Of a stretch of 64,000 nt of DNA, positions 1 through 64,000 are shown one piece after another (the stretch's first letter is position 1; every line of letters begins with the position of its first letter). Origin of the DNA: Candidatus Latescibacterota bacterium. Lineage in GTDB: Bacteria > Latescibacterota > UBA2968 > GCA-2709665. Below the pieces are notes generated by a model. That model did no database searches. It was not told the origin of the DNA and saw nothing but the letters and a program-made list of their open reading frames with translations. The translations under genes were made by a program, and so were the position numbers. The stretch covers positions 3,488,001 through 3,552,000 of the forward strand of contig OZ242180.1 in NCBI GenBank assembly GCA_965205485.1, given 5' to 3'.

Positions 1-2
1 GC

Positions 3-23
3 GCCCACAAGGGACGCCCCTAC
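3..23. repeat. REP-like palindrome end (gcccacaagggacgcccctac)
   Basis: Ends in GCCCCTAC (reverse complement GTAGGGGC), typical of RAYT-associated REP units; truncated by the window edge. Confidence 0.5.
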
Positions 24-111
24 AAGACGAGGGCGAACCAAAGACGCGACGGTTGGTGGGTCTGCGCCGGCATTCGAGCCGAATTGTAATCTGAGGCGAG
101 TACGAGGCACT

Positions 112-1539
112 ATGAACCGAGAAGACTATTATCGATGGGCTGAACGCGCCGCGCGGTGGGGCGCCGAGTACCTCGAAACGCTCGAGGACCGCCCCGTTCG
201 GGCCCAGACCGTGCCGGGTGAGATCATCGCGATGTTGCCTGCATCGCCGCCTGAATTGCCGGAATCGATGGAGACGATCTTCGCTGACTTCGAGCGCATC
301 GTGCCGGGCGGGATGACCCATTGGCAGCACCCTCGCTTTTTCGCGTACTTCCCTGCCAGCGCCGCGCCTGTTTCGATGATCGCCGAGAACCTGACGGCTG
401 TGATGGCGGCCCAGTGCATGCTCTGGCAGACATCGCCAGCGGCCACGGAAATCGAGACCCGGATGGTGGACTGGATGCGCCAGGCGATCGGACTCCCGCA
501 GGGTTTCCAGGGCGTCATCCAGGACACGGCAACGGCGGCTAATCTCTGCGCCGTTCTGACGATGCGGGAACGCGCGCTCGACTGGCGAGGGATCGGCGAC
601 GGAATGGCTGGGGAGAAGCCGCTACGTATCTATGCCTCGCCGGAGACCCATTCATCAATAGACAAATCCATCCGGATCGCGGGGATCGGCCAACGGAACC
701 TCGTCAAAGTGCCCACCGATGGACTCGACGCTCTCGACCCGGATGCGCTTCGCGAGGCGGTACGCGACGATCAGGCCGCAGGGTTTCTACCGGCCGGTGT
801 GGTACTGTGTGTCGGCGGTACGTCGATCGGCGCGTCCGACCGCGTGCGTCCGGCCATCGAAGTCGCGCGTGAGTTCGATCTCTACGTCCACGTGGACGCC
901 GCGTGGGCCGGCTCGGCGATGATCTGCCCCGAACTGCGGGTGTTGTGGGAGGGCGTCGAGAAGGCGGACAGCATCGTGTTCAATCCCCACAAGTGGCTCG
1001 GCGCGCAGTTCGACTGTTCCATCCAGTTCCTCGCCGATCCCGAACCGCAGGTCCGCACCCTGGGAATCCGCCCGGAATACCTGGAGACACTCGGGCAGTC
1101 CCAGATTACCAACTACAGCGAGTGGACGATCCCCCTCGGGCGCAGATTCCGGGCGCTCAAGCTCTGGTTTCTGTTACGCGCGCACGGGCTGGAAGATCTC
1201 CGAGAGCGGATCCGGAACCATATCGCGTGGGCCGAGGAGGCCGCCGCGGCGATCGCATCGCTGGACGGATTTCGACTGATGACGGAATGCCGCCTGTCGC
1301 TTTTCACGTTCCAATACGCGCCCGATGGCGAGGATGTCGACGACGCCACCGAGCGACTTCTCCGCGCAGTCAACGACGACGGCCGGATCTACCTGACCCA
1401 TACGATCCACGAGGGCAGGTTCGTCATCCGCTTTCAGGTCGGGCAGTTCGACTGTCGAAGAGAAGACGTGCAAATGGCGGTCGACGTGCTGCGGGAGTTG
1501 GCCGCGGGCATTGACCCCTTTGCCCTGAACGAACGTTGA
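112..1539 (+). CDS. PLP-dependent aromatic-L-amino-acid decarboxylase (group II)
   Basis: THWQHPRFFAYFP, SPAATEIE, HVDAAWAG and FNPHKW (PLP lysine) motifs; RRFRALKLWF. Confidence 0.95.
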   Translation: MNREDYYRWAERAARWGAEYLETLEDRPVRAQTVPGEIIAMLPASPPELPESMETIFADFERIVPGGMTHWQHPRFFAYFPASAAPVSMIAENLTAVMAAQCMLWQTSPAATEIETRMVDWMRQAIGLPQGFQGVIQDTATAANLCAVLTMRERALDWRGIGDGMAGEKPLRIYASPETHSSIDKSIRIAGIGQRNLVKVPTDGLDALDPDALREAVRDDQAAGFLPAGVVLCVGGTSIGASDRVRPAIEVAREFDLYVHVDAAWAGSAMICPELRVLWEGVEKADSIVFNPHKWLGAQFDCSIQFLADPEPQVRTLGIRPEYLETLGQSQITNYSEWTIPLGRRFRALKLWFLLRAHGLEDLRERIRNHIAWAEEAAAAIASLDGFRLMTECRLSLFTFQYAPDGEDVDDATERLLRAVNDDGRIYLTHTIHEGRFVIRFQVGQFDCRREDVQMAVDVLRELAAGIDPFALNER

Positions 1540-1555
1540 TCACGACCCATGGTGA

Positions 1556-2524
1556 TTGAGCGAATTCATGATCATGTCCATCAGACAGGAACGTGAACAT
1601 TTCATTGGGCAGATTAAGGAGGAAATGGCTGAATATCCTGTCCCTCCTCCCCTCGACATGCAGATTCTGGACAAGCACTATCGGTCCGATCGTGATCACG
1701 TTTACGAAGAATGGAAGATTGATTACCGCGTTGAGACGGAAGAAACGATGCCTCAGTTGCCGGGAAGAAGCGTACCGGCATACCTTCTGGTCCCCAAAGA
1801 TGAGCGATTCTCACCACCCTACCCGGCAATGGTTGCCTTTCATCAGTGCAACACCGACTGTATTATTGCAAAGGATGCCGTTGTTGGGAAGGCCGTCCAA
1901 CGCCCCGATCAGGCCTATGGCTATGAGCTTGTTATTCAAGGGTTTGTCGTTCTGGCGCCTGATGCGATAAATTGCGGCGAGCGTAATATTCCTTCAATCA
2001 GACGCCCCTATGAGAACAATCACTGCCATCAGATTCTGAGCGAACCCCTGGGACGGCCTTTCTGGTTCAAGCACGCGTACGATGGAATGCGCGCGGTCGA
2101 TGTCCTTTCAGCACTGGACTTTGTGGATTCTGAACGCATTGGCGTGATCGGTCACTCCATGGGATCGGCGCAGGCTGCCAGTACGATGGCTCGCGATCCG
2201 CGCGTCAAGGTGGGTCTTGTAACGGGGCGGGTCACAAAAAAGAATCTATTGGCAATTGCACCGCGCTATCTGATGACGGTGCTGCAATCTCTGGAAAAGA
2301 CTCCTGAAACTATCGCGCAGATTCGAGAGTACTTCGACGAAGCCATGCGGGAATTCTACGAACCGGACGGGTTGTCAGATCATTTGTATCTTACCGTTCA
2401 GAAATGCGGGCACAGTTTCCCCGATGAATACAAAAGCGAAGCATTTTCCCGGTTGAGGAGCTATTTCAATGCGAGCTCAACCGACGTCCAATTCGGCAAG
2501 GCGGTTGGAGAAATCGATGAATAA
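1556..2524 (+). CDS. Dienelactone hydrolase-like alpha/beta hydrolase
   Basis: GHSMG nucleophile elbow, GFVVLAPDA, C-terminal GHSF histidine; start may be ATG at 1568 or 1574. Confidence 0.8.
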   Translation: MSEFMIMSIRQEREHFIGQIKEEMAEYPVPPPLDMQILDKHYRSDRDHVYEEWKIDYRVETEETMPQLPGRSVPAYLLVPKDERFSPPYPAMVAFHQCNTDCIIAKDAVVGKAVQRPDQAYGYELVIQGFVVLAPDAINCGERNIPSIRRPYENNHCHQILSEPLGRPFWFKHAYDGMRAVDVLSALDFVDSERIGVIGHSMGSAQAASTMARDPRVKVGLVTGRVTKKNLLAIAPRYLMTVLQSLEKTPETIAQIREYFDEAMREFYEPDGLSDHLYLTVQKCGHSFPDEYKSEAFSRLRSYFNASSTDVQFGKAVGEIDE

Positions 2525-2993
2525 GTGCTCCCGGTTCTCAGGCGGCTGCGGTTGCGGAGAGTTCCGATACGGGCTCCGGAACCCGCCCCTTTTCGTACAC
2601 GCATGTCACTGCCTCGATTGCCAGAAGGCATCCGGTTCCGCATTCCGGATTACAACCATCGTCCTGGAACGCGACATCGTGATCAATCAGGGCGACGTTT
2701 CGTTCAGGAAGATATCGACGCATCGAACGGAATTCATCTGCAAGTCCTGTGGTGATGTCATTTACGGGACTGCGACGAATCACCCTGCAACGGCGCTCCT
2801 GAACACGAGAACACTGGATGACCCCAGGATGCTGGAGATCGGTGCACATATCTGGACCGTAGACAGGCACCCCTGGCTTGTTTTGCCGACCGATGTTCCT
2901 CAGTATGAAAAGGGATACGAAAGGAACGAGGTTTGGCCACAGGAGAACCTGCAACGCCTGCGTCGCGCTGTGGATGAAGGTGGCCGGATCTAA
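2517..2993 (+). CDS. GFA (CENP-V) family Zn-binding protein
   Basis: GGCGCG, CHCLDCQK and FICKSCG motifs; GGAG RBS before ATG 2517. Confidence 0.9.
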   Translation: MNKCSRFSGGCGCGEFRYGLRNPPLFVHACHCLDCQKASGSAFRITTIVLERDIVINQGDVSFRKISTHRTEFICKSCGDVIYGTATNHPATALLNTRTLDDPRMLEIGAHIWTVDRHPWLVLPTDVPQYEKGYERNEVWPQENLQRLRRAVDEGGRI

Positions 2994-3221
2994 AGATGAA
3001 ATATCCACGAAGACAGTCGGTCGTGTTTTATGCCCGTTTGAATTTCGATAGATTCAGCGCGAATTTCTGTACGACAGCATCTAAAGAAATACGGAATCTG
3101 ATTGGTCAGTGTGATGTTCGGCGGTCTTCAGAGGTAAGGATTCATCGCTCTGGCGCGGAGTAGTGAGCATTTGTCCGACTCCTGGTTCCCAATCCTGCGT
3201 AATCCTGGCAGGTTTTGCTTT

Positions 3222-3250
3222 TATCCTGACTATCCTGTCCATCCATGTAA
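3222..3250. repeat. Short dispersed repeat (atcctgtccatccatgtaag)
   Basis: Same string recurs near 49749-49768; preceded here by tandem aatcctg units. Confidence 0.5.
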
Positions 3251-3387
3251 GTTTAGACTCTTGAATTGAAGAGGCTGATGGATCCGTTCGAGAACAAGCT
3301 GACCTTCACGAGTCTGACAAACAAGCCGGCGTGATTGCCATTCGCAGCTTGCGCAATGCGACGACACGTGTCTCTGGAGCCGTTCAG

Positions 3388-3852
3388 ATGCGCTTTAATA
3401 TCGAACCACTGACTCAATCCGACGCCGAGACGATCGCGACATGGCATTACGATGGCGAATATGCCTTCTATGACGCTGAAGCGGATCCCGAGGATCTTGA
3501 GGAACTCCTGGATCCGGCGCTTCGCGGCGACTCGATGTTTGCCGTTCGGGATGGCGCGGGCGATCTGGTCGGCTTCTTCGCGTTCCAGATCGAGGATGGC
3601 GTGGTGGATTTCGGTCTGGGACTTCGACCCGATCTGACTGGGAGGGGTCTGGGGGCGGACTTTGCCCGAGCGGGCCTTGATTGCGCAAGAACCCGATTCT
3701 CGCCGAAGACCATCCAGCTTCGGGTCGCGGCATTCAACAAACGCGCGATCAAGGTCTATCAACGCGTCGGTTTCAGGGAAGTCGAACACTATTTGAATCG
3801 CACGAACGGCGGCGAGTTCGAGTTCATTCGAATGGAATTGACGGACACATAA
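3388..3852 (+). CDS. GNAT family N-acetyltransferase
   Basis: GLGLRPDLTGRGLG acetyl-CoA loop, FNKRAIKVYQRVGF; GGAG upstream of ATG 3388. Confidence 0.9.
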   Translation: MRFNIEPLTQSDAETIATWHYDGEYAFYDAEADPEDLEELLDPALRGDSMFAVRDGAGDLVGFFAFQIEDGVVDFGLGLRPDLTGRGLGADFARAGLDCARTRFSPKTIQLRVAAFNKRAIKVYQRVGFREVEHYLNRTNGGEFEFIRMELTDT

Positions 3853-3937
3853 GAACAGCAGGGTTGAACTTTAATCTGTGCACATTAGCGCATGAACCCG
3901 CGCCGTCGCCTCCTTCCTTTCCTAGTGGACCAAGTAG

Positions 3938-4663
3938 ATGGATCTGGTCACACTTGACAGAATGCCTGAAATGTCGGGCGCTTTGAAAGAACTGAACGAT
4001 TCCACCTGGCCCGCGTTTCTGTCGCGCTCGAATGTACGGAACTGGTCTTCCATTTACACGGAGTTTACGGGCTTTCAGATCCTCGTCCTCAATCGCAATG
4101 CTCTGGTGGCCGCGGGTTTGTCCGTACCGTTTGATTGGGCGCCAGGCGGTCTCTTGCCATCTACGATTGACGAAGTGGTTCATCCGGCCCATTGGCCCTT
4201 AATGACCGCGGGTGTACTCTGTGCTGTCGGTATTCTCGTGCGGCCGATGTATCGCAGAAGGGGAATTAGTCGAAAGATCCTTTCCGAAATGCGATCTCTG
4301 TCGGAAGTTAAGGGATTGCGGGGCGTTCTGGCGCCTGTGAGACCGAACCGGAAGCATGTCTTTCCGGAAGAGGAAATCGAAACGTACGCCAACCGCCGGG
4401 ATGAGAAGGGTCGTTTGCTAGATCCGTGGCTGCGCGTCCACGAGGAATTGGGTGGCGAAAGACTGGGTTTCATGCACGAATCGGTTACAGTGACTGCTTC
4501 GATCCAGGACTGGGAGAAATGGACGGAAATGCGATTTTCAACGTCGGGATCCTACTGCATTCCGGATGGATTGGCGCCAATCACAATCGACCTGGAAGAC
4601 AATCTGGGCACATACCGTGAACCGAACGTTTGGTACTTTCATCGATCGAGATTACAAGACTGA
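3938..4663 (+). CDS. GNAT-fold transferase
   Basis: VRPMYRRRGIS motif A, APVRP, DPWLRVH, YREPNVW. Confidence 0.75.
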   Translation: MDLVTLDRMPEMSGALKELNDSTWPAFLSRSNVRNWSSIYTEFTGFQILVLNRNALVAAGLSVPFDWAPGGLLPSTIDEVVHPAHWPLMTAGVLCAVGILVRPMYRRRGISRKILSEMRSLSEVKGLRGVLAPVRPNRKHVFPEEEIETYANRRDEKGRLLDPWLRVHEELGGERLGFMHESVTVTASIQDWEKWTEMRFSTSGSYCIPDGLAPITIDLEDNLGTYREPNVWYFHRSRLQD

Positions 4664-4809
4664 CGTGGGAGGTGCGCTATACACGACACTTTCAGCCTGC
4701 ACTCCAGGAGTGCGTAAACTCGAAAACCGACGGATTTGGAATTCATTCTGACGCAGTCGGTATCTATTCCCATTTGGAATAGATCGCCATGGTGTTTTTC
4801 TAATTGACC

Positions 4810-5449
4810 CACTGCTGTCCAAGAACTGTGGCAATCTTGGAGATGAGGTTCGAAGAGTAAATTCGATTGGCGATTTTGGACGGGTTTGACCCGGTTAACG
4901 TTAACGAGGTCGCCACAGGTTCACGTTTTTTCAATACCTGTCATTCTAAGCGGAATCGAAGCATCGTTCGCCGCTTCCGTCCCGCGCTGGAGGTGGACGT
5001 GCTGCCTCTCAGATGTCGAAATGTGCAATCCGCACAAGAATAATCACATGTCGCAGTAGATCCTTCGTCGGCCTGGGTGCCGGTCCTGGATGATAGTCTG
5101 GTTTCAAGTGGAACCGATGCACTTCGTGGACGTTGCACCCAGGCCTCCTCTGGATGACAGTACCGGCCAACGTGTGAAGGATACATGTCGATGATTGTTA
5201 CTGCAAAACGTGTCATTCTGAGCGGAGTCGAAGAATCTCCCGTCTTCTCGATTGTACGTGTCGCACATGCGTTTTGAAGACGAACCTGTGCGCGGACGCC
5301 TGGCCAGCCTATCTGCCTCCCGTGCATAGCATTCACGCTCACTTGAAAAGGATACATTTCGCCCTGGCTGTGGTCGTTTTTTCCATCTGTATATTTCGCG
5401 CACTTTCCCGACCATCGTAGTGAATCAAACCGGTTCTTGGACAGTTGTG
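4810..5449. mobile_element. ~640-bp non-coding element with terminal inverted repeats (MITE-like), copy 1
   Basis: Left end cactgctgtccaagaactg and right end cggttcttggacagttgtg are imperfect inverted repeats (16/19); colinear homologue at 41413-42093; nested gtcattctgagcggag..gaagaatctc palindromes. Confidence 0.7.
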
Positions 5450-5608
5450 TTATTGACCGATTTTGTGACTGACAACATCCACAGATGGAAAACATTGATT
5501 CATTGCACAGATGGAATCGTGAAAAAGCCCGCGATGGATCCTTTTTTCGTACTTTTCTCAGTCGAAACACAGTGAGCGGATCGGTTACCCAACGAGACTG
5601 GAGGCGAC

Positions 5609-6064
5609 ATGTCACCGAGTGCTGTGACGTACGAAGGCAGCTGTCTCTGCGGTCGGATCCGTATCCAGGTAACAGGTTCGCCCGTCTCGGCCGGATATTG
5701 CCATTGCAAGACCTGCAGGACGTGGCACGCGGCTCCGGTCAACGCCTATGCGACCTGCCCGAACGAGGCCGTACGCATCACGGTAGGCGAAGAACTAATC
5801 GAGAATTATCAGGATAGACGAAGCAATCGGCATTGGTGCAGGCACTGCGGATCCGGACTGTTGAACCGGCTGGCGAAAGGAAGGACGGTGGTTTATGCCA
5901 TGGTACTTGCCGATTCGGGTTATGTCCACGAAGCAAACTGTCACATTCACTGCGACGAGGCCGTACTCGATCTGCAGGATGGAATTCCGAAGTATTCTGG
6001 ATGGCCGAATTCAGAACCCACTGACGAACCGCGTCGGACCAGGATGCGCCCTGCCGGGACCTGA
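5609..6064 (+). CDS. GFA family protein
   Basis: GSCLCG, CHCKTCR, WCRHCGS; GGAGG RBS. Confidence 0.92.
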   Translation: MSPSAVTYEGSCLCGRIRIQVTGSPVSAGYCHCKTCRTWHAAPVNAYATCPNEAVRITVGEELIENYQDRRSNRHWCRHCGSGLLNRLAKGRTVVYAMVLADSGYVHEANCHIHCDEAVLDLQDGIPKYSGWPNSEPTDEPRRTRMRPAGT

Positions 6065-6176
6065 GGTGAATTCCCGGACGGCTCGATCTATGAAAAATTG
6101 GAATATATCATTGTGTTTCCGCTCACTGCTGTCCACGCCGGGGATAGATTTGGGACCGTTGTGGTTGGCGTTCCCG

Positions 6177-6251
6177 GGAGCGAGGGCATCCTGCCCTCGA
6201 TGTGAATAGGGGTAGGTGACGCGAAGTTCGAGGGCAGGATGCCCTCGCTCC
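6177..6251. repeat. REP doublet (24-bp perfect inverted repeat)
   Basis: ggagcgagggcatcctgccctcga ... tcgagggcaggatgccctcgctcc; each arm is itself palindromic. Confidence 0.8.
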
Positions 6252-6489
6252 GGTTACGGGTGGTTCCTGTCGTGATAACGGGCAGATTGCCCTCGATCGC
6301 AGGGTGTTCACGACCTGTATAGCGACTTCGGCGTCTTGCCAGGTTCTGCGGCCACCCGTAAGGGGAGAATACCAGGTCCGATTACCGCTGTCCTGGTTTA
6401 TTTGGAAAATTCGATTTGGACGGGTGTGATTTCCGCCGGAAAAGATCTCATCTGAAGCGTGATTCTGCTTCAAGGCCGGTGTCGACACA

Positions 6490-7013
6490 ATGCATCTATA
6501 CAAGGTATCTGCTCCGCGCGAGAGTTTGGTGTTCCATCCAACGAGATTCTACCGTACTGAGGATTTTCGGAGCAGCAGTAGACGGCCCAAACCGGGCTAC
6601 ATCGCTGACAGACTGCTCTATGCCGGCGACTTCGACGAGATTTCAATTCACCTGTTTCCGAAAGATTCATAGAATTCGAGTGAGGAACGCTGAAGAGTCC
6701 AGGAGGAAAGCTTTCGATCCTGGGATTCGAGACAGATGCGGCCAGAAGGTGTTACATCTTCGTGAATCGTGAGGATGAGACGCGGATAGCGGAATTTGAG
6801 GCCAACGTCTATGTTTTCGAGGTCCGCCATTTCACGAAGACACCCAGCAACGAATACATCTCCAGGGAACCCGTCGAAGCCATCGGTTCCGAATCCTATA
6901 CGATGCAGGAGATCCTGCGCAGATGGCGCATCCAGCTTATCCCTGTCGACTCCGTGCCAGAACTATCCGGTTTTCTCACGGACGCCAGTGTCGTCTATTC
7001 CTATCAGACGTGA
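6490..7013 (+). pseudogene. Hypothetical protein split by two apparent frameshifts
   Basis: Protein-like reading continues HLFP / KIHRIRVRNAEESRR / KLSILGFETD..VNREDE across three frames, with the shifts at aaag runs near 6661 and 6707. Confidence 0.5.
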
Positions 7014-7084
7014 CAGGCGATCACTACGTATCTGCCAATTGCGTATATTTCGCTCAACGACAGGTTCGCGACGGAAGCCATCAG

Positions 7085-7597
7085 ATGAAACAACGCACGA
7101 AGGGAAGAATACCACCGACGATCCGTTCGGCTACCTCTGCAGACGCGGACATTGTGACCCGTATTTACATCGATTCCTGGAACGCAGGATTCGGCGCGTT
7201 GCTGTCGCGGGCGGATAGAACCGTGACACCGGCGCTTGTTGAACGCTGGCGGCATGATCTGATTCAACCTGTCCCACGTCGATGGTGGGTCGCTGAACAT
7301 TCCGGTACAACTGCAGGGGTCGCCGGCATCGGACCCAGCAGGGATCCGGCGGCTGAACGCCTCGGCGAAATCGATACCATCGCTGTATGTCCGTCGCGCT
7401 GGCGCACAGGAATAGGCAAGGCATTGATGTCCGTCGCACTGCGTTATCTGGTTGCGGACGGCTACGACGAAGCGATCGTGTGGACCGTAGAAGGCTACGA
7501 ACGCGGAATCGCTTTCTACGAGGCCATGGGGTGGAGCCGCGATGGGGGCGTCCGGGACGGTGGGCGACAGATCCGCCTCAGACGAGATTTCACGTAA
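7085..7597 (+). CDS. GNAT family N-acetyltransferase
   Basis: IRSATSADA, AVCPSRWRTGIGKALM, AFYEAMGW. Confidence 0.9.
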   Translation: MKQRTKGRIPPTIRSATSADADIVTRIYIDSWNAGFGALLSRADRTVTPALVERWRHDLIQPVPRRWWVAEHSGTTAGVAGIGPSRDPAAERLGEIDTIAVCPSRWRTGIGKALMSVALRYLVADGYDEAIVWTVEGYERGIAFYEAMGWSRDGGVRDGGRQIRLRRDFT

Positions 7598-7608
7598 AGG
7601 TTCCCGGA

Positions 7609-8035
7609 ATGGAAAAACTGACTGAACGTCTGGCGGGAATTCACAGGAATGACGTGGGCGCCGTTGCCGAGTTCAGGAAGGGCGGTATCTGGAATTCTAT
7701 TACCGGCCTCCCTACACGAGAGAGGAGTGCGTCCGCTTTGTAGACACGTGCATCGCCTGGTCTGGAGAAAATCCGAGAACCAGGTACCAGCTGGCTATTA
7801 CAGACCGAGCATGCGAGGTATTGCTCGGTAACTGCGGAGTGCGCATGGAAAGCATCGAAAGCCGGCGAGGCGACGTCGGCTACGAATTGTCGCCGGCGTA
7901 CTGGGGGAACGGCTACGCGACGGAGGCTGTTCGAGCGATGCTTGACCGTTTAATTTGGAACTGCACGAGATCGAAGCCAGGTGTGTTGGCAAACAAACGG
8001 TCCGTGCGTCTTCTTCTTGGATTCGAGGCGACGGA
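7609..8035 (+). pseudogene. Degraded RimJ/RimL-type GNAT
   Basis: GNCGVR..GDVGYELSPAYWGNGYATEAVRAML and NKRSVRLL remnants without an intact ORF; boundaries approximate. Confidence 0.6.
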
Positions 8036-8199
8036 GCCATGCAGCCCGGACAGTGCAGGACGAATTCACGCGGATGTTACCCGAACGGAGAGTATTTCTG
8101 CTGTCTCGGGACCAATGGATCCACAGCATGTCCGGTCTCAATGCATGAAGTCGTTTGAGGCATTGGATCGACCGGGCATTTTAGCCAGGAGACAAAACT

Positions 8200-8568
8200 G
8201 TGAGCATACATCGCATTACGTCGATGGTTCCGATAACCGATCTGGATCAGGCGATTACCTTTTACTCGCAAGGGCTGGGTCTGAAGGTCGTCCGCCGAAG
8301 GGATGACTGGGGCCACGCCATACTCGAAGGTGAGCATCGTTGCCAGGTGATGATTGACCGATCGATACGTTCGGAATCGAACGCCGCGACTGTCGTTTAC
8401 TACTATACGTCCGAGATCGAGTCGGTACGAGACCGCTTGATCGCCGCCGGATTCGACCCCGATCCCATCGGCGAAACGTTCTACGACATGACGGAATTCA
8501 GAGTGCGGGATCCCGACGGGAATCGGGTCTGGGTCGGTGCGCGTGACGATCCTGAGAGGCGCTCCTGA
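8200..8568 (+). CDS. VOC/glyoxalase family protein
   Basis: TDLDQAITFYSQGLG, ETFYDMTEFRVRDPDGN. Confidence 0.9.
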   Translation: MSIHRITSMVPITDLDQAITFYSQGLGLKVVRRRDDWGHAILEGEHRCQVMIDRSIRSESNAATVVYYYTSEIESVRDRLIAAGFDPDPIGETFYDMTEFRVRDPDGNRVWVGARDDPERRS

Positions 8569-8658
8569 GGCTGCTCCCGGAACGGATCCGATAACGATCC
8601 AGGATGTTGGATCACGGAATTCAATTCACACACATCGACTCACGAAAGGAATATATCC

Positions 8659-9561
8659 ATGAGCAACTATATCGTAGTATCGAGCATCTCCTACGCCCCG
8701 ATCAGCGGTGATGACGAGAAGGTGATGGCGCAGACCCATAAGGACCTGAAGGACCTGGTGGGGCAGGTCGCGCGCGCCACTTCGCCCGATCTGATCGTCC
8801 TGCCGGAGACGATCTGCCGTACATGCGACGAGGAGGTGCCGGAAGGGCCTACGACACAGTTGCTGGCAGGCCTGGCGCGGGAATACAACTGCTATATCAC
8901 TGTGCCGGTACATCAGAAAGAACCCAAGAGCGAGGCGGTCTTCAACGTCCTCGGGCTGCTCGACCGGCGGGGGGAACTGGCCGGAATCTATCGCAAGTAC
9001 ATTCCGGTCTACCCCGAATTCGACCACGGCACGCGTCCGGGTCCCGGAGCGACGCTGATCCGCACGGAATTCGGTCCCGTGGGCGGGGTGATCTGTTTCG
9101 ACCTGAACTTTGGCGAACTGCGGGCGCAGTACAAGAAGCTCAAACCGAAACTGCTGCTCTTCAGTTCCATGTACCACGGCGGCCTGGTGCAGAACTTCTG
9201 GGCGCTGGACGTGCAGGCCTACTTCGTCGGCTCGGTGTACAGGGGGACGCCCTGCACCATCATCGATCCGCAGGGGACCACCCTGGACACGAGCAATAAC
9301 TACAGAAGCTGGGCTTCCGCTCGCATCAACCTGGACTTTGAAGTGGTGCATCTCGACAAGAATCGGGCCAGATTCGACGATATCCATCGAAAGTACGGCG
9401 AGGCCGTGCGCATTGTCATCACCGGGGAGGTGGGCACATCGGTGATCTACAGCGAGACCGCGGAGCGCACCGCGGCTGACATCGTCGACGAGTTCGAACT
9501 GGTGCGCCTGTACGATTACTTCGAGTGGTCAAGAGAACTGCGCACGGAGCATTTGAAGTGA
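8659..9561 (+). CDS. Carbon-nitrogen hydrolase (nitrilase superfamily)
   Basis: Catalytic triad contexts LPE, YRK, ICFD; AAAGGA RBS. Confidence 0.92.
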   Translation: MSNYIVVSSISYAPISGDDEKVMAQTHKDLKDLVGQVARATSPDLIVLPETICRTCDEEVPEGPTTQLLAGLAREYNCYITVPVHQKEPKSEAVFNVLGLLDRRGELAGIYRKYIPVYPEFDHGTRPGPGATLIRTEFGPVGGVICFDLNFGELRAQYKKLKPKLLLFSSMYHGGLVQNFWALDVQAYFVGSVYRGTPCTIIDPQGTTLDTSNNYRSWASARINLDFEVVHLDKNRARFDDIHRKYGEAVRIVITGEVGTSVIYSETAERTAADIVDEFELVRLYDYFEWSRELRTEHLK

Positions 9562-9690
9562 ATTAAGACAGTCACCTGATTCCCCGCAGTTCAGTCACAA
9601 AGGTATGGATCTGAATCCCTGATCGCGCGTCCAGCCGGCAACGCGGACGGTTCATTTGGCGGATTTTGTCGTCCTTCGCCGGCCCTTCGA

Positions 9691-9732
9691 CCCTTCGACA
9701 GGCTCAGGGACCACAAGCTCAGGGAACGGCTC
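9691..9732. repeat. REP-like unit cccttcgacaggctcaggg
   Basis: Same unit or its complement at 44049-44068, 59857-59875 and 59913-59931. Confidence 0.75.
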
Positions 9733-9788
9733 CGGGTTCAGGCTGAATTAAGGTCGCTGCGTTCGCCGCGAACAGGACTGGTAGGGAT

Positions 9789-10655
9789 ATGCAAGTCACG
9801 TTTCTAGGAACAGCGGCCGCGCCCTCGGTGCCGAGCCCGTTCTGCGTGTGCGAGGCCTGTACCTGCGCGAGGCGTGCGGGCGGAAAGAACCTCAGAAGGC
9901 GGTCGTCCATCGTAATCAACGATGACTTGATGGTGGATATCGGTCCGGACGTCGTCAGTGCATCATTCTTCCATGGCGTAGCCCTCACCGGAATCGGCGT
10001 CTGCCTCATGACGCACGCCCACGAGGACCACTACGACCCCGAGTTTATCATGTCGAGGCACGAATCCTATGGGACTGTGCTCGCGAAAGAGATGATTCTG
10101 GCGGGTTCAATCGATACACTGAGAGCCATTGACAAGGACCTGTCCGGGAGATGCCGATACGGCAGCATCTTCGACCGACAGGCCCAGCGAGCTCTTGGGA
10201 TCGATCCGTTGCCCCTCAAACCGTTCGAGGGACGTGTCGTCGGCAATTATCGGGTCACAGGATATCCCGCGAACCACGGAACGGTAGCGGGCGCCCTGCT
10301 CTATGGGATCGAGCAGGGCCGGCTGGCCGTATTCTACGGTACGGATACATCGGTGCTTCCGGAGCACGTATGGGAGCATCTGCTGCTTGCCGGCACCCGG
10401 TTCGATCTGCTCATCCTCGATCACACGTACGGCGTCGGAATCGACGTCAGCCCGCCCGACCATCTTGCATCCGTTGACGTCATCGGACACGTGGACCGCT
10501 TCCGGCGCAGCGGTCTCCTGAAGGACAACGGACGGGTCTACGCGACTCACATTTCGCACGAAGGATACCTGGAGCACGACGAGCTCGACGCCTATGCCTC
10601 GGCGAACGGATACAGAATCGCATTCGACGGATTGTCGCTGACATTCGACGGCTGA
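9789..10655 (+). CDS. MBL-fold metallo-hydrolase (PhnP-like)
   Basis: FLGTAAA, CxCxxC, THAHEDH metal motif, ATHISH. Confidence 0.9.
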   Translation: MQVTFLGTAAAPSVPSPFCVCEACTCARRAGGKNLRRRSSIVINDDLMVDIGPDVVSASFFHGVALTGIGVCLMTHAHEDHYDPEFIMSRHESYGTVLAKEMILAGSIDTLRAIDKDLSGRCRYGSIFDRQAQRALGIDPLPLKPFEGRVVGNYRVTGYPANHGTVAGALLYGIEQGRLAVFYGTDTSVLPEHVWEHLLLAGTRFDLLILDHTYGVGIDVSPPDHLASVDVIGHVDRFRRSGLLKDNGRVYATHISHEGYLEHDELDAYASANGYRIAFDGLSLTFDG

Positions 10656-10704
10656 CAACAGATCACCGCGCGTAAGCTGCGCTCGTCAGGCCAAAACGAA
10701 TACC

Positions 10705-11787
10705 ATGGAAAAGATCCGCCCCATCCGCGAGTCGGAACTCGAGGAACTCCTGGACCTGCTCTGCGCCGTGCACAACCCCGACGGTCGCGAGCGTTACCGG
10801 GGTTACATCGAAGGCGACCCGACGTGGCGCCCGTCCCACACGCCGGTTGTCGTTGTCGACAATCGGATCGTATCCACGCTGCGCATCTGGGACCGCCGGG
10901 TCCACCTCGGCGCCACACCCGTCCGCATGGGCGGCATCGGCGGCGTCACCACGCATCCTGAATACCGTGAACGCGGCATCGCCACCCGCCTGATGGAGCA
11001 TGCGGCGGAGCACATGCGGGACGATGGATACGACCTCGGTCTGCTCTTCAGCGCGATTCCTGCGCGCTTCTATCTACGTCTTGGCTGGTGCTGCGTCCCG
11101 CTCATGGGTTTTCACGCGGAGTTGCGACGTTCTCCGAACCGGGAGCGGCACGCACTCGAAGTCCTGCCGTTCGACGAGAGCCGGGACCTGGAGGAGACGG
11201 TCGCGCTCTATCAGCGTCACAACGCCGGCCGGAGCGGCACGATGCTGCGTCCGCGTCCTTATTGGGACTATGCGCCTTCACGCGTGCGGGGCGTGCTGCC
11301 CACCACCGTCGTCCGCAGTCCGTCGGGACTCTGTGGTTACATGAACTGGGCGCGGAACGGCGACGAAGCGACGGTGTATGAGATCGCTTACGACAACGCG
11401 CCCGCCCTTGAAACCCTCGTTCAATGCGTGATTGACGAAGCCGGGGTTACCCGGGTCCACGGCGTGATTCCCCACGGCCACCCCTTCGTCGACGCTCTGG
11501 TCGCCGCCACAGACGCCGATCTGAGACTCGGGGGCGACAACTCGATGATGGTCCTGCCGTGCGACGTCGAGTCGCTGATCGCCATGACCGTACCCGATGC
11601 AGCGGAGCTGGCGCGCAGGCTGCCCGTCGACCTGGTGTGCCGGCTCCTGTTTGGAGAGTCCTCGGGCCGCGACCTGGAACCGATCCTTCGAGCCCGTGGG
11701 GTACCGCTTGAAGCAAGGGAAATTCGCCAACTCGAAGCGTGGTTCCCCCGCCGCGAGGTGATCTTCTGGGCGCCAGACCATTTCTGA
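10705..11787 (+). CDS. Eis-like GNAT acetyltransferase
   Basis: GIGGVTTHPEYRERGIA, FYLRLGW; two-GNAT-domain length. Confidence 0.85.
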   Translation: MEKIRPIRESELEELLDLLCAVHNPDGRERYRGYIEGDPTWRPSHTPVVVVDNRIVSTLRIWDRRVHLGATPVRMGGIGGVTTHPEYRERGIATRLMEHAAEHMRDDGYDLGLLFSAIPARFYLRLGWCCVPLMGFHAELRRSPNRERHALEVLPFDESRDLEETVALYQRHNAGRSGTMLRPRPYWDYAPSRVRGVLPTTVVRSPSGLCGYMNWARNGDEATVYEIAYDNAPALETLVQCVIDEAGVTRVHGVIPHGHPFVDALVAATDADLRLGGDNSMMVLPCDVESLIAMTVPDAAELARRLPVDLVCRLLFGESSGRDLEPILRARGVPLEAREIRQLEAWFPRREVIFWAPDHF

Positions 11788-11806
11788 TGTCGCATAAGGA
11801 ACAGAA

Positions 11807-12754
11807 ATGAACACTTCGGTGAATATCTTCGGCGACTTTGGAAGGGTTTTGCGATCGGACGCGGTCTTGCACGCGATTCTTGACGCCGTGAATCAGACGG
11901 TAGAAATCACTTCAATCGCGAGCGACGTCGAGCTGTTCGTCCAGGAATACGGATTGAGAGCGGTCCATCTCAGGGGGTTGCATCGAGCGACAGGTCTGGT
12001 CGTCATCATAAAGGTCGGAACCAGCGCGCGAGAGAACTTCTGGTGTTCGGAACTTCATCGCCTTTGCCCGGACCTGGTCCCAAGAGTATACGCCTCAGGG
12101 TTCCTTCTAGGGGGAATTGACGTTCATTGGCTGGCATCGGAAGCCATTCCGTATGGACCTCTGGGGAATTCATGGAACGGCAGGGAGTTCGAGTTGATGC
12201 TCGATGCAGGGACTCGTTTCTATCAGCAGGCGAAGCGGATTGAAGACTCAACGCTGGACGTCACGTCGCGGGCCGAAGTTGCTCGCTGGCTGGAAGGAGC
12301 AATCCGGCAGCGCTGTCCGGGACCCGTCGACGGGCTTCTGTTGAGACTCGATGACCATTGGGAGTTTATCCTCGCGAAGTGTGGATCCGAAACCGCCTTC
12401 GAAGACTTTCACCTGTGCAATGGCCTGATGAGAGATCCGCCGCCGGACGGGGAGCGCGCGGTCCTGATCGATATCCACCCGAATCGCCGCCCGTGGATTC
12501 TGGATCCCGCGTATCTCCAGGTCTTGAATTCGGGGGACAGGAATCGACCCGGCCACAGGGACCTTGTCGCCAGAATGGCCGCAAAACGCCGCCAAGCGGG
12601 ACTCGCGAGCCTCGAGGGTTCAGACCTGGATACTGCAACAAAGATCGCGCTGGGCTGGATGGCCGCCCGGCAATGGCAACCTGAACGGGCGGATTGGGAG
12701 CCTGACTATCGCGAAGCATATCAAGGGTTCATTGCCGATGCCGTAGGAGTCTGA
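11807..12754 (+). CDS. Hypothetical protein, probable APH/kinase-like fold
   Basis: IIKV lysine, EDFHLCN Brenner-like motif, VLID; AAGGA RBS. Confidence 0.6.
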   Translation: MNTSVNIFGDFGRVLRSDAVLHAILDAVNQTVEITSIASDVELFVQEYGLRAVHLRGLHRATGLVVIIKVGTSARENFWCSELHRLCPDLVPRVYASGFLLGGIDVHWLASEAIPYGPLGNSWNGREFELMLDAGTRFYQQAKRIEDSTLDVTSRAEVARWLEGAIRQRCPGPVDGLLLRLDDHWEFILAKCGSETAFEDFHLCNGLMRDPPPDGERAVLIDIHPNRRPWILDPAYLQVLNSGDRNRPGHRDLVARMAAKRRQAGLASLEGSDLDTATKIALGWMAARQWQPERADWEPDYREAYQGFIADAVGV

Positions 12755-12784
12755 CTATCGGCGGAAGCGGTCCTTCAAAGAAGC

Positions 12785-12816
12785 CAGCCCCGTGTATAAC
12801 GACTGACACGGGGCTG
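12785..12816. terminator. Hairpin between convergent genes
   Basis: cagccccgtgt ... acacggggctg 11-bp stem followed by T-rich ttgatttgtcttt. Confidence 0.7.
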
Positions 12817-12849
12817 TTGATTTGTCTTTCCGCCGCCGGCGAGTGGACG

Positions 12850-15192
12850 CTAGAAGAAATACAGCTTGTAGTTCAGTTTCAGGCTGCGGCCGGTTTCGGG
12901 CATCACGGACCGGACGCGCGAAAGGTGGTTGCGGTATTCCGTGTCGAAAAGATTATCCAGGGAGAGGATCAGGCTGTGGCGGGCCTGATTCATGTGGAAA
13001 TCCCGCTGTACGTAAACGCCGAAGACCGAATAACCGTCGGTGGGATCCTCGTAGGTATCCACGCGTTCCTGCCCCGCGGCCCATTCCATGGTCCCTCCCC
13101 CGGTTAGCCAGTGGTGCCTGTAGGTTGCGCTGCCCACAAACTTGAGCGGCGGCATTTCCGGCAGGGGCATGCGGTCGTTCCGATTTTCGCCGCGCACATG
13201 ACTCAGTTTCATCTCCAGTTCCAGGCGTGCGTTCGGACGCCATTTCAGGTGGGATTCCACGCCCGTCATTCTCGCGTCTATACCTTCCGCGGCGTAGATG
13301 GGGAGTAGTTGGGCCCAGTTGATTTCTCCCGTATTTCGCGGCGCGATGTAATTGCCGAATTCATTCCAGAATCCCGTGAAGACCAGGTCGAATCCCGGCC
13401 GCAGGTAGTGCAGGAAGGCCTCGGCGCCGAAACTGCGTTCGGCGTTGAGCTCCACATTACCCTTCTCAAAGGTGTAAGCGGCCAGGTGTGGACCCTCGTT
13501 GTAGAGTTCCTCGATGGTGGGCGCGCGCTGGGAGCGGCTGAGGCTGAAGCCCGCTGTCAGTTGCTCTGTAATCGGTACGAGCGGGCTGAATGCCGCGGAC
13601 CACGCATGGAAGGTACGGTCTACGTCCAGCCTCTGGTTGGTAATCAACTGGCTGCGCGGGTCGAAGGCGGCATAGGCGTACCGGGCCGCGGCCTGCAGTT
13701 CGATATTGCGATAGATTGTCTCGTGATACAGACCGAAGTGGACGTCCTGCCTTCGCGTGGGCGGGGTGAAGACAAAACCACCCAGCTTGAGATTGCGGTG
13801 TTCGAAGCCTGCGGTGAGAACGGTGTTCTGCTCCCTGTTTCCCGAGTTCAGGTAGAGTTTGAGATCGCCGCTGTAGTCATGAAAAAGGAATTCGGATCCG
13901 ATGCTGCCGCTTGACTCGTACTCGACGTGGCGATAATAGGCCTTCGTGAAGCCCGCCTCGAATCTGTCTGCCGTTCTGCCGTCGAACCGGTAGACAACCT
14001 TTCCGTCGAAGACCCGGCGTATGATGTCGAGATCCGCGCCGTTGGGATGGGCGCCGATGAAGCCGCCCGGAATGCCATACTGAGTTTCGAATTGATCGAA
14101 GGAGCCGCCGACGTATCCCCGGTCGCCCGCGTAGGACGTGCCGAGAGTATATGTGCGGGTGTTGATGGGCGTATTGGCAAGGCGGCCAACCGGTGTCCGG
14201 ATGTCTCGGGTATCCCGGTAGGTGGTCTCGGCATACAACGCGAGCGGCCCCACGGGCGCGGTGAGAGCGGCGGACGAGAAATAACCCCGGTTCGCCGTTT
14301 CCCCGTAAGCGCCCACGCTCCCGAAGAAGCGCCCCGGTCGTATTTCTGGTATCTTGTGTTTGACGACGTTGATGACCCCGCCGCCGGCCGTGGACGTGTG
14401 CAGCAACGTGCGGGGCCCGCGGATGATTTCCAGGCGTTCCGCGTTGAAGGTTTCGACGGTGACCGCATGATCGGCCGACGTTGCGGAGAGATCCTGAGAC
14501 TGAATGCCGTCGACGTTGATCTGTACACGGTCGCCGCTGAGCCCGCGGATAACAGGCCGGGCGGGCGCCGGGCCCATGCTCCGGATGGCAACGCCGAGTT
14601 CGTTCTTCATGGTCTCGGCCAATGTGATGCTGTATTTCTTCCTGAGTTCGTCGCCCGAAAGCACACGGGTGGCCTCGTGCAGTTCCTCAAATAGGGTTTC
14701 AGCGCGTTTGGCCACAACGTCGATGGGGTCCAGCCTGTGGTCCAGCCGCGCCAGTTCCAGATAGACAACGGGGTGCTTCGCAGCCGAGATGTTCAGTTCC
14801 TGGCGCGTTTCAAGATAGCCGACGTGCGTCAGTGACAGGCTATGAATTCCCGGTGACAGATGAAGCACGAACCGGCCTTTTTCGTCCGTAGACGTGCCCG
14901 TGGTGTGATCCTCGGAATGGACGTTCACGTTCCTGATCGGCAGTCGGGTTTCGCCGTCGAAGACATACCCTTCGATCAACACGCCCTGATTTGCGGAACA
15001 GATTCCCGTCAGACATGCCATTGCCAAGAACGCGAGCGCCGCGCAGAAGATAGGAAACCGGAGCGGGGAACGACGGCTGGCGCCGTCGCGCGGGTAGGGG
15101 CCTTCCCTTCCACGACCGGAAAGGAATACCGCAAACAACGCCGCCGCTGCACCCAATTGACTGGATGTCTTCACTCTAAGTGTGCTGAACAT
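12850..15192 (-). CDS. TonB-dependent outer-membrane receptor, ZnuD-like, with N-terminal carboxypeptidase-regulatory-like domain
   Basis: Plug RPVIRGLSGDRV..SADHAV, EIIRGPRTLL, LYNEGPHLAAYTFEKGN, NLFDTEYRNH, C-terminal F; CAGGAG RBS before ATG 15192. Confidence 0.92.
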   Translation of the reverse strand: MFSTLRVKTSSQLGAAAALFAVFLSGRGREGPYPRDGASRRSPLRFPIFCAALAFLAMACLTGICSANQGVLIEGYVFDGETRLPIRNVNVHSEDHTTGTSTDEKGRFVLHLSPGIHSLSLTHVGYLETRQELNISAAKHPVVYLELARLDHRLDPIDVVAKRAETLFEELHEATRVLSGDELRKKYSITLAETMKNELGVAIRSMGPAPARPVIRGLSGDRVQINVDGIQSQDLSATSADHAVTVETFNAERLEIIRGPRTLLHTSTAGGGVINVVKHKIPEIRPGRFFGSVGAYGETANRGYFSSAALTAPVGPLALYAETTYRDTRDIRTPVGRLANTPINTRTYTLGTSYAGDRGYVGGSFDQFETQYGIPGGFIGAHPNGADLDIIRRVFDGKVVYRFDGRTADRFEAGFTKAYYRHVEYESSGSIGSEFLFHDYSGDLKLYLNSGNREQNTVLTAGFEHRNLKLGGFVFTPPTRRQDVHFGLYHETIYRNIELQAAARYAYAAFDPRSQLITNQRLDVDRTFHAWSAAFSPLVPITEQLTAGFSLSRSQRAPTIEELYNEGPHLAAYTFEKGNVELNAERSFGAEAFLHYLRPGFDLVFTGFWNEFGNYIAPRNTGEINWAQLLPIYAAEGIDARMTGVESHLKWRPNARLELEMKLSHVRGENRNDRMPLPEMPPLKFVGSATYRHHWLTGGGTMEWAAGQERVDTYEDPTDGYSVFGVYVQRDFHMNQARHSLILSLDNLFDTEYRNHLSRVRSVMPETGRSLKLNYKLYFF

Positions 15193-15649
15193 AATTGTTC
15201 TCCTGTGTACCGGAATCTCACTTCGTCCCGAAACGCGCGTGAGCATCCGCCGACGCGGTGGACGAACTGCGGATTTGCCGGTATGATGGCGAAATGTCAA
15301 GTTGCCAGGCCGCTTGCCCGCCATTGCGGACGTATCCTGCACCGGAGAGGGGCGGGATTGCATTTTGCCCAATCCCGAGAGTCTACCTGCGTGCAGAACC
15401 GAGCCACACTTCTGCACGCGCGGATTAGCAGCCCGTTGACAAAGTCCATCCGGCCTACGGCCGGCCCTTGCGGCCGAAATACCGCGTTGCGCTCCCTCGC
15501 CGAATCGAGGGATGGGACTCGGTCGCGCGCCTTGTCTTCGACCACAATGGCTCGGCCTCGCCTGCAGAGCGATTTTATCAACGGACTGTTAGAGCCAGTG
15601 CCGACCTGGAACGAACTGTTTGAAAAAACCTGGAAGTACGGAAGACGTG
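15193..15649 (-). promoter_or_regulatory. Long 5' leader (copy 1) between RAPP leader peptide and TonB-dependent receptor
   Basis: Colinear paralogue of 17535-18165; 54-nt block 15368-15421 differs from 17696-17749 at one base and contains a 10-bp stem. Confidence 0.7.
15429..15588. mobile_element. 160-bp MITE with TTAG target duplication
   Basis: TIRs cagcccgttgacaaagtc / gattttatcaacggactg; TTAG on both sides; absent from the paralogous site near 17750. Confidence 0.8.
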
Positions 15650-15964
15650 TCAAGAAGACACGTGAGACACGGGAGGTGCGCGTCCGTCGGGCAGAAGGAG
15701 GGAAGAGCGAGATGAACGAATCGAGGAAAAGCCCTGCCTGATATACAGAAAGCAAAGTTGCAGCACGAGCACTGCCGGCGGAATGATGCTCAGGTTGCTG
15801 AACCAGGCGCAGACGGCACACTGTTGTTCGTGATCGTGACATGGTTGACCGTGATCGTGATCGTGTTCGGGGAAGACGGCAAGCAGGAATACCGCCAGGT
15901 AGGCCGCGAATATCACGAGCGCGATAACAACAACCGGATGAATCCGTCCGGAGGAAAAAGACAT
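15650..15964 (-). CDS. DUF2946-like leader peptide 1 (signal/TM segment, His cluster, CxxC, RAPP)
   Basis: 104 aa: hydrophobic N-terminus, HDHDHGQPCHDHEQQCAVCA, C-terminal DGRAPPVS; GGAG upstream; paralogue at 18166-18477. Confidence 0.85.
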   Translation of the reverse strand: MSFSSGRIHPVVVIALVIFAAYLAVFLLAVFPEHDHDHGQPCHDHEQQCAVCAWFSNLSIIPPAVLVLQLCFLYIRQGFSSIRSSRSSLLLPDGRAPPVSHVSS

Positions 15965-16268
15965 CCTGCGGTCTCCAGATAAGCGCAAACGAACCTGGTT
16001 ACAGCCATGAACACACTGGCAACGTAACCTCCGAACCCATCCCTTTCGTCCCACAGGACGTCGCACCGGCCTGGCTCGGGTGATCTCGTGCCAGAACCCG
16101 GACCTGCCGGCCCGGCAGGTGGTAAATCGTGAGGTCGGCCTGCCGGGGCTCAGGGATCATACGGACAATCTCGGCAGAAGCTTTATCCTGTACACGTCAG
16201 TCATCTGCAATGTGCTCCGACCTTGCAGACGGAGGGAGGGCGAGAAAACCCTCCCGCAGCGTTTTCTG

Positions 16269-17534
16269 CTACGGCGCGGTGATCGCCACCGAAATGGGCG
16301 CGAATTCGTCCTCCGCCTCGCCGTCGTGGAAAATGGAAAGTGTAATGGTGGTCGTGCCCGCTTTCTTGCCGATGAGTCTGAAGGCCCAGTATTCGGGGGC
16401 AACAGGCGGATCGATTGCGAGCAGCGCGGTGTCGGCCACCGCGATGCCCAGCGTGCGATCGGGCGCTTCCGGCTGAAATTCCACGTCGTGTTCGTCAAAG
16501 AAGAACGTCGCGACGTGGTCGGTTGTGTCGCCTGCGGCAACGGCAAGGGCCTCGGTGGCTTCGCCTTCTCCCTTAACGGGCGCCTGTGTAAGCAACTCGC
16601 CGCTGTCTTCTTCCTTAAGCCGAACGCCCACGGGTTCGCCGTGCTGTCCCTCCCGTGACTCCACGTGTACAGGAATGGGCCGTGTACGGTAGTCAACGTG
16701 CCCTTCGTGCCAGACTTCAAATACAATCGTGGTTTCGCCTTCCTGCAAGCCGCGCAGGTGAAACTCGAATGTACCCTCGTCGCCCTCGTCCTGAACGACT
16801 TCGAGAACGTCGGGGTTGGCAATGGTCCAGCCGAACGTGAATTCGGGATCGTCCGGCGGGTCTTTTTCATCGCCGTGTTCGTCCAGAAACATGATGCGCC
16901 AGTGAGGCGTCAGGCCAATCGGGGCCGTGAGTTCCGATGCCCGACCTTCGCCCGAGTCGATCTCGCCCTGGTAATAGCGAAAGAATCGAACGCCGGATTC
17001 GATGATGACAAGCCCTTCCGCATTGAAGTGGGACGAGTGCTCTTCTACCACGTATACCGGGAGCGGTACCGTGGTGAAGTCGATGTGCCCTTCGTGCGAA
17101 ATCTGAAGCTTGATGGTGGTTTCGCCATCTTCAAGGCCGCGCAGGGCGAAGACGAATTTACCCGCTTCCCCCGCGTCCTGGACGACCTCCACGATCGACG
17201 TGTCCGCAATCTCCCACGTGAAACTGAAGCCCTCGCCGGAGGGGGGCGCCATTTCGTTTCCGTCTTTGTCCAGGAAGCGGATGCTCCACTTGCTGGTGAC
17301 TTCGCCGTGAGCGACCGCCAGGATTTCCGCCCGACCTTCGCCCGCGTCGATCCTGCCCTGGAAATAACGAAAGAAACGCTCGCCGGAGTCGACGAGGACC
17401 AGGCCTTCGGCTTCGTAATGCTCTTCCTGTTGAGTGATGGGGCCTTCTTTACCACAACCGGACGCGAACACGGCAAAAACCGCCGCCGTCACAATCCAGC
17501 GAAGGGATGTTTTCAACTTCAGCATGCTGATCAT
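16269..17534 (-). CDS. Acidic lipoprotein with three tandem beta-rich repeats carrying His motifs
   Basis: Lipobox FASGC; repeats start HYEAEG / HFNAEG / HGEPVG and end HEGHIDF / HEGHVDY / HDGEAED. Confidence 0.85.
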   Translation of the reverse strand: MISMLKLKTSLRWIVTAAVFAVFASGCGKEGPITQQEEHYEAEGLVLVDSGERFFRYFQGRIDAGEGRAEILAVAHGEVTSKWSIRFLDKDGNEMAPPSGEGFSFTWEIADTSIVEVVQDAGEAGKFVFALRGLEDGETTIKLQISHEGHIDFTTVPLPVYVVEEHSSHFNAEGLVIIESGVRFFRYYQGEIDSGEGRASELTAPIGLTPHWRIMFLDEHGDEKDPPDDPEFTFGWTIANPDVLEVVQDEGDEGTFEFHLRGLQEGETTIVFEVWHEGHVDYRTRPIPVHVESREGQHGEPVGVRLKEEDSGELLTQAPVKGEGEATEALAVAAGDTTDHVATFFFDEHDVEFQPEAPDRTLGIAVADTALLAIDPPVAPEYWAFRLIGKKAGTTTITLSIFHDGEAEDEFAPISVAITAP

Positions 17535-17801
17535 TATTCAATTCCTGTGTACTCGAGTCTCACTTCGCCCAGAAGGCGCATGAAACTCTGCCTGTGTGGC
17601 ATACGAACTGCGGTTGTGCCGGCAGGCAAATCCGCCGGGCCGGTCATCTGGCGTTGCGGATGTAGCCTGACCCGGAGAGGGCGCGAATGCACGCACCCAA
17701 TCCCGAGAGTCTACCCGCGTGCAGAACCGAGCCACACTTCTGCACGCGCAGTTCGAGCCAGGGCCGACCTGGAACGACCCGATTGAAAAAACCTGGAAGC
17801 A

Positions 17802-17965
17802 AGAAGCTGTTTTAAAATTACCGGTGAGTTCCCGAGCGCGAGCGAAAAAGTGGCGGTCAAGGCGGGAAAATCCGCCCATATTTGTCTATACGGGTGGATT
17901 TGACCAACGCCGACCGGCACTTTTGCAGCCGTGCGAAGACCGCTGGGAATTTTAAGACAGCTTCT
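17802..17965. mobile_element. ~164-bp MITE
   Basis: TIRs agaagctgttttaaaatt / aattttaagacagcttct (17/18); absent from the paralogous site near 15638; target duplication ambiguous. Confidence 0.75.
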
Positions 17966-17994
17966 AAGGAGGACGTGTCAGGAAGACACGCCAG

Positions 17995-18155
17995 TGTTCT
18001 GTCCCGGAAATAAGTTGCCTGAATTCGACCGCTGAGTCGCCCGGCTCGCGAGGCGCCGGAGCGCAGGCGACCTGCGTATGGTCGGCGAGCGACGGGAACG
18101 TAGCGATACGGGATGAATCGGCGGTCGAATGGTGAGGAATTTCTGGGACAGGACA
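17995..18155. mobile_element. 161-bp MITE with CCAG target duplication
   Basis: TIRs tgttctgtcccggaaat / atttctgggacaggaca; CCAG at 17991-17994 and 18156-18159. Confidence 0.8.
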
Positions 18156-18165
18156 CCAGGTTGGA

Positions 18166-18477
18166 TCAGGACACGGGAGGTGCGCGTCCGTCTGGCAGAA
18201 GGAGGGAAGTGCGCGGGGAATGGAACGAGAAAAAACCCTGCCTGAAATACAGAAAGCAAAGCTGCAGCACGAGCACTGCCAGCAGAATGATGCTCAGGTT
18301 GCCGAACCAGGCGCAGACGGCACATTGTGGATCATGACATTGCTGATCATGATCGTGACATGGGTGTTCGTGATCGTGACCGGCGAAGGCGGCAAGTAGA
18401 AAAACCGCAAGGTAGCCCGCGAATATTGCAAGGGCGAAAACGACAACCGGATGAAGCCGTCTGAAGGGCGAAAACAT
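18166..18477 (-). CDS. DUF2946-like leader peptide 2 (signal/TM segment, His cluster, CxxC, RAPP)
   Basis: 103 aa: HDHEHPCHDHDQQCHDPQCAVCA, C-terminal DGRAPPVS-stop; GGAGAAGG RBS. Confidence 0.85.
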   Translation of the reverse strand: MFSPFRRLHPVVVFALAIFAGYLAVFLLAAFAGHDHEHPCHDHDQQCHDPQCAVCAWFGNLSIILLAVLVLQLCFLYFRQGFFSFHSPRTSLLLPDGRAPPVS

Positions 18478-18524
18478 CCTTACCTTCTCCGGAAGAACAA
18501 AGAACTTACAGGAATTCAATTCGT

Positions 18525-18553
18525 AGTATACACGAAACGATCGGCTTCGTCAA
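18525..18553 (-). promoter_or_regulatory. Sigma70-type promoter for the metal-uptake locus
   Basis: TTGACG-17 nt-TATACT on the minus strand, just upstream of ATG 18477. Confidence 0.7.
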
Positions 18554-18639
18554 GTAGCCGGAAGCCGGAAAGCAGCCGCAAAAATGGCGCCGCACTCGGG
18601 GAATTGACCTTGACACCTGATTCGTACCTGCGTATATGA

Positions 18640-18790
18640 GTGTGATTCCTCACGTTTTTATATGGCAACGATGCGGCTGGTGACGACGCGGCCGAAGTCG
18701 GACTGTTTGCACTTGATAATCCTGCCGCAGACCTGGCGTCCGAAGCGGATCGAAAGATAATCGCCAATCTGAACGTGCTATTTGCAATGT
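18640..18790 (+). pseudogene. NUDIX hydrolase C-terminal remnant
   Basis: One frame reads AGDDAAEVGLFALDN..LASEADRKII, like NUDIX C-termini; no start codon or Nudix box. Confidence 0.4.
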
Positions 18791-18800
18791 GCCAAAGACG

Positions 18801-19669
18801 ATGCCCTACACATTTATAAACGGCTTCCGTATGTTCTATGACGTGCGCGGGGAAGGCGAAGTCATCGTGTTCGTACACGGTGGATTTCCTTCGCTCGACA
18901 TGCATCTCCGCGCCGATCCGGGAGGCGGGTGGGGATGGGAGATGGATTTCACGTCGGAATTCCGGTATGTGATGTACGATCGCCGGGGCTGCTGGCTGTC
19001 TTCCCGCCCGGAGTCGGGCTATGACCTGGAGAACCAGGCGCGCGACCTGGTCGAATTGCTGGACCACCTCGATATCGAATGCGCGCACGTCATCGGTTCC
19101 TCCGCCGGGGGTCCAATAGCGATCCTCTTTGCAACGCTTTTCCCGGAGCGTGTCAGGACACTGGTATTGGCCGGAACCGCGGCGCATCTCTGGCCGGACG
19201 AAGATCCGGTTACCCGGATTGTCAAGAAACAGTTGGAAATCCTTTATAAACAGGGAGCTGAGCCTGCCTGGACGTGCCGGCCCGATGGTGTCGAACTCTC
19301 TCTCGACGTCCTCTGGGAACGCGACGAGATGGAGGAACGGGGAACGCTGGCGGAATACGACGAGCGAGTCAGCAGGCTTGTGGCGAAGTCCAGCCTGGAG
19401 GATCGCGAGGCGTGGTACGAGACCCAGTTGAGGTCGATCGACGCGTACATTGACAGAGATCTGTCTGTCGAATGCGAACGCGTGCGGGCGCCAACGCTTG
19501 TCGTTCACGGCGCAAGGGACCGGGAAGTACCGGTGGATTGGGGCAGGGATCTGGCAGCGAAGGTCCCCGGCGCCGAGTTCAGGTTGTATAAGACGAACCT
19601 CACAGCATAGTCCACGGAAGTCGTCGGGTGCGTGAAGACCTGATGGCGTTTATTCGAAGCGCGGATTAA
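18801..19669 (+). CDS. Alpha/beta hydrolase with apparent 1-base deletion near 19592
   Basis: FVHGG, YDRRG, GSSAGG, HGARD; the His segment (DEPHSIV..LMAFIRS) lies in another frame ending at TAA 19669. Confidence 0.8.
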
Positions 19670-19736
19670 TGAATGCGTGAACCGTCGATACGCAGGCTGA
19701 TCCGTTCACTTTCTTCGATCGGGCACGAAAGACAAA

Positions 19737-20477
19737 ATGGGCAGGGACAATCTCAGATTTCTGTTTCTTGACGTCGACGGCGTGATCCTCGACAACGCCA
19801 TGTGGGAAACGGAGAGCAGCAGGCTCGTCGGCGCCGCGTTCAGCGAATTGCTCGGTGGCGACGCTGACGTGTGGGCTGAGCACCAGGAACGGCTGTGGTT
19901 GCGGGTATGGAACCGGGGAAGCGAAGAATACACGGAGGCGCTGGGTCTGCGAAGGCTGAATCTGTCAAGATGGTGGGATCGACTGCATGCCGAATGGGTT
20001 CTGCAACTGTGTGACGAAGTTGGCGTGGAAGCGCCCCGCACCTTCGAAGAACGGGTCGACGTTGCCGAACGCGCATTCACCAACGTTTATCTGAACACCA
20101 GGGCCGTCTTTGCGGGCGCCGGATCGGCCATCGAGGCGCTGGCGAAAGACTTCGAGATCCATACCGCGTCCGGCAACCCGTCATGGGTGATAGAGACCCT
20201 GCTGACGGGCATGGGTATTCGTGAACTGATAGGCAGGCCGTTCGGGTCCGATCTGGTCGGCTTTCAGAAGGGGCACAGGACCTTTCACGCTCGCATCCTG
20301 AACGAAGTCGGGGCCAGGCCTCAAGAATCGATCGTCGTGGATGATCACGAAATGCCGCTTCTGGCCGCCGGGAAGCTCGGCGCAAAGACGGTCAGAGTGG
20401 GGCGCGCCGGATCAGGTGAATTCGACCTCACAATCGAATCGCTGTCCGATTTGCCAGACGCCATATCTGCCCTTTGA
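19737..20477 (+). CDS. HAD family hydrolase
   Basis: FLDVDGV motif I, ASGN, K, VVDD. Confidence 0.88.
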   Translation: MGRDNLRFLFLDVDGVILDNAMWETESSRLVGAAFSELLGGDADVWAEHQERLWLRVWNRGSEEYTEALGLRRLNLSRWWDRLHAEWVLQLCDEVGVEAPRTFEERVDVAERAFTNVYLNTRAVFAGAGSAIEALAKDFEIHTASGNPSWVIETLLTGMGIRELIGRPFGSDLVGFQKGHRTFHARILNEVGARPQESIVVDDHEMPLLAAGKLGAKTVRVGRAGSGEFDLTIESLSDLPDAISAL

Positions 20478-20614
20478 TAATCCGTCCGGTCCGACACCGT
20501 AAGAGCCTCAATGCGCGGTCATTTGCGAAAGCTGCAATGCACCACCGAAATCTGATTGCGCGTACCCGTAAGCGACCTGGACGTCAACATCGAAACTCCG
20601 GGAGTCATACGCTG

Positions 20615-21160
20615 ATGGCCGCCAGATTCATTGAACACCGACGACACACGATGCGGACGAAACCCGGCCAGCATCTCTGTCAAGCCGGCGTTGACCTCGC
20701 CAGGCGGGTCGGGGAGGGTATGCCCGCATTTGACAAAGTGTACACGAGTTCCGTCCCCCGCGCATTCGAAACCGGCGTTGCCATGGGCTATGCCGTCGAC
20801 CGTCAGGTCGAACTGTTGGCTTCGATGCCGTCGAACGCGGAAATCTCTTTCGACGTGGGATTTGGCGGATTCTCTTCCCATATCCGTCGATACCCGGACG
20901 GCGTCGTCGCGAACTTCGCCAGAGAACTGGCCGCTTTTCACAACAACGTCGCCCGGTCGCTTCCGGCAGGCGGCAGAGCATTAATCTTGTCTCACGGCGG
21001 ATTCATCGAAGCCAGTGCGGTCGGTTGCCTGCCCGATGCGGACCACGAATCGTGGGGGCCTTCCTGTAACTATTGCGAAGGGGTCAGATTGACGTACGAC
21101 GACGGGAGGTTCACGGACTGCGAAATCCTCCGGGTCCCGGGCACAGTCCTTTTGAACTGA
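20615..21160 (+). CDS. Histidine phosphatase family protein
   Basis: RRH, TSSVPRAFET, LILSHGG; GGAG upstream of ATG 20615. Confidence 0.8.
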   Translation: MAARFIEHRRHTMRTKPGQHLCQAGVDLARRVGEGMPAFDKVYTSSVPRAFETGVAMGYAVDRQVELLASMPSNAEISFDVGFGGFSSHIRRYPDGVVANFARELAAFHNNVARSLPAGGRALILSHGGFIEASAVGCLPDADHESWGPSCNYCEGVRLTYDDGRFTDCEILRVPGTVLLN

Positions 21161-21185
21161 TGCAGAAGCAGCTATCAGCTAAAGG

Positions 21186-21380
21186 CGGGTAGACGCAAGA
21201 CGGGAGAGGGTAGAGAACCACACGACACCCCACCACCTGGTGAGACGTAAGCCGGGAGAGGGTAGAGATCGCATGCCGTGTAAGGTTTCCTGTCCGGCCT
21301 CCGGCGAGCCGGTGGAACATATCGGCAAGGGCTTCTTCTACCCTCTACCGTCTCCCCGCATTTCTTCTACCGTCTACCGC
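21186..21380. repeat. Dispersed repeat family B, copy 1
   Basis: gcgggtagacgcaagacgggagaggg ... cttcttctacc..ctaccgtct; homologues at 30450-30600 (+), 53205-53303 (-), 54963-55097 (-). Confidence 0.75.
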
Positions 21381-21389
21381 GAGGGTCTT

Positions 21390-22451
21390 TTGAGTCCGAC
21401 GAGAGTCGCCGTGATCGGGTGCGGTCAGATCGCAACCACACAACATCTGCCGGCCTACAGAGAGGCAGCGGATGCCGGGGTCTGCACGCTTGTGGGCGTG
21501 TGCGATCCGGATCCCGAACGGCTGGCGCGGGCGAGCAGGCAGTTTGAAGCCGCCGGATTTCGGGACGCGGAAGCGATGCTCGAGAAGGCAAAGCCCGACG
21601 TCGTCAGTATCGCTACGCTGCCTTCAAGCCATCGGGACCTCGCGGTGATGTGCCTTGAGGCGGGATCTCACGTCCTGTGCGAGAAGCCCGTGGCGATGGA
21701 TTCGGGCGAGGCCCGGGACATGGTCCGCGCCGCAGAAACAAACTACCGGCTGCTGAGTATCTGCTTCGAATACCGGACCTGGGACGAGTCACGGTACCTG
21801 AGAGACCGGATCGCGGAAGGCGTCCTCGGCCACGTGTACGCCGTTCGGACGTGGGGAGGGTGCGCATACGGCCGGCCGGCGATCGCCTGCAGTTCACCTG
21901 GATCATGCGGCGGCGGCGTACTGGCGCACTGGTCGATCCACAACCTTGACCTCGTTCTCTGGCTGCTTGGCAACCCCGAACCGCTGACCGCCAGCGCATT
22001 CCGCCATCAGCGGGCGTCCGACTGCCCGCCGCCTGCCGGACCCCCGGCAGACGGCGTCGATCCAACGCCGCTCGATCCGGATTTCGAAGACTTCGGCGCG
22101 GGCTTTATCCGGCTGTCCGGAGACACCGTCCTGACCGTGGAGGGAGATTTTTTTCAGGGACCCTCTGACAGAAACGAGGGTTGGGCCTTTCTTGGAGACC
22201 GGGGCAACGCGTCTGTCTCGCCGCTTGGAATCTGGACCGACGACGGACGATCGTGGCGAGAGGAGGAGACCCCCCGCCTGAAGCCTTGCGACTACGATAT
22301 GCGGCAGCTGATCAACGAATTTCTGGGCGCTGTCCGTCAGGGAGAGGCGTCTCCCGTTTCCGGCAGCGAGATCGTTCGAATCCAGCGGCTCATGGACGCA
22401 CTCTACGCCTCGGCATCATCCGGGCATGAAGTCGCTGTCGCAGGAGCTTGA
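21390..22451 (+). CDS. Gfo/Idh/MocA oxidoreductase
   Basis: VAVIGCGQIA, HVLCEKP, GGGVLAHWSIHNLD; TTG start inferred. Confidence 0.92.
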   Translation: MSPTRVAVIGCGQIATTQHLPAYREAADAGVCTLVGVCDPDPERLARASRQFEAAGFRDAEAMLEKAKPDVVSIATLPSSHRDLAVMCLEAGSHVLCEKPVAMDSGEARDMVRAAETNYRLLSICFEYRTWDESRYLRDRIAEGVLGHVYAVRTWGGCAYGRPAIACSSPGSCGGGVLAHWSIHNLDLVLWLLGNPEPLTASAFRHQRASDCPPPAGPPADGVDPTPLDPDFEDFGAGFIRLSGDTVLTVEGDFFQGPSDRNEGWAFLGDRGNASVSPLGIWTDDGRSWREEETPRLKPCDYDMRQLINEFLGAVRQGEASPVSGSEIVRIQRLMDALYASASSGHEVAVAGA

Positions 22452-22472
22452 ATTATAAGGACAACACACACC

Positions 22473-23081
22473 ATGGGGCTAGTCTACATCGAGTACATCA
22501 GCCGTCTGCCAGGCATCGATCCGGAGACGTTCCGCGCGCGGACCGCTCAGGGACAGGAGGGATGGGACACCGGGTATGAGGACGAGTTGGTTCTGTCCGT
22601 CGGCCGCACGTGGCGATTGGGGCCCCAACCGGAGTACATGACCGTCTGGCACACGCAGAACGCGGGCCTCGAAAGATTGGACGCGTGGGACCGCATCTTT
22701 CGCAGCGGCGAGGCGGACGACCTGGAAAAGCCGTTCTTTCAGGTCGCGCGGATCGACGTGGCCGGCTGCTACAATCCGTTGCGCGAACCAGTCCCGGCAC
22801 GCAATGGAACGTACTATGCAGAGTTCTTCGTCGCCCGCGATACCACGGATAACGTCAGTAGCTTCTTCGAGAGCCGTGCGAAACGCCATCCTGATTTCAC
22901 GCTGAATCTCCTCGTGCAGAGAATCGGGATGCTGGCGCCCGAACCCGGCGGCCTTGCCGTCTGGACCATCCCCGATTTCGCAGCGCTGGATTCCATCGCA
23001 ACCGAGCTGGATCAACCCGACACCCCAATCAGGCTCTCAACCGCGGGGACCTATGCGGACTTCGGCAGGGAGATTCTCTGA
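22473..23081 (+). CDS. Hypothetical protein (two-repeat, NIPSNAP-like)
   Basis: Clean ORF with AAGGA RBS; internal repeat YIEY..GRTWRLGPQP / YAEF..QRIGMLAPEP. Confidence 0.7.
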   Translation: MGLVYIEYISRLPGIDPETFRARTAQGQEGWDTGYEDELVLSVGRTWRLGPQPEYMTVWHTQNAGLERLDAWDRIFRSGEADDLEKPFFQVARIDVAGCYNPLREPVPARNGTYYAEFFVARDTTDNVSSFFESRAKRHPDFTLNLLVQRIGMLAPEPGGLAVWTIPDFAALDSIATELDQPDTPIRLSTAGTYADFGREIL

Positions 23082-23161
23082 GCGCCGTTTGCGGCAAATC
23101 AGTGTGTAAGATCCACGGTATCGTGGTCGTGCACGTGGAACATTTCACCGGATCGGAATCG

Positions 23162-24460
23162 ATGCTCCTTGTATTACTCTTCTGCGCGCTGTTGACGTTC
23201 AATTTCCTCAGCTGCTCCATCGCGTTTGCGCAGAACGACCTCACGGCGGAACAGTATGAAGAAGACTTCGATTTTCTGTGGAAAACGTTCCGTACGGACT
23301 ATGCATATTTTGACGAGAAGCGGACGGACTGGGATCGGGTCAACGAGATCTACAGACCTGAAGTCCGAACGATTTCGACAAAATCGGAATTCGTCGCGTT
23401 GCTGGAGAAGGTCCTTGAGGAGCTGTACGACGACCATATACATCTGAACACGCATACGGCATCTTCACCGAACATCGTGCCTTCGCGGACCGACGTCTGG
23501 GCTGAGTGGATCGACGGAAGAGCGATCGTTACGGGAATCCGACCGGGCTTTCCCGCCGAATTCGCAGGTCTGCGTCCCGGGACGGAAATCTTCGGTTTCA
23601 ATGGAATGCCGATCGAAGACGCCGTCCGCAAGCGTATGGGCAGGTCTATTGTCCAGGCCGACGACAAAATTAAGGGTTGGACCCTGAGAAAAGTGCTGGC
23701 GGGATTCCGGAATGAAACAAGGACAATCGACGTCAGATACCGGGGCGATTCCAGGCAGGTCACCATCCCACCCGAACCGTTCGATATCGCCTATCGCTCA
23801 GAGCACCAATCGAAAGTCGATTTCCAAATTCTGGATGACCGGATCGGATACGTGGCCATCAACGGCACCCTGGTGGACAATGGACTTCTGAAGTCATTCG
23901 ACACCGCACTCGAGGAGCTGTCTGAAACCGACGGATTGATCCTGGACCTGCGCAAAGTCGGCGGTGGCAATACGGGGGTTGTTGAAGGAATTATCGGACG
24001 CCTGATTGACCGGGAACGCGTGTACCAGCGAACCGTACCACGCAATGGAGAGCCGTTTCTGAGCCGGGTCAGACCGAGAGGTAGGTGGCAATATGCAAAT
24101 CCCGTTGTCATTCTGGTGAACCGCTGGACGGGAAGTGCCGGGGAGGGTCTGGCAATCAGTCTGGATGCACTTGATCGAGCGACCGTGGTTGGAACGAAGA
24201 TGGCGGGACTGGAGGGTTCGGTCTTAACGATGCGGATGCCCAATTCGGGAATCGGATTTCAGTGTACAAATCAAAAAATCTTCAACGGCACGCTGAAGGG
24301 TGACGCGGCATCTCAAGAGTTCGTCGGATCGTCACGACGCGCGTACGTGCCATCTTTGCTTGTCGACCCACTGAAGGTATCATGGGGCGAGTCGGAGGAT
24401 CCAATCCTGAAGAGAGGCGTTGACGTACTCCGGGGTATCGGACACCAATATGACCGATAG
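23162..24460 (+). CDS. S41 family peptidase with PDZ domain, secreted
   Basis: Signal peptide, ELYDDH, GLILDLRKVGGG, TGSAGE, VVGTKMAG. Confidence 0.9.
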   Translation: MLLVLLFCALLTFNFLSCSIAFAQNDLTAEQYEEDFDFLWKTFRTDYAYFDEKRTDWDRVNEIYRPEVRTISTKSEFVALLEKVLEELYDDHIHLNTHTASSPNIVPSRTDVWAEWIDGRAIVTGIRPGFPAEFAGLRPGTEIFGFNGMPIEDAVRKRMGRSIVQADDKIKGWTLRKVLAGFRNETRTIDVRYRGDSRQVTIPPEPFDIAYRSEHQSKVDFQILDDRIGYVAINGTLVDNGLLKSFDTALEELSETDGLILDLRKVGGGNTGVVEGIIGRLIDRERVYQRTVPRNGEPFLSRVRPRGRWQYANPVVILVNRWTGSAGEGLAISLDALDRATVVGTKMAGLEGSVLTMRMPNSGIGFQCTNQKIFNGTLKGDAASQEFVGSSRRAYVPSLLVDPLKVSWGESEDPILKRGVDVLRGIGHQYDR

Positions 24461-24773
24461 GCAAATCGAACGTACATTCGGTTTCTTTCATGGGTGAGAC
24501 GTTCCGTACTTGCGTTGCAAGGCCTTGAGTTCACTTGATGAATTGCCGACCTCAACCTTGGTGGATACCGCCTGCAGGTTAACGGATTTCGAGATCGTAC
24601 ACCTCCTGAGTTGCCCGCTGAGCGAACGGAGAGAGAAGCCAGAGAAAGACATTAGCCAGTAGTGCCATCCTATACGTGCCTGATCCTTGTCCAGGAGATC
24701 GATCTTGCAACCATCCGCATTCGCGGCTATATTAAAGGGGATTATATACTTGGGTTGACAGGGGACTTGTCTG

Positions 24774-25082
24774 ATGTTCATCGACGAAGACGGGAAAGTG
24801 GACGGCGGCGACATGACCGCGGCCGAGAACCATAGGCGGGTCCACAACGAGATGGCTGGCATCACTGAGGACGACGAAAAAGAACTGAAAGGCCGAATGT
24901 CTAATCCTAAACAGATGCAACACAAGGCGTTAGTCTTTGACCGCCACGAGGAGGACACGGGCAAAAGATGGAAGTACGAGGCCAAGGTGGGTGTACCGCT
25001 GGACCCGACTGTAGTTCACGACACCCCCAAGTTTCCTCTCGGCTCAGTGATGGTCGTGCGAGAAGGGAAAGACCATAAGTAG
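24774..25082 (+). CDS. Hypothetical protein
   Basis: 102-aa ORF with protein-like composition and GGGG upstream; no motif recognised. Confidence 0.4.
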   Translation: MFIDEDGKVDGGDMTAAENHRRVHNEMAGITEDDEKELKGRMSNPKQMQHKALVFDRHEEDTGKRWKYEAKVGVPLDPTVVHDTPKFPLGSVMVVREGKDHK

Positions 25083-25169
25083 GCCGATTCCACGCCGTCA
25101 ACCTTAGTATATAATTCCCATGTTAAAGGGGTGTTTAGACAAACATGGGCTTGACGTGGCGTAGGTGCT

Positions 25170-25448
25170 ATGTCATTCAAATTCGAGTGGGATGATAACA
25201 AAGCAGCATCAAATTTCACGAAACACCGGGTGGCATTTAATGAAGCAAAATCCATATTCGAGGATCCGTTCCATGTTGATTTCTACGACCCCGATCACTC
25301 TTACGATGAACAGCGGTATGTTTTAGTCGGACAATCGGAGCGAGGTCGTTTATTGATCGTGTCTTATACCGAACGTGGCGAAGTTGTACGTTTAATAGGT
25401 GCGAGGGAAGCGACCCGAAGGGAGCGAGAATCTTATGAAGAAGGCTGA
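25170..25448 (+). CDS. brnT: BrnT family toxin
   Basis: FEWDDNKAASNFTKHRVAF, DPDHS..EQR, RLIGAREAT. Confidence 0.92.
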   Translation: MSFKFEWDDNKAASNFTKHRVAFNEAKSIFEDPFHVDFYDPDHSYDEQRYVLVGQSERGRLLIVSYTERGEVVRLIGAREATRRERESYEEG

Positions 25449-25674
25449 AGCCAAAATAGAAGATGAACTGCAGGCGGAGTACGACTTGAAGAGCCTGCAG
25501 GTTAGGAAGGTGGGACCGGGGCGAGAGGGCTTTGGCAGATTCGTCGTCCGGTTGGAACCTGATGTTGCAAGGGTGTTTCCGGACGCTGATTCCGTTAACG
25601 AGGCATTGCGTTTCCTGATACGGGTGACCAGAGAAAACAAGCCGGCGCTTTCAAATGATGCAGGTGATGACTGA
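25435..25674 (+). CDS. BrnA-like antitoxin
   Basis: Overlaps brnT; DELQAEYD, VRLEPDVARVFPDADSVNEALR. Confidence 0.85.
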   Translation: MKKAEAKIEDELQAEYDLKSLQVRKVGPGREGFGRFVVRLEPDVARVFPDADSVNEALRFLIRVTRENKPALSNDAGDD

Positions 25675-25824
25675 CACCTGAAGTGAAGGTCCGGACGCTG
25701 GAGTTCTTTTAAAAAATCGAAATCGGTACGTATGTGAATCCCCGTTGGTCCTGCTGGCTGGCGGGGATTATATTCTAATGAACAGATGTGTTTTTCGTCG
25801 GCGCGTATAAATTTTAAAACTGCA

Positions 25825-26478
25825 ATGAAATCAGTTATTTGGGACTTCAACGGTACCATTCTGGATGACGTAGGACTTGCAACACGTTCGATGAACGAAC
25901 TGTTGCGCAGAAGAGGACTGCCGACGATCGACAAGGCGGCGCATCGACGGGTCTTCAGGTTTCCCGTATCCAATTACTATCGTCATTTGGGATTCGACCT
26001 GGACCGTGAAGACCAACGAGAAATTTCCGATGAATTCCACAATGTTTACCAGGCCGGTATCGGATCGTGTTCACTGAATCCGGGAATCGCGGATGCGCTC
26101 AAGTTCCTGGAAGAACATGGAATGGATCAGTTCGTGTTGTCGGCTGCCCAAGAAGAAATGGTCGTTTCGTGGGTGCGTATTCACGGTCTTCCGGAACGAT
26201 TCAAGGGTGTGTACGGACTCAACGATCGATTGGCTGCGTCGAAAGAACAGAGATGCCGCGATCTGATTGAAGATTTCGACCTCGATCCATCCGCGACGCT
26301 GTTCATAGGCGACACGGATCACGACGTGGAAGTGGCGCGCACCGTCGGTTGCCGTCCGCTGGTCGTATTGCAGGGGCACCAGGACAGGTTTCGGTTTGCG
26401 GGCGCGGAATGTGAGATCTATGATTCCTTTCACGACCTGGTCAAAGCGCTTCCGGTGGATGGGACTGCCGGAAGATAG
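25825..26478 (+). CDS. HAD hydrolase (phosphoglycolate phosphatase-like)
   Basis: IWDFNGT, VLSA, K, FIGDTDHD. Confidence 0.9.
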   Translation: MKSVIWDFNGTILDDVGLATRSMNELLRRRGLPTIDKAAHRRVFRFPVSNYYRHLGFDLDREDQREISDEFHNVYQAGIGSCSLNPGIADALKFLEEHGMDQFVLSAAQEEMVVSWVRIHGLPERFKGVYGLNDRLAASKEQRCRDLIEDFDLDPSATLFIGDTDHDVEVARTVGCRPLVVLQGHQDRFRFAGAECEIYDSFHDLVKALPVDGTAGR

Positions 26479-26531
26479 GCGTATACAATGTATACAGTAA
26501 GGGTAACAGGGTATACAGTGAAGGAGGCAGA

Positions 26532-27443
26532 ATGAAGACCTTTCCATTGGAGTACACGGCGGCCGGCGCCGCGGGACAGATGTCGTTCCATCTGCCGAAG
26601 CCGGTGCAGTACGAGGGAAACCCGGTCCTGACGGCGACGGACGACCAGGAATTCGCGGGACAGGACGCCACGTACATCTCGGTGCTGCCGACGGCGGGCG
26701 TGCTTCCGGATCCTATCGACGCGTATTATGCCTACGTGGCGACGCACGACGGCTCGGAAATCTGGCTCGCAACGGCGCCGCACCCGCTGGGTCCGTGGAC
26801 GTGGCGGAGGGCCGTGCTGGAACTCTCGGCGACGTCGTTCACGAAGCACATTTCATCTCCGTCGGCCGTCATGCACAACGGGGAGGTCTACATGTACTTC
26901 CATGGCGTACACACGACCGGCAGGCAGCCGACCGCACTCGCGACGTCGAAGGACGGCGTCCATTTCGAGCAGAAGATATTCCCCATAATGACAACGCACC
27001 CGAATCGCAAAAACCACTGGTACGGGCAGAGCGTGAGCTACGTCCGGGTGGTCAAGGACGGCCCCATGTTCATCGGAACCTTTCAGGGCAACGGCCTCGG
27101 ATGGAACGCGCAGGCGAACGGGGTGACGACCGTGGCCGGCCTGGCGATGAGCGTGGACGGCATCCACTGGCGGCTGTCGAAAAAACCGCTGCTTGGGAAT
27201 ATGCCGGGCAGCCGGGGGCCGTTCGCATCCATCCTCGTTCGTCTGTGGGACCGCTGGCTCATGCTGTTCAACGATGATCGGGGACTTTCCGGGGCGCTTT
27301 CGGAGGGTTCGGACGTGACAGGTCCGTACGAGGACATGGGGTGTGTACTCGAATCCGGACACTGGCCGTTTCCGGTGTTTCACGAGGACAAGCTCTACCT
27401 GCTGTGCGGCGGGATCAACGCCGCTGTGATCGAGTGGAAGTAG
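26532..27443 (+). CDS. Five-bladed beta-propeller glycoside-hydrolase-like protein
   Basis: GNPVL, YYAYVATHD, HISSP, YMYFHG, ATSKDG, SVDGIHW; AAGGAGG RBS. Confidence 0.75.
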   Translation: MKTFPLEYTAAGAAGQMSFHLPKPVQYEGNPVLTATDDQEFAGQDATYISVLPTAGVLPDPIDAYYAYVATHDGSEIWLATAPHPLGPWTWRRAVLELSATSFTKHISSPSAVMHNGEVYMYFHGVHTTGRQPTALATSKDGVHFEQKIFPIMTTHPNRKNHWYGQSVSYVRVVKDGPMFIGTFQGNGLGWNAQANGVTTVAGLAMSVDGIHWRLSKKPLLGNMPGSRGPFASILVRLWDRWLMLFNDDRGLSGALSEGSDVTGPYEDMGCVLESGHWPFPVFHEDKLYLLCGGINAAVIEWK

Positions 27444-27498
27444 AGGAAGCGTACCAAGTCTAAATTGAATCGACCGAACGGATGCGGGGGGAAGAACC

Positions 27499-28158
27499 AT
27501 GAACCGAAGATTGCTTCGCACGACCTATCACGCGGAAGTTGAAGAGGTCAACTTCACACACGGGCTGCCGGCGTGGATGACGCAAACGCTGACCGGATCG
27601 TCCGGCGCAGCGACGTGTGACTATACGGATGCCTACGGCAGTCACTATTGGATGATCGCACGGGGTAACACCGGCGACGGCGTGAAGTTGATCGGGTCAT
27701 CCTTGAGCATGTCCGTCGTGAAGGTCGTGGAAATGGTGGCGGTGGGAGTGACGGTGAACGGGCCGGCGGAGTTCAGCCTGGGTTTTGTTTCGCCGGGTGA
27801 CAATCCTGCCGGGATTCAGATTGATGCGGTTCCGATTGAGGCCGGCGTATCGCCGGCCGGCCGCGTGCGGCTTGTCATGCGGGACGGGTCTACGGATGGT
27901 GAGCAGACGCTTTTCGCGGAGGGTAACGACGGTCAAATCGGCGATGGCGGGACGGTGATCGAAGACGTCGACCTGGGGGTCATCGTCAATGTCGAGACGA
28001 AGTCAGCCAAGGCGCACCTGGGGTACTCCTACGTGTCCTGCGGTCCGCAGGGCTTTCCGACCGGACAGGTGCTTGCGCCCGCCATCCGGACAAGGCTGGT
28101 CGCGGATGGAGAGGCGTCGGCCAGGGTGCGTCGGGTAACGATAGGGATATACAGTTGA
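27499..28158 (+). CDS. Hypothetical beta-rich protein
   Basis: 219-aa ORF with Gly/Val-rich strands and a purine-rich RBS. Confidence 0.65.
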   Translation: MNRRLLRTTYHAEVEEVNFTHGLPAWMTQTLTGSSGAATCDYTDAYGSHYWMIARGNTGDGVKLIGSSLSMSVVKVVEMVAVGVTVNGPAEFSLGFVSPGDNPAGIQIDAVPIEAGVSPAGRVRLVMRDGSTDGEQTLFAEGNDGQIGDGGTVIEDVDLGVIVNVETKSAKAHLGYSYVSCGPQGFPTGQVLAPAIRTRLVADGEASARVRRVTIGIYS

Positions 28159-28225
28159 ATTTTGAAAAGACGTTGACTGAAGATGAAAATCGACCCAGGC
28201 CCGCGTTCGGTATTGAGGCCGACGG

Positions 28226-29119
28226 ATGACCAATAGGTCCCGGGCGCTCGTGGAGGTGCATGTTGCGACACTCCTGTATGGATTCATCGGTCCCCTCGGA
28301 AAAGCGGTGGACCTCGATCCGTATCAGATCGTCTTCTGGCGAACGGCGCTCGCGGCCATCGTCCTCTTCCTCGTCGCGATACGGCTAAAGAGCCACGCGC
28401 CCATCAGGAGCTGGAGTGATCTGGCGACCTTTTCGGCGATCGCAGTCCTGCTTTCGGTCCACTGGGTACTTTTCTTCCAGTCGATCAAGGTCTCGACGGT
28501 CGCCATCGGCCTCGTGACGACGTACACCTATCCGGTGCTCATGGTGTTTCTGGAAAGCCTCTTCTTCAACGTCAGGCTGCGGGCCGTTGACTTCGCCAGC
28601 GCGGTTGCGGTCCTGATCGGTGTCTACTGCCTGGCGCCGGAATTCGATCTGTCCGATGCGAATTTCCAGGGGGTTCTATACGGGATGGCCTCCGGCGCAA
28701 TGCTTCCACTATTCATCCTGTTGCGCAAGAAACGGATCATCGACAGATACAATACCTGGGATATTTCAGCCTATGAATTGGGCATCGCGGGCCTGCTCCT
28801 TCTTCCATTTATGTTCTACAATGAGACCCTGTTCGAGTTGCCCGGAACAAGGGACCTCGTGCTCGTGGTGGTGCTGGGCGTGGTGCTGACCGGTTTCGCT
28901 CGAATACTGTTCGTCAACAGCCAGCGGCTCCTTTCGGGGAAAGTCGTCGGAATAACCCTGGCGCTGGAAACCGTCTACGGCGTCATCATCGCGGTCATTT
29001 TCCTGGCCGCTATTCCATCCGGCAGGGAAATCACCGGCGGGCTGATCATCCTGTCGGCCGCGGTGTTCGAGAGTTTGAGAGCGCCGGCAGATGAAGCGGT
29101 TGGTAGCAATGGTCAGTGA
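28226..29119 (+). CDS. DMT/EamA family transporter
   Basis: About 10 hydrophobic segments; HWVLFFQSIK, YTYP, LETVYG. Confidence 0.92.
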   Translation: MTNRSRALVEVHVATLLYGFIGPLGKAVDLDPYQIVFWRTALAAIVLFLVAIRLKSHAPIRSWSDLATFSAIAVLLSVHWVLFFQSIKVSTVAIGLVTTYTYPVLMVFLESLFFNVRLRAVDFASAVAVLIGVYCLAPEFDLSDANFQGVLYGMASGAMLPLFILLRKKRIIDRYNTWDISAYELGIAGLLLLPFMFYNETLFELPGTRDLVLVVVLGVVLTGFARILFVNSQRLLSGKVVGITLALETVYGVIIAVIFLAAIPSGREITGGLIILSAAVFESLRAPADEAVGSNGQ

Positions 29120-29236
29120 TTCGCAAGATCAGCGGCACACGCAAAGAGAGTTTATCGACGACGCAATGACGTTCAAGGTGAACGAAGAACCGGTCGACAA
29201 CCGACGATTGATTTCAGTTGTTCGGGAGGAAAGAAA

Positions 29237-30307
29237 ATGAAAGTCGGAAAGTTCATGATGCCGCTGCATCCGCCGCAAAAGAACCGCACGCAGACGTTCG
29301 AAGAGGATATCGAGTGCGTGTTGTGGGCCGAGGAACTCGGTTTCGCCGAGGCCTGGATCGGCCAGCACCACACCGCGATGTGGGAGCCGATTCCCGCCAA
29401 TGACGTGTTCATCGCCCACGTGCTGCCGCAGACTGAGCGAATCCGACTGGGCACGGGGGTCACCATCATGACCCAGCATCACCCGGCGAACGTGGCCGTG
29501 CGCCTTGCGTATCTCGATCACCTGTCCAGAGGGCGCATCAACGTCGGCTTCGGGCAGGGCGGCGTGCCTACCGACTGGCCGCTGTTCGATCTGCCTGACC
29601 CGCGCACCCAGGGGCTGATGAACCTGGAGGCGATGGACATCGTCTTGAAACTCTGGACCGAGGACGGGCCGTTCGAATTCAAGGGAGATTTCTGGAACGT
29701 CGCGCTGGCTGAGAAAGTCCCGGAACTGGGGTTGGGGGAGGTATTGAAGCCCTATCAGAAGCCCCATCCGCCGATCGCCATGAGCATCGTCAGGGAAGAA
29801 TCCATGGCGGCCACCACCGGCGGCAGGCGCGGGTTCCTGCCCATCAGCATCAATATGGCGCCCTCGCACAAGGTGAAGAGGCATTGGGAGATGTACTGTG
29901 AGGGGGCCACGGAAGGGGGGCGGCCCGATCCGGACCGGCGCGACTGGCGGATCTCTCGCAGCATCTGCGTGGGCGAGACCGATGCCGAGGCTCGCGAGCA
30001 TGCTCTCAACGGCGCATTCGCCGATTCTTTGATGTATCTTCGCGGCATGCTCGGAACAGCGAACATGCTGGACCTGCCGAAGATGGACCCTGGGATGTCC
30101 GACTCGGACCTCACGCGCGACTACTTCATCGATGAGATCGCCATCGTCGGCAGTCCCGACACCGTGACTCGAAAACTGCAGGAGCTGTACGACGTCACGG
30201 GCGGATTCGGCACGGTCCTGATGATCGGCCACGACTGGGACGACAAGGCGAAGATGAAGCGCTCGATGGAATTGATGGCGAAGGAAGTCATTCCACGTCT
30301 TCCATAG
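29237..30307 (+). CDS. LLM-class flavin-dependent monooxygenase
   Basis: AEELGFAEAWIGQHH, RIRLGTGV, LDHLSRGR, PYQKPHPP. Confidence 0.93.
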   Translation: MKVGKFMMPLHPPQKNRTQTFEEDIECVLWAEELGFAEAWIGQHHTAMWEPIPANDVFIAHVLPQTERIRLGTGVTIMTQHHPANVAVRLAYLDHLSRGRINVGFGQGGVPTDWPLFDLPDPRTQGLMNLEAMDIVLKLWTEDGPFEFKGDFWNVALAEKVPELGLGEVLKPYQKPHPPIAMSIVREESMAATTGGRRGFLPISINMAPSHKVKRHWEMYCEGATEGGRPDPDRRDWRISRSICVGETDAEAREHALNGAFADSLMYLRGMLGTANMLDLPKMDPGMSDSDLTRDYFIDEIAIVGSPDTVTRKLQELYDVTGGFGTVLMIGHDWDDKAKMKRSMELMAKEVIPRLP

Positions 30308-30449
30308 GGACTTCTATCCGCTGAGGAACCGTTTTAACGGTCGCGCGGACATTCCCGTCTGCCCTTTTTGCCAGCCGTTTATTTCGCGTAATTCTGTGAC
30401 ATTCACAATCACTGGACGAGAACGGGATCTCTCCGTCCGGCCCATGAGA

Positions 30450-30600
30450 AGCGGGTAGACGCAAGACGGAAGAGGGGAGAGATTTCCTGCCTTGCAAGGT
30501 TTATTCTCGTGCCGGAGGCAAGGAGGAATAACATACCGGGCAAGTCCTTCTTCTACCTTCTCACGTCTACCGTCTCACCGCTTTTGGTCTACCCTCTACC
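30450..30600. repeat. Dispersed repeat family B, copy 2
   Basis: Aligns with 21186-21380 and the reverse complement of 54963-55097. Confidence 0.75.
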
Positions 30601-30697
30601 CGCATTCAGGTTTTTGTGATCAATTCGAACGTTGTCTTTTTCGAATTGAGGTTAACCACACCCGTTTTTGGACAGTTGTGACCACAGGAGATATCCA

Positions 30698-32602
30698 ATG
30701 AGTAACGCACCCGCCCGGCGCGCCATTGTCGCAGGCATGGACGGCGCCAGCATGGAACTGGTGAAGAACATGGCCGACGCGGGCCATATGCCCAACGTGC
30801 GCGCTTTGATGGAGGCGGGCGTCTGGCGGCCCATGGTCGGCGTCTTTCCCACGCTCACGCCTCCGGGGTGGACGGCCCTGTCCACCGGATCGTGGCCGGG
30901 CACCCACGGGATCATGGACTTCAATATCCGCCACGTTGGGGAGCCCCTGGACCGCACCCTGTGGGGCATCGACACCTCCCTGTCACGTTCGGAGTACATC
31001 TGGAACGCCTTCGAGCGGGGCGGCCGAACGCCGATCCTGGTGAAGTGGGAGATGTCGTGGCCGCCAACGGTGCGCACTGGCGTGCAGGTTGAGGGCACGG
31101 GTCCCGGCGTTTCCAACCACCACCAGGTGGCGGGCTATCATTTGTTCGTCGCCGGCAAATGGGCGCCAAGGCGGCTCGAGGCGCAGCGCGACCCGGAAAC
31201 CCTGGACCCGAGCGCGCTGCAGGGGGTGCGCGAGTTCGATCCTGTGACGCTGTCGGACGCCGTGGGATGGTCAGGCGCGCCCGAATCGAAGCGACCGCCG
31301 AAGGAGGCGGTCCTCACCATCCTGTCGCTGGCGAGGGGCCGGGAGGGCATGAAGCGGGGTCGGGAGGGCGCCCCCGTACCACTCCACGCGCTGATTTACG
31401 CCGCCGGCGCCGGCGGCTACGACCGGGTGCGTCTCTGCCGGTCGAAGGACGCGTCAAAGCCGCTGGCCGACCTGGGGGTAGGGGAGTGGAGCGAGTGGTG
31501 GCTGGACAACTTCGAGATCGACGGCGGGCAGGTGCGCGGGTACGTCCGTGCCAAGCTGATCACGCTGACGCCCGAGGCCGACGCCTTCGAGCTCTTCATC
31601 CCCCAGATCTGGCCGCCCGACGGGTACACGAAGCCGGCCTCCGTGGCCAACGAGATCGACCGGAACGTGGGCAACTTTCTTCAGAATCCGGCCCGCGACG
31701 CCCTCGGCCTGATCGACGACGATACGTATTTCGAGCTGCTGGAGTTCCACCACCAGCGCCTGGCGGACGTGGCGGAATATCTCGCCGGCTCACGGGACTG
31801 GGACCTGCTGATGACGGAGACCCACGCCTCGGACTACACCAGCCACTTCTTCCTGCGCGCCGCCGATCCCCACTCCGGGGCGCCTCCGGAGGTGCAGCGT
31901 CGCTGCCGCGAAGGCGTGGAGCGCACCTACGCCTCCATCGACCGCTGGATCGGACGCCTGCGAGAGCTCTCCGGGGACGATACCGCCTTCTTTCTGGTCT
32001 CCGACCACGGCGGCACATCCCAGCAGCATACCGTCGTCAACGTCGCGGCGGTGCTGGAGCAGGCCGGTTTTCTGAAATACACGGGCAGCGGGTCCAACCG
32101 CGGCATCGACTGGTCGCGGACTCGCGCGGCGGACGTGGGCCTGGTACACATCTTCGTGAACCTGAAGGGGCGCGAGCCCGGCGGCATCGTGGATCCCGCG
32201 GACTACAACGCCGTCTGCCAGGACATTATCCAGGCATTGTACGACCATGTAGATCCGGCCACGGGGCGGCGGACATTCGCGCTGGCCGTCACGCGCGAAG
32301 ACGCGGAGATGGTAAACCTGTGGTCGGACCGCGTGGGCGACGTCGTCTACGCCCTGCGTCCGGAGTACGACGGCGCCCATGGCAAGCAGTTGCCGTCCGT
32401 GGCCTTCGGGATGGCCGGCCAGCACTCGACCTTCATTGCAGCCGGCGCCGGCGTGCGCCCGGCGGGGCGCCTCGAGCGGCAGGTGCGCGTCATCGACGTG
32501 GCGCCGACGGTCTGCTACCTCACGGGCGCGCCCATGCCGCGTAACGTCGAGGGCGGCGTGATCTACGAGGCCGTGGTGGACCGGGACCTGCACCGGTCCT
32601 GA
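30698..32602 (+). CDS. Alkaline phosphatase superfamily phosphodiesterase / nucleotide pyrophosphatase
   Basis: GMDG, PTLTPPGWTALSTG..HGI, SDHG, IDWSRT, DVAPT; CAGGAG RBS. Confidence 0.92.
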   Translation: MSNAPARRAIVAGMDGASMELVKNMADAGHMPNVRALMEAGVWRPMVGVFPTLTPPGWTALSTGSWPGTHGIMDFNIRHVGEPLDRTLWGIDTSLSRSEYIWNAFERGGRTPILVKWEMSWPPTVRTGVQVEGTGPGVSNHHQVAGYHLFVAGKWAPRRLEAQRDPETLDPSALQGVREFDPVTLSDAVGWSGAPESKRPPKEAVLTILSLARGREGMKRGREGAPVPLHALIYAAGAGGYDRVRLCRSKDASKPLADLGVGEWSEWWLDNFEIDGGQVRGYVRAKLITLTPEADAFELFIPQIWPPDGYTKPASVANEIDRNVGNFLQNPARDALGLIDDDTYFELLEFHHQRLADVAEYLAGSRDWDLLMTETHASDYTSHFFLRAADPHSGAPPEVQRRCREGVERTYASIDRWIGRLRELSGDDTAFFLVSDHGGTSQQHTVVNVAAVLEQAGFLKYTGSGSNRGIDWSRTRAADVGLVHIFVNLKGREPGGIVDPADYNAVCQDIIQALYDHVDPATGRRTFALAVTREDAEMVNLWSDRVGDVVYALRPEYDGAHGKQLPSVAFGMAGQHSTFIAAGAGVRPAGRLERQVRVIDVAPTVCYLTGAPMPRNVEGGVIYEAVVDRDLHRS

Positions 32603-32631
32603 TCCGGAGCGGCGGGAGATATGGATTGCCA

Positions 32632-33735
32632 ATGGATTTATCGCTGACACGTACCGTCGATCTGCTTGAGGCAGGCGTCGAAGAGGGTCTCCATCCGGGC
32701 GCTCAACTCTACGTGTCCGTCGACGGCAGTGCCGTCGCGGACGTGTCAGTCGGGAATGCCACGACAACCCGGGCGATGACGAGTGACACCATAACCGTCT
32801 GGATGTCGTTGACCAAGGGCATCACCGCGGTTGCCGTCGCCCAGATGTGGGAGAAGGGCCGGATCGGAATAGACGATCCGGTCTGCGCCCACCTGCCGGA
32901 TTTCGGCGTCCGCGGGAAAGCGCGTCTGACGTTTAGGCATCTGCTGACGCATACCGCCGGGATCGGCCCCGTTGACGTCGCGTGGTCGAAATCCTCATGG
33001 GAAGAAATCGTCGCCGGAATATGCGATGCGCCCTTGCGGGAAGGCTGGGCGCCGGGGATGCGGGCGCGATACGACGTGGCGAATGCCTGGTTCGTGCTTG
33101 CCGAGGTCGTTTCACGCAAGAGTGGCATGCGCTTCGACCGATACGTCCATCGGGAGATTTTCGATCCGCTCGATATGCCCAACTGCAGCCTCTCGATGGA
33201 TTCATCGACGTATCAGGCGAGGAAGGACCGGATCGGATTGATGTACAATACCGCTGCCGAAACGCCGGAGCCGTCGCACTACAGCGTGGATCTGGATCGA
33301 ACGATCGGTCAATGCGTGCCGGGTGGGAGCGGCAGGGGACCGGCGAGGGAGTTGGGACGCTTCTACGAAATGCTTCTCGGGAAAGGCCGGTTCAGCGGGA
33401 AGACGATCCTGCTTCCGCAGACGGTTGAAGCGATTACAGCCCGGCATCGAAGCGGCCTGAAGGACGAAATCCTGGGTCATATTGTGGACATGGGTCTGGG
33501 TTTCTACGTCAACTCGAACATCTACGGCGAGGAGTCGGTTCCGTACGGCTTCGGGCGCTACGCCTCACCCCGCGCGTTTGGCAATGCAGGCTATCAGTCG
33601 TCCATCGCCTTCGTGGATCCCGATGCGAGCCTGGTTGTCGTCTGCATCTTCAACGGCACGCCTGGAGAAGACGCCCATCAGGTCCGCAACAGAGAGACGA
33701 ATAGCGCCATCTATGAGGATCTCGGTTTGGCTTAG
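32632..33735 (+). CDS. Serine hydrolase (beta-lactamase-related)
   Basis: SLTK (SxxK), LLTHTAG, PG..RY, FGNAG. Confidence 0.9.
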   Translation: MDLSLTRTVDLLEAGVEEGLHPGAQLYVSVDGSAVADVSVGNATTTRAMTSDTITVWMSLTKGITAVAVAQMWEKGRIGIDDPVCAHLPDFGVRGKARLTFRHLLTHTAGIGPVDVAWSKSSWEEIVAGICDAPLREGWAPGMRARYDVANAWFVLAEVVSRKSGMRFDRYVHREIFDPLDMPNCSLSMDSSTYQARKDRIGLMYNTAAETPEPSHYSVDLDRTIGQCVPGGSGRGPARELGRFYEMLLGKGRFSGKTILLPQTVEAITARHRSGLKDEILGHIVDMGLGFYVNSNIYGEESVPYGFGRYASPRAFGNAGYQSSIAFVDPDASLVVVCIFNGTPGEDAHQVRNRETNSAIYEDLGLA

Positions 33736-33987
33736 TCTGTTCAGCCTCCGGTTTCTGCCATCACCTGCCAGCCCTCCGCGACCCCTCCAAGTGTCCGTTT
33801 TCGAACATTTCTGTATCAAAAATGAACACAATCCGGTGGATACTTCTTCCTGCCTGCTACATATAACTTCCTGAAAAATATGCATATGGATATTTGGCAC
33901 GGTTTTTGATATTTCTGGATTAATCTATCGTCTGCCGTATGTGTCAATCCTGCAGACCGCTACACAGATCAATAGGTGTCGCCGGTT

Positions 33988-36414
33988 ATGTTCCGAAACG
34001 TGCTCCTCATCACCATACGCAATATGCGTCGTTACAAGCTCTATTCGGCCATAAATATCGCTGGGTTAGCGGTGGGGATCGCGTGCTGCCTGATGATCGG
34101 GCTACTGATACAGGATGAACTGCGATACGACCGATTTCACGAGCACGCCGATCGTATCTTTCGGCTCACAACCTGGATCGAAATCAATCACCCAAAGGCG
34201 AATGCGCATCTCGGCCCAAGGCTTGTTGACGATTTTCCCGAAGTTGAACAGGTCGTCCGCTTGGCGCGCGTGCCAACACAAACGTTGGTCGAATACCAGG
34301 ATCGGGAATTCCTCGAGGAAGAACTGTTGTATGCAACCCCCGAATTCTTCGACGTATTCTCGTTTACACTCGTTCTGGGCGATCCCACGACCGCGCTGGC
34401 GGCGCCCGATGCGATCGTGATTTCCCAGGACATGGCAAAACGCTTTTTCGGCGACGCAAATCCCATAGGCAAGCCATTGCGGATATCCTTGCGGTTGAAG
34501 ACAACCACACTTCAGGTTACGGGCGTACTCGGAGACCCTCCCCGGCACTCTCATATTAAATTCCGGGGGCTTGTTTCCTATGCAGCATATTCCAGTGGTG
34601 AACGTAAATTTTCAGGCGCCTACACGTATCTCCTCCTGGACGATAAGGCAACGACACAGAAATTCGTTGACAAGCTCCGCGACTGGCTGCCTCATCAGTT
34701 TACAGCCGACGAGGATGATGACAAATCCGTCGCCAGCGCATCCACTTCCTCTAGACCATTTCGGCTGATGCCACTTACTGATATCCATTTGCATTCTCAT
34801 ATGGAGCAGGAACTGGGCGCCAATCGCGACATTAATGAATTGTATTTGTTTGGTTCGGTGGGAGTTCTCATCCTGCTGATTGCCTGCGCGAACTACACGA
34901 ATATGGCCACGGCGCGTTCAGCCAACCGGGCCCGGGAAGTGGGGCTGCGCAAGGTAATGGGTGCCGACCGCGGGCAATTGATCCGGCAATTCATGGGCGA
35001 AGCCGTTCTTGTCACCATACTTGCATTTGTCGGTGCCGTAGTGCTCACAGAGATATTTCTTCCAATCCTGAATGCTGGTGTCGGCAAGTCCCTCGGCATA
35101 ACTTACGGCGGCCGTTTCTTTTGTATCCTAGCTGCGGCGGCACTGGCGGTCGGGGTACTAGCAGGAAGCTATCCGGCATTCTTCTTGTCGCGTTTTCGCC
35201 CCATAGTGATGTTAAAGAAACTTTCAATAACCACACACAGGAGCGTGGGATTTCGCAAGAGTCTTGTGGTCATCCAGTTCGTAATCTCAATTGGCCTGAT
35301 CGGTACGACAGCCGTGGTGATGAGACAGTTGCATTTCACAAAGAACAAGAATCTGGGCTTTGATACACGGAATGTGGTGGTACTCGATACGGAGGGAATC
35401 GAGTGGAGTGTGTATTCCGCGGAGCATCGTTTCCGCACTATAAAAGACGAACTGAAGCGGCACCCGGACATCCTCAATGTGTCACTGGCCTCTGTCGTGC
35501 CGGGCGAGGACTATTGGCCCACATCCCAGTATACCCTGATCGACTCGCCTGGCAGCCAACCGAAGTCCATCAAGACAATGTTTATCGATCAGGACTACCT
35601 GGAGACGTTGGGTATTGAACTTATCGCCGGGCAGAATTTCGCGTCCATTTTCGCCAAAAGATCGAATGACGCTGTCATTCTCAATGAATTAGCGGCGGGA
35701 GAGATGGGTATCGGTCGTACAACCGGTCAGAGGGTGCACATGAAGTTTTGGATGATTGAAACGACTGGCACTATTGTGGGTATTGTGCGAGACTTCCATA
35801 TTAGGTCGCTGCATCACAGAATCGAACCATTGGCGTTACGACTAAATCTTGATGGAAAGTTTGTTTGGAATGCCACTGAAATTGCCGCAAAATTGCGACC
35901 CGGTACTGTCCAGTCCGCGCTGCCATACCTGAGAGAAAAATGGGCTGTTTTTGCCCCCTCGCAATACTTCCGCTATACCTTTCTCGACACCTATTTTGAT
36001 TTCGATCAGTTATATCAACAGGAAACGCGATTGATGCGCGTTTTCGGCGCATTCTCGGGACTGGCGGTTTTTGTGGCGTTTCTTGGGTTGTTCGGTCTCG
36101 CATCTTTCACCGCTGAGAGTCGCACCAGAGAAATCGGCATCCGGAAGGTTCTCGGCGCATCCGTTTCCAATGTCGTCCTCCTCATAACCAGAGATTTCGT
36201 AGTTCTGGTGACTATCGCCATCGTCATCACGTGGCCGGTCACGTATTTGGGCGCGGAGAGGTGGCTGGAGAACTTCGCCTATCGGGTCGACGTTGGCTGG
36301 TGGACCTTTGCGCTTTCCGGCGCATTGGCGCTCGGCCTGGCTCTGGTGACCGTCGGCTGGTATGCTCGCAGAGCCGCTCGCGCCAATCCGGCGGATGTCT
36401 TGCGGCATGAATGA
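33988..36414 (+). CDS. ABC transporter permease, duplicated MacB/FtsX type
   Basis: YSAINIAGLAVG, LLIACANYTN, REVGLRKVMGA, NLGF, REIGIRKVLGA, ANPADVLRHE. Confidence 0.93.
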   Translation: MFRNVLLITIRNMRRYKLYSAINIAGLAVGIACCLMIGLLIQDELRYDRFHEHADRIFRLTTWIEINHPKANAHLGPRLVDDFPEVEQVVRLARVPTQTLVEYQDREFLEEELLYATPEFFDVFSFTLVLGDPTTALAAPDAIVISQDMAKRFFGDANPIGKPLRISLRLKTTTLQVTGVLGDPPRHSHIKFRGLVSYAAYSSGERKFSGAYTYLLLDDKATTQKFVDKLRDWLPHQFTADEDDDKSVASASTSSRPFRLMPLTDIHLHSHMEQELGANRDINELYLFGSVGVLILLIACANYTNMATARSANRAREVGLRKVMGADRGQLIRQFMGEAVLVTILAFVGAVVLTEIFLPILNAGVGKSLGITYGGRFFCILAAAALAVGVLAGSYPAFFLSRFRPIVMLKKLSITTHRSVGFRKSLVVIQFVISIGLIGTTAVVMRQLHFTKNKNLGFDTRNVVVLDTEGIEWSVYSAEHRFRTIKDELKRHPDILNVSLASVVPGEDYWPTSQYTLIDSPGSQPKSIKTMFIDQDYLETLGIELIAGQNFASIFAKRSNDAVILNELAAGEMGIGRTTGQRVHMKFWMIETTGTIVGIVRDFHIRSLHHRIEPLALRLNLDGKFVWNATEIAAKLRPGTVQSALPYLREKWAVFAPSQYFRYTFLDTYFDFDQLYQQETRLMRVFGAFSGLAVFVAFLGLFGLASFTAESRTREIGIRKVLGASVSNVVLLITRDFVVLVTIAIVITWPVTYLGAERWLENFAYRVDVGWWTFALSGALALGLALVTVGWYARRAARANPADVLRHE

Positions 36415-36898
36415 TACCCGGAAGGCCGGGCAACTCGGTTCTTTCCTATGCATATCGCTGTCATGATCAAAAGCTGATTTGTGTATTGATCCCGCTTGCA
36501 GGTTTCTTCAGTTAAACCGTGCCTCGATTCACGCAGGACCAGCGCAAATTAGAACTGCACGGTCCCCCGTAGAATCCCTGAACACGCCCGCCGCATCTCG
36601 CAGAATCCACTGCAGTCGAACCTCCACCTGCCGATATTTCCAACCTGTCCCCAAATAGATCGCGCCAAGCATCGCATATAGGAATTCGAGAGTATTCTGC
36701 GTTTTTCTAATTTTCCCATATGATGTTTAATAACAGGTAATTTTACATATCTGTTGCCGGGTTTCCTGTGCAGAAACGGGGGAGGGGGGACTTGATTTTG
36801 CGGCACTTGAATAGCATATTCATTCCGTAGTCTCCGATCGTTACAAGAAAAGATGGTTCAAACCCGGCGAATCGCTTGAGAAAGCAGGACCCCCGATT

Positions 36899-37867
36899 AT
36901 GCCAGCGAATGAGATTGTCTTGAAATGGGCGCCTCGGGTGAAACAGGCGCGAATCCGGCGTCTCTATCGCTTCGCCAGCCTGGGCATCTACGATGAAGAT
37001 GCGCTCGATGACGTGGGGACATCACTTTATGCCCGCAGTCTGGATATTGCGACAGTCGCCGATGCATTCCAGTACGGTCGGGTGACGTGTCCGAAATGCC
37101 GTACACCGGTTCAGCGTCGAATAGATCCCCTTTACGGTCTGGGCTGGCACGGCGAGCGTGGCCGGTGGTTTCACTGTCCGCACTGTGCCAGTCGCCTCTT
37201 GTGGACGGAGTGCCGTAAGGCGCTTCGCGAAAAGCCCCGCTGTTTTGACTGCCGTACGTTGCTGAAAGGGAAGAATCCGCTCAGGTGCAAATGCGGAACG
37301 GAATGGGATCCCCAGGCATACCACCGTTCCGTTGGATCCCGCGTACGGCTTCCCTGCCCGGCATGCCACGAAGTGATTCGCAGACCGGAGCGTCCGGAAA
37401 GTCCACGAAAACAACGCCAATCTACAGTTGAACGGTTACAATGTCCCGTATGCCGGCGTTCAGCCCATCACTCCGGTGGCGAAATCACGTGTGACGGCTG
37501 CGGTTATCGGCGCAGGTGGAGGGATTATCGGAAAGGGCTCAAGAAACGCGACGAGAGACTCGAATGCCTGTGCTGCGGTCACGCCTTCACCTGGCAGGTC
37601 TGGCGTAAGAGCGTGAAGCCCCTCACCACGGGCAATCCGCAACCCGCGCGAGACTTCGTGCGTTTATGGCCGATATGCCGGACACCGGAACAGCGTATGT
37701 TACAGATCGATTTGCTCCTTCAGACTCTGCATGGCCGCGGCCCATTGGCCCCGCTTTTCATCGAAGGGGACGAGCGCAGTATTCGTGCGCTACTCGACGA
37801 ATTGGCATCGCAGGTCCTCACACATGGAAGACCGGAAAGAAGCCTTGTCGCTGAACAAGTGCGGTAA
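36899..37867 (+). CDS. Multi-zinc-ribbon hypothetical protein
   Basis: Seven CxxC plus one CxC between helical N- and C-terminal segments; very basic. Confidence 0.8.
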   Translation: MPANEIVLKWAPRVKQARIRRLYRFASLGIYDEDALDDVGTSLYARSLDIATVADAFQYGRVTCPKCRTPVQRRIDPLYGLGWHGERGRWFHCPHCASRLLWTECRKALREKPRCFDCRTLLKGKNPLRCKCGTEWDPQAYHRSVGSRVRLPCPACHEVIRRPERPESPRKQRQSTVERLQCPVCRRSAHHSGGEITCDGCGYRRRWRDYRKGLKKRDERLECLCCGHAFTWQVWRKSVKPLTTGNPQPARDFVRLWPICRTPEQRMLQIDLLLQTLHGRGPLAPLFIEGDERSIRALLDELASQVLTHGRPERSLVAEQVR

Positions 37868-37905
37868 ATGGCTGAAACGAACGAACGCGCCGAAACGGAA
37901 AAACA

Positions 37906-38379
37906 ATGATCAGAAGAAGAGTCGTAAGAGCGGTGATGTTGACGCCGGACCGTCATATACTGTTGATGAGGGTGCAGGAGCCCGTATCTGGAATCGAGTT
38001 CTGGGTAACTCCAGGCGGGGGCCTTGAGCCCGGTGAGTCTGACGAGGATGCGCTTCGCCGCGAGATCGCCGAGGAGACTGGAGCCACGAAGTTTTTTCCA
38101 GGACAACTGGTCTGGTCCAGACAGTGCGAATTCACGTGGGACAGCCGCGACTACAGCCAGCACGAGTACTTCTATCGGGTTCAGACCGACCGTTTCGAAC
38201 CCGTCATGGACGGGAATCCCGCTCAGGGCGAGGCCTCAGCCTTCCGGGAGTTCCGATGGTGGTCTGTCGAAGCCATCGGCAGGTCTGAAGAGACATTCTC
38301 GCCGCGGGACCTTCATTCTCTATTGGTGAGTCTATCAAGGAACGAAACGGCGGCGGGACCGTTTGACGTGGACCAGTGA
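37906..38379 (+). CDS. NUDIX hydrolase
   Basis: PGGGLEPGESDEDALRREIAEETG Nudix box. Confidence 0.93.
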   Translation: MIRRRVVRAVMLTPDRHILLMRVQEPVSGIEFWVTPGGGLEPGESDEDALRREIAEETGATKFFPGQLVWSRQCEFTWDSRDYSQHEYFYRVQTDRFEPVMDGNPAQGEASAFREFRWWSVEAIGRSEETFSPRDLHSLLVSLSRNETAAGPFDVDQ

Positions 38380-38452
38380 GAAGGAGTCGGACGCCGAACT
38401 CCGATCAGTAACTCCGCCACGGGCATCAGGCTTGTATTCGGCGGTTTTTTTG

Positions 38453-38481
38453 TTGCCGAAGGTTAACAAATATGTTATCTT
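38453..38481 (+). promoter_or_regulatory. TA promoter with palindromic operator
   Basis: TTGCCG-17-TATCTT overlapping TAACA-aata-TGTTA. Confidence 0.65.
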
Positions 38482-38492
38482 CATAGATGGAC

Positions 38493-38854
38493 ATGCGCGT
38501 TGAGTTTTATCGACGAAGATCGAAAATGCCCAGTTGAGAGCTTTCTTGGAATCTGGTCCCAAGACAGGCGCAAAAGGTCTTATGGGTGTTCAGACTCTCG
38601 AACGCATGGACAGGATTCCTGCGAACCACTTCAAGAAGCTGGCCGGTACAGCGAATATCTGGGAATGCAGGATTCCAACGCAAAGGGGAAACTATCGCTT
38701 CTTCGGGTTTTTTGTCAAAGGAAACAGACTCATTCTCACCCATGGATACTTGAAGAAGACTCAGGAGAGCTCAAAGATCGATCCTCGAGAAATCAGGAGA
38801 GCGGAGAGTTACATGAGAAATTATGTGAATCGTCACAGGGAGCAGGAATCATGA
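38493..38854 (+). pseudogene. RelE/ParE (Gp49-like) toxin with several frameshifts in the 5' third
   Basis: MRVEFYR / CPVESFL / RQAQKVLWVFRL / ERMDRIPANHFKKLAGTANIWECR..THGYLKKTQ read across several frame changes. Confidence 0.75.
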
Positions 38855-39126
38855 GTGATGTCGAAAAGTATATTGCGCGGCGAAAAACGTCAGATCCGGA
38901 ATTTGCAGAGGGTTTTGAGGAAGGGTACAAGGAGTTCGAATTCGGCGTTTTGCTTCGGCAGGCCCGACAGGAAGCCGGTTTGACGCAGGAGCAACTCGCC
39001 AGGTTGATGCATACAAAGAAAACAGCGATTTCGCGCCTGGAAAACCGTGCCGGAGACATTCGGCTGTCAACGCTGAGAAAAGCGGCGAGGGCGTTGGGTA
39101 AAGAACTGGTATTGAACCTCAAGTAG
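38851..39126 (+). CDS. XRE-family HTH antitoxin
   Basis: ATGA overlap with toxin; RQARQEAGLTQEQLA..KTAISRLEN. Confidence 0.9.
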   Translation: MSDVEKYIARRKTSDPEFAEGFEEGYKEFEFGVLLRQARQEAGLTQEQLARLMHTKKTAISRLENRAGDIRLSTLRKAARALGKELVLNLK

Positions 39127-39170
39127 GTTAAGGTCCCACGACGGGGATTCGGCAATCGCCTCGCGCCTTC

Positions 39171-39809
39171 ATGCAAACGCTCATTCTTGTGAAGCATTCG
39201 CTGCCGGAGATCGATCCGTCCGTCCCCGCGAAGGAATGGCGGCTTTCCTTCGAAGGGCGCCGGCGCGCACGGATACTTGGTGAGCGATTGGACCGGTATA
39301 GTCTGGATCTGATCGTCAGCAGTGCGGAACCCAAGGCCATTGAAACGGCTGAAATCGCGGCTGGCGTTCTGAATGTTCGGATGGAAGTCGTCGAAGGGCT
39401 GCACGAACATGAGCGCGTCAACGTCGGCTTCCTGGAGAAGGAGCGATTCGAGCAATCGATCAGGCAATTCTACGAGCAACCCGCCGATCAGGTTTTCGGT
39501 GAGGAGACAGCCGATAGCGCGTATGTAAGGTTTTCAGAGGCCATTAACGGAATTACGAAGAGGTCCCGAGAGAAGAACGTAGCGATTGTCACTCACGGTA
39601 CTGTAATGAGCCTGTTTGTCAGCCGCAATTCCGACCTGGAACCGTTCGCTTTGTGGAAGAAGCTGGGTCTGCCGTCCTGTGTCGTCCTGTCCCGACCGGC
39701 TTTTGACGTGGTCGAGATATGCCCGAACATCGGGGATGAGGAATCCATTGGCGGGGAGGAGCCGCACAATGACTCCGGCATTCGCCGATCGGGACCCGTC
39801 GAGGGTTGA
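39171..39809 (+). CDS. Histidine phosphatase family protein
   Basis: LVKHS (RH variant), SSAEPKAIETA, LHE, VTHG. Confidence 0.85.
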   Translation: MQTLILVKHSLPEIDPSVPAKEWRLSFEGRRRARILGERLDRYSLDLIVSSAEPKAIETAEIAAGVLNVRMEVVEGLHEHERVNVGFLEKERFEQSIRQFYEQPADQVFGEETADSAYVRFSEAINGITKRSREKNVAIVTHGTVMSLFVSRNSDLEPFALWKKLGLPSCVVLSRPAFDVVEICPNIGDEESIGGEEPHNDSGIRRSGPVEG

Positions 39810-39839
39810 CTGTCAGTGTGTGGTATTTCGTGTGCTACT

Positions 39840-40283
39840 ATGGACGGATTGAGGATTCGCAAGGCGGATTCGGCGGACGTTGACTTCACTTTTTTGGTAA
39901 AGGAGGCGGCGTTCCGGGAATACGTTGAAAGGGTCTGGGGCTGGGACGACGTCGATCAGCGAGAGTTGCATGAATTGCGGTTTGCTTCACAGGATGTGCG
40001 AATTATCCAGTATAAAGGGATTGACGTCGGTTACTTTTCCACGTCCGCGACCGCCGATCAGGTCAGAATTTATCAGATTTTCATCCTTCCTGAATACGAA
40101 CGGAAGGGGCTCGGGTCGGCGTGCATGAGCCGCACGGTCGCTGATGCCCACGCTCAGGGAAAGGACGTGACGCTGCAAGTACTGAAGATCAACACCCGCG
40201 CCACCGCGTTCTACCTGAGGCTGGGATTCGAGATCGTCGACGAAGACGATACGCACGTTCAGATGATTAGTCTGGCAAAGTGA
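39840..40283 (+). CDS. GNAT family N-acetyltransferase
   Basis: ILPEYERKGLGS, NTRATAFYLRLGF. Confidence 0.9.
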   Translation: MDGLRIRKADSADVDFTFLVKEAAFREYVERVWGWDDVDQRELHELRFASQDVRIIQYKGIDVGYFSTSATADQVRIYQIFILPEYERKGLGSACMSRTVADAHAQGKDVTLQVLKINTRATAFYLRLGFEIVDEDDTHVQMISLAK

Positions 40284-40308
40284 AACCGATCAGTCTTTAC
40301 AAATACTC

Positions 40309-40347
40309 TTGCTGTCTGAAGGAAAATTGTATATACTTCGTATATAC
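40309..40347 (+). promoter_or_regulatory. mazEF promoter/operator
   Basis: TTGCTG-17-TATACT overlapped by the palindrome GTATATAC-ttc-GTATATAC. Confidence 0.7.
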
Positions 40348-40380
40348 GCAATGGATTGAGCGATTTTAAGGAGGTAGCCG

Positions 40381-40629
40381 ATGGTGACGAAAGTACAAAA
40401 ATGGGGCAACAGCCAGGGACTTCGCTTCTCCAAAGCGATTATGACGGAGGCTCGAATCAATGTTGGAGATCAGGTCAACGTCTCCGTTAAAGACGGACAG
40501 ATCATCGTCGAACCGTTGACTAAAGTTCGGGGCAAATACGATTTGCGCGAACTGGTCTCCAGGATGCCTTCGGATTATCAGGTCGAAGAATCGGATTGGG
40601 GAGCGTCCACAGGAAAAGAGGCCTGGTAA
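40381..40629 (+). CDS. mazE: MazE/AbrB antitoxin
   Basis: KVQKWGNSQGLR, C-terminal DWG..GKE.W; AAGGAGGT RBS. Confidence 0.95.
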   Translation: MVTKVQKWGNSQGLRFSKAIMTEARINVGDQVNVSVKDGQIIVEPLTKVRGKYDLRELVSRMPSDYQVEESDWGASTGKEAW

Positions 40630-40974
40630 ATGCCGGTATATGTTCCTGAAAAAGGGGATTTCGTCGTTCTAAGCTTTGATCCGCAGTCCGGGCACGAGCA
40701 GATGGGCCGTCGTCCCGCGCTGGTAATCAGTCGGACGATGTTCAACAGGCATACGGGGCTTGCCATGGTCTGCCCGATCACCAGCACTTTCAGGAATATT
40801 CCCTTTCATGTTTCCATTCCGGAAGGACAGGCCGTCAGCGGATATGTTATGGTCGAGCAGATCAAATCAGTTGACTACAAAAGCCGGAACGTGAAACGGG
40901 TTTCGAAAGCACCTCATTCCGTACTCAATGAGGTGTTGAGTATTCTGGATGCCAGCATTTATGACCACGTTTAA
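40630..40974 (+). CDS. mazF: MazF/PemK endoribonuclease toxin
   Basis: FDPQSGHEQMGRRPALVIS, CPIT, EQIKSVD. Confidence 0.95.
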   Translation: MPVYVPEKGDFVVLSFDPQSGHEQMGRRPALVISRTMFNRHTGLAMVCPITSTFRNIPFHVSIPEGQAVSGYVMVEQIKSVDYKSRNVKRVSKAPHSVLNEVLSILDASIYDHV

Positions 40975-41013
40975 AAGTGCAGCGGAAGATATTCCGGTGG
41001 ACGTTGGCAAAAT

Positions 41014-41382
41014 ATGACACGCGAATTCATCGAAGCCAGGACGTTTATCGGAAAGACAGTCCGGGTCTCGGTCGACCGCCCGCTGGGATCCAGGCATCCT
41101 GACGCGGGGTTCGTCTATCCCGTCAACTACGGATTTCTCCCGGGCGTGCCGGCGCCTGACGGTGAAGAGCTGGACGCCTATATTCTGGGTGTCTCAAGTC
41201 CGATCACGACCTTTACTGGCACCTGCATTGCGGTCATTCGGCGATCTGACGATGATGACGACAAGCTCGTTATCGCGCCTTCCGGCAAGGATTTTTCCGA
41301 CGAGCAGATCCTGGCGCTGACCGAATTCCAGGAGCGGTTTTTCAGGTCATTCGTGACTCGGAAACCTGTTAATGCACAATAA
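41014..41382 (+). CDS. Short inorganic pyrophosphatase family protein
   Basis: DRPLGSRHP, YPVNYG, DGEELDAY, DDDKL. Confidence 0.85.
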   Translation: MTREFIEARTFIGKTVRVSVDRPLGSRHPDAGFVYPVNYGFLPGVPAPDGEELDAYILGVSSPITTFTGTCIAVIRRSDDDDDKLVIAPSGKDFSDEQILALTEFQERFFRSFVTRKPVNAQ

Positions 41383-41412
41383 CTATCTCTGAATGAAGTA
41401 GTTATGTGGAAT

Positions 41413-42093
41413 TACTGCTGTCCAGGAACCGAGGGATTCCTGGAGATGAGGTTCGAGGAGTGGATTCCATTCGCGAATATGGTCGGCTTTGACCCTGACA
41501 ACTAAAACCAGGTTGCCATGGGTTCGGGCCAGTTGCAATGCTTCTCATTCTGACCGGCGTCGAAGCATCTTTCGCCGCTTCCGTCCCGCTCTGGAGGCGG
41601 ACGTGCTGCCTCCCTGGTATCGAAGCGAGCAAATCGCACGGGATGATGCGATGCTGCAGTAGATCCTTCGTCGGCCTGGCGCCACCTCGGAATGATCGTG
41701 GGAAACACGTGTGACCTACGCGTTTCGCCGATGTCGCGCACAGGCCTCCTCTGGATGACAGCGGGAAGCATTGTGCTTGACTGTTGGCCAGCGTGTCATT
41801 CAGAGCGGAGCGAAGATCTGACCGGTACATTTCGCCAATGGTTAATGCAAAGCATGTCATTCTCAGCGGAGCGAAGAATCTCCCGTCTTCTCTATTGGAA
41901 GTGTCGCACATGCCCTTTGAGGACAAACCTGTGCGCGGACCCATTGCCAGCCTTTCGTCCTCCCTTGCATAACATTCGGGCGAAAGTGTGAAGGATACGT
42001 TTCGCCAATGGCTGTGGGAGTATTTCTCATCCGTATATTTGGCGCACTTCCGCGATTTTCGTAGTTAACCTCAACCGTTTTTGGTCAGGTGTG
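41413..42093. mobile_element. ~680-bp TIR-bounded non-coding element, copy 2
   Basis: Colinear, diverged homologue of 4810-5449 from actgctgtcc to tttggtcaggtgtg. Confidence 0.7.
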
Positions 42094-42117
42094 ATGTGGA
42101 ACAAGAAAATAACGGAT

Positions 42118-42615
42118 ATGAAGTATAACTCTCGACATCGATTTCATGGCGATCCAAAGCGATTTGACGTACTTGCTTCATTTATCGATGTGCGCTTTGG
42201 AAAAACGGTCCACTATCTCGCTGACGTTGCCGGCGGGCAGGGCATGTTGACCCGGATTCTGCGCAAGCGGTACAATTACGACTGCGAGGTCGTCGATCCT
42301 CGCGCCTGGACGCTCAAGGGCGTGCCAAACCAACCCGTGGAATTCGATTCCTCGATGACTGACTACTATGACCTGATTATCGGATTGCACGCCGACGAAG
42401 CCACTCGGCCTGTTGCTCAAGCGGCACTCAGTCGACCTGTAGTTCTCGTACCCTGCTGCAATTTCTGGTCGGAGGAAAAACTGGGAAGGGACGAACTGCT
42501 CGATGCCATCGAAGCATACTACGGCCGCCATAAGGTGTCCTTTGAACGCGTCAAATTCCCGTTCAAGGGGCCAAAGAATATCGGTATCGTGTCAGAACCG
42601 CCCGTGGAGTCGTGA
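42118..42615 (+). CDS. SAM-methyltransferase-like hypothetical protein
   Basis: ADVAGGQG, VVDPR, GLHADEAT, VPCC; start uncertain. Confidence 0.7.
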   Translation: MKYNSRHRFHGDPKRFDVLASFIDVRFGKTVHYLADVAGGQGMLTRILRKRYNYDCEVVDPRAWTLKGVPNQPVEFDSSMTDYYDLIIGLHADEATRPVAQAALSRPVVLVPCCNFWSEEKLGRDELLDAIEAYYGRHKVSFERVKFPFKGPKNIGIVSEPPVES

Positions 42616-42659
42616 GTTAATAAAGGGCTCCCGAGTCATCCAATAGGGCACCGGATGAT

Positions 42660-43136
42660 ATGAGCATCGACCAGGTCCATATCCGTGATGCCAGCGCAGC
42701 CGACATACCCGCACTGTTCGAAATCCGTACGGCTGTGACCGAAAACGCGATGACGCAGGCAGAACTGGCAGCGTCCGGAATAACGCCTGAGCGCTCCGCG
42801 GAATTGCTGCGGACCGAGGGCAGGTGTTGGGTAGCGGAAGTCGGCAAACCCGTCGTCGGATTTTGTATCGCGAATAGCAAAACCCGGTCCATCTGGGCGC
42901 TGTTCGTCCTGCCGGCATATGAAGGCCGCGGAATCGGGCGACGGCTGACGGAGACAGCTGCTGACTGGTTATGGCAAAACGGCGCCGAGGAGATCTGGCT
43001 GGAGACAGAAACAAACACCCGCGCCGAGGGGTTTTACGAACATCTCGGCTGGAAAAGGGGAGAGGTCCTAATAGAGGACGGCTTTGAAGAAGTGCGGTTT
43101 ACTTTGAAGAAAAGCATCTCCCCGTCGCTCGACTGA
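42660..43136 (+). CDS. GNAT family N-acetyltransferase
   Basis: IRTAVTEN, ALFVLPAYEGRGIG, FYEHLGW. Confidence 0.92.
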   Translation: MSIDQVHIRDASAADIPALFEIRTAVTENAMTQAELAASGITPERSAELLRTEGRCWVAEVGKPVVGFCIANSKTRSIWALFVLPAYEGRGIGRRLTETAADWLWQNGAEEIWLETETNTRAEGFYEHLGWKRGEVLIEDGFEEVRFTLKKSISPSLD

Positions 43137-43169
43137 CGCCATCACACGATAGGTGACGCATCCCGCCTT

Positions 43170-43910
43170 ATGAAGTTCGACCAACTCCCCTCAAACGCCA
43201 GGAAGGTCTGCCAGGCCTTCGTTGGCGGTCTTGAAGTTATCCTCGATGAGAACCTGCACGGCATCTACATGCACGGCGCCTCCGTATTTCCGGATACCGG
43301 ACCGATACAGGATATCGACTGTCACGTGATCCTTGCAGGACCGTTGAACAACCGAAACAAAGATGCGATACTTCAGTTGCAGAGGGAACTTTCGGAGCGC
43401 TTTCCGCCTCTGGGTGAAGAATTGGACGCCTATTTCATCCTGTATGAGGACGCCGTCAAAACGCACCCACCCGCCCACCAGTTGCAGCCCGAAATACGGG
43501 ACGAATCATGGTCGCTGCATTGTGCGCATATCAGGGCAAAGCGTTTCATTGCGCTCTATGGACCGCCCCCGAAGGATATCTTCCCGGCGCCGTCGTGGGA
43601 CGAAATCACCAATGCTCTCGAACACGAGTTCACGTTCATACAGCAGAACCTTCAATACCCCGACTACTGCGTCCTCAACATGTGCCGGATCATGTTCAGT
43701 GTCCAGGAGTGTAACGTCGTTGTATCGAAGTTTTCCAGCGGCAAATGGGCTCGTTCCCGGTTTCCCGAATGGAAACCGCTGATCGACGCGGCAGTCGCTT
43801 CATACCAGGGAACGGAGACGCCAGACGAGGCCGCATTGCTGAAGACCGGCGTGGAGTCCTTTGTTGAGTTCGGAGAAAAACTGATTCGCGAACGGCACCA
43901 AAGCGCCTGA
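43170..43910 (+). CDS. AadA-like nucleotidyltransferase (DUF4111-type C-terminus)
   Basis: GIYMHGAS..DID, LYGPPPKDIFP, VLNMCR, VSKFSSGKWA. Confidence 0.8.
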   Translation: MKFDQLPSNARKVCQAFVGGLEVILDENLHGIYMHGASVFPDTGPIQDIDCHVILAGPLNNRNKDAILQLQRELSERFPPLGEELDAYFILYEDAVKTHPPAHQLQPEIRDESWSLHCAHIRAKRFIALYGPPPKDIFPAPSWDEITNALEHEFTFIQQNLQYPDYCVLNMCRIMFSVQECNVVVSKFSSGKWARSRFPEWKPLIDAAVASYQGTETPDEAALLKTGVESFVEFGEKLIRERHQSA

Positions 43911-44010
43911 TTTTTTCGTACGCCCAAACCTGCCCTTGCGCGGCTACACTTTGCTCAGCCGCAACCAAATAGATGGGAGTCAACGCGCGAGCCCGTTTAA
44001 CAGTCCAATC

Positions 44011-44096
44011 ACTTCCCCCTTGACGGGGAGTCGCAGAGGCCGAGCCGGTCCCTGAGCCTGTCGAAGGGCTGGCGACGGCTGATGCGGTGGGGGGAT
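44011..44096. repeat. Composite REP-like palindrome
   Basis: ttcccccttgacgggga hairpin plus tccctgagcctgtcgaaggg unit, closed by gggggga. Confidence 0.6.
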
Positions 44097-44321
44097 TCAA
44101 CGCCTTACAATTTGCAAGCAGTGTGGTTATACATGTGCGCATCTTGCGTTGAATTCGTACTGAAAGAATCTAAATCGGCTACGTATTTGGACTGCACCGG
44201 CGGACGCCGTTGATTTTACGATGCGATTGATCGGAGTCGGAATTGTACGGGCATGCGATCGACACCTTGGGTGATGAACAGGAAGCTTCCGCGGCATTCA
44301 GCGGCCTAGAGGTGGGATGAC

Positions 44322-45347
44322 ATGGAGTTGAGCCTGGACGATATGCTTCCGGACCCCGAATGGCTCAAACGTAAGTACGAGATTCTCTGGGATGGACGAT
44401 ATCGCGCCATGAGCGGCAGGATCGCCCATGTTGTCAGGATCGCGTGCGGGAATACCGGGAATCCGTACGTCCTGCGGGTCTCCGGTCCAGGGCGAAACTC
44501 GGTAGGTTCTTCGTCAGCGGCCCGCCGTCTGTCGCAAGTGCATCGATTCCAGGCGCACCTGAATGATCAAGGCGTACGAACCGTCCTCCCGTTAAGATCG
44601 TTTGACGGAAAGACCTTCTCGATGACGGAACAGGGGATGACAGTCGAAGTCTTCCAGTTTGTCGGGGGAAGGCCGCCGAAGCGGGGTGATGAAGCGGACG
44701 TTCGATTGGCGGCGGCTGAAATTGCCCGGTTTCACAATGCAGGCGTTGGATACCGGGATCTTCCGGACGAAGAAATTCTCTGCATGAATCATCTCGCGAT
44801 CGACAGTCTGGTGGAGGACGTCCGTAAGATGCGGGAGTCGACCAGGGGAAAGGCGTATCACGATCAATTCATGGAGTACGTGGCGGAAACGGAACGGTGC
44901 GTTAGTGCGATCGATCGCCTGCGTCCAGACCTGGTCGAAACGGGTCTGCACCTGGACACCGGGCCGCAGAATATGATCATCGATAACGAAGGGCAACTCT
45001 GGTTCATCGACTGCAATCACGCGTCTCGAGGTCGGCGGGTGTTCGAAGTATGCGCCTCTATGTACTACCTGGCGCCGCATTCCGACTTGCCGTGGGGCGA
45101 ACCGGCGCGATATCGACTCGTGGACGAAAGCGTGGAAGCTGCATTCCACGAAACGTACCGGGAAGTCTGCGATCCTGTGTGGCGAGGGGAGGAATCCGCT
45201 GCTTTGGCGATCGAACGGATGCTGATGTTCATCCACGGCGTCACTTGCTGGACAACCATGGGAGATGAAGAAGACGTCCACGAGGAATTGGACCGATGGA
45301 ACGCCTGTTACACCACCCTGAGAGCAGGGCTTGACAAAGCTGCGTAA
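44322..45347 (+). CDS. APH / homoserine kinase type II-like phosphotransferase
   Basis: YVLR, IARFH, LHLDTGPQN Brenner motif, FID. Confidence 0.8.
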   Translation: MELSLDDMLPDPEWLKRKYEILWDGRYRAMSGRIAHVVRIACGNTGNPYVLRVSGPGRNSVGSSSAARRLSQVHRFQAHLNDQGVRTVLPLRSFDGKTFSMTEQGMTVEVFQFVGGRPPKRGDEADVRLAAAEIARFHNAGVGYRDLPDEEILCMNHLAIDSLVEDVRKMRESTRGKAYHDQFMEYVAETERCVSAIDRLRPDLVETGLHLDTGPQNMIIDNEGQLWFIDCNHASRGRRVFEVCASMYYLAPHSDLPWGEPARYRLVDESVEAAFHETYREVCDPVWRGEESAALAIERMLMFIHGVTCWTTMGDEEDVHEELDRWNACYTTLRAGLDKAA

Positions 45348-45494
45348 ACCGGGTGCATATGGCTAAGGCACTCCCAACGACGGCGCCCTTCTCCTGACCC
45401 GTACACATCGCGACACCGACCAGGCGCAGCCGCGCCGGTCGCTTCCCAAATGCGAAATCATAGATCGATAAGGTTCCAGGGGTCGAAATCGCCC

Positions 45495-45523
45495 TTGACA
45501 GCAGCAATGTGTTTGGTTACTTT
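45495..45523 (+). promoter_or_regulatory. Sigma70-type promoter
   Basis: TTGACA-17-TACTTT upstream of the XRE-thioredoxin pair. Confidence 0.6.
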
Positions 45524-45557
45524 TATAGCAAAGATGATATAATCACAGGAGGGTTTC

Positions 45558-45818
45558 GTGCCGTTCGACTGGCTGCGGATCAGGGAGTTTCGACAATCGG
45601 TGGGGATGACCCAGCAGCAGTTCGGAGAGATTCTCGCTGTTCCCCAATCCACCGTCGCCCGATGGGAGACGGGAAAGATCTCGCCCAACGCGCATCATAT
45701 CGGCCTGATGTGCGATCTGGGCAGGGTACGATCCATCGAACCGGAATTCTTCTTTCCACCGTTTTCCCGGCTCGATCCAGTTAATAACGCATTTAAAAAA
45801 AGGAGGTTAGATCAGTGA
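45558..45818 (+). CDS. XRE-family HTH regulator
   Basis: IREFRQSVGMTQQQFG..QSTVARWETG; AGGAGG RBS with GTG start. Confidence 0.88.
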   Translation: MPFDWLRIREFRQSVGMTQQQFGEILAVPQSTVARWETGKISPNAHHIGLMCDLGRVRSIEPEFFFPPFSRLDPVNNAFKKRRLDQ

Positions 45819-46150
45819 CGCCCGCTACTTTCACGGACGCGAACTTTGAGACCGAGGTCATTTCCTCAGACCGGCCCGTTCTCGTCGACGTCGGCGCGAA
45901 CTGGTGCGGCCCGTGCCGGCTCATTGACCCGATTGTCAAGAAACTGGCTGTCGAATACGTTGGACGGCTGAAAGTCGGAAAAATGAATTTCGATACATCC
46001 CATTCGTCGGCAGTCCGGTACGGTATACAGAGCCTGCCAACGCTTCTGCTCTTCAACAATGGAGACGTCGTAAACCGCCTGGTCGGCGCCGTCCCCAAAC
46101 AACGGCTCGTCGATTCAATTGAAGAAGTACTTGCGGACGTGCGCCGGTAG
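45815..46150 (+). CDS. trxA: Thioredoxin
   Basis: WCGPC active site, YGIQSLPTL; AGGAGG RBS; GTGA overlap with the XRE gene. Confidence 0.92.
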   Translation: MTPATFTDANFETEVISSDRPVLVDVGANWCGPCRLIDPIVKKLAVEYVGRLKVGKMNFDTSHSSAVRYGIQSLPTLLLFNNGDVVNRLVGAVPKQRLVDSIEEVLADVRR

Positions 46151-46410
46151 TCGCATGTGTTCGTCGATCGTTTTTTCGTTTCGGACTTCCAGCGGCCAAG
46201 GATACAGGATTCTCTTCCAGGGCCACTGTATCCAGGATACATTGGAGGGCGACGTTTCTTGGCGTGACAAGGTGTCAAATTGGAAATCGCGGCAAAAACG
46301 ATCCCCGACCGTGTGAAAAAGGTCGAGGGCATCTGTTGATTTTCGTCGTCTACGCTGATCGTTTGAATTCTACATGATTCAAGAGCACACTGCTTCAACT
46401 GGAGGGGAAT

Positions 46411-46983
46411 ATGCTGGAGCGGCACGATGGAAAGGTCGTGGACGTCAGCAGACCCGTATTCCTGGATATTGAAACCACAGGTCTTTATGAAGACGATGAA
46501 ATCGTGGAGATTGCGATAGCTGACTACGACGGCCGTGAAATTATGAATGAATATACAAAACCGGTCTATACTGAATCCTGGCCGGAGGCTCAGGGGATAC
46601 ATGGAATAAGTCCACAGACGGTCGCGCATTCTGCGACATTTGAAGATCAGATTCCTGCAATAAGGGCCGCGATTCGTGATAGAGTCGTGGCGGTTTACAA
46701 CGCGGAATTTGAACTGCAATTTCTCCCTTCGCACGTCGTGGCGGCTACAGATCTGTTTGTGTGCGTAATGGAACTGTATCGTGAGATTCGCGGCCTTCAA
46801 GAATATGTAAAGAATACATATAGGTTGCAGAATGCAATGGATTGGTGCGGTTATCGTAAATCACAGACACATCGGGCAATGGAAGATAATTTAGGTACTA
46901 TTGCTGTATGGAATAAGTTACAGGAACAAGAGGGCGAGAGATTTGAAAATGCGGTGAGTCGGCATTGTTATTATGTTTATTAG
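46411..46983 (+). CDS. DEDDh 3'-5' exonuclease (DnaQ-like)
   Basis: FLDIETTG, IHGI, YNAEFE, HRAMED. Confidence 0.88.
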   Translation: MLERHDGKVVDVSRPVFLDIETTGLYEDDEIVEIAIADYDGREIMNEYTKPVYTESWPEAQGIHGISPQTVAHSATFEDQIPAIRAAIRDRVVAVYNAEFELQFLPSHVVAATDLFVCVMELYREIRGLQEYVKNTYRLQNAMDWCGYRKSQTHRAMEDNLGTIAVWNKLQEQEGERFENAVSRHCYYVY

Positions 46984-47104
46984 CAGGTCCTTGATCGCCG
47001 TTTCGTGTGTGGCAGCTGAGTGAAAAAAAGGCGGTAACATTGCGCAATAACTCGTCCTTCATCAGTCCCAACGCCTCTATGGTTTGTCCGGCAGGAGGAT
47101 ATGG

Positions 47105-47218
47105 ATCATCGATGGCAACCTGGTGTTCGTTCTCCGGGTCAAGCCCGTATAAAATCGCCCATTGAAGCCACTTTTGAAGTCTTATCTCCGAGAATCCCGC
47201 GGTTCTCGGACAGCAGTG
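47105..47218 (-). mobile_element. Truncated inverted copy of the left end of the TIR-bounded element
   Basis: Minus strand reads cactgctgtccgagaaccgcgggattctcggagat..gcgatttt..cgggcttgacccgg..caggttgcca, matching 4810-4915. Confidence 0.7.
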
Positions 47219-47298
47219 ATTGGGTATAATCCCCAAAAGGAAAGGCCTCCGGCATCACGTGGAGGCTTTTTGCGGGGACCGCATTGAGCAGAATCGGA

Positions 47299-47748
47299 TC
47301 ATTTCTCTTCAGGAGAATATGGAGGAGGTTCCTTAAACTGCACCCCTTCTTTCTCCTGTTCTTTAATCCATTGGAGCACTTCCTTTCTTCCCTCCTCTCG
47401 TCCTTTTTCTCGCTGCTGATTTTCAGGAGAATATGGAGGAGGTTCCTTAAACTGCACCCCTTCTTTCTCCTGTTCTCTAATCCATTGGAGTACTTCTTTT
47501 CTCCCCTCCTCTCGCCCTTTTTCTCGCTGCTGACGTCGTATTTCCGCCAGGACGCCCAACATGGCTTCACCTCCTGCAAGAATAACAAATGCACCGGTTA
47601 CTGAAAAGACGACGATAGACTCCAGCGTCTTAATAGAACCAACGTTACCCAAGTAGAACCAGCTTCCCAACGCGCCTGCAAACAGCAAAACCATCAGCCG
47701 TTCAAACCACTTTCTGTTTCCAATTGTCCAAATCTCTTTCCTGGACAT
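47299..47748 (-). CDS. Small membrane protein with duplicated charged C-terminal module
   Basis: Two TM segments, then a 38-aa unit QQREKGREEGRKEVLQWI..PPPYSPE twice; GAGGAGG RBS. Confidence 0.75.
   Translation of the reverse strand: MSRKEIWTIGNRKWFERLMVLLFAGALGSWFYLGNVGSIKTLESIVVFSVTGAFVILAGGEAMLGVLAEIRRQQREKGREEGRKEVLQWIREQEKEGVQFKEPPPYSPENQQREKGREEGRKEVLQWIKEQEKEGVQFKEPPPYSPEEK
47308..47532. repeat. 114-bp near-perfect tandem duplication within the CDS
   Basis: ttcaggagaatatggaggagg.. starts at 47308 and 47422. Confidence 0.9.
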
Positions 47749-48184
47749 AACCTCCTCACAAATTTAACCGAAATATCACTGTTGTTCAAGATCATTCGGA
47801 AAGGACGATCCTGGACAGGGGTACTGGAATATCTTTAATCTTACCTGTCCCAAGACGAATTTCATTAACCACGAAAGTCGCGTAACATATGGCTGGAAAA
47901 ATCACCCACAAATGCACTCAACGAGTCTATCAGTAACAAGCGCATCAATCTCAGATTTTCAAAAACGTACCCCCATTGATTACAGCGATAGATTCAGAGC
48001 TATGCCGAAAAATCCTTTTCCTCCGGCCCGAAAACCGTTATGGCCGTATAACTGATTAACCTCCAGTTCGGCTACCCGCGCAACAAGGTTGACCAATGCT
48101 GGTACGACTCTTAACAGATGTAGATTTCAACTCCCATGCCAGCGCTAACCTGCCCCTGCCTGCCTACCACCCCGGCAACCACCC

Positions 48185-48430
48185 TCACATAGATGGCCCC
48201 GTGCGTTCCAGTAACTCACGTATGCCAGCACTTTGATCCCGCAAGGCATTGCCCATCTCTCGCAATGCTTCGCCCTGGTCATCGACCTGCTTACTCCGAA
48301 TTTCAGATGCCTTCGACATCTGTCGCAAACCCCAGAAAATCAATCCGCACTGCCCCGTCCCTACCACCAATGCCACAACGGAACCAAATAACTCTCCCAT
48401 AGTGACGGCAGACACAAGGTCCATTGTCAT
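48185..48430 (-). CDS. Small single-TM coiled-coil hypothetical protein
   Basis: 81 aa; hydrophobic N-terminal half followed by an amphipathic helix. Confidence 0.6.
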   Translation of the reverse strand: MTMDLVSAVTMGELFGSVVALVVGTGQCGLIFWGLRQMSKASEIRSKQVDDQGEALREMGNALRDQSAGIRELLERTGPSM

Positions 48431-49077
48431 ACCCGTTTCTGTAAATACTCTCGGTTCTTTCTCCCGTCCCGTAAACCACCGCTTCCACGACCGCTTCGAT
48501 CTCTCGACTTTGCCGGGTTTTACCTGCGGAGGATCGCCAGGAAAAAAGTCCGCGGGACCTCTTCCGGCGCAGCATCGATACTCACATCCTCATCCTGAAC
48601 GGCTTTTTCAGCGAAATTCCCACTCGCTTCTAATTCCAAGGAGCCGGAAGTCCTATCTCTACACCTCCAAAACTGGCTATCTCTCTGTTTTCTAATTGAA
48701 AATTGGCGTTTTTAGCACTATCGTCCACAATGCCCTTTCAAAAGTATTGAAAACTTATGTTCAATTCGAGAGACAAGACGCTGATATTCGTTCCACTATG
48801 ATTGAGAATGAATATAGCAGGATTTCAGTATAGAATCAAGGGATGACAGTTGTAAGATGTTTATTTTCAATATTATATTGATAAAAAATGTCGTTTTTTT
48901 GTTAATTGAAGCCGATCGGTATTGTCATCCTTACAGTTCAAATTTGCAAACTGCGTGCCATCACCCGACGGCCGATTCCTCGAAGGAGGTGATCGGTTGG
49001 GCGGAGGAAAGTGACGGCGCGCTGCGAGTCGGCCGCCATCGAAACGCGCCTGCGCCGCCTACGTTCAGGAGTTCATT

Positions 49078-49659
49078 GTGATCACTTATGCAGCGGATAC
49101 ATCGAAGTGGGAAGACTGGCAGCGCGGCTATCGGCTGGGAGTGATTCTGATCCTGCCGCCGCCCGACGTGTCGCGGGAGGTTGATTTCTTGCGGGCAAGG
49201 TATGATCCCCGCTCGGCGGCATGGTGTCCGGCGCACATCTCTTTGTCCGATCCGCTGTGCTGTGAAATGAGTCCCGCGTTTGCCGGCGAAATCCGCGCCG
49301 TCCTTTCCGACGTCCGGCCGTTCGAGCTTCACTATGACAGGCTTTATGCCTCCACGCGCCACCCGGGTGTCGCGTATCGCATCACGCCGCGGGAACCGAT
49401 CGAGCGCCTGAAGCAATTGCTTCACGGCACATCGGGCTTTGCGGACGAAGCCCATGGCAGGCGCGACATTGCGCCACACATGACGATCGCCGAGTTCATT
49501 TCCATTGATGAGAGCCTTCAACTCTGCGCGCGGCTTCAGGATACGGCGCCTGTCGGCTCCTTCCTGTGCGACCGGTTGGCATATATGGTCCCCGACGATG
49601 GTTTCCGGTTCCAGAGGAGGTTGACGTTCCCGCTTGGTGATTCGGTGCAAAAGTCCTAA
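49078..49659 (+). CDS. 2H phosphoesterase (2'-5' RNA ligase family)
   Basis: Two HxS/T motifs, HISL and HMTI; AGGAG RBS. Confidence 0.9.
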   Translation: MITYAADTSKWEDWQRGYRLGVILILPPPDVSREVDFLRARYDPRSAAWCPAHISLSDPLCCEMSPAFAGEIRAVLSDVRPFELHYDRLYASTRHPGVAYRITPREPIERLKQLLHGTSGFADEAHGRRDIAPHMTIAEFISIDESLQLCARLQDTAPVGSFLCDRLAYMVPDDGFRFQRRLTFPLGDSVQKS

Positions 49660-49815
49660 CTTGCCCCAGGGGTTTTTCATCTGTTGTATCGGCAGGATTT
49701 GCCGACTCCGAATTGTAAGATATCGACGGATCCGGCCTTTGTGTACTCATCCTGTCCATCCATGTAAGTTTCGCGTTGTGAATGAACCGGTTCTGCGCGC
49801 AGCCAGGAGAAGTTC

Positions 49816-50892
49816 GTGAAGATCGACCGAATCGAAGTCATCCAGATCGAGACGCCGCGCTACTACGGCCAAATATCCGGACACGTATTGATCAGGGTCC
49901 ACGTGGACGACGGTCCGATCGGCCTCGGTGAAGCGTCGGACAGCCGATGCGCCGACGTGCCGGCCCTGGCGCGGCAGCTGAATGAGCAGCTGAAAGGCCG
50001 CGACGCTCGTTGCATCGTCGAGATCAACGACTTCGCCCGCGCCCGGACCTGGAACAGCACGGTCACCGACCCGCACGTGGCCAGCGCCATCGACCTGGCG
50101 CTTTACGATCTAAACGGTAAGGTTCAGGGCGTACCCGTGTACCAGATGCTGGGCGGCAAGGTGCGCGAAGCCCTACATTGCTGCTATCCGATTTTCGGAT
50201 TTCAGGTGGTGGAGGACTTCGAGCGCGCCGGATCCTACCTGCAGCGCCTGGTGGATCTGGGCCACCACCTGTACCGCTATTATGTCTCCGGCGACGTGGA
50301 TCTGGACGACCGCTTCCTCGCCGAGATGAAGTCCAGACATGGCGACCTCATCCGGCTCAAGTCAATCGACTTCTCAGGACGCTTCCGCGACTGGGTGGAG
50401 GCGCTACGCTATGGCGACAGGTTGCGGCGTCACGACCCGTACCATTTCGAGCAGCCGACGTATGACATGCGTTCCAGTGCGCAGTTCACCAAACGCGTCG
50501 ATCTGCCCGTGACATGGCATATCGGCTCCCTGCAGCAGGCGTGGGAGGCGGCCGAAAGCGGCGCATGCACGGCGTTCAACGTGGCCTGCGTGTCCGGCGG
50601 CCCCACCCACGTCAAGCGCATCCTGGCAGTGGGGGAGGCGGCGGGCATGCCCTGCCTGATCGGCACGGACCAGGAGTCCACGCTGGGTATGAGCGCCCAG
50701 ATTGCCGTGGGGATCACCTCTCCCCAGGTCCGGCTGCCGTGCGACCCGATGGGTCCGCTGCTGTATATGGCTTCGCCGGCCAGGGAACGCGTGAGGGCCG
50801 AAGGAAGCTATCTGACGCCGCTCGAGGGTCCCGGCCTGGGCGTGGAACTCGACGAGGACAAACTGGCAGCACTAACCGTAGCGAGGGCTTGA
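49816..50892 (+). CDS. Mandelate racemase / muconate lactonizing enzyme family protein
   Basis: GLGEA, AIDLALYDLNGK..PVYQMLGG, FEQP, PGLGVELD. Confidence 0.9.
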   Translation: MKIDRIEVIQIETPRYYGQISGHVLIRVHVDDGPIGLGEASDSRCADVPALARQLNEQLKGRDARCIVEINDFARARTWNSTVTDPHVASAIDLALYDLNGKVQGVPVYQMLGGKVREALHCCYPIFGFQVVEDFERAGSYLQRLVDLGHHLYRYYVSGDVDLDDRFLAEMKSRHGDLIRLKSIDFSGRFRDWVEALRYGDRLRRHDPYHFEQPTYDMRSSAQFTKRVDLPVTWHIGSLQQAWEAAESGACTAFNVACVSGGPTHVKRILAVGEAAGMPCLIGTDQESTLGMSAQIAVGITSPQVRLPCDPMGPLLYMASPARERVRAEGSYLTPLEGPGLGVELDEDKLAALTVARA

Positions 50893-50895
50893 ATC

Positions 50896-51663
50896 ATGGA
50901 GAATCGCCTGGAGATCAGCGACGACCAGTTGGCGCACTTCGAACGAAACGGGTTCTTCCTCATCCCGAACCCTTTGGGGGCGCAGGGTGTGCGGGAGGTC
51001 GACAGCAGACAGCAGGAAGTGGAACCGGAATGGGAGCGCACGGAGTTCCCCGCGGGGTGCAACCAATTGGCGTGTCTCTTCCTGATGATCGGCGAACCGG
51101 TGCTGCTAATGGTGGAGCGGCCGGACCTCGTGGATGCGGCGCGGCGGATTCTGGGCGTGGAGAAGGTACACGTGGGGGCCTGCGGCATCGGCGACGCCTC
51201 GAAGGTGCAACGGGGCGAAAGGCGCCAGGTAGCGTGGCACGCGGACGGCAGTCCGGAAGTCCGGCAGGTGTCCTTCCGCACTGCCCTCGACCGTCACGAC
51301 GCCAGCAACGGACCGCTTCGTGTGCTGCCCGGCAGCCAGCACCGCCCTCCTGAGGAGGTCAGGGCCGAACTTCTGCAACTGGAACTGGCCACCGGGACGC
51401 ACGACGAGATGCCCGGGCAGTTCTTCGCCCGCCACCCCCACGAGGTCGAGGTCGTCCTCGACCCCCGATGGACCCTCGTCTGGACCCCCTCGTGCTGGCA
51501 CGCCACGGGCCTCAAGACCGCCGCCGGGCCCCGTCGCGCGATGGGATGGAACTACTTCCCTTCCGGCGGCCGCAAGCGCGATCTGGCCGCCATCAAACAC
51601 GTCCACCCGGACTGGCAGGATTGGACCGGGGAGCGGCAGCGCTTGTGGGGCCTTATCGACTGA
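50896..51663 (+). CDS. Phytanoyl-CoA dioxygenase family Fe(II)/2OG oxygenase
   Basis: FERNGF, WHAD, NGPLRVLPGS, distal WHA and R. Confidence 0.88.
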   Translation: MENRLEISDDQLAHFERNGFFLIPNPLGAQGVREVDSRQQEVEPEWERTEFPAGCNQLACLFLMIGEPVLLMVERPDLVDAARRILGVEKVHVGACGIGDASKVQRGERRQVAWHADGSPEVRQVSFRTALDRHDASNGPLRVLPGSQHRPPEEVRAELLQLELATGTHDEMPGQFFARHPHEVEVVLDPRWTLVWTPSCWHATGLKTAAGPRRAMGWNYFPSGGRKRDLAAIKHVHPDWQDWTGERQRLWGLID

Positions 51664-51675
51664 CGGTCGCGCCCG

Positions 51676-52164
51676 ATGCCAATCCTGGTTTATATCAACG
51701 GTTCCATCAATTCCGGCAAATCGACCATAGGCAGTCTTCTGGCGAAGAATCTGCCCGGGACCGTCCACATTGAAGTTGACGAACTGCGGCACTTCGCGGA
51801 TTGTCTGAGTCTGGCGGAAGCGTGTCCTTACTGTCTCGAGGATGCGGCGACGCTGGCGAGGAACTGGCTGTCGCGCGGGTTCAACGTGGTGGTTACCTGG
51901 CCGATTTCACATTTCGACTATGCGGTCTTCGAACGAGTAGCGGCAGACGCCCGAGTTTCCATACACGCGTTTACGCTCCGTCCGGCCCTTGAAGTGGCCG
52001 TATCCGATCGCGGCGGGCGGCAACTTTCGAAACGGGAACGGACCCGTATCAGGGAGCAATATCGATCATCGCATATCGATCCCGGTATCGGAACCGCAAT
52101 CGACAACAGCGATCAGACGCCCGCCGAGACGTTGGCTGCCGTCCGCTCCACTCTGGGAGTGTAG
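51676..52164 (+). CDS. P-loop nucleotide kinase-like protein
   Basis: INGSINSGKST Walker A, IEVD, IDNSDQTP. Confidence 0.82.
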   Translation: MPILVYINGSINSGKSTIGSLLAKNLPGTVHIEVDELRHFADCLSLAEACPYCLEDAATLARNWLSRGFNVVVTWPISHFDYAVFERVAADARVSIHAFTLRPALEVAVSDRGGRQLSKRERTRIREQYRSSHIDPGIGTAIDNSDQTPAETLAAVRSTLGV

Positions 52165-52229
52165 TCGTACCGGTCAGTGGACCTGGAGAGCATCGCTCCT
52201 TCCGCAAACAAACCCGGAACTCTGATCCG

Positions 52230-53216
52230 ATGACGAAGCCTCTCGTCCACAAAGCATTTGCGTTCATTATAAGATACGGGACGGTTGAACGATGCGAATT
52301 ACTGGTCCTTGAACTCAAATCCATCGGATACGAATTCTACCGCCTTCCGGGCGGGAACCTCGAAGGCAGTGAATCGCCACTTCAGGCAGCGCATCGGGAA
52401 ACTTTCGAAGAGTCGGGTATCGATAATCTGCGGTTCATCCGGAAAATCGGGACGACCCGATACTTCAAGCCCTACATCCAGTCGGACGTGGAACGGACGG
52501 ACTTCCTGTTCAGCGCCGATCCCCGTCTGCCGGACAGCTGGGAACACGTTGGAACGGTGGGTCCCGAAGACGGTGTGATTTTCGCATATTCGTGGATTTC
52601 CCACGATTCAATTTCGAGGGTGGATCCGGAATTGCGTACGTTCCTGACGCGTGACCGTATCCCGGAACTTTTCAGCCGTGGCCCCCTGCTTGGATTGAAC
52701 CGCGGTGAGGTTACGTTATCGCCTCATCGGGAAGAATGGAACATCCTGTTCGAATTGGAGAAGGAGAATATCGAAGAAACGATCGGGGACTACGTCGAGG
52801 ATATCCAGCACGTCGGCAGCACCTCTATCCCCGGCATGTCCGCGAAGCCCGTACTGGACATTGCGGTCGCCGTCAGGGACTTTGACGAAGCGAGGACCTG
52901 TATAGAGCCCCTTGACGGTATCGGGTACGAGTACCGGGGAGAAAACGGCATCCCGCGAAGGCACTTTTTTCGGAAAGGGTCCCCGCGTACCCATCATGTT
53001 CACGTGTTTGAAAGATCGAGCGCGGATTGGAATGAAGTCATCCTGTTCCGGGATTGCTTGAGATCGAATCAGAGCTTTGCGGAAGAATACAGGAGATTGA
53101 AACGAAACCTGGCTCGCCGGTTTCCGAAGGACCGGCCGTCGTTTCAGACCGGTAAGGCCGGGTTTATCGAAGAGGTCATCAAGAAGGGCCGTGAGGGGGC
53201 AGAAGGTAGACGGTAG
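52230..53216 (+). CDS. NUDIX-GrpB fusion protein
   Basis: PGGNLEGSESPLQAAHRETFEESG, then HVGSTSIPG..AKPVLDI, FRDCLR, Y..LK..LA. Confidence 0.9.
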   Translation: MTKPLVHKAFAFIIRYGTVERCELLVLELKSIGYEFYRLPGGNLEGSESPLQAAHRETFEESGIDNLRFIRKIGTTRYFKPYIQSDVERTDFLFSADPRLPDSWEHVGTVGPEDGVIFAYSWISHDSISRVDPELRTFLTRDRIPELFSRGPLLGLNRGEVTLSPHREEWNILFELEKENIEETIGDYVEDIQHVGSTSIPGMSAKPVLDIAVAVRDFDEARTCIEPLDGIGYEYRGENGIPRRHFFRKGSPRTHHVHVFERSSADWNEVILFRDCLRSNQSFAEEYRRLKRNLARRFPKDRPSFQTGKAGFIEEVIKKGREGAEGRR

Positions 53217-53303
53217 AAGAAGCCCTTGCCCGGTATGTTTTTCCTCCTTGCCTCCGGTACGAAAATAACCCTGACAAGGCAGGTAATCCCTCCGGTCTAC
53301 CGT
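53205..53303. repeat. Dispersed repeat family B, copy 3 (inverted), overlapping the upstream stop codon
   Basis: Reverse complement matches 30480-30570. Confidence 0.7.
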
Positions 53304-53417
53304 TTTCAAGGAACACGCCGCAGGCAGGGAATCCTGAATAGATGGGCAAACGACGGGCTTTTGCCTGCGACCGGCCTCTATATTTTAATACAAATCATTA
53401 TTTTTATTTTATTTATA

Positions 53418-53911
53418 CCCTTTTTCTTTCTCGCCAAAGAAAAAGGGTCAAAAAGAACGGCGCCGCTCAAACGCCGCGGGGCTGCTTTTCCGCGAACAAC
53501 CTCAGGGGAAAGAACGAAAGCCGTTGCCCTGCGTCCAGTGCAGGCAGTTCCGAGCTATTTTGCGGGACGGAATTGCGCGGAAAAGCCCCTGCCGCCCTGA
53601 CCAGGCGCGCGAATGTTACATTTGCAGGCGCGACGCATGGATCGCTTACGCAGAGGCGCGCAAATCGCCGATAGATTGCGCAAGGCGATATCGCTCGCTC
53701 TCGGTCAGGCATTTGTTTGTTTAACGCGATGCCACTCCCGAGCACTTTCGGAGCAGGGCGCGTTGTTCCGTCTCGCTCGAACTTACGAAATCCTCCGGCG
53801 TTGGCAGGCCAACGTATCAGGTGAGTCCTGTATGGGTATTCGCGCCATGCATGAGGCAGGCCCCGCGCCCAGCGGCGACTTTTGGTTCCTTTTGGTCGCT
53901 TCAAAAGGAAC
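53418..53911. repeat. ~490-bp hairpin-ended palindromic element
   Basis: Terminal hairpins ccctttttcttt/aaagaaaaaggg and gttccttttg/caaaaggaac; inner arms caaaaag..cgccgc / gcggcg..ctttttg. Confidence 0.65.
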
Positions 53912-53931
53912 ACGCCGTAGGCAGGGAATCT

Positions 53932-54221
53932 GGGGAGAAGTGGATTTTGAATTTAGGCCTTCCTTCTCGCTTTTAGCTGACGGCTGACCGCCAATAGCTG
54001 ATAGCTAATTCTGAGAGGGCCGGGGAGAGAGGTCTGCGGGGACGAGGGGAGAAGTGGATTTTGAATTTAGGCCTTCCTTCTCGCTTTTAGCTGACGGCTG
54101 ACCGCCAATAGCTGATAGCTTATTCTGAGAGGGCCGGGGAGAGAGGTCTGCGGTGCGGAGGGAAGATGTTGTTTTTGAATTTGGTTTTCGCTCTTAGCTG
54201 ATGGCTGACGGCTGATAGCTA
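53932..54221. repeat. 114-bp non-coding tandem repeat (two copies plus a degenerate third) with gctgac/gctgat heptamers
   Basis: ggggagaagtggattttgaatttagg.. starts at 53932 and 54046. Confidence 0.85.
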
Positions 54222-54278
54222 TGTCTTCGTGTGAGTTGAATGTCGTCTTGATCTTTTCCCGTCCTGATTTATATAGTC

Positions 54279-54962
54279 ATGTCCAGCGAATTCGATTTCG
54301 GGGGAGCCGTTCCCGCCTGGGGGCGGAGCGCGGCCGAATACGAGGCATTCTTCGCTTTGTCCGATGTCCCTTCGTCCGCGCGCGTACTGGACTGTGGCGG
54401 AGGGCCGTCGTCGTTCACGGCGGAATGGGGCGGAACCGGGCGATTCGTCGTCGCCGTCGATCCCGTCTACAGCTCTTCCGGCCACAAAATCGAGGCGGAT
54501 TTCCGATCCACGTCCGCGAGAATGCTCAAGGGTGCGCGAGAGGCGTACGCACGGTTTCGCTGGGACCACTATGGAAGTCCCGAATCGGTCGTCAGGCTGC
54601 GCCGCGACGTCCTCACAGCCTTCCTGCGCGACTTCCGCTCGGCCGCCGCGAGCGGCCGCTACGTATCGGGAAGACTGCCCAATCTGCCCTTTCGGTCGAC
54701 TACTTTCGATCTTGTCCTCTGTTCCCACCTGCTGTTTCTGTACTCCGCGGAGTTCGATACCGAGACTCACATATCGTACCTGCTGGAACTGCTTCGGGTC
54801 GGTCGCGAGGTCCGGGTCTATCCGCTGTTGGACATGGCGGGTAATCGATCGAGGCATCTGGACCATACGATTCAGAAGATGCGGGATCGCGCGGACGTCG
54901 AGGTCGTGCCGGTGCCGTTCGAGTTCCGTCGGGGAGATACAAACATGCTGAGGCTGACGTAA
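54279..54962 (+). CDS. SAM-dependent methyltransferase
   Basis: VLDCGGGPSSF, AVDPVY, FDLVLCSHLLFLY. Confidence 0.9.
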   Translation: MSSEFDFGGAVPAWGRSAAEYEAFFALSDVPSSARVLDCGGGPSSFTAEWGGTGRFVVAVDPVYSSSGHKIEADFRSTSARMLKGAREAYARFRWDHYGSPESVVRLRRDVLTAFLRDFRSAAASGRYVSGRLPNLPFRSTTFDLVLCSHLLFLYSAEFDTETHISYLLELLRVGREVRVYPLLDMAGNRSRHLDHTIQKMRDRADVEVVPVPFEFRRGDTNMLRLT

Positions 54963-55097
54963 AGGCGGTGAGAGGTAAGAGGGGAGCCGGTAGAAGAAGT
55001 CTTCGCCCGGTATTTTATCCTACCATCCCTCCGGCACGAAAAGAATCCTCACAAGGCAGGCAATCTCTAACCTCTCCCGTCTTCAGTCTACCCGCTC
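54963..55097. repeat. Dispersed repeat family B, copy 4 (inverted)
   Basis: Reverse complement aligns end to end with 30450-30585. Confidence 0.75.
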
Positions 55098-55159
55098 TTG
55101 GCTGATAGCTTATTTCCAGATCTCTCGGTTTGATCATCGCCTTGCATTGTGTCTGCAAT

Positions 55160-55312
55160 TAATATAACGTATCCCGTTTAATGAATATAGTTAAACGGGA
55201 TACGTTTACGATAATACGTTAAATGTTATTCATTTAATGGAATCCATTTAACGTATTTTATTTAACGGACCAAATTTAGCACTTGTCATTTAACGGAAAA
55301 CGTTATAATATA
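55160..55312 (+). promoter_or_regulatory. AT-rich promoter region with repeated AACG/CGTT operator-like sites
   Basis: Perfect 16-bp inverted repeat 55166-55206; TAACG-N5-CGTTA at 55291-55305 between TTGTCA and a TATAAT/TAATAT box. Confidence 0.7.
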
Positions 55313-55398
55313 CCGTATTGTGCAATCCTTCGAAAATCGGGAGTTCCTGCGTCGCCTGTGAGATGAATGTCGCAACTGATCGCCCAGGAGAATCAACC

Positions 55399-55704
55399 AT
55401 GTCCGTTGGAGAAACGGTTCCCGTTCATCCCGGGAGGATATTGCAGGAACAGTTTCTCGAGCCCATGGACCTCAGCCAGAACCAGTTGGCGCTGTCCATC
55501 GGGGTGCCGCCCCGCCGCATAAATGAGATCGTCCTCGGCAAACGCGGCATAACCGCGGATACGGCGCTGAGACTCGCCCGGTATTTCTACACCTCCCCCC
55601 GATTCTGGATGAACATTCAGACAAACTTTGAGCTGGAAGTCGCCGAGGAGGCACTCTCGGAGCGGCTGGACCGGGAAGTGCGTCCCCACGTCCGCGGTGG
55701 ATAG
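55399..55704 (+). CDS. higA: HigA family antitoxin with no adjacent toxin
   Basis: PVHPGRILQEQFLEP, RINEIVLGKRGITADTALRLARYF, FWMNIQ; CAGGAG RBS. Confidence 0.93.
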   Translation: MSVGETVPVHPGRILQEQFLEPMDLSQNQLALSIGVPPRRINEIVLGKRGITADTALRLARYFYTSPRFWMNIQTNFELEVAEEALSERLDREVRPHVRGG

Positions 55705-55766
55705 ACCGTGGGTTTTCTATTGCACCATCCGATATCGGCACGAAACTTGCATTACAGGACTCAGGA

Positions 55767-56627
55767 ATGTCCGGACTTCGCGTGATGAGCTTCAACCTTG
55801 CCGGCGGTTACGACGAACATGAACCGGAGAACGCATGGATCGGTTCCGGCCGCTCGCAACTGGTCTGCGACGTGATTGAAGACGCGTCGCCGGACCTCAT
55901 CGGATTCCAGGAAACGCAGTGGCCCAATTTCGCCACATTTGGCGAAGCCCTTGTGGGGTATGACAGCTTCCAGGGCCCTCACGCGAACGATCCACCGCAT
56001 CTCTTCAACCCTGTTTACTGGCGGCGAGAGCGGCTTCAGCCACGATCGAAGGGCGGATTCTGGATCAGCGATACGCCGGAGAAGTACTCGAGGTCCTGGG
56101 AGTCAGCCTGCGTCCGGACCGCAACCTGGGTCCGCTTTCGCGACCTCGCGAATGGCATGGATTTCCTTCACGTCAATACACATCTCGATCACATCAGCGA
56201 ACGGGCCCGGACCGGAGGCGCATCTCTGCTGAACCGGTGGATCTCCAATACTGCACGAGGCGGAGAACTCCAACTGTTGACCGGAGACTTCAACTGCAAT
56301 CCGTGGACGCCGGAGGTGGAGGATGCTGGCGCGGCCGGCAGCACGATCACCGACGCGGCACACCGAATCCTGCTCGGGTCAGGCTTCGAAGATGCGTTCC
56401 TGTGCGCCGGGCTTCGCGACGGAATAGCGTCGAATACCTATCACGGTTATGATGGAGCAGCGTACGACCTGCGGCTCCATCACCTTTCCTGGCGTCTGGA
56501 TTGGGTCCTGTTTCGGGGCGCGGGACTGCAGGTCGACGTGGAAAAGTCCGAGATTGTCCGAAGCCACCGGGGTTCGCTCTATCCCAGCGATCACTATCCG
56601 GTCGTTTCGGACTTGTGCTGGAAGTGA
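55767..56627 (+). CDS. Endonuclease/exonuclease/phosphatase family protein
   Basis: VMSFN, GFQE, NTHLDH, GDFN, LDWV, SDHYPV. Confidence 0.93.
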   Translation: MSGLRVMSFNLAGGYDEHEPENAWIGSGRSQLVCDVIEDASPDLIGFQETQWPNFATFGEALVGYDSFQGPHANDPPHLFNPVYWRRERLQPRSKGGFWISDTPEKYSRSWESACVRTATWVRFRDLANGMDFLHVNTHLDHISERARTGGASLLNRWISNTARGGELQLLTGDFNCNPWTPEVEDAGAAGSTITDAAHRILLGSGFEDAFLCAGLRDGIASNTYHGYDGAAYDLRLHHLSWRLDWVLFRGAGLQVDVEKSEIVRSHRGSLYPSDHYPVVSDLCWK

Positions 56628-56941
56628 CGCCTGGCGTCTACCTGTGCATCGGGAGGCGCGCATGCGCTCATATGAACCGAATTACTCCCCCGGATTATTG
56701 TTTAACTAGCATTAATATCACTCATTCCATGTGTGGGAATGAGAACCGAAAGGGGGATCCAATTTGTCGAATCACCACACCCATCGTCTATGCCGATGCT
56801 TCGAATCTGAACGGAGTCAAAGGCATCCACATCGCTGATACGGGCCGGATCAGGGGTCTGAATGAGGACTCCCTTATCCGGCGGGAGATGAACCAGGAAG
56901 ACATGCAGCCAGAAACCACGACAGAAAACGGCAAATCGATA

Positions 56942-57499
56942 ATGCGAAGGGTCTGCATCATCGGTTGCGGGGGTTCGGGAAAGTCCACACTGGCGGTCAA
57001 GCTCGGAACTCTGCTGGACCTGCCGGTCGTCCATCTCGACGCCGTTCATTGGAGGCCGAACTGGGAAAAGCCCCCCAGGGACGTCTGGCAGCGCCAGCAC
57101 GGGGAGCTCCTCGAGCGCGAGACCTGGATTCTGGACGGAAACTACGGAAGTACGATGAAACAGAGGATAGCGGCAAGCGACACGGTGGTCCTGCTGGCGC
57201 TGCCCCGATTCACATGTCTCTTTCAGGTATTCAAGCGGGCGGTCAGGCATCTGGGCCGCAGCCGGCCGGACTTGAACCCCGGCTGCCGGGAGCAGTTGCC
57301 CGATCTGGAATTCCTCGATTGGATCTGGAACTACAACAGGACACGCCTGCCGGGGATACTTGATGCACTGGAACGGGTTATAAACGAAAAGAACGTCGTG
57401 ATCTTGCGGTCGCGGGGCGACGTGGCGCGGTTTCTGAATGAACTGAAGAAGGGGGGAACCGGTCGGGCTGTGATGCGGGATGCCAGCGGCCGCGCGTGA
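56942..57499 (+). CDS. FlaR / topology-modulation-type adenylate-kinase-like protein
   Basis: IIGCGGSGKSTLA, HLDAVHW, WILDGNY, GCREQ; start may be 56888. Confidence 0.9.
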   Translation: MRRVCIIGCGGSGKSTLAVKLGTLLDLPVVHLDAVHWRPNWEKPPRDVWQRQHGELLERETWILDGNYGSTMKQRIAASDTVVLLALPRFTCLFQVFKRAVRHLGRSRPDLNPGCREQLPDLEFLDWIWNYNRTRLPGILDALERVINEKNVVILRSRGDVARFLNELKKGGTGRAVMRDASGRA

Positions 57500-57620
57500 C
57501 GTACACAACAAACTCACCGACCGGAACGACTGGTCTGTACACAACCCACATTGATAATTCGCCGACATAAACGGGTTACGCGTTTCACGCGCTGAACGCT
57601 TCAATTCAATTGGGGGAAAC

Positions 57621-58091
57621 ATGTCGACGTATGAGATCGTCTATCAGGAGGATGCAAGGGGCGTCAATTGGAAGGACCTCGCGGAAGTCTACAAGCGGGC
57701 ACCTCTGGGAAGGCTGGATCCGGGAAAACTCCGCCGCGCGTACGCCGATAGCGAAGTCAGCTGTTTCGCCTTCAGCGGAAAAGCGCTGGTTGGGGGCGGA
57801 CGGACGATTACGGACGACGAGGCGCCTGCGACCGTCTGCGAGCTTGTCGTTGCGCCGGAATATCAGCGCCAGGGTGTCGGGAGGGCGATCTTGCGATCGA
57901 TACTCCGGAAACTCGCCGTTCCCAGGGTGATCCTGGCATGTGTCCACGGACAGCAGGATTTCTACCGACGAGAAGGGTTTCTCACCCACGAGTCGGTCAT
58001 GGCGCTGTACGCGAACACGCAATGGTTCGTCGAAAACGCAAATCTGGAATCGGGAGACCCGGTGAACGCCGTAGCGGCCTATTCGGATTGA
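57621..58091 (+). CDS. GNAT family N-acetyltransferase
   Basis: VVAPEYQRQGVG, FYRREGF. Confidence 0.9.
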   Translation: MSTYEIVYQEDARGVNWKDLAEVYKRAPLGRLDPGKLRRAYADSEVSCFAFSGKALVGGGRTITDDEAPATVCELVVAPEYQRQGVGRAILRSILRKLAVPRVILACVHGQQDFYRREGFLTHESVMALYANTQWFVENANLESGDPVNAVAAYSD

Positions 58092-58155
58092 ACCGTCGTC
58101 GTTTCGGTCATTTAGAGAAGCGGCGGAGTCCGTTCTATCGAGATGGAGCGATCCA

Positions 58156-58794
58156 GTGAGCGCCAGGTTCCGTTGCGGAGACGCGATCCTTTACCGAGAG
58201 CTCGACGAGAAAGGCCGGATCATCGACGTAAAGCCCGTCACCGTGGTCGAGGATTCCGATGCCCGGACGTTGCTATGGCTCCCGTTGGGGACGCCGTCGA
58301 AGAAGCCCGTGTTATCCTTCGATACTCCAGACAGGCCCCGGGACTGGGTGAACTGGACCTGGACGCTGGCCGATTCGGTCTGGCGTTGGGCGGAGCTTTT
58401 GATCATCGTCCGGCCAGGGGAATTCCGCGCAACGTGGGTGCGGTGGTCTGCCGATGGTGTGTTTCAGGGCTGGTACGTCAATCTTCAGAGCAAGTTGACA
58501 CGCACGCGGCTGGGTTTCGATTTCAGAGATCACCAGCTCGACATAATTGTCGATCCGGAACGAAGCTGGACATGGAAAGACCGTGATGAATTCGACCTCG
58601 CGATCCGACAGGGACGGATGACACCGGAAGTGGGCAGGGTGGCGTTGAACGAAGGAAGACTCGCCGTTGACGAAATAGAGGGTTCCGTCGGGGTGTATAC
58701 GGAGGGGTGGGAGAACTGGCGTCCCGATGCGACACTGGCGCGACCGCAGATGCGTGAGGACTGGGACGACCTGTCCATGTACGACAAGCCTTGA
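58156..58794 (+). CDS. DUF402 (FomD-like) protein
   Basis: GWYVNLQ, DHQLDIIV, WKDRDEF. Confidence 0.88.
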   Translation: MSARFRCGDAILYRELDEKGRIIDVKPVTVVEDSDARTLLWLPLGTPSKKPVLSFDTPDRPRDWVNWTWTLADSVWRWAELLIIVRPGEFRATWVRWSADGVFQGWYVNLQSKLTRTRLGFDFRDHQLDIIVDPERSWTWKDRDEFDLAIRQGRMTPEVGRVALNEGRLAVDEIEGSVGVYTEGWENWRPDATLARPQMREDWDDLSMYDKP

Positions 58795-58995
58795 TCGGAA
58801 TAATCAGATGAACCCGTGTCGAAACAAGCTTCTGTTCACCACCTCCGCCCGTGGCCCGGCGCCGGTCTGAAGCAGACCATGATCAGGTGCCTCGAATTGG
58901 CAATTCGAGGTACGTCGTGGCCGACTTAAGGTGCTTGATCCGGTGCCGAAAATTGGCGATTCGCAGGCGACAATAATACAAATCAAGGCGAATCC

Positions 58996-59808
58996 ATGGA
59001 CGACATGACCGACATACGCGAGTTTTACAATGCCGGCTGGGACGCCGAGGATGACCGGCTCACGCGCCATCAGCTGGAAGCGGATTTGACCTGGCGATAC
59101 CTCGACCATTACCTCCCTTCCTGCGGGAGGCTTCTGGAAGTCGGCTTTGGCACGGGGTCTTATTCCTTTCCACTGGCAAAGCGGGGCTACCGGATTACCT
59201 CTGTGGACCTCGCCGACGAGTTCGTCGCCCGGTGCAAGGCGAGGGCCGAGGCGCTGGGTCTTGCGGACCGGACCGATTTCCGCACCGGCGATGCGCGCAC
59301 CCTGGACGGGGTCCCGTGCGGACAGTTCGACGCCGTCCTCCTGATGGGCCCACTGTACCATCTGGTGGATGAGACCGATCGGACGATGGCCGTGAAATCC
59401 GCCTTCGAGCGCCTGAAACCCGGCGGCGTGGTCTTTGCAACGATGCTCTCCAGGTTCGGTGTTATTGGAGACCTGATCAAAAAAACCCCGTCGTGGATTG
59501 AGAATCAGGAGGAGATCCGGTCCCTGATCGGCAACGGCCATCGTCCAAATGATGCGCCGCGTGGCGGCTTCCGCGGGTATTTCGTTCGCTATGAGGAAGT
59601 CGCCCCAATGCATGAACGCGCGGGATTCCATACACTGAATATTGCCGGGTTGGAGCCCGCGATTGCTTCGGACGACGAAAGCTATAACAGCCTGCGGGGA
59701 AAGCAGCAAGAACTGTGGCGTAATCTGCTGTTCGAGATCAGCGAGGAACAGAGCATCGTCGCTTCGTCCAGGCACATTCTGTACATCGGACAGAAGCCGG
59801 GCGACTGA
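58996..59808 (+). CDS. Class I SAM-dependent methyltransferase
   Basis: LEVGFGTG, GDAR, FDAVLLMGPLYHL, LKPGG. Confidence 0.93.
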   Translation: MDDMTDIREFYNAGWDAEDDRLTRHQLEADLTWRYLDHYLPSCGRLLEVGFGTGSYSFPLAKRGYRITSVDLADEFVARCKARAEALGLADRTDFRTGDARTLDGVPCGQFDAVLLMGPLYHLVDETDRTMAVKSAFERLKPGGVVFATMLSRFGVIGDLIKKTPSWIENQEEIRSLIGNGHRPNDAPRGGFRGYFVRYEEVAPMHERAGFHTLNIAGLEPAIASDDESYNSLRGKQQELWRNLLFEISEEQSIVASSRHILYIGQKPGD

Positions 59809-59856
59809 TGTTCGCGGATTTATCTGACATCCAGCGGTAAGTCGCCCGCCAGGCAT

Positions 59857-59931
59857 CCCTTCGACAGGCTCAGGGCAACACTAAGGAAGCGGCGTCTGCG
59901 ATCCGAGCCGTTCCCTGAGCCTGTCGAAGGG
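59857..59931. repeat. REP doublet (19-bp inverted repeat)
   Basis: cccttcgacaggctcaggg ... ccctgagcctgtcgaaggg. Confidence 0.8.
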
Positions 59932-60317
59932 TCGGCGAGGGGCACCCAAGAGCGGCCAACAGATTACGCAATACGGGCATTTCGACATTTCGACAAGCTC
60001 AACGCAGGCATGCTCAATGACCACGTTTCGAAAGGCCGCTCCCACGTGCCAGCGAGTCCACGCCGCCAGGTACGTTCTACGAGGATCCGGGACTCAGGCA
60101 GCACCAAAATTGCAAGTTCTATTGTCGGTCCCTGAACGCGGATTTGGAATAGAGCGTCGCAAAGTGCGACAGTTCCCGACGGGACACCGTTGGGTTCCGA
60201 TTCTTGAGAGAAAAACCGGATGCGAAGATTTGGCAATGCAATTGGAAACCTCCGGGAAACTCGAGACGTTTAAGGGCGAGTGGATTCAATGCGAAACGTC
60301 CAGATCTGGAGATTCAA

Positions 60318-62384
60318 ATGAAACGACGGATCGGTGCGCTGCTGCCGGCGCTGGCCGCCGTGTGCGTCCTTCTTCAATGTAGCGAACCCGAAAAACCCCC
60401 GCCGTCCAGGTATACTGGCGACCTTTCCGAGTTGGTTTCGAGAGGCAGACTGAGGGCGATCGTCCCTCTCGAGGCGGTCGAATATATGCCTCGTCATGGA
60501 GAGCAGGTGACGCTCTCCTACGACGTCGCCCGGGAGCTTGCGGAGGCGTTCAAGCTGCAGCCCGTGCTCGTCGAGGTGGGAGACTTTTCCAAGATGATGG
60601 TGAAATTGATGGAAGGCGAGGGCGACATAGCGGTGGCAAGCCTGACCATTACGCCTGAACGCCAGAAACGTGCCGCATTCTCTGTCCCGTACATGTACGT
60701 GGATGAATACCTGGTTACGAGGTCCAACGGCAGGATGCCCGAGAACATCGAAGACCTTGCGGGTATGGAAATCAGCGTGCGCCGTTCCAGCTCTTATTAT
60801 CAGACGCTCATCGACCTCAGGCGACAGATACCGTCCCTGCGAATCCGGACCGTACCGGAAACCCTGAACATTGAGTCCTTGCTCGATGGCGTCGCTCGAG
60901 GCGAATACGATGCAACCGTGTCCGACTCACATCTCTGGCATGCCCTTGCGAGCTACCACGACAATCTGGCGACGCCGCTCGTGCTGGCCGAAGACCGCCC
61001 GATCGCCGTGATGATGAGGCCGGACGATACCGAGCTCAAGACCAGGGTGGACGAGTACCTGCTGGCCCGGCACTTCACGCGGTTGCGCCAGCGCGAATTC
61101 ACGGACGATCTTCCCGGCCTGATCGAGCGCGGCCGCCTGCGCATGATTACGCGCAACAACGCGATGACCTATTTCATCCACCGGGGCCTGCAGGTCGGAT
61201 TCGAGTACGAACTGATGAAAAAGTTCGCATCGGAACACGGCCTGCGCCTCGAGGTCGTTATCCCGAATTCTCATGCTGAGCTGTTGTCCTATTTGAACGA
61301 CGGCAAGGGAGACGTGGTGGCCGCGGCGATGACCATAACTCCGGAACGGTTGGCGGAGGCGGATTTTACGCGGCCGTATAACGAAGTGGAGGAAGTCGTC
61401 GTCGCACGTGAGGACGACGATTCGATCGAGTCAATCCGGGACCTGGCGGGCAGGACTTTCCACGTGCGCGGGAGTTCTTCTTTCTACACGACGTTGACGG
61501 CGTTGCAGGATTCCGTGGATGACCTCCGGATCGTCAGACTACCGGAAGACGTCGAGACCGAAGAGATCATGGTGGGGGTCGAGTCCGGCCTGTACGACCT
61601 GACACTGGTCGATTCCAACCTGTACGACGTTGAGCGCACCTACGGTTTGAAACTGAAAGACGCCCTCAGCATCAAGTCCACGACGCTCGGCTGGGCGGTC
61701 CGCAGGGACAATCCGGCCCTGCTGGGATCGCTGAACGAGTACATCCGGCGCGAAAAAGGCGGTCTCTACTTCAACATGATGAAGAAACGGTATTTCGAGA
61801 ACCCCCGACGGATTGCGAGAGCAAAGGACTCAACGCGGGTCGGCATCAGCGGACAGTTGTCGCCTTACGATGATCTTGTGAAAAAGTACGCGCAGCGATA
61901 CAATCAGGACTGGCGCCTGATTACCGCACAGATGTACCAGGAATCGAAATTCGATCCCGATGCCGTCAGCTGGGTGGGCGCAATAGGATTGATGCAGGTG
62001 ATGCCGAAAACCGGGCTCCAACTCGGTTTCGAAAACCTGGAGGACCCGAACGAGGGTATCCATGCCGGAACGAAGTACTTGCATCAGCTGATCCAGCGAT
62101 TCGACCTGGAGATTCCAATGCAGTCGCGGATTCACTTTGCACTGGCGTCCTATAACGTCGGTTACGGACATCTCCTGGATGCCCGCCGCCTGGCGCGCGA
62201 AAAGGGATGGGACGCCAACCGCTGGTTCGGCAATGTGGAGCATGCAATGCGCCTGCTTTCGCAACCGGCCTATTACGAGCGGGCGCGTTTCGGGTACTGC
62301 CGCGGCGGCCAGCCCGTCTATTACGTCGAGAAGATACAGAGTTTGTACGACGCTTACGTGGAGGTGCTGGACACCGCACAATGA
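60318..62384 (+). CDS. mltF: Membrane-bound lytic transglycosylase F-like protein (two SBP family 3 domains plus SLT)
   Basis: Lipoprotein-like signal (LLQC), two RGRLR..TITPER domains, YQESKF, GLMQ, ASYNVG. Confidence 0.9.
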   Translation: MKRRIGALLPALAAVCVLLQCSEPEKPPPSRYTGDLSELVSRGRLRAIVPLEAVEYMPRHGEQVTLSYDVARELAEAFKLQPVLVEVGDFSKMMVKLMEGEGDIAVASLTITPERQKRAAFSVPYMYVDEYLVTRSNGRMPENIEDLAGMEISVRRSSSYYQTLIDLRRQIPSLRIRTVPETLNIESLLDGVARGEYDATVSDSHLWHALASYHDNLATPLVLAEDRPIAVMMRPDDTELKTRVDEYLLARHFTRLRQREFTDDLPGLIERGRLRMITRNNAMTYFIHRGLQVGFEYELMKKFASEHGLRLEVVIPNSHAELLSYLNDGKGDVVAAAMTITPERLAEADFTRPYNEVEEVVVAREDDDSIESIRDLAGRTFHVRGSSSFYTTLTALQDSVDDLRIVRLPEDVETEEIMVGVESGLYDLTLVDSNLYDVERTYGLKLKDALSIKSTTLGWAVRRDNPALLGSLNEYIRREKGGLYFNMMKKRYFENPRRIARAKDSTRVGISGQLSPYDDLVKKYAQRYNQDWRLITAQMYQESKFDPDAVSWVGAIGLMQVMPKTGLQLGFENLEDPNEGIHAGTKYLHQLIQRFDLEIPMQSRIHFALASYNVGYGHLLDARRLAREKGWDANRWFGNVEHAMRLLSQPAYYERARFGYCRGGQPVYYVEKIQSLYDAYVEVLDTAQ

Positions 62385-62445
62385 ACGGGAAGCGCAGACC
62401 ACAGCCGACGTTGGAGCGGGTTGAATTGCACGAAGATCCCGGCTT

Positions 62446-63228
62446 ATGAGAGAAGGGTACAATGTGAATGAATATCACCGCGCGAACCGTGCCCGCTGGA
62501 ACCTTGGGGCCGAAGCGTGGGCTGCCATGCACGACCGGCGAGGAACATGGCGAATTGCTCACAGACAGCCCGAGCATGTCTTCCTGCCGCAAGAGATGGA
62601 TCTGATTGGGGATGCGGAAAGAAAGGACGTCTGCGTGCTGGGCAGCGGCGACAACCTGGCAGTCTTCGCGTTCGCCGGTATGGGCGCAAGGGTCACGTCC
62701 GTCGACATTTCGGTGGAACAACTGGCGGTGGCGGAACGGCGTGCCCGCGAACTGGGTTTGACCATTGAGTTCGTCGAGTCGGACGTTGCTGACCTTGGAT
62801 GTTTGGAAAACGCCAGCTTCGACATCGTGTACACAGGAGGTCACGTGGCCATTTGGGTTTCCGATCTCAGGGCGTATTACCGCGAAGCCATCCGCATTCT
62901 ACGCCGGAGGGGTCTGTTTCTCGTCAACGAGTACCATCCGATTCGACGGATCTGGAAGAATCGGGCTTCGTCGCTGGAAGTCGGGTTCAGCTATTTTGAC
63001 AACGGCCCGCATGAGTACCGCGCATCTGAGGACGTGCTTGAAAAAGCGTCTGGTGAAGTGAAGCAGTACGAATTTCACTGGACGGTTTCAGAGTATCTCA
63101 GGGCCGTCATCGAGCAGGGCGTCGATCTGATCAGGTTCGAAGAAATCGGGGATGAAGCCGAGGGATGGGAGGGCGCGCCGCTTCAGGGCCTGCCCCAAAT
63201 GCTCTTGATCGCGGGGAGAAAAGTCTGA
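62446..63228 (+). CDS. Class I SAM-dependent methyltransferase
   Basis: VLGSGD, VDIS, FDIVYTG, YHP; start may be GTG 62464. Confidence 0.9.
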   Translation: MREGYNVNEYHRANRARWNLGAEAWAAMHDRRGTWRIAHRQPEHVFLPQEMDLIGDAERKDVCVLGSGDNLAVFAFAGMGARVTSVDISVEQLAVAERRARELGLTIEFVESDVADLGCLENASFDIVYTGGHVAIWVSDLRAYYREAIRILRRRGLFLVNEYHPIRRIWKNRASSLEVGFSYFDNGPHEYRASEDVLEKASGEVKQYEFHWTVSEYLRAVIEQGVDLIRFEEIGDEAEGWEGAPLQGLPQMLLIAGRKV

Positions 63229-63246
63229 ACCAGAGGTATATTCCAA

Positions 63247-63771
63247 ATGACGACTTTCCGTCTCATCCGGCACGGCGAACCCGACTGGACCCTGGCAGCC
63301 GGCGGTAATCTGAAGGACAGGGAGGACGGCTGGGCGGTACATATCGTTCCGTTGACCCAAACCGGCATCGGCGAGATCGAACAAGCATCAGAATCTCTTG
63401 TAGCTGAAGATTATCAACTGGTTATTTCTTCTCCCATGACACGTGCGTTCCAGTCGGCCACCGTCATCAGCCGGATTCTCGACCTCGATCTTCGCGTCGA
63501 ATTCGATCTGCACGAATGGGTATGCGCGTGGCGACCCTCGCTTGAGCTCGTCGATAAGACCGTAGCCGAGATGCTGTCGCTCGGAGGCGAATGGCCGTCC
63601 GGCGAGACGAGAGACTGGGAGCCGCTATCGAGCGTACGCGCGCGCGTCACTCGTGTTCTGGATCGTTACGGAGACTTCGAGCGCATAGTTGTGGTCTGTC
63701 ACGAAACCGTGATTTTCTCGCTCACTGAAAAATGGGTGGGACACGCCGAATCAATAACGCTGGAGAGATAG
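63247..63771 (+). CDS. Histidine phosphatase family protein
   Basis: LIRHGE, SSPMTRAFQSA, LHE, VVCH. Confidence 0.93.
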   Translation: MTTFRLIRHGEPDWTLAAGGNLKDREDGWAVHIVPLTQTGIGEIEQASESLVAEDYQLVISSPMTRAFQSATVISRILDLDLRVEFDLHEWVCAWRPSLELVDKTVAEMLSLGGEWPSGETRDWEPLSSVRARVTRVLDRYGDFERIVVVCHETVIFSLTEKWVGHAESITLER

Positions 63772-64000
63772 CCGCCTTCGCTCGCAATACCTTTTTTGCC
63801 CACTTGAAATAACCCAGGGACCTCGCCGTCGCCATGGGCTTTTATTTTGTCAAAAATGAAACCTGCTACGAGAATTGGTGTCATATAGGAAAAAGGGAGG
63901 TCGCCAATGATTCCTCAATTCAAGTGGTATTGCTGCCGGCATTTGCTTCGGATTGTCTGTATGGATTGTCGTTTCGCAGACAATAAGACATTCATCTTCC

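Follow-up and report, generated by a model that had tools for sequence, protein, structure and literature searches.

Metal-gated arrest peptides have been shown, in the literature that we found, only for copper, and neither Cu nor Zn has a known riboswitch (PMC9426467). Among the closest described systems is CruR (Bp2923) of Bordetella pertussis, a DUF2946/PF11162 protein encoded in the operon cruR-bfrG-bp2921, for which 45 (plus or minus 1-2) residues from CxxC to RAPP is the criterion (PMC9426467). In the accessible portion of PMC12992588, arrest of CruR at RAPP is documented by a toeprint in vitro, and RAPP/RGPP uORFs, nearly all with signal sequences, are placed before TonB-dependent receptors 'universally' in Gram-negative bacteria; that portion names no zinc-specific or tandem case among them. 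CutF of Rhodobacter capsulatus carries CxxxC (PMC9973294), not the CxxC that the original prediction for the present locus had given it. In a survey of 5,334 'CutF-like' proteins, Cys/His motifs, TonB-like neighbours and cases other than copper are already described (PMC9973294; bioRxiv 10.1101/2025.02.05.636593). Its filters (PMC9973294) include, besides a cleavable Sec signal peptide, a length of <150 aa, PP among the final 15 residues and a same-strand gene within 1,000 nt, and both leaders described here pass the last three. For the receptor, the reference is ZnuD of Neisseria meningitidis, with a high-affinity Zn site formed by D99/H100/E340/H499 (PDB 4rdr, NF038289, PMC4557270).

Within the 64,000-nucleotide stretch of Latescibacterota DNA analysed here (the window), a 5.7-kb minus-strand transcript is expected to run from a sole promoter at the locus head through an upstream leader, a lipoprotein gene, an inner leader and the gene of a ZnuD-like receptor:

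18525..18553, minus strand: sigma-70-type promoter TTGACG-17-TATACT (promoter scan and conservation across the genus)
18166..18477, minus strand: upstream leader ORF, 103 aa (ORF, motif and profile analysis)
16269..17534, minus strand: lipoprotein, 421 aa (lipobox, repeats, structure prediction)
15650..15964, minus strand: inner leader ORF, 104 aa (ORF, motif and profile analysis)
12850..15192, minus strand: ZnuD-like TonB-dependent receptor, 780 aa (HMM, solved-structure matches, ligand alignment)
12785..12816, minus strand: terminator-like hairpin with T-rich tail, 3' of the receptor (read from the sequence; its loop is 10 nt, and it is absent from the terminator scan's listing)

Both leader ORFs are intact where the original prediction had placed them, each with a His patch, CxxC and RAPP. 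The upstream leader reads HDHEHPCHDHDQQCHD, CAVCA and then DGRAPPVS-stop, with a hydrophobic segment at residues 11-29, 6 His, CxxC at 52-55 (18313-18324), a second hydrophobic segment at 58-76 and RAPP at 98-101 (18175-18186). The inner leader reads HDHDHGQPCHDH, CAVCA and then DGRAPPVSHVSS-stop, with a hydrophobic segment at 12-30, 5 His, CxxC at 49-52 (15809-15820) and RAPP at 95-98 (15671-15682). CAVC is thus common to both, as is a CxxC-RAPP spacing of 42 residues. Two residues follow RAPP in the upstream leader and six in the inner one, where an 11-nt deletion, also present in independent contigs, took away the usual stop and added four residues. GGAG lies 8-9 nt 5' of each ATG, and the N-termini are predicted to be of the export type, being basic with a 19-residue hydrophobic stretch (mean hydropathy 2.75 and 3.08; helix 10-30).

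Only 3 of the 72,893 six-frame ORFs of the genome match a profile built from 37 homologous leaders (E<=1e-36) and homologues recur in other genomes, so these ORFs are not due to chance; the inner leader as a single query has homologues in 29 of the 61 genomes searched. CxxC is invariant in 37/37 aligned leaders, and CxxC with a C-terminal R[AGS]PP is found in 102 of 106 distant relatives, with 41-46 intervening residues. The export-type N-terminus, CAVCA and RAPP of the predicted ~103-aa anatomy stand; the His cluster is not a fixed feature, the number of His per leader ranging from 2 to 8 within the genus. Nor are the two leaders independent sensors, one per effector, as had been proposed: they are duplicates, 75% identical in amino acids and 80-89% in nucleotides.

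The leaders resemble CruR and CutF in anatomy (export-type N-terminus, CxxC, C-terminal RAPP, long spacer) and fall short of the DUF2946 cut-off. Against the DUF2946 gathering cut-off of 23.7 bits, the upstream leader scores 12.0 and the inner leader 17.5; 23 of the 37 family members match weakly (best E 1.1e-4), and the cut-off is passed by 1 of 59 distant relatives. Because of these scores and the spacing of 42 rather than 45 residues, membership in DUF2946 is not established. The spacing also lies outside the 45 plus or minus 1-2 of CruR, which, like the low scores, counts against a CruR-type proposal.

The promoter was recovered as predicted. A scan of both strands of 12000-20000 gave 2 sites against 2.3 expected, so that the scan alone is no evidence; the site at 18553-18525 is the only promoter-like one on the minus strand there. 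Across the genus, TTGACG-17-TATA(C/T)T lies 74-77 nt upstream of 19/19 operon-leading leaders examined and of 0/6 inner copies. We found no Fur/Zur-like AT-rich palindrome in 18478-18790, in agreement with the original prediction, and no U-tailed terminator between the two leader units. The UTRs that had been described are indeed spacers (631 nt behind the upstream leader, first in the operon, and 457 nt behind the inner leader, third in the operon), with the correction that they contain three multi-copy insertion elements:

18158..18235, minus strand: candidate Rho-loading site, a C>G bubble (34 C / 12 G) across the final codons of the upstream leader (at the 99.84th percentile of the genome's windows)
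17991..18157, unstranded: insertion element M1, ~167 nt, terminal inverted repeats (40 near-full-length genome copies)
17975..17989, minus strand: GTGTC-loop-GACAC hairpin, possibly an RNA-polymerase pause site (conserved pattern)
17801..17966, unstranded: insertion element M2, ~165 nt, 21-nt terminal inverted repeats (92 near-full-length genome copies)
17535..17800, minus strand: core intergenic sequence with the lipoprotein ribosome-binding site (sequence comparison; identity of ~77% with the paralogous locus, of 72-75% with the inner copy)
16174..16268, minus strand: relic of the ancestral lipoprotein-to-receptor spacer and the receptor's old start (84% identical to the paralogous-locus spacer)
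16007..16158, minus strand: relic of a 5'-nucleotidase gene 3' end, the duplication junction (78% identity)
15632..15709, minus strand: C>G bubble (34 C / 14 G) covering the inner leader's end (window composition)
15425..15592, unstranded: insertion element M3, ~168 nt (58 near-full-length genome copies)
15193..15424, minus strand: core intergenic sequence, second copy, again with a ribosome-binding site (sequence comparison)

The strongest C>G windows of the transcript are the two leader ends and the insertion behind the upstream leader. M1, which is missing from the paralogous locus, starts directly after the stop codon, and its first half is C-rich (33 C / 12 G); a joint skipping M2 is present in one run. 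Within the coding sequence, Pro/Ser/Leu codons account for most of the bubbles (synonymous resampling: p 0.26 and 0.07). The 60 non-coding nucleotides after the stop show C>G in 25/25 genus copies, 16 of these lying within the 5% tail for ordinary genes; the bias of the inner copy is weak (17% tail). The GTGTC/GACAC hairpin, usually 14 nt past the stop, recurs behind 22 of 25 genus leaders and lacks covariation support because its stem is nearly invariant. That of the inner copy (15647-15661) now overlaps the leader stop. A rho gene is present in the genome. The loss of the normal stop in the inner copy and the disturbance of the spacers by three insertions count against a Rho-attenuator proposal.

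Translational control, as in CutF and SecM, would offer another output: the leader end would pair with the downstream SD, a stalled ribosome would free it, and each leader would then govern the gene that follows it and no other, the two acting in parallel rather than in series. Consensus folding does pair the Pro-Val-Ser-stop codons with the downstream SD. A sister family has an 11-18-bp anti-SD helix that beats 95% of background SD regions in 9 of 12 copies, with a pairing probability of 0.83-1.0 in 9/9 copies with correctly placed starts, and at the paralogous locus of this genome the probability is 0.85-0.91. However, the helix rises above background in 0/24 genus copies, and in the window the two copies (-10.9 and -14.2 kcal/mol) are no better than unrelated SD regions, with pairing probabilities of 0.11 and 0.01 across spacers of several hundred nucleotides. 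Simulated stalling left their SD openness flat (0.66 to 0.67 and 0.44 to 0.42), and even in the sister family it opened the SD only modestly, to 0.03-0.29. We regard translational control here as very improbable; given that no stall-released anti-SD helix was found in genus copies, a CruR-like Rho attenuator is our best guess.

How the second leader arose can be read from an intact one-leader operon elsewhere in the genome (G000:2128721-2124536), whose proteins are 87% identical. A 5'-nucleotidase gene, identified through its L037 orthologue, precedes that paralogous locus. Its relic lies in the window, where the promoter that once followed it has been deleted (best promoter score 6 of 12). 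The ancestral spacer relic holds a GC hairpin (16230-16257) without a U tract. The receptor start is chimeric: its first ~32 residues come from the start of the lipoprotein, minus the lipobox Cys. Independent contigs, possibly from the source sample, cover 15555-16305 and 15555-16392 with zero differences; therefore the lipoprotein-spacer-inner leader junction is real.

The locus is not stable. Its sequence is a recombination patchwork between paralogues, and the neighbourhood survey that had been called for found the exact leader-lipoprotein-leader-receptor layout in only 2 of 53 lipoprotein loci. The layout occurs in this genome (G000), in G006 and on one G005 contig, while G010 and G014 have a second lipoprotein, G002 and G004 have none, and the locus is decayed in G009 and L083. 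The upstream leader is lost or frameshifted before an intact lipoprotein in G014, G009 and L083, with the hairpin segment deleted in all three; in G009 the inner leader has a premature stop and the receptor is broken too. Both observations speak for the attenuator proposal. The one-leader copy of the operon was kept elsewhere while the serial locus was broken or lost in several sister genomes. From such comparisons, the leader pair is likely the product of duplication in an unstable accessory locus, and the selected two-stage cascade of the original prediction is not established.

The inner leader could instead be a duplication relic without real control, only the upstream leader, or neither, being regulatory; the receptor copy may hardly be expressed, the one-leader operon sufficing, or the stop deletion and insertions may have uncoupled the leader from its spacer. 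The paralogue, the rarity and patchwork of the layout and the 11-nt deletion all favour such a reading. We nevertheless consider it unlikely, since 6 of 7 inner copies keep both CxxC and RAPP intact, the inner copy retains its C>G bubble and hairpin, and the receptor is intact and relies on the duplicated ribosome-binding site. None of the 5 chimeric receptor starts translated has kept the lipobox Cys, which suggests expression from that site, now or formerly. Inner copies have a dN/dS <1 (0.35), a value confounded by gene conversion. Serial control of the receptor by two leaders is plausible. The inner leader was probably kept because expression of the receptor behind its spacer requires it, and not through selection for a cascade.

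The original prediction had favoured Zn, Ni or Co over Cu. The best solved match to the receptor is ZnuD (E 3.8e-35, against 8.4e-11 for the Cu receptor OprC), and NF038289 is the best of 26 families at 195.3 bits, far below its cut-off of 950, so that the receptor is ZnuD-like without passing as ZnuD; the copper-receptor model TIGR01778 gives 60 bits (cut-off 472). Receptor residues D241, H242 and H569 align with the ZnuD ligands D99, H100 and H499, three of the four, and these positions are invariant in 8/8 aligned receptors; the region of the fourth ligand, Glu340, did not align. In other genera, leaders stand ahead of ZnuA+ABC-3 in 4 of 19 loci, Pfam families which cover Mn/Fe systems too, and adjoin FolE2 (2), ZIP (1) and COG0523 (3; also G035). 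Neighbours of these types are markers of zinc limitation (PMC2770081). Zinc is therefore most likely the signal, as judged from the receptor ligands and from the neighbours of related leaders, and Ni and Co find no support in the scanned neighbourhoods.

Instead of zinc, the leaders could sense a different metal (Cu, Ni, Co, Mn), CxxC redox state or Sec/YidC capacity, with the zinc-type receptor incidental. CxxC binds several metals, every tested member of this kind of leader responds to copper, and the second hydrophobic segment, found between CxxC and RAPP in 82 of 102 relatives, could be pulled by membrane insertion. One distant relative precedes an efflux system of RND type, so that the family has no fixed sign of control. 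Against such signals, no multicopper oxidase, PCuAC, CopC, SCO or HupE/UreJ was found among 55 hand-picked neighbouring ORFs, the zinc-type associations recur, and His34, both Cys and Trp are invariant in 37/37 aligned leaders. A non-zinc signal appears decidedly unlikely to us.

The lipoprotein has a lipobox Cys27 and three Ig-like repeats with conserved His. Its predicted structure (pLDDT 84) retrieved only generic Ig-like matches (best Z 10.2, rmsd 10.5 over 179 residues), and no solved relative was found by sequence. It is predicted to be a surface metal-capture partner of the receptor.

We suspect, and give an even chance, that under zinc scarcity the two duplicated leaders stall at RAPP and block Rho on a transcript from one promoter, the lipoprotein passing one checkpoint and the receptor two. 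Transcription would start at the single promoter and, with the inner promoter deleted and no U-tailed terminator between the units, could reach the receptor. By analogy with CruR, the nascent leader would enter the Sec pathway and arrest with Pro-Pro in the P/A sites. Zn bound to the His patch and CxxC, ~45 residues from the arrest point, may then fold or pull the chain and free the ribosome. C-rich RNA around and after the stop would become open to Rho, and termination would follow in the long spacer, with RNA polymerase possibly paused beforehand at the GTGTC/GACAC hairpin. Comparison with the paralogue indicates that the series was produced by duplication of the leader-spacer-lipoprotein unit and deletion of the second lipoprotein gene.

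A wider reading, possible if doubtful, is that zinc in this part of the Latescibacterota is natively sensed by a His-rich CxxC/RAPP arrest peptide, with an anti-SD helix as output in one family and a Rho attenuator in the genus; here two attenuators would act serially, receptor expression following roughly the square of that of the lipoprotein. Leaders occur in many genomes where an orthologue of this genome's Zur was not found. If true, it would amount to the first ribosome-arrest switch gated by zinc and to a natural cascade of two stages. With a zinc version there would be a way of sensing zinc independently of Zur, and a test of whether metal-induced folding draws the nascent chain out of arrest. 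The lineage supplies natural variants: 2 to 8 His, one or two leaders, the anti-SD present or lost, and leaders deleted together with the attenuator. Since the doubling came about as a side effect of duplication in an accessory locus that is unstable, it is less important than first thought; it also offers a ready construct in which to measure whether arrest attenuators in series multiply.

Compared with known systems, the locus resembles CruR in its small exported-type leaders with CxxC and with RAPP at the C-terminus, the C>G bubble at the leader end, the long spacer, the TonB-dependent importer downstream and the presence of rho. It differs from CruR in leaders that fall under the Pfam cut-off, with 42 rather than 45 residues between the motifs, and that carry a His patch and a second hydrophobic segment, in its zinc-type rather than copper-type targets, in the lipoprotein gene in the operon, and in two leader copies in series, the second not first in the operon. 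CutF, with CxxxC, stalls when Cu is present and unfolds a nearby hairpin at the SD of a detoxifying oxidase, whereas the leaders here have CxxC and an importer as target, and an SD-shielding helix is supported in the sister family and in neither window copy. Like the uORFs described in PMC12992588, they are RAPP leaders ahead of a TonB-dependent receptor. The receptor shares with ZnuD the equivalents of D99, H100 and H499 and has it as best solved and best NCBIfam match; unlike ZnuD, it scores 195 against 950 bits, Glu340 is not placed, no Zur box was seen at the promoter, and it carries an extra N-terminal carboxypeptidase-regulatory-like domain.

The predicted arrangement of leader, lipoprotein, leader and receptor holds in the window, with both small open reading frames located as proposed and one promoter-like site in front.

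Features of the locus
18553-18525, minus strand: promoter-like TTGACG-17-TATACT, heading the locus
18477-18166, minus strand: upstream leader ORF, 103 aa, then 631 nt to the lipoprotein
17534-16269, minus strand: lipoprotein, 421 aa, then 304 nt to the inner leader
15964-15650, minus strand: inner leader ORF, 104 aa, then 457 nt to the receptor
15192-12850, minus strand: TonB-dependent receptor, 780 aa, with a terminator-like hairpin behind

After a basic start, each leader carries a hydrophobic stretch of 19 residues, a His patch (6 His in the upstream leader and 5 in the inner), CAVCAW, a second hydrophobic stretch and DGRAPP. The two are 75% identical, with 42 residues between CxxC and RAPP in both. 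With one leader as the query, homologues occur in 29 of 61 genomes; a 37-row profile finds them in 54 of 153 genomes from the phylum and matches 3 of 72,893 six-frame ORFs in the source genome, G000. His34, both Cys, the Trp, the Arg and Pro-Pro are invariant across the aligned leaders. The dN/dS is 0.35 for 6 inner, 0.33 for 6 upstream and 0.28 for 13 other copies, and omega=1 is rejected for each set (2dL 14.5, 20.9 and 57.0, respectively). Given the widespread homologues, the invariant residues and dN/dS of 0.28-0.35, the comparisons indicate that the leaders are real, protein-coding genes. Their predicted fold is of low confidence (pLDDT 63.5). Of 102 distant relatives, 82 also have the second hydrophobic segment (18253-18306 and 15740-15796 in the window); at arrest it would be located within the exit tunnel or immediately beyond it, and it may play a part in pulling.

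As judged from the sequences, the doubled leader is the product of a duplication. A paralogous operon (G000:2128721-2124536, the third profile match) consists of a promoter, one leader, a 314-nt spacer, a lipoprotein and a receptor, the latter two each 87% identical to those in the window. The 304-nt gap before the inner leader opens with the paralogous lipoprotein-to-receptor spacer and old receptor start (84%, 96 nt), and the rest is the 3' end of the gene preceding the paralogous operon (78% over 154 nt), a 5'-nucleotidase judging by its orthologue. We read this gap as a tandem-duplication junction. The promoter of the second leader copy is gone: the best score before inner leaders is 6 of 12 in all 6 copies, versus 10 of 12 before all 19 leading leaders. 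The first ~32 residues of the receptor are a lipoprotein N-terminus, with the lipobox Cys lost in 5 of 5 chimeras translated, and therefore a second lipoprotein gene was deleted. Independent contigs (from four runs and at most two samples, possibly including the source sample) confirm the junction between lipoprotein and inner leader as well as an 11-nt deletion at the inner leader's stop. Joints linking both spacers were rejected as deletions; related strains and repeats explain them.

The layouts in relatives show stages of duplication and then deletion. A leader-lipoprotein-leader-lipoprotein-receptor order is found in G010 and, with the first leader frameshifted, in G014; the window's layout recurs in G006 and one G005 contig; G002 has leader-leader-receptor and G004 leader-receptor; and G009 and L083 carry decayed forms. 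The synteny singled out for a neighbourhood survey thus exists in relatives, but it is rare: of the 53 lipoprotein loci, 47 are preceded by an intact or weak leader match, 28 are plain leader-lipoprotein-receptor operons and just 2 have the window's layout. Paralogues also exchange sequence: along the locus, the match to G006 and G010 switches abruptly between 83% and 100% identity, and inner copies group with upstream copies in the leader tree. A non-coding relic beside the inner leader differs by 1.5-3% among G000, G006 and G010, and leader dS is 0.16-0.32. Because of this mismatch, we rejected dN/dS as proof of in-place selection on the inner leader; paralogue recombination, not position-specific selection, seems to shape these figures.

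Two same-strand leaders lie within 5 kb of each other in 17 of the 54 leader-bearing genomes, in at least four layouts: the window's, whole-operon duplicates in genus g6 (8/21), pairs of neighbouring, dissimilar leaders in G045 and G048, and that of G021. Serial leaders do recur, but most instances are duplications, and related genomes do not count as independent. Adjacent unlike pairs precede one operon at L060:3397-4084, L069:4986-5664, L059:733-1591 and L048:4151-5148 (G048, G045, G092 and G021); by eye, the gap between the leaders in G021 resembles a broken MerC-type frame, and at four further loci a leader has MerC-domain genes nearby. No support was obtained for leader-to-leader SD control in G021, G045, G048 or G002. 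A convergent 315-aa gene (window 11807-12754) matching nothing in Pfam or NCBIfam is kept beside the locus in relatives (85-91% nt).

Both spacers of the locus are lengthened by ~165-nt insertion elements, and without these both match a ~315-nt core.

Inserted elements, each with terminal inverted repeats
17991-18157: M1, 40 near-full copies genome-wide
17801-17966: M2, 92 near-full copies genome-wide
15425-15592: M3, 58 near-full copies genome-wide

The three elements are mutually unrelated and MITE-like. In several relatives, an M1-type element is inserted at the identical position directly after the leader stop, possibly by shared descent or conversion, and always in the orientation that presents a C-rich half. 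An Rfam scan of 12000-20000 at E<=5 gave zero matches, and therefore this region holds no known riboswitch. In the 300-nt core spacer, the RNAalifold covariation term is about 0, and the sole conserved structure is a short hairpin without compensatory changes.

Two outputs are described for related leaders. For CruR of Bordetella pertussis, PMC9426467 reports that arrest at RAPP under low copper bars Rho from a C>G bubble, that copper relieves the arrest, and that downstream expression needs leader translation; the arrest is demonstrated by toeprint in PMC12992588. For CutF of Rhodobacter capsulatus, copper-induced stalling is reported to melt a hairpin over the next Shine-Dalgarno (SD) sequence (PMC9973294; bioRxiv 10.1101/2025.02.05.636593). 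Consensus folding suggested that the leader's last codons pair with the downstream SD. In the sister family f2, this anti-SD helix is strong (11-18 bp): in 9 of 12 copies it outdoes 95% of 300 SD regions used as background, which were taken from G000, a genome richer in G+C than f2. The signal is found in 0 of 24 copies in the window's genus and is weak elsewhere (1/11). Long-range anti-SD pairing was rejected for the window's copies, being no better than background and leaving the SD unchanged by simulated stalling. The same sensor appears to use another output in the sister family than in the window's genus. The helix in f2 and G021 (L045:4753-5200, L046, L047, L073-L076 and L048:4855-5300) joins the leader's last codons and stop to the next gene's SD region over 11-18 bp; the last leader residue alternates between Ser and Phe with pairing kept.

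For the window's leaders we favour a CruR-type attenuator, to which we would give about an even chance, and in which the spacer would end the transcript if no ribosome sits on this region. G000 has a Rho gene. Along the transcript, C>G bias peaks in three windows, namely both leader ends and the element behind the first leader (99.6-99.8th percentile). Codon resampling accounts for most of the coding bubble, and this synonymous-codon control weakens the use of the bubble, taken by itself, to prove a rut site. Past the stop, the non-coding 60 nt have more C than G in every one of the 25 genus copies, and 16 of these fall within the 5% tail, versus 0 of 12 f2 copies within that tail; behind the leader, 22 of the 25 carry a short GTGTC/GACAC hairpin. 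Three relatives that lack the first leader and retain the lipoprotein have lost the hairpin segment too, as expected of such a spacer, although three cases are few. Given one promoter, and no U-tailed terminator found between the two units, the copies would act in series if both work. To this extent the proposed two-stage serial attenuation cascade is plausible, but the pair arose by duplication, and the inner leader's own spacer would force its retention, which is no proof of a cascade advantage.

With regard to the metal, the receptor's best solved relative is the zinc receptor ZnuD (E 3.8e-35, versus 8.4e-11 for the copper receptor OprC), and ZnuD is also its best NCBIfam model (195 against a 950-bit cut-off). 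PMC4557270 gives the zinc site of ZnuD as D99, H100, E340 and H499. Receptor residues D241, H242 and H569 align, at a constant numbering offset, with three of the zinc ligands, and all three are invariant among 8 receptors; for an equivalent of Glu340 in the receptor there were chance matches at best (E>0.5). Around 19 more distant leaders, lipoprotein-receptor genes lie downstream in 10 loci, ZnuA-family and ABC-3 genes in 4, and FolE2 (2), a ZIP transporter (1) and COG0523 (3) are adjacent. DUF3299 and COG0523 genes lie upstream of the leader in G047 and G035, respectively. FolE2, COG0523 and znuABC are linked to zinc limitation in PMC2770081. Among 55 hand-picked neighbouring ORFs (three from G000), we found neither copper-specific families nor HupE/UreJ. 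Of the original prediction (Zn, Ni or Co rather than Cu), zinc gains from the ZnuD-like receptor, the zinc-type neighbours and the lack of copper-specific families among the scanned neighbours, which lend no support to Ni or Co. The switch is likely a zinc-flavoured variant of a known one.

The His patch is a variable repeat whose size is no signature, since most single-operon leaders have 2-4 His versus 4-8 at the window's locus. A weaker leader homologue in G072 (L071:4-2640) lies ahead of genes for an outer-membrane efflux protein and an adaptor of the CusB/CzcB type, which counts against a fixed role; the leader family may control export too, with opposite sign. In four genomes, leader and ZnuA-family gene are separated by the gene for a ~400-aa protein that matches nothing in Pfam (L060:4129-5358, L061:5792-6961, L065:6598-7884 and L069:3683-4957), a candidate zinc-uptake component of a new type. 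In two genera, the next gene after the zinc-type operon belongs to the chlorite dismutase family (L045:11412-12143 and L060:7281-8012). The lipoprotein has three Ig-like domains in its predicted structure and conserved His; for its function, the structure gave generic Ig-like matches at best, and from context we infer a role in surface zinc capture. Relatives differ in the number of Ig-like repeats, the extremes being a single repeat in a protein of about 162 aa and about six in one of 792 aa (L033:7307-9685, L042:5446-5940, window 16269-17534).

G000 has two Fur-family genes, one of which we take to be Zur-like from its sequence features. Of 22 genomes from the family, 6 yielded an orthologue of this gene, and they are the clade that carries the doubled locus; the leader is present in 14 of 14 genus relatives. 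In agreement with the earlier reading of the promoter, no Fur/Zur-like palindrome was found at either leader promoter of G000, and one was found before the genome's other Fur-family operon. The Zur-like gene sits in a znu-cobW cluster with ABC-3, ZnuA-family and COG0523 genes (G000:C1:2746412-2754848; L057, L078, L079). The second Fur-family gene (G000:C1:847588-854200; L077), behind the Fur-box-like palindrome, heads a TonB-dependent receptor and a COG0523 gene.

The window's leaders are predicted to work like CruR, but in the proposed HMM comparison both fall below the DUF2946 (PF11162) cut-off, and they miss the CruR spacing. Of 59 distant relatives, just one clears the cut-off, and on this basis the group sits at the edge of DUF2946. 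RAPP leaders ahead of TonB-dependent receptors are described as widespread (PMC12992588), and earlier work also describes CutF-like proteins that have His motifs and non-copper neighbours (PMC9973294; bioRxiv 10.1101/2025.02.05.636593). The portions of the literature searched contain no zinc-responsive or tandem case, and survey supplements may list such loci. The locus in the window is real and likely a zinc-flavoured form of a known switch, doubled by duplication.
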